From contig NW_021826633.1 in assembly GCF_006345805.1 (NCBI RefSeq), forward strand, positions 1-12,307: a DNA stretch of 12,307 bases, in the 5' to 3' direction. The position numbers and the translations under genes were made by a program. The stretch is from Octopus sinensis (lineage: Eukaryota). The notes beneath the pieces were generated by a model. The model saw only the letters and a program-made list of their open reading frames with translations. It made no database searches and had not been told where the DNA came from. Numbering within the stretch: the stretch's first letter is position 1; every line of letters starts with the position of its first letter. Positions 1-12,307 of this stretch are shown here, piece by piece.

Positions 1-957
1 ACCTCTTTGCTTATCAAACTTGCCCTTTTCCTTTCCGGAGACATTGAACCAAATCCTGGCCCCATCAAGAAGAACCTATTACGTATCTTGCAGATCAACA
101 TCAATGGGATTGGTCATAAGACTGCTAAACTTTGTTCCTTCCAGGAGAAGCACGACGTGGACTTTGCTTTGGTGCAAGAAACGAAGCTCTCGGCCAAAAA
201 TTGCTTGCCAGATTTCCCTGGTTATTCTTACATCCGTCGGGACAGACCGGGCTCCGTAAATGGGGGTGGTTTACTAACTCTTATCAGAAAATCCATCCCG
301 TTCATTAACTGTACCTCCCAAGCTTACTCGCAAATTGACAACGATCCAGTGATTGAAATGACAGCTATAACTGTCTCTACAGGGTCATCAACCAGGAGAC
401 TCATCAATATGTACGTACCTCCTCACTCGTCATGTCCTCATGGATGGACCCCTTCTATTCAAAACCTCCAGTCCCTCAGGAATGTCATTATTTGTGGTAA
501 TATGAACACAAAGAGCCCGTTATTGCTAAAAAATCAATCTCTCAACTCAAGAGGATTTCTACTATTCGACCAATTTGATGGTTTAGTCATCCTCAACAAT
601 CCCTCATCTCACACCAGAACACCGTCAAGAAAAGGCAACGCAATTTCCTCTCCTGACATCTCGCTGTGTACTCCAATTCTGGCCCCTGTTACTTATTGGA
701 AGGTCATTTAACACCTAAATTCTGATCACAACCCGATTATTATTATTGAGAATGCCCTAAAATCCAACATCGACATTCAACGCCGTAGTTATATGAATTA
801 CAAAAAAGCTTCCTGGGACGACTACCGTCTTGCTCTAGAAAAATCACTGAATGATTTCGACATTATCAACTTTCGTTCGACTAACGCAGCAGTCAATTAT
901 TTAAATGCACTTCCTTCGCTCCGCAAAAAATTTGTCATTCACCCGGAGGTCCTATAA
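1..957 (+). pseudogene. APE endonuclease / start of ORF of a non-LTR retrotransposon, probably Ingi/Vingi-like; disrupted
   Basis: Frame open from base 1: LRILQININGI, VQETKL, GGGLLTLIRK, NMYVPP, GNMN (normally GDxN), SSPDISL; in-frame TAA at 709-711 followed in the same frame by HLNSDHNP and NYKKASWDDY; next stop 955-957. No RT follows. Confidence 0.9.
31..63 (+). other. 2A-like ribosomal StopGo motif LSGDIEPNPG/P
   Basis: Exact match to D(V/I)ExNPGP, preceded by a hydrophobic run (LLIKLALFLSG), immediately N-terminal to the APE domain. Confidence 0.8.
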
Positions 958-1068
958 GAGCAACCTGGGAGGACGCTGTTGTTTCTGCAAGCTGCTGGTC
1001 TCATAATCTAATGTGAGATCGGAGTTACGCTACAACAACAATTAAAGACCTCCGGAGCCTTCTATACC

Positions 1069-1258
1069 TTTCCAAGTTCAATATGGGAATTTCCAAATTC
1101 AATATGGGATTTCCAAGTTCAAAGTGGGATTTTCCAAATTCAATATGGGATTTCCAAGTTCAAAGTGGGATTTTCCAAATTCAATATGGGATTTCCAAGT
1201 TCAAAGTGGGATTTTCCAAATTCAATATGGGATTTTCAAGTTCAAGGATTTTCAAGTC
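1069..1258. repeat. Tandem array of 20/21-bp units with 41-bp higher-order periodicity
   Basis: 8 full units plus 2 partial; alternating (t)tttccaaattcaatatggga and tttccaagttcaaagtggga from 1090 to 1232; no spacers. Confidence 0.97.
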
Positions 1259-1304
1259 GGTTATTGAATTCATTTATTATTTTAAAATCGCCTTACATTA
1301 CAAA

Positions 1305-1770
1305 ATGTACGTTAATAAAAAGAAAGAATTAGCTGAAAAAAGAAAAAATTTGTTGACCGTTTACGAAAATGATGGGGATTGGAATCAAGTTACATGTTCT
1401 CTCGGAATAAGAAGAACAACTGCATACAGGTGGATAAAAGAAGGCTTTAAGGATGATTTAAGAGGTGGTTTTCGATATTCAAAAATTTCAAATACCGTAC
1501 GAGATTATATGCAAGAAATGGTCGAGTCAAATCCGAAAATTACTTGCAAACAATTGGCTGCAGAGATCCAAGATAAGTACGAAATAAAAGTGTCAGGTGA
1601 GTGCGTTTGCCTGCATCTTGATTCGCTTATGTATACTATAAAAAAACATATGATTCGAACCTGAAAAAAACAACTCAATGCAGAACAAAGAGAAGCGCAA
1701 AAGATTTTGTGAAAAGCTGCTTGGTTATCAAGCAATGGAAATTCCGATTCTTTTTATGGACGAATCCAAG
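1305..1770 (+). pseudogene. IS630/Tc1-mariner superfamily transposase, N-terminal half (HTH, HTH, first catalytic Asp), 3'-truncated
   Basis: ATG 1305; LGIRRTTAYRWIK, RGGFRYSKI, ESNPKITCKQL, HLDSLMYTIK; after a 1-nt shift in the A-run at 1640-1646 and a TGA at 1651-1653: FEPEKNN...KRKRFCEKLLGYQ...IPILFMDES (D at 1759-1761). Similarity stops there. Confidence 0.85.
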
Positions 1771-1921
1771 GACTATTGCCTTCTTTATTAAATTACAAGG
1801 ACGTAACATTTTAATTTTTTCGTTTGATATAAATATTTAATAATTAATGGATTAAATTCTAACTCTGAATTGAAATTGACTTTATTGACTTATATTCTCT
1901 ATCGTCCACCATTTCGTATTC

Positions 1922-2033
1922 AAATCCAATGTAATAGTTGTACAGTGAGAGAGCATATTCATTAATTGCTTTCAGTTTTTATTGCTAACCTTTCAATTCG
2001 CGTCGTTACTTCTAAAAGAATTTTTTCAGCATG
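1922..2033 (-). pseudogene. Possible non-LTR RT C-terminal (thumb) fragment resembling R4/Dong-like elements
   Basis: Minus strand HAEKILLEVTTRIERLAIKT, then after a frame change KAINEYALSLYNYYIG; resembles the remembered pattern RVERL..TKLN.KN..KAINxxAxxxxxYxxG. Short and frameshifted. Confidence 0.45.
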
Positions 2034-3034
2034 TATTTATATTTTCCTTTCAAATCTTATATATATTTCCTTTTTCTTTTTTGATTTTTTTAATTCTCAC
2101 AGTCTATCTTGTTTTATTTTTGACACTCGTTGTTAATTTATTTTCTCGGAAATCTCCTATTCTTATGTATTTAGCCAAAACTTGTGCAATAATTAACCAT
2201 ATAGACTCTATAGTAAACTATGAGGTCTTTAGTGTCCAATTTAGATTTTTGCTGTTTTACCGGAATTTCTATAATCCCATTGTTGTTCCATCAGAAAAGA
2301 GTAATTCTTGCAAGAATTCCTAAATTCGCTAGTTTTTGTGTGGCTCCTATACTCTGTGAGCTGATCAACTTTGTACAAACTGGCACTTTTTTCATGCGTT
2401 TTTCCTGGGTATCTTTTCGACCCTGGGCACAAGAATAGCCTTATAGGATGGAAAGCTTGCTTTTCAAAAGTGGAAAATCGTATGTTTGGAACGCAATCTA
2501 GACAGATATCTACGCTGTTCCCCTCGGCATTAAAATTGCCGTGCATGAACGATTTTGTTAAAGATCAAGAATGGAACTCCATCAAGACCTATGACTGTCG
2601 CAACAGCAACAAGGTATTCCAAAGGATGTCATTTTTTATCCTTCGAGGTAATTAAATCCCTTCCATAGCTGCTTTATAACAAAAACTAGCACATTGAAAA
2701 AACCAGAGGCCCGTAAGTGATTAGGATTTCGCTTACGTCAGCCACAGAATTTTTCAAGATTAAGAGGTTTTTTTTGTCTTGCAAGTTTTCTTTTTATTGT
2801 AGTGCGGCTGTTTCGACGATAGATAAACTATTTATATGGATTAATTCCCAACATATGCGAGTTAGTTTACTTTTTTAATTTGTTTGGTTTCGAATTTTTT
2901 GTTAATCTTCAAATCCTAGTAGCAAACGTTGGACAAAACATTGTAGTTCTTTACTGTGAGCGACTGATTATTAAAAAAAATATAATTAATACAGTTATAC
3001 ATAATAAAATAATTCACTTAAATATTTAGTTGTA

Positions 3035-3562
3035 ATGGCAATTAAACTGTTGCTCCTATTCAATCGGCAAGGCCGTATACGCCTACAGAAATGGTACGGA
3101 GCGTACTCGGATTTTGAGAAACTAAACTAAAAAAGAATTTGATTTCTCTGATACTTAAGTCGAACCCGGATTGGAATTTTGCAACTATTAATGACTACAA
3201 ACTAGCATTCAAACGGTTTTGTCTGGATTACTGAATGGCAGATATGGCAGCCTATATTTTGCAACAATTAATGACGCAGAGGACAATGAAATGCTAATTT
3301 TGGACATCATTCACAGATACGTGGAAATACTCGATAAATTCTTTGGATCAGTTGCTTACTTATTTATTATTCTAGGTATGCGAAATAGACATGATCTATA
3401 ATCTCCACAAGCACATTATCTCTTAGACGAGTATATTCTGGCGGGTCAGGTTCACAATTCGTCCGTTAGGGATGTTATTGAACGTGTTTTCTCGGCAAGA
3501 CGAGTTAATGGAAGTGATTTACTGTTCTTAAGATTTAGGATGATGTTTTCAAATATTTGTAA
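3035..3562 (+). CDS. AP1S1: AP-1 adaptor complex sigma subunit (4 exons: 3035-3215, 3242-3350, 3376-3513, 3539-3562); contains 3 single-base frameshifts as assembled
   Basis: Reconstructed: MAIKLLLLFNRQGRIRLQKWYGAYSDFEK/TKLKKNLISLILKSNPDWNFATINDYKLAFKR|YGSLYFATINDAEDNEMLILDIIHRYVEILDKFFGS|VCEIDMIYNLHK/AHYLLDEYILAGQVHNSSVRDVIERV/SRQDELME|DDVFKYL* (/ = frameshift, | = intron). LLF.RQG.RLQKWY and HRYVE.LDK.FGSVCE point to AP-1 sigma rather than AP-2/3/4 sigma. The symbol denotes the family, not the paralog. Confidence 0.88.
3216..3241 (+). other. Spliceosomal micro-intron, 26 nt, phase 2
   Basis: GT..AG (gttttgtctggattactgaatggcag); removal restores the conserved KR-YxSLYF. Confidence 0.9.
3351..3375 (+). 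other. Spliceosomal micro-intron, 25 nt, phase 0
   Basis: GT..AG (gttgcttacttatttattattctag); removal restores FGS-VCE. Confidence 0.9.
3514..3538 (+). other. Spliceosomal micro-intron, 25 nt, phase 0
   Basis: GT..AG (gtgatttactgttcttaagatttag); gives a 138-nt preceding exon and a short last exon DDVFKYL*. Protein conservation is weak here. Confidence 0.7.
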
Positions 3563-3650
3563 TGCGCCTTTCTAATTGACTTATTATTTTCAATATTTTA
3601 ACTCGATTACTTAAATATTTGTCGTCAATGTCTAAATTATATCCTTATTA

Positions 3651-4360
3651 CAGTCCGACCTTGAATTGGAACACTAAGTGTTCCAAAAACTGAGGTTTTG
3701 TCAAAAAATTAATATCAATATAAATTAATAATTTAATTAATGCAAAAAAGTCTTAAATATTATTATTTATTGAAAATAGTCATCGATCCTTTTTCCATAA
3801 CCATAATTTTTCTTCAAACTACTGAACAAATTTTGTCTGAAACAGTACAAATCATTTAACAAAATTGGAGCTATGTCTAGAACTGATTCTTCCAATTCAT
3901 TCACTTTGGTACTACTTCTTTGACCGTAGTCTGTTTATTTGCATACCACTGTAAAAAATTTCTTCATTATCGCTGCTTTCCGTATTTTCCAACACTTCGT
4001 CTACAACTTGTTCTATAACATCATCCGTCAGATATCAGAAACAACAAATATTTCATTGCCGAAAGTATTATCCCAACAATTTGTATTATTTCGGAGGATA
4101 CATTTTGCCACGATTTCGATACTATTATCAATGATTGGCGTAATTAATTTTTTTAAGTAAGTCGCAGTAAAAATCTTCTTCATCTATACAACAAATAATT
4201 CAATTAACGCCTTCGAATAATTATCTTTAAAAGCTTGATTATCCCATTATCCAATGGTTGAAGAATTGGAGTTGTATTTTTGGGTAAAAACAGCAATTCG
4301 ATATTTGAGAGCGATTTATTTTCATGACACAAAGCGTTATCAAGAATTATTAAAATTTTT
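3651..4360 (-). mobile_element. 3' part of a pogo/Tigger-like DNA transposon (DDE_1 transposase remnant 3767-4360 plus probable right TIR starting at 3651)
   Basis: Minus strand KILIILDNALCHENKSLSNIELLFLPKNTTPILQPLDNGIIK, SKSWQNVSSEII(Q)NCW, acidic tail, KRIDDYFQ* (stop 3767-3769), several frameshifts; plus strand TA then CAGT at 3649-3654, followed by a 21-nt palindrome at 3666-3686. Confidence 0.88.
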
Positions 4361-5429
4361 CACCGTCAGCTCCTCCAGGAAGATAGCGTCTTGCGGGTCC
4401 CAACACCGCTTTAGTTTACTTCCAAGTTCCTTTTTCACGAAGTAGTTGGATTGCTCTTCATTATCAATCGATTTTTGTACGAGAAGAGAACCTCTTTTTT
4501 CCATAGTCCTCCAGATAACTTCGAATAATGTTCCTCATTCTTTCATCCAAATAATTGATCTCGTCAAGATTTAGTATTCAATTCTGAGTATTTGCCAATT
4601 TCATTGACATATAAAAGTGAAAATGATTCCAATTAATGTTGCTGATATATGTCGCGAGCGCAGCGCGCGACCGAGCGCTAGACGCGACTTTATCAGCTAA
4701 CAAGCGGTCATCAACAAACTATATTTATTAATTATTTAAAATTTAACATGATTTAAAATTAAAATTGAAATAACTTAAGTTTTCCATTGAATCCTATAAA
4801 TAATTAGAAGTAGAACTTAATAGAAAAAGTAAAATCAATGAATACTGAACGCTAATTGGTTTAGGTTGTGAGGGGGGAATAATTTGACAGATCCATTGCT
4901 ATTTTTCGTTTTAATCTCTAAAATTAGGTCTTCTAATCAAAAATGAACTGTGCAGACAGGCTTTGCTCCTTCAGAAGATTCTGTTTTGACATTTTAATAA
5001 CTTAGGAAAGCATTTAGATTTTTTCTCATGATTTAAAATATCAATTATAATTTTAAAATATTATTTTATTTTATGAAATTAGCGTTTTAAAGCTATTCTG
5101 CTTGGCATCGATTTTAATTTTTGTTATCGAATATATTAAAACCAAATACCAGCCCGTTGTATTTGTCAATTTATAGATTGTGATGATTCGGATCTAGAAA
5201 ATTGAGTGGTCGCTCGCTGCGCTCGGTCGCTCGCTGCGCTCGCGACATATTATAACCAAGAAATACATCCTCAGTGAGAAATGCTCCCGTTCGTAGTTTC
5301 ATCGTTTGCGGAAGATGGTCACTCCCAACATCACACAAAACCACTTAAGGCATTTGCCAAGGAATATCAATCGAAGCTGTATCCAGAATAGTGATACTTC
5401 CAGACAAAATCAATCTTCTATACATGATC
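4361..5429 (-). pseudogene. Older non-LTR element (LINE B): APE C-terminus and linker, split by the MITE; probably continues at 11462-11520
   Basis: 5309-5332 encodes DVGSDHLP; after removing the MITE it reads on to NINWNHF...LDEINYLDERMRNII...GSKLKRCWDPQDAIFLEELTVK, which aligns by eye with EKKLRRCSDPIDRIRLRDKIRTVK at 12078-12152. Confidence 0.75.
4651..5246. mobile_element. Non-autonomous TIR element (MITE), 596 bp, ATAT target-site duplication
   Basis: 28-bp TIRs 4651-4678 and 5219-5246 (27/28 identical), built from a 17-bp unit; ATAT at 4647-4650 and 5247-5250; AT-rich interior with no ORF; excision restores LINE B continuity. Confidence 0.9.
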
Positions 5430-6698
5430 GCGGGAAGGAAGGAAAAAAGGAAGGAAAAATTTTATTTTAAAATAAAAGGCTGTTAGTGAGGGTATAATTA
5501 AGATCTTCGGCATTTCTGCCTTTTCAGTCCCGCACACACGCTCGCCTCTCAGCCGCAAACTAAGACTTACCGTCTTACCTGCCACCCAGACATTGTCTTT
5601 TCTAAGACCTCAGGGAGGCCATTGAGGACAATTCCTGGGTGTCCGTGAGCTCCACTCGCCATCCTAAGCCATGGGCTAGCCGGATGGCTCGTCTTCTGAC
5701 TTTCTTGAGCGCGTCAACGTACTTCTCTCGGTCCTCACAGAAGTGCCAGGCATGTACACCATAGGTCAACACGGTAAAACCATGGCGTTAAACACACGTA
5801 GCCAAGCACCTCTCCGCAGCCGGAAAGCACGCAACGCGCCTAATCGCTGCATTGCACGCATTTTCGTACGTGCAATGTGATCATCAAACTTACCGGACGG
5901 CTTAAAGAGCACGCCCAAATAAGTCATCCGATCAACTGCAGCAATTGCTGACCCGTTCAGCAATAACCTAGGAGCGTAATTAGTGTAACCCCTCGTCCTT
6001 TTACAGACTTTGAGAACACTGCACTTATCCGCACGCATCTTTAGACCCCTACTCCCACACCAGTTTACAAGTCCATCTACAGCAACCTGTAGCCTACGAC
6101 ACGCACACTCAGGTTTCATCGAGTGATCCCAGAGGATGATGTCGTCTGCACAAATTACAATTTCAGTACGAGCATTGACTGGCATGGGCGCAGATGCCAT
6201 AAAGACATTAAAAAGCGTGGGACTCAGCACAGAGCCCTGAGGGACCCCGCGAAGGACTGTTCTGACTTTAGAAAAGACCCCCTGATGCCGCACGACCTGT
6301 CCGCGAGATTCAAGGAACCCCGACAGCCAGCGCCTTAGACACGGAGAAACCCCACACGTGCGAGGGAGCTCCGGAGGCCGTCGTGCCACACCGAGTCGAA
6401 GGCCTTTTCGATGTCAAGACTAACTAGCATACCGCATTCCTTCTTCTGGAGGGCGCACTTCATCTCAGAAGACACCTTCCATAAGCAGTCTCCACACGAA
6501 CGACCCTCCCTGAAGCCCCATTGGAACTCAGGAGGGCATCAACCACCGTCAGCTCTCCAGGAGCATTCGGTGCATGATGATCCTTTCTAAAATTTTAGAT
6601 ACAGTGGGAAGCAAGGAAATAGGTCTGTATCCCCCGGGGACATCATGAGGCATCCTGGGTTTTCCGATAAGGATTACCTCAGCCACTTCCATCTAGAG

Positions 6699-8128
6699 CA
6701 GGCCTGGCCAACCCAAATCGCATCGCGGGCCACTTTGTCCAAATGAATCCTTTCCGCGGGCCGCATATACATGTACATACTAGGATAGATATCAAAACAA
6801 CACAGATAAGATTTATTTAGTAAAATAGCATTCAGTCCCAATTATACGTATCAATGAGATCTTTTTTCTTTATCTTCACTTAATTTTTTCAAATCAACTC
6901 ACAATTACTAGTTGCACATCTTAATTGGTTTTCTAAGTTTTTATCTGTTAAAGAAGATCTATATCTACTTTTCTAAACTTTAATTTCGAAAAGAATGATT
7001 CACATACGTAAGTAGATCCAAAGGAGCTTACAACTCTTTGTGCAAAATTTAAGTTGGGATTATTTTTCTGCAGTCACATATTTGTTATAAAGTCAATTTG
7101 GATATAGTAGGATAAACAAGTCTTAGTTCACTGTTGCACTGTAGGTCAATTATTTCCGTCTGCAAAGTATTTGAAACACATAGAAACGTCCACATGAAAT
7201 GGAGAAGAAAATGTTTCAAACATTTTCTCATATTTTTTTAGTTCCGAGAATCGACTGTCAAATGCTGCAGCAAGATTTTTTATTTCATCAGCGTACTTGA
7301 AGAAAGTTTTACAATGGCTGATTTTAATTGATTTAGCGTGGAAAATGTTGATCATTTCCATTTCTTATTTGACATTCAAACAATGACAATTTTATTCGAA
7401 TGCTTTGACTTGATGCATGCATTAGTAATCAAATTATCCTGTCCTTGTAACTCCTTGTTTATTGATTAATTTTTTCGGTTATATCTACCAAAAAGCACAG
7501 ATCTAGCATCCATTCTTCATCATTTAATTCAGTTAATGTCATTTTCTTATGCATCATAAAAACTTTTGATTTCTTCTCTCAAGTCGAAAAAACGTTTTAA
7601 ACATTTTCCGCGACTCAGCCATCTGACATTGGAAAAATACACAAGATCACCATAGTGAGAATATAACTCGTTCAATAATTCTTTAAACTGGCGATGTTGA
7701 AGTGCATGAGAACGAATGAAGTTTATAGTTCTCTTACAACACACACTCATAACATGGTTCATAGACAACACTTGCGCGCACAAATTGTGTTGATGTATCA
7801 AGCAGTGTATTACAATAAATCATTTTTTATGCTTTGACTCCATCTCATCCATTATTAGCTTTACAACTCCTTTATTTCTTCCAATCATAGCCGGCGCCCA
7901 TCTGTTGTCAATCCAGCAAGGTCTCTAAATTCGCTCAAAAATTTTCCTTTTCTTCATATTGATAACAGCTACAAAAATAGATAAACTTTAAATAATTTAT
8001 TAAACTTATAAAATTTATTTATTTATAAACTTAAGAAAATTTATCTTGAATGTATTTATAGGTTAACTACATACAAAATTTCTCTCGCGGGCCGCATGCG
8101 GCCCGCGGGCCTTGGGTTGGCCAGCCTG
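6699..8128 (-). mobile_element. Internally deleted hAT transposon (Buster/Charlie/SPIN-like), 1430 bp
   Basis: TIRs caggcctggccaaccc (6699-6714) and gggttggccagcctg (8114-8128, one G missing); exact 8-bp TSD atctagag (6691-6698, 8129-8136); subterminal cgcgggcc motifs; 22-bp perfect palindrome 8086-8107. Confidence 0.96.
6851..7957 (-). pseudogene. hAT transposase remnant (GTF2IRD2/EPM2AIP1/SPIN-like)
   Basis: MKKRKI start fused by a deletion to LAGLTTDG/PAMIG, HCLIHQHNLC, VRWLSRGKCLKRF, WMLDLCFLVDITEK, FGSTYVCESFFSKLK, SSLTDKNLENQLRC, ending SH* at 6851; many frameshifts. Confidence 0.93.
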
Positions 8129-9592
8129 ATCTAGAGGGAATCATCCCAAGTCGCAGCTCCCGCTAAACAAGACCTGTAGGGCGGTGATCAACAACGGCGG
8201 GGCCTTCTTAAAGAGGGCCATAGGGATCCGATCCAGACCCCCGCAGTGTTCTTACTTCGGGAGATCGCTGCCAGATCTCCGCTTCGGAATATCGCCTGCA
8301 TCGTTCCTTGATATTGCCCAGCTGGCAGCGCTTGTCCCACGACAATATCTGCTGGACAGTATCAAAGGACGATGTCTCCACGAACTGGCTTCCGTCAGTT
8401 CCAGAGATGTTATCGAGTGGGTCGAAATATTTCAGCCACCTCAACCGGGTCCGAAACGAGGGTTCCATCAGAGCGTTTAAGGCGCACTGAATTTGCTACC
8501 CTCTCCCCGACAGGCTCTTCAACTGTTTCCAGAAGTCCGGAAGCGGGCGTCTACGCGTCTGCAGGCTCGCTCCCACCGTGAACTTTCAAGTTCGCGGATT
8601 TCTCTTCTGATCTCCCTCTGAAGCCGGCTAATTCAGCCACGAAACCAAACACGGTTTTCCTCGTAAACGCATTTGTCCCGTAGTCTGGATAGCCGGCGCT
8701 TAAACTTAATTTTATTTAAGACCCGGTATGGCAGCGTGGAACCCTGCACTGAGTTCTGTTTGAAATTATCTCGCATATAATCAGTCAGGGCAGCATTGAT
8801 TCCATTATCTAACGCCTCCAACTCACGTATATTGGCACAGGTATTCCCCACCAGAAGTGAGGGCAACCTGCTGGCCATGAACCTCTCCAGGTTGGCCCAA
8901 GAACCCGACCGGAGGTCGAAGTATCCCGGAACCCTTTGAGGACTGGCTCGCGGAGTTCGTGCAATAGAGGCAGATGGTCGCTTCCAATATCGGGCAATAA
9001 AATTGTTTTACTAACCCAATTAGCATTCCAGGACTGACCAGAGCAAGCCCTAGCCAGTCTAGTCCGCCTCGCGAATCGATGTGGTTTGGCTCACTTGAAG
9101 TCCGGATTTCCAACCCGAGGTCTTCAACCAGCGTCTTCAGAGCTAAACCATGCGCGTTGGTTACCCTGAAACCAAGCTCTATGTGCTTGGAATTCAGGTC
9201 TCCAACAACCATCGCCTTCGGATGCTTTCCAAAGAACTCCCGTACGTGCCAGGAACACGCCGTAAAGTTCTTCGAATACATCGCCCCTAGGTAAAATGTA
9301 AGGTTACCTATACAAATCCTTACTTGAAGGAATTCGCATAGGCTACAAGAACATAAACCTGAACTTTGCAAGGTGAGGTACGGCTTGTAGAAGAGGCTAG
9401 TTCCCGTGCCACATATTGATCCCTGTTTCCAGGGTATGTGACAACAGTTGTAGCCATTAACTACGTACGGACCCCCCTTTACCTTCGTTTCGTTGACCAC
9501 CAGAATGTCCGCACTCGTGGTTGCCAACATCCTCTGAACGGCGTCTCCTTTACCGGACAAGGAGCGCGCGTTCACCGATATAATGTTGAGCA

Positions 9593-10850
9593 TCATATCG
9601 GTTCCTCGCCAAGGATCTTCTTGGCCTCAGCCATGTTGCAATGTAGCATATCTGCTACACTGCACTTCGTCGCCCTACATAATTTTAGTAGGCGCAACAC
9701 AACTGCACCTTAGGACTAATGGTGTCCTGGGGAGCACGCTCGCCAGGGGGGGAGTGCGGTGGCATTTCCACGTATGGAGGACGCCTTTTCCACCCGAGGT
9801 TTTGCTGGGCGGTATCAACTGTAGCCCACTCGGAAGGCTTAGCACGCTTCGGCATCCGAACTGACTCGGATGTTATTAGCGGCTCAGTCGACTTTGTCGG
9901 CGAAGGTGGTACCGACCCGCTCGCAATGTGGCTTGCAGGCTTCACAGGCCTCGCCACCGAAGCAGTCTTGGGTGGTTTGGACAGCTTTGCCCGCCTGCCG
10001 GTTGTGGCCCAGGAGCTGCGACGCTAGCCGCGCGACTTACCTTCGAGATTACACCCGCACCTACCTTTCGGGTTGCCTCCTTGAACTTGGGGCAACCTTT
10101 GAAGTTGGCACTGTGTCCTAACTTACCACAGTTGACACAGTACCTCTTCGTAGGTGGCGAGGGGCATGCCTTGCGACCATGGTCCCCACCGCAGGTCAGG
10201 CACTTCGCCTTCTCAGGACACCTCGTGCTTATGTGCCCGAAACCCTGACACCGAAAGCATTGAATGGCTTTCGGACGGGGCCGGACAGCACGGAGCCTAA
10301 CGTAGCCGACCCTCGTACCCAGCAGTATGAGGCGCTCGGCTTCCGCAGGAGATCCCAACGTGACCTCCACCACTTCAAGAGGCCGGTAGCCTTGCTTGAA
10401 GCGTGCAATAACAGAGGTGCTGAGGTATTCCCGCTGCAGGTGCTCTAAAAGGTCGTTATCCTCGAAGTCCCGGGGGACCCCTAGGAGGAGGACTCTTACC
10501 TGCCCTACCTTGCGTTCGAACCTGACAAGCCGATTCATGCCACAGGTGGGAAAGACCTCTAGTCGTGCTACCACGCCGAAGGTAATTCTACCCCCGGCGC
10601 GGGCTGTCTTCCTCTGGTGTGCATCCACCTCTGGAGACGGGTTAGCAGTACCTAAACTGTTAGAGACCGGACGGCAAGCGACACGTTTAGGTTTCCCCAC
10701 GGTACGCCAGCCGTCCTCACCGGTTACCTGAATATGTTAAACATCGCCTCCTGTTCGATTTTTGTTGATTAGCATCTTCCGAGATCGTTTTGCACCATTC
10801 TTTTCTCCTTTAGTATTGTTGCTTTTTTGTACCACAGGAAACAACACCAT
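9593..10850 (-). pseudogene. LINE A ORF1 (Gag-like nucleic-acid-binding protein)
   Basis: RRM-like region followed by CFRCQGFGHISTRC, CLTCGGDHGRKAC, CVNCGKLGHSANFKGC (10092-10259); P/S-rich C-terminus reached via frameshifts; upstream ATG at 10850 is in frame but separated by TAA at 10737-10739; the true start is uncertain. Confidence 0.88.
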
Positions 10851-11521
10851 GCTTGCACGCTACCGAAAATAAAAAAACAAATGCCTTGGCTGAAGACTAA
10901 GCTATGGATTTGGACAGTCGTGAGTTCGATTCCAAAGGAGGCAGTTTTCATCCTGGGGTCAATTCTCGTTATCTTTCCCCTGCCCGTGAGGCAACGAGTA
11001 CTTCTGGCACGACACAGTTGGAAATGGGGATCTCTTACCTTCCGGTCTTAGCGTGGCGTTATGGGGTCCACCATGTCAGTTGGAAAATTCCATTCGGATA
11101 TGGCAACGCTCAGGAGGCACTTAATGCCTACCGAAAAAGGACTTCTAGATCTCATCATCGACCCTGGGACATCGTCGTCTCAGGCCGATCATGCGGGCAG
11201 GATCGAACCTTTCAGTAGGATCTCCCTCGTTTGGATCGGCGATCACGGGGATTATTATAATTAACTGGCTTACCCGTCTTTGGTCTTTAATAAATGTGGT
11301 GTGTTATAGCGTCCGGCCCGTTTATATCGTCCGGGGTGATGATCTACATTAATCATCTTTAATCATTTGTTAAACATCTTTAACACGAACGACTAAGATG
11401 AATACAAATAAAAAAAGAACACAGAGTTCAGAATATAGTAATGGAAGGTATCTTACCAAAACTATACATGATCTATTGCTATTGAATTGTTTATTTTCTA
11501 TGTAACAAACTCGTCACTAGA

Positions 11522-11786
11522 TTAAAAGGGGGAGAGAAGAGCCAAACGAAACCAAGGAGACGGAAGAAACAAGTTTGTTTGCTGATTTTGTATAGTCTGA
11601 GAAATCATAGACAAAGGGTCCACTTCTTGAATCTTAGCTAGCTGCTCTTTTAACTTCTCAGGTACTTCCTCTCTTGGAATCAGATTGCCATCACTGGACT
11701 TGAGTTTTATCTCTCCACCCTTTTTATCAGAACTCATCTTTGAGAAAAGTTTCCAAAAATTCGGATTTTTATGAGAGAGTTTAGAG
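11522..11786 (-). pseudogene. Non-LTR ORF2 linker fragment (family B-like), cut by hAT insertion
   Basis: SKLSHKNPNFWKLFSKMSSDKKGGEIKLKSSDGNLIPREEVPEKLKEQL; FWK linker motif, similar to the fragment at 12207-12307. Confidence 0.7.
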
Positions 11787-12009
11787 CAGGGGTGTCAAAC
11801 TCATTTCTTCCGCGGGCCGGATTAAAAAAATTTTAGGCTCCGCGGGCCAGACTATTTATTTTTGATTTAACAAAATCATACTATGATTTTTAATTTATAT
11901 TTAATTTAAAATCATTTAACAAAAACATTTATTATTTTTATAATTGAAATATGTTCCAGAAACTTGACATCTTTTTTTCCTTCATAATAGCGTCAATATC
12001 TGGAGTGAA
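11787..12009 (-). mobile_element. 3' end of a second Buster/Charlie-type hAT
   Basis: TIR caggggtgtcaaactca preceded by the NNNTANNN site gtttagag (11779-11786); cgcgggcc at 11811 and 11841; minus-strand transposase C-terminus FTPDIDAIMKEK/RCQVSG. The other end is not in the window. Confidence 0.88.
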
Positions 12010-12307
12010 TACTAAATACTAACAGAAAAACCCGGATTGACGAATCTTTGGGAAAACTTATAAAATGGAAGGGAAACCTTGAAAAGAAGCTAAGACGATG
12101 CAGTGACCCCATAGATCGTATTCGTCTTCGGGATAAGATTCGTACCGTGAAAATAGAGATAAATGATGTCGCAAAAAAACATTCAGACCTTGCTTGGAAG
12201 AGTCCATGCTCGAACTGAATAAGAAAAACCCTCATTTTGGAAGGTTTTCAACAGACTGAGTAATATGGAGAACAAAGGAGAAGAGATCCGACTAAAACAA
12301 CTGAAGA
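12010..12307 (+). pseudogene. Non-LTR ORF2 linker fragment (family B-like), runs off the window
   Basis: RKTRIDESLGKLIKWKGNLEKKLRRCSDPIDRIRLRDKIRTVKIEINDVAKKHSDLAW/EESMLELNKKNPHF/WKVFNRLSNMENKGEEIRLKQ (two 1-nt shifts). Confidence 0.75.

What the first reader, a model, noticed from the sequence alone, without database searches (positions are those of the whole stretch)
3035..3562. Host gene with three 25-26-nt introns at the same positions as human AP1S genes
Seen: introns of 26, 25 and 25 nt, internal exons of 109 and 138 nt, weak 5' sites (GTTTTG, GTTGCT, GTGATT), a shared TTACT in all three (3228, 3356, 3519), and none a multiple of 3. From memory, human AP1S1/AP1S2 have 109- and 138-nt internal exons with the same KR|Y and FGx|VCE junctions. 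Inference: ancestral intron positions were kept but shrunk to near-minimal size, as described for dicyemids and plausible for myxozoans or similar reduced parasites. Extreme intron compaction next to a TE-saturated neighbourhood is an odd combination and suggests a specialised spliceosome or intron-definition mode.
Basis: partly seen in the sequence, partly recalled or inferred. Interest (0 to 1): 0.75.

Follow-up and report, generated by a model that had tools for sequence, protein, structure and literature searches.

The report
AP-1 sigma gene with tiny introns

Summary
The coordinates, intron lengths (26/25/25 nt), exon lengths (109/138 nt), GT..AG ends and TTACT positions are all as stated. 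I tested the intron positions directly. A mammalian AP1S2 (gerbil) and a tapeworm AP1S have coding exons of 179/109/138 nt, with introns at the same three sites and phases as here.

Only after repair does the gene give a full AP-1 sigma protein (Pfam 141 bits; 1e-42 to AP1S1). Intron 3 depends on one of these repairs.

The source is most likely a dicyemid. The window's GC-rich LINE is 86% identical to a contig in the Octopus sinensis assembly, and that contig carries a DYRK gene with five 23-26-nt introns. The contig's own two frame breaks are absent from a 99.4%-identical sister contig, which points to consensus errors rather than pseudogenes.

Ultrashort introns at conserved positions, divergent proteins and about 49% repeats are all published for Dicyema. 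TTACT as a branch motif is not supported: its chance probability is 0.03-0.13, its position is inconsistent, and only 1 of 5 independent introns has it. Verdict: real, well read, already known, low interest.

The parts
3035..3215 (+). AP-1 sigma exon 1 (181 nt, from ATG). It ends in phase 2 inside the Arg codon of FK[R]Y.
   Evidence: the orthologous boundary in gerbil and tapeworm is
3118..3127 (+). Frame break 1. One base is missing somewhere in GAAACTAAAC. The interval is bounded by TGA at 3115 in the downstream frame and TAA at 3128 in the ATG frame.
   Evidence: the repaired protein aligns without a gap
3216..3241 (+). Intron 1, 26 nt, GTTTTG...CAG, phase 2
3242..3350 (+). Exon 2, 109 nt (YGSLYF...KFFGS), the same length as in gerbil AP1S2 and tapeworm AP1S
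3351..3375 (+). Intron 2, 25 nt, GTTGCT...TAG, phase 0 (FGS|VCE)
3376..3513 (+). Exon 3, 138 nt, the same length as in gerbil and tapeworm. It contains two compensating frame breaks.
3402..3423 (+). Frame break 2. One base is missing, most simply at cacaa[g]gcacat, between YNLHK and AHYLLDE.
3483..3495 (+). Frame break 3. There is one base too many, most simply in the TTTT of CGTGTTTTCTCGG. It is placed by homology only; stop codons allow 3427-3513.
3514..3538 (+). Intron 3, 25 nt, GTGATT...TAG, phase 0 (LME|DD, matching mammalian LQE|). It is probable, but it depends on break 3.
3539..3562 (+). Exon 4: DDVFKYL plus the TAA stop
1..954 (+). Neighbour: non-LTR retrotransposon endonuclease region, preceded by a 2A-like GDIEPNPGP motif
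3770..4720 (-). Neighbour: decayed pogo/Tigger-like DDE transposase remnants (DDE_1 hit at 4207-4359)
5501..10736 (-). Neighbour: GC-rich (54%) LINE with a gag-like CCHC ORF at 9945-10736, endonuclease at 8826-9626 and RT at 5769-6538. It is 86% identical to a copy in O. sinensis contig VCDQ01012037.1. It is split by a 1,432-bp hAT-like insertion at 6699-8130, which has the 8-bp duplication ATCTAGAG.

Best explanation
The locus is the AP-1 clathrin-adaptor sigma-1 (AP1S) gene of a dicyemid-type animal genome. The most likely source is a Dicyema species living in Octopus sinensis, sequenced either on purpose or as a passenger in an octopus assembly.

The gene keeps the three ancient bilaterian AP1S coding introns: phase 2 in the Arg of ..KR|Y.., phase 0 at FGS|VCE, and phase 0 after ..L(Q/M)E. 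Each has been reduced to 25-26 nt.

These introns are most likely removed by ordinary GT-AG (U2-type) splicing working by intron definition near its lower size limit. The signals are only GT, AG and probably an A a few bases upstream of the 3' end. This step is inferred from the literature, not shown here.

The three one-base frame breaks in the exons are most likely consensus indel errors of a long-read assembly, not biology (about 0.7). The TE-packed surroundings are the normal state of this genome.
For: Gene identity: the repaired and spliced product matches Clat_adaptor_s over 2-140 of 142 positions (141 bits). Its best solved-structure match is AP-1 sigma-1A (1e-42), ahead of sigma-2 (2.5e-28), sigma-3 and sigma-4.

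Intron positions: they are identical in site and phase to gerbil AP1S2 and tapeworm AP1S, both with exons of 179/109/138 nt. Splicing raises the Pfam score from 76 to 141 bits.

Lineage:
- The best homologues are only about 50% identical, a very long branch.
- The RT of the neighbouring LINE is 93% identical at protein level to a single protein annotated in O. sinensis; every other hit is 39% or less.
- The two LINE copies are 86% identical at DNA level.
- That contig carries a DYRK2/4-like gene with five GT..AG introns of 23/26/24/24/25 nt. After splicing it aligns end to end with human DYRK2 (3e-112). Its closest non-self homologues are only 51-55% identical.
- Published Dicyema features match: introns of 26.2 +/- 1.9 nt at conserved positions and fast-evolving proteins (PMC2222250); median intron 27 nt (PMC6543705); GC 36.7%, 48.9% repeats, host O. 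sinensis and partly PacBio sequencing (PMC6736024).

Frame breaks as errors:
- The repaired CDS has no premature stop in 150 codons. Simulation gives P(no stop) of 0.04-0.24 if 24-57 neutral substitutions had accompanied three real indels.
- In the related contig L001, both DYRK frame breaks are single missing bases. Both bases are present, and the frame intact, in the 99.4%-identical sister contig L006.
- NCBI flags the L006 gene model as LOW QUALITY PROTEIN.
Against: - There are no transcript data, so splicing is inferred, not shown.
- Intron 3 needs a frame repair, and its extra support is small: 2.7 bits in Pfam and 6.6 bits against AP1S1.
- The organism is never named directly. The link runs through a LINE family and a contig labelled as octopus.
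- Neither the window nor any orthologue of this AP1S was found in the protein collections.
- Errors are not uniform along the window. The LINE endonuclease region at 1-954 runs 954 nt without a frameshift, whereas the 452-nt AP1S coding sequence has three. A real, recently inactivated copy therefore cannot be excluded.
- Break 2 is not in a long homopolymer.
Confidence: 0.8

Rival explanations
1. The frame breaks are real. This would be a recently inactivated AP1S copy (a DNA-level duplicate or a gene being lost) decaying among transposons in a dicyemid genome. The tiny introns would then be fossils of a once-spliced gene.
For: There are three indels in 452 nt of coding sequence. The setting is TE-dense. 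The single-base indel density is similar to that between the decayed LINE copy here and the near-intact copy in L001: 20 in 3.6 kb, of which 17 are bases missing from the window. The LINE endonuclease region at 1-954 has no frameshift, which argues against a uniformly noisy sequence.
Against: The repaired frame has no nonsense codon (P 0.04-0.24 under neutral decay). The domain is conserved over its full length. The sister case resolves as contig-specific missing bases. AP1S is normally a single, essential gene (general knowledge).
Confidence: 0.22
2. The DNA really lies in the octopus genome. Dicyemid genes such as AP1S and DYRK, and their transposons, would have been transferred from parasite to host and be decaying there.
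For: The only close relatives found are in contigs deposited as Octopus sinensis. Frame-breaking mutations are seen in one copy of each of the two genes examined.
Against: The LINE RT query found one annotated octopus protein only and nothing in other cephalopod proteomes. An octopus-resident, recently active LINE should give many hits. Two 98.5-99%-identical versions of the DYRK region exist as separate unplaced contigs of 202 kb and 50 kb, and they differ in their transposon insertions. That looks like haplotypes of a passenger genome. One DYRK copy is intact.
Confidence: 0.04
3. The source is another lineage with ultrashort introns: a myxobolid myxozoan, a ciliate such as Paramecium, or a nucleomorph.
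For: Myxobolids have median introns of 22-27 nt with reduced splice signals (PMC13644364). Paramecium introns average 25 nt (cited in PMC2222250).
Against: The link is to an octopus sample. The gene ends in TAA and the repaired CDS has no in-frame TAA or TAG, so it does not use a ciliate genetic code. LINE, hAT, Tc1 and pogo elements surround the gene. The top homologues of the partner DYRK gene include spiralians.
Confidence: 0.03
4. These are not introns. The three GT..AG segments would be chance features in a degraded, frameshifted gene copy.
For: The sequence does contain frameshifts that are not introns.
Against: All three segments sit exactly at the orthologous intron sites and phases of a mammal and a tapeworm, and they reproduce the 109- and 138-nt exons. 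Their removal adds 65 bits. The related contig has five more of the same size.
Confidence: 0.01

Closest known systems
Ultrashort spliceosomal introns of dicyemids (Dicyema acuticephalum, D. japonicum, Dicyema sp.; PMC2222250, Ogino et al. 2010 as cited in PMC6543705, PMC6736024)
   Same: Introns of about 23-27 nt with a narrow size range and GT-AG ends. They sit at evolutionarily conserved positions in highly divergent proteins, within an AT-rich genome that is about half repeats, in an octopus host.
   Different: Nothing substantive. This is one more gene showing the genome-wide pattern. Here the exons also carry three one-base frame breaks.
Ultrashort introns of myxobolid myxozoans (Henneguya, Thelohanellus, Myxobolus; PMC13644364)
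   Same: Median intron of 22-27 nt at conserved positions. The 5' site is reduced to GT(a) and the 3' site to AG, with only weak A residues as a branch signal.
   Different: These are cnidarian parasites of fish and annelids. There is no link to an octopus sample, and the origin of the short introns is convergent.
Mammalian AP1S2 and tapeworm AP1S gene structure
   Same: Three coding introns at the same sites and phases, with internal exons of 109 and 138 nt.
   Different: The introns are 1.1-5.1 kb in gerbil and 32 nt, 771 nt and 12 kb in the tapeworm, against 25-26 nt here. Protein identity to this gene is only 45-50%.
Paramecium and other ciliate tiny introns
   Same: Mean length of about 25 nt.
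   Different: Ciliates reassign TAA/TAG and, as far as I recall, have a strong GTA 5' site. This gene uses TAA as its stop, and none of its three 5' sites starts GTA.

Membership tests
AP-1 complex sigma subunit (Pfam Clat_adaptor_s, sigma-1 orthology group) | Full-length match to the small-chain adaptor domain | tested here: met
   141 bits against a cut-off of 22.5, covering profile positions 2-140 of 142, after splicing and three one-base repairs
AP-1 complex sigma subunit (Pfam Clat_adaptor_s, sigma-1 orthology group) | Closer to sigma-1 than to sigma-2, sigma-3, sigma-4 or COPI zeta | tested here: met
   AP1S1 scores 149 bits and AP1S3 138 bits, against AP2S1 102, AP4S1 90, AP3S1 85 and zeta-COP 25
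AP-1 complex sigma subunit (Pfam Clat_adaptor_s, sigma-1 orthology group) | Uninterrupted reading frame after splicing | tested here: not met
   There are three single-base frame breaks at 3118-3127, 3402-3423 and about 3483-3495. Whether they are real cannot be decided without reads.
Dicyemid-type ultrashort spliceosomal introns | Length of about 20-30 nt with GT..AG ends | tested here: met
   26, 25 and 25 nt, all GT..AG
Dicyemid-type ultrashort spliceosomal introns | Located at intron positions conserved in other bilaterians | tested here: met
   All three share site and phase with gerbil AP1S2 and Anoplocephala AP1S. The tunicate Styela differs.
Dicyemid-type ultrashort spliceosomal introns | Removal restores frame and homology | tested here: met
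   Pfam gives 76 bits unspliced and 141 bits spliced. Intron 3 alone adds 2.7 bits in Pfam and 6.6 bits against AP1S1, and it needs a repair.
Dicyemid-type ultrashort spliceosomal introns | Actually spliced from transcripts | not testable with these tools
   No RNA data are reachable.
Dicyemid-type ultrashort spliceosomal introns | Source organism is a dicyemid | tested here: inconclusive
   The evidence is indirect but consistent. The LINE is 86% identical to an O. sinensis-assembly contig whose DYRK gene has five 23-26-nt introns. No sequence labelled as dicyemid was available for comparison.
TTACT as a conserved branch-point motif | Enriched beyond chance, at a fixed position, and recurring in independent introns | tested here: not met
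   P is 0.13 or 0.026 depending on the null model. The A of TTACT lies 11, 17 and 17 nt from the 3' end. Only 1 of 5 DYRK introns has it. Published logos show only weak A residues (PMC13644364).
Ciliate tiny introns | TAA/TAG read as sense codons | tested here: not met
   The repaired CDS has no internal TAA or TAG and ends at TAA.

The most novel reading that the evidence does not exclude
The contigs labelled Octopus sinensis, and this window, are not contamination. They would be dicyemid DNA (genes with 23-26-nt introns plus GC-rich LINEs) integrated into the cephalopod germline. That would be parasite-to-host transfer between two animals, with AP1S and one DYRK copy caught while decaying.
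Probability: 0.04. Interest if true: 0.7.

Novelty: already known. Interest (0 to 1): 0.15.

Why it matters
As an intron finding it adds one well-documented example to a published genome-wide pattern, so it matters little on its own.

Two practical points follow.
- Contigs in the public Octopus sinensis assembly look like dicyemid passenger DNA. At least one RefSeq gene model there reads through tiny introns.
- Single-base consensus errors in such contigs can make intact genes look like pseudogenes. Any survey of gene loss in these parasites must allow for this.

If the breaks in this gene were real, they would indicate loss or duplication of an AP-1 subunit in an animal said to depend heavily on endocytosis.

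Tried and rejected
- Looked for the source record or an orthologue. A full-length search found nothing above 51% identity. An exon-2 search of the 1.84-billion-protein representative library found nothing above 69%. Exact look-ups of two window ORFs found nothing.
- P0044, a partial 63% hit, turned out to be an ordinary AP1S from an unrelated eukaryote.
- Tried to confirm the human exon boundaries from AP1S2 mutation nomenclature in papers. The notation is not in the searchable text. I replaced this with direct exact spliced mapping of gerbil, tapeworm and tunicate loci.
- Rfam scans for snRNAs or other RNAs in the window and in L001/L006 found none.
- Programmed -1 frameshifting at break 1 was considered and rejected by reading the sequence. 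No X_XXY_YYZ heptamer lies in frame before the TAA at 3128.
- A model without break 3 and intron 3 (read-through C-terminus FSARRVNGSDLL...) was considered. It scores 2.7 bits lower in Pfam and 6.6 bits lower against AP1S1, and it loses the 138-nt exon match. It is less likely but not excluded.
- The rule 'never a multiple of 3' was rejected. Two of the five DYRK introns are 24 nt and stop-free.

Full report
**What is in the sequence.**
The window is AT-rich (about 32-36% GC) with GC-rich blocks. From the ATG at 3035, the three reading frames hold successive pieces of a clathrin-adaptor small chain.
- 3216-3241, GTTTTG...CAG, 26 nt
- 3351-3375, GTTGCT...TAG, 25 nt
- 3514-3538, GTGATT...TAG, 25 nt

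The exons are 181, 109, 138 and 24 nt. TTACT occurs at 3228, 3356 and 3519.

Joining the exons does not give an open frame. The frame slips by one base within exon 1 and twice within exon 3. Stop codons in the competing frames confine the first break to 3118-3127 and the second to 3402-3423. The third is placed by homology at about 3483-3495. The simplest repairs are one added base at each of the first two sites and one T removed from a TTTT run at the third.

The repaired product is 150 residues. It matches Pfam Clat_adaptor_s over almost the whole profile (141 bits). Among solved structures it is closest to AP-1 sigma-1A (1e-42), well ahead of the sigma subunits of AP-2, AP-3 and AP-4.

**Are the intron positions ancestral?**
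I fetched the genomic loci of three AP1S homologues. I then mapped each annotated protein onto its locus with an exact spliced mapper.

| Species | Coding exons (nt) | Intron positions |
|---|---|---|
| Gerbil AP1S2 | 179/109/138 | after nt 179 (phase 2, in the Arg of YK[R]Y); after nt 288 (phase 0, FGS\|VCE); after nt 426 (phase 0, LLQE\|) |
| Tapeworm Anoplocephala | 179/109/138 | the same three; one of them is only 32 nt |
| Tunicate Styela | different | different positions |

The window gene has its three gaps at exactly those sites and phases, and it reproduces the 109- and 138-nt exons. Splicing raises the Pfam score from 76 to 141 bits.

Introns 1 and 2 are therefore secure. Intron 3 is probable. 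It sits at the orthologous site and gives the 138-nt exon, but it needs the third frame repair. The alternative read-through C-terminus costs only 2.7 bits in Pfam and 6.6 bits against AP1S1.

**Whose genome is it?**
The best AP1S homologues in 5.8 billion proteins are only about 50% identical. An exon-2 search of 1.84 billion representatives found nothing closer than generic AP sigma proteins. This is a very long branch.

The neighbourhood is made of transposons:
- an endonuclease-bearing LINE fragment at 1-954
- a Tc1-like HTH remnant at about 1419-1604
- pogo-like DDE remnants at 3770-4720 (minus strand)
- a GC-rich LINE on the minus strand from about 10736 to 5501

The RT of that LINE is 93% identical to a single protein annotated in Octopus sinensis. 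Every other hit is 39% or less.

The encoding contig is VCDQ01012037.1 (202 kb; L001). It aligns colinearly with the two halves of the window's LINE at 86% DNA identity. That contig also carries a DYRK2/4-like kinase gene interrupted by five GT..AG segments of 23, 26, 24, 24 and 25 nt. Once these are removed, the product aligns end to end with human DYRK2 (3e-112). Its closest homologues outside these contigs are only 51-55% identical.

An octopus-derived sample with 23-26-nt introns, very divergent proteins and abundant LINEs is what the literature describes for dicyemids, the kidney parasites of cephalopods:
- Introns of 26.2 +/- 1.9 nt at conserved positions, and accelerated protein evolution (PMC2222250).
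- Median intron of 27 nt (PMC6543705).
- D. japonicum from O. sinensis has a 67.5-Mb genome at 36.7% GC with 48.9% repeats and many LINE ORF2 copies, and was assembled partly from PacBio reads (PMC6736024).

A 2026 survey finds comparably short introns in animals only in myxobolid myxozoans and D. japonicum (PMC13644364). The octopus link favours the dicyemid. No sequence labelled as dicyemid was available, so the assignment stays indirect.

**The frame breaks.**
There are two readings: consensus errors, or a pseudogene.

For errors:
- The repaired frame has no premature stop in 150 codons of AT-rich sequence. A simulation of neutral substitutions gives this a probability of 0.04-0.24 if 24-57 substitutions had accompanied three real indels.
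- The DYRK gene of L001 has two single-base frame breaks of the same kind. The same O. sinensis assembly holds a second, 99.4%-identical copy on contig VCDQ01000405.1 (L006). At both sites L006 has one more base and an intact frame.
- Over that 1.46 kb the two contigs differ by six substitutions and three one-base indels. That ratio is too rich in indels for natural polymorphism.
- NCBI labels the L006 model a LOW QUALITY PROTEIN.

For a real pseudogene:
- The window is not uniformly noisy. The LINE endonuclease region at 1-954 runs 954 nt without a frameshift.
- Relative to L001, the window's LINE copy lacks 17 single bases and has 3 extra, and these are clustered. That is equally consistent with decay.

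I put errors at about 0.7 and a real, recent pseudogene at about 0.2-0.25.

**How it most likely works.**
What is shown: position, phase, GT..AG ends and restoration of homology. What is inferred: removal by the ordinary major spliceosome, recognising the whole 25-nt unit.

The 5' sites are weak (none starts GTA), and there is no room for a polypyrimidine tract. [quoted passage not shown]

- A 5-mer shared by all three introns arises in 13% of interior shuffles and in 2.6% of triples of random GT..AG 25/26-mers from the AT-rich remainder of the window.
- The A of TTACT lies at intron position 15, 8 and 8. At position 8 it would leave a very small lariat loop.
- In the independent DYRK set, only 1 of 5 introns has the motif.

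Avoidance of lengths divisible by three is also not general. Two DYRK introns are 24 nt and stop-free.

**Comparison and novelty.**
This works like, and almost certainly is, a dicyemid ultrashort-intron gene. Nothing here suggests a specialised spliceosome. No snRNA genes lie in the 53 kb examined.

I rate it as already known and of low interest. The residual exotic reading is that the octopus-labelled contigs are true integrations of parasite DNA in the host genome. I give that about 4%.

Noticed in passing
L001 (O. sinensis GCA_006345805.1 VCDQ01012037.1, 170454-191230) and L006 (VCDQ01000405.1, 1-19884): Two unplaced contigs of the public Octopus sinensis assembly look like dicyemid passenger DNA. 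They carry a DYRK gene with 23-26-nt introns and only 51-55% identity to any other animal's. The RefSeq model (P0240, 'LOW QUALITY PROTEIN DYRK4-like') translates straight through three of the tiny introns.
   Followed up: partly
L001 vs L006: The two contigs are 98.5-99% identical but differ structurally. The 4.6-kb LINE (L001 6113-10694) is missing from the aligned part of L006. The stretch of L001 with a mariner-like element (about 14698-16197) is replaced by about 470 nt in L006. L001 1-1852 matches L006 18030-19882, so the order differs. These look like haplotypes or strains with polymorphic transposon insertions.
   Followed up: partly
L001 about 6230-6330 (+), in the ORF1 frame of the LINE (6113-7312): The open frame that continues into the gag-like ORF1 of the LINE begins MARTKQTARKSTGAKVPRKQL, almost the N-terminal tail of histone H3. 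Pfam finds no domain in the ORF. The window's LINE copy shows no such motif.
   Followed up: partly
window 34-60 (+): A 2A-like 'ribosome-skipping' motif, GDIEPNPGP, lies directly upstream of the endonuclease domain of the LINE fragment at 1-954.
   Followed up: no
window 6699-8130: A 1,432-bp AT-rich (33% GC) element is nested in the GC-rich (54%) LINE. It has an 8-bp target duplication (ATCTAGAG) and terminal inverted repeats (CAGGC(C)TGGCCAACCCAA). A remnant peptide matches the hAT dimerisation region of the hAT element in L001 (62% over 21 aa). The L001 LINE copy is uninterrupted at this point.
   Followed up: yes
window 4647-4678 and 5219-5250: A pair of 32-nt GC-rich inverted repeats, 97% complementary and 540 nt apart, in AT-rich DNA. 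This looks like a MITE-like element of about 600 bp.
   Followed up: no
window 1069-1245: A tandem array of a 41-nt unit (two 20/21-nt half-units), 4.3 copies at 97% identity, between the LINE fragment and the Tc1-like remnant.
   Followed up: no
window 5501-10736 vs the rest: The LINE family is 52-58% GC in a genome background of about 32% GC, an unusually strong compositional contrast. Only one annotated protein in the 5.8-billion-protein collection is close to its RT.
   Followed up: partly
L005 (Anoplocephala perfoliata AP1S locus) 718-749: The tapeworm orthologue has a 32-nt intron at the same phase-2 site as the 26-nt intron here, next to introns of 771 nt and 12 kb.
   Followed up: no
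window 2993-3034: An AG lies 5 nt upstream of the ATG (..aatatttag|ttgtaATG), with a GT about 36 nt further up. Human AP1S2 has an intron ending immediately before its ATG (the c.1-1 splice-acceptor variant described in PMC6422709). A small 5'-UTR intron is therefore possible here.
   Followed up: no
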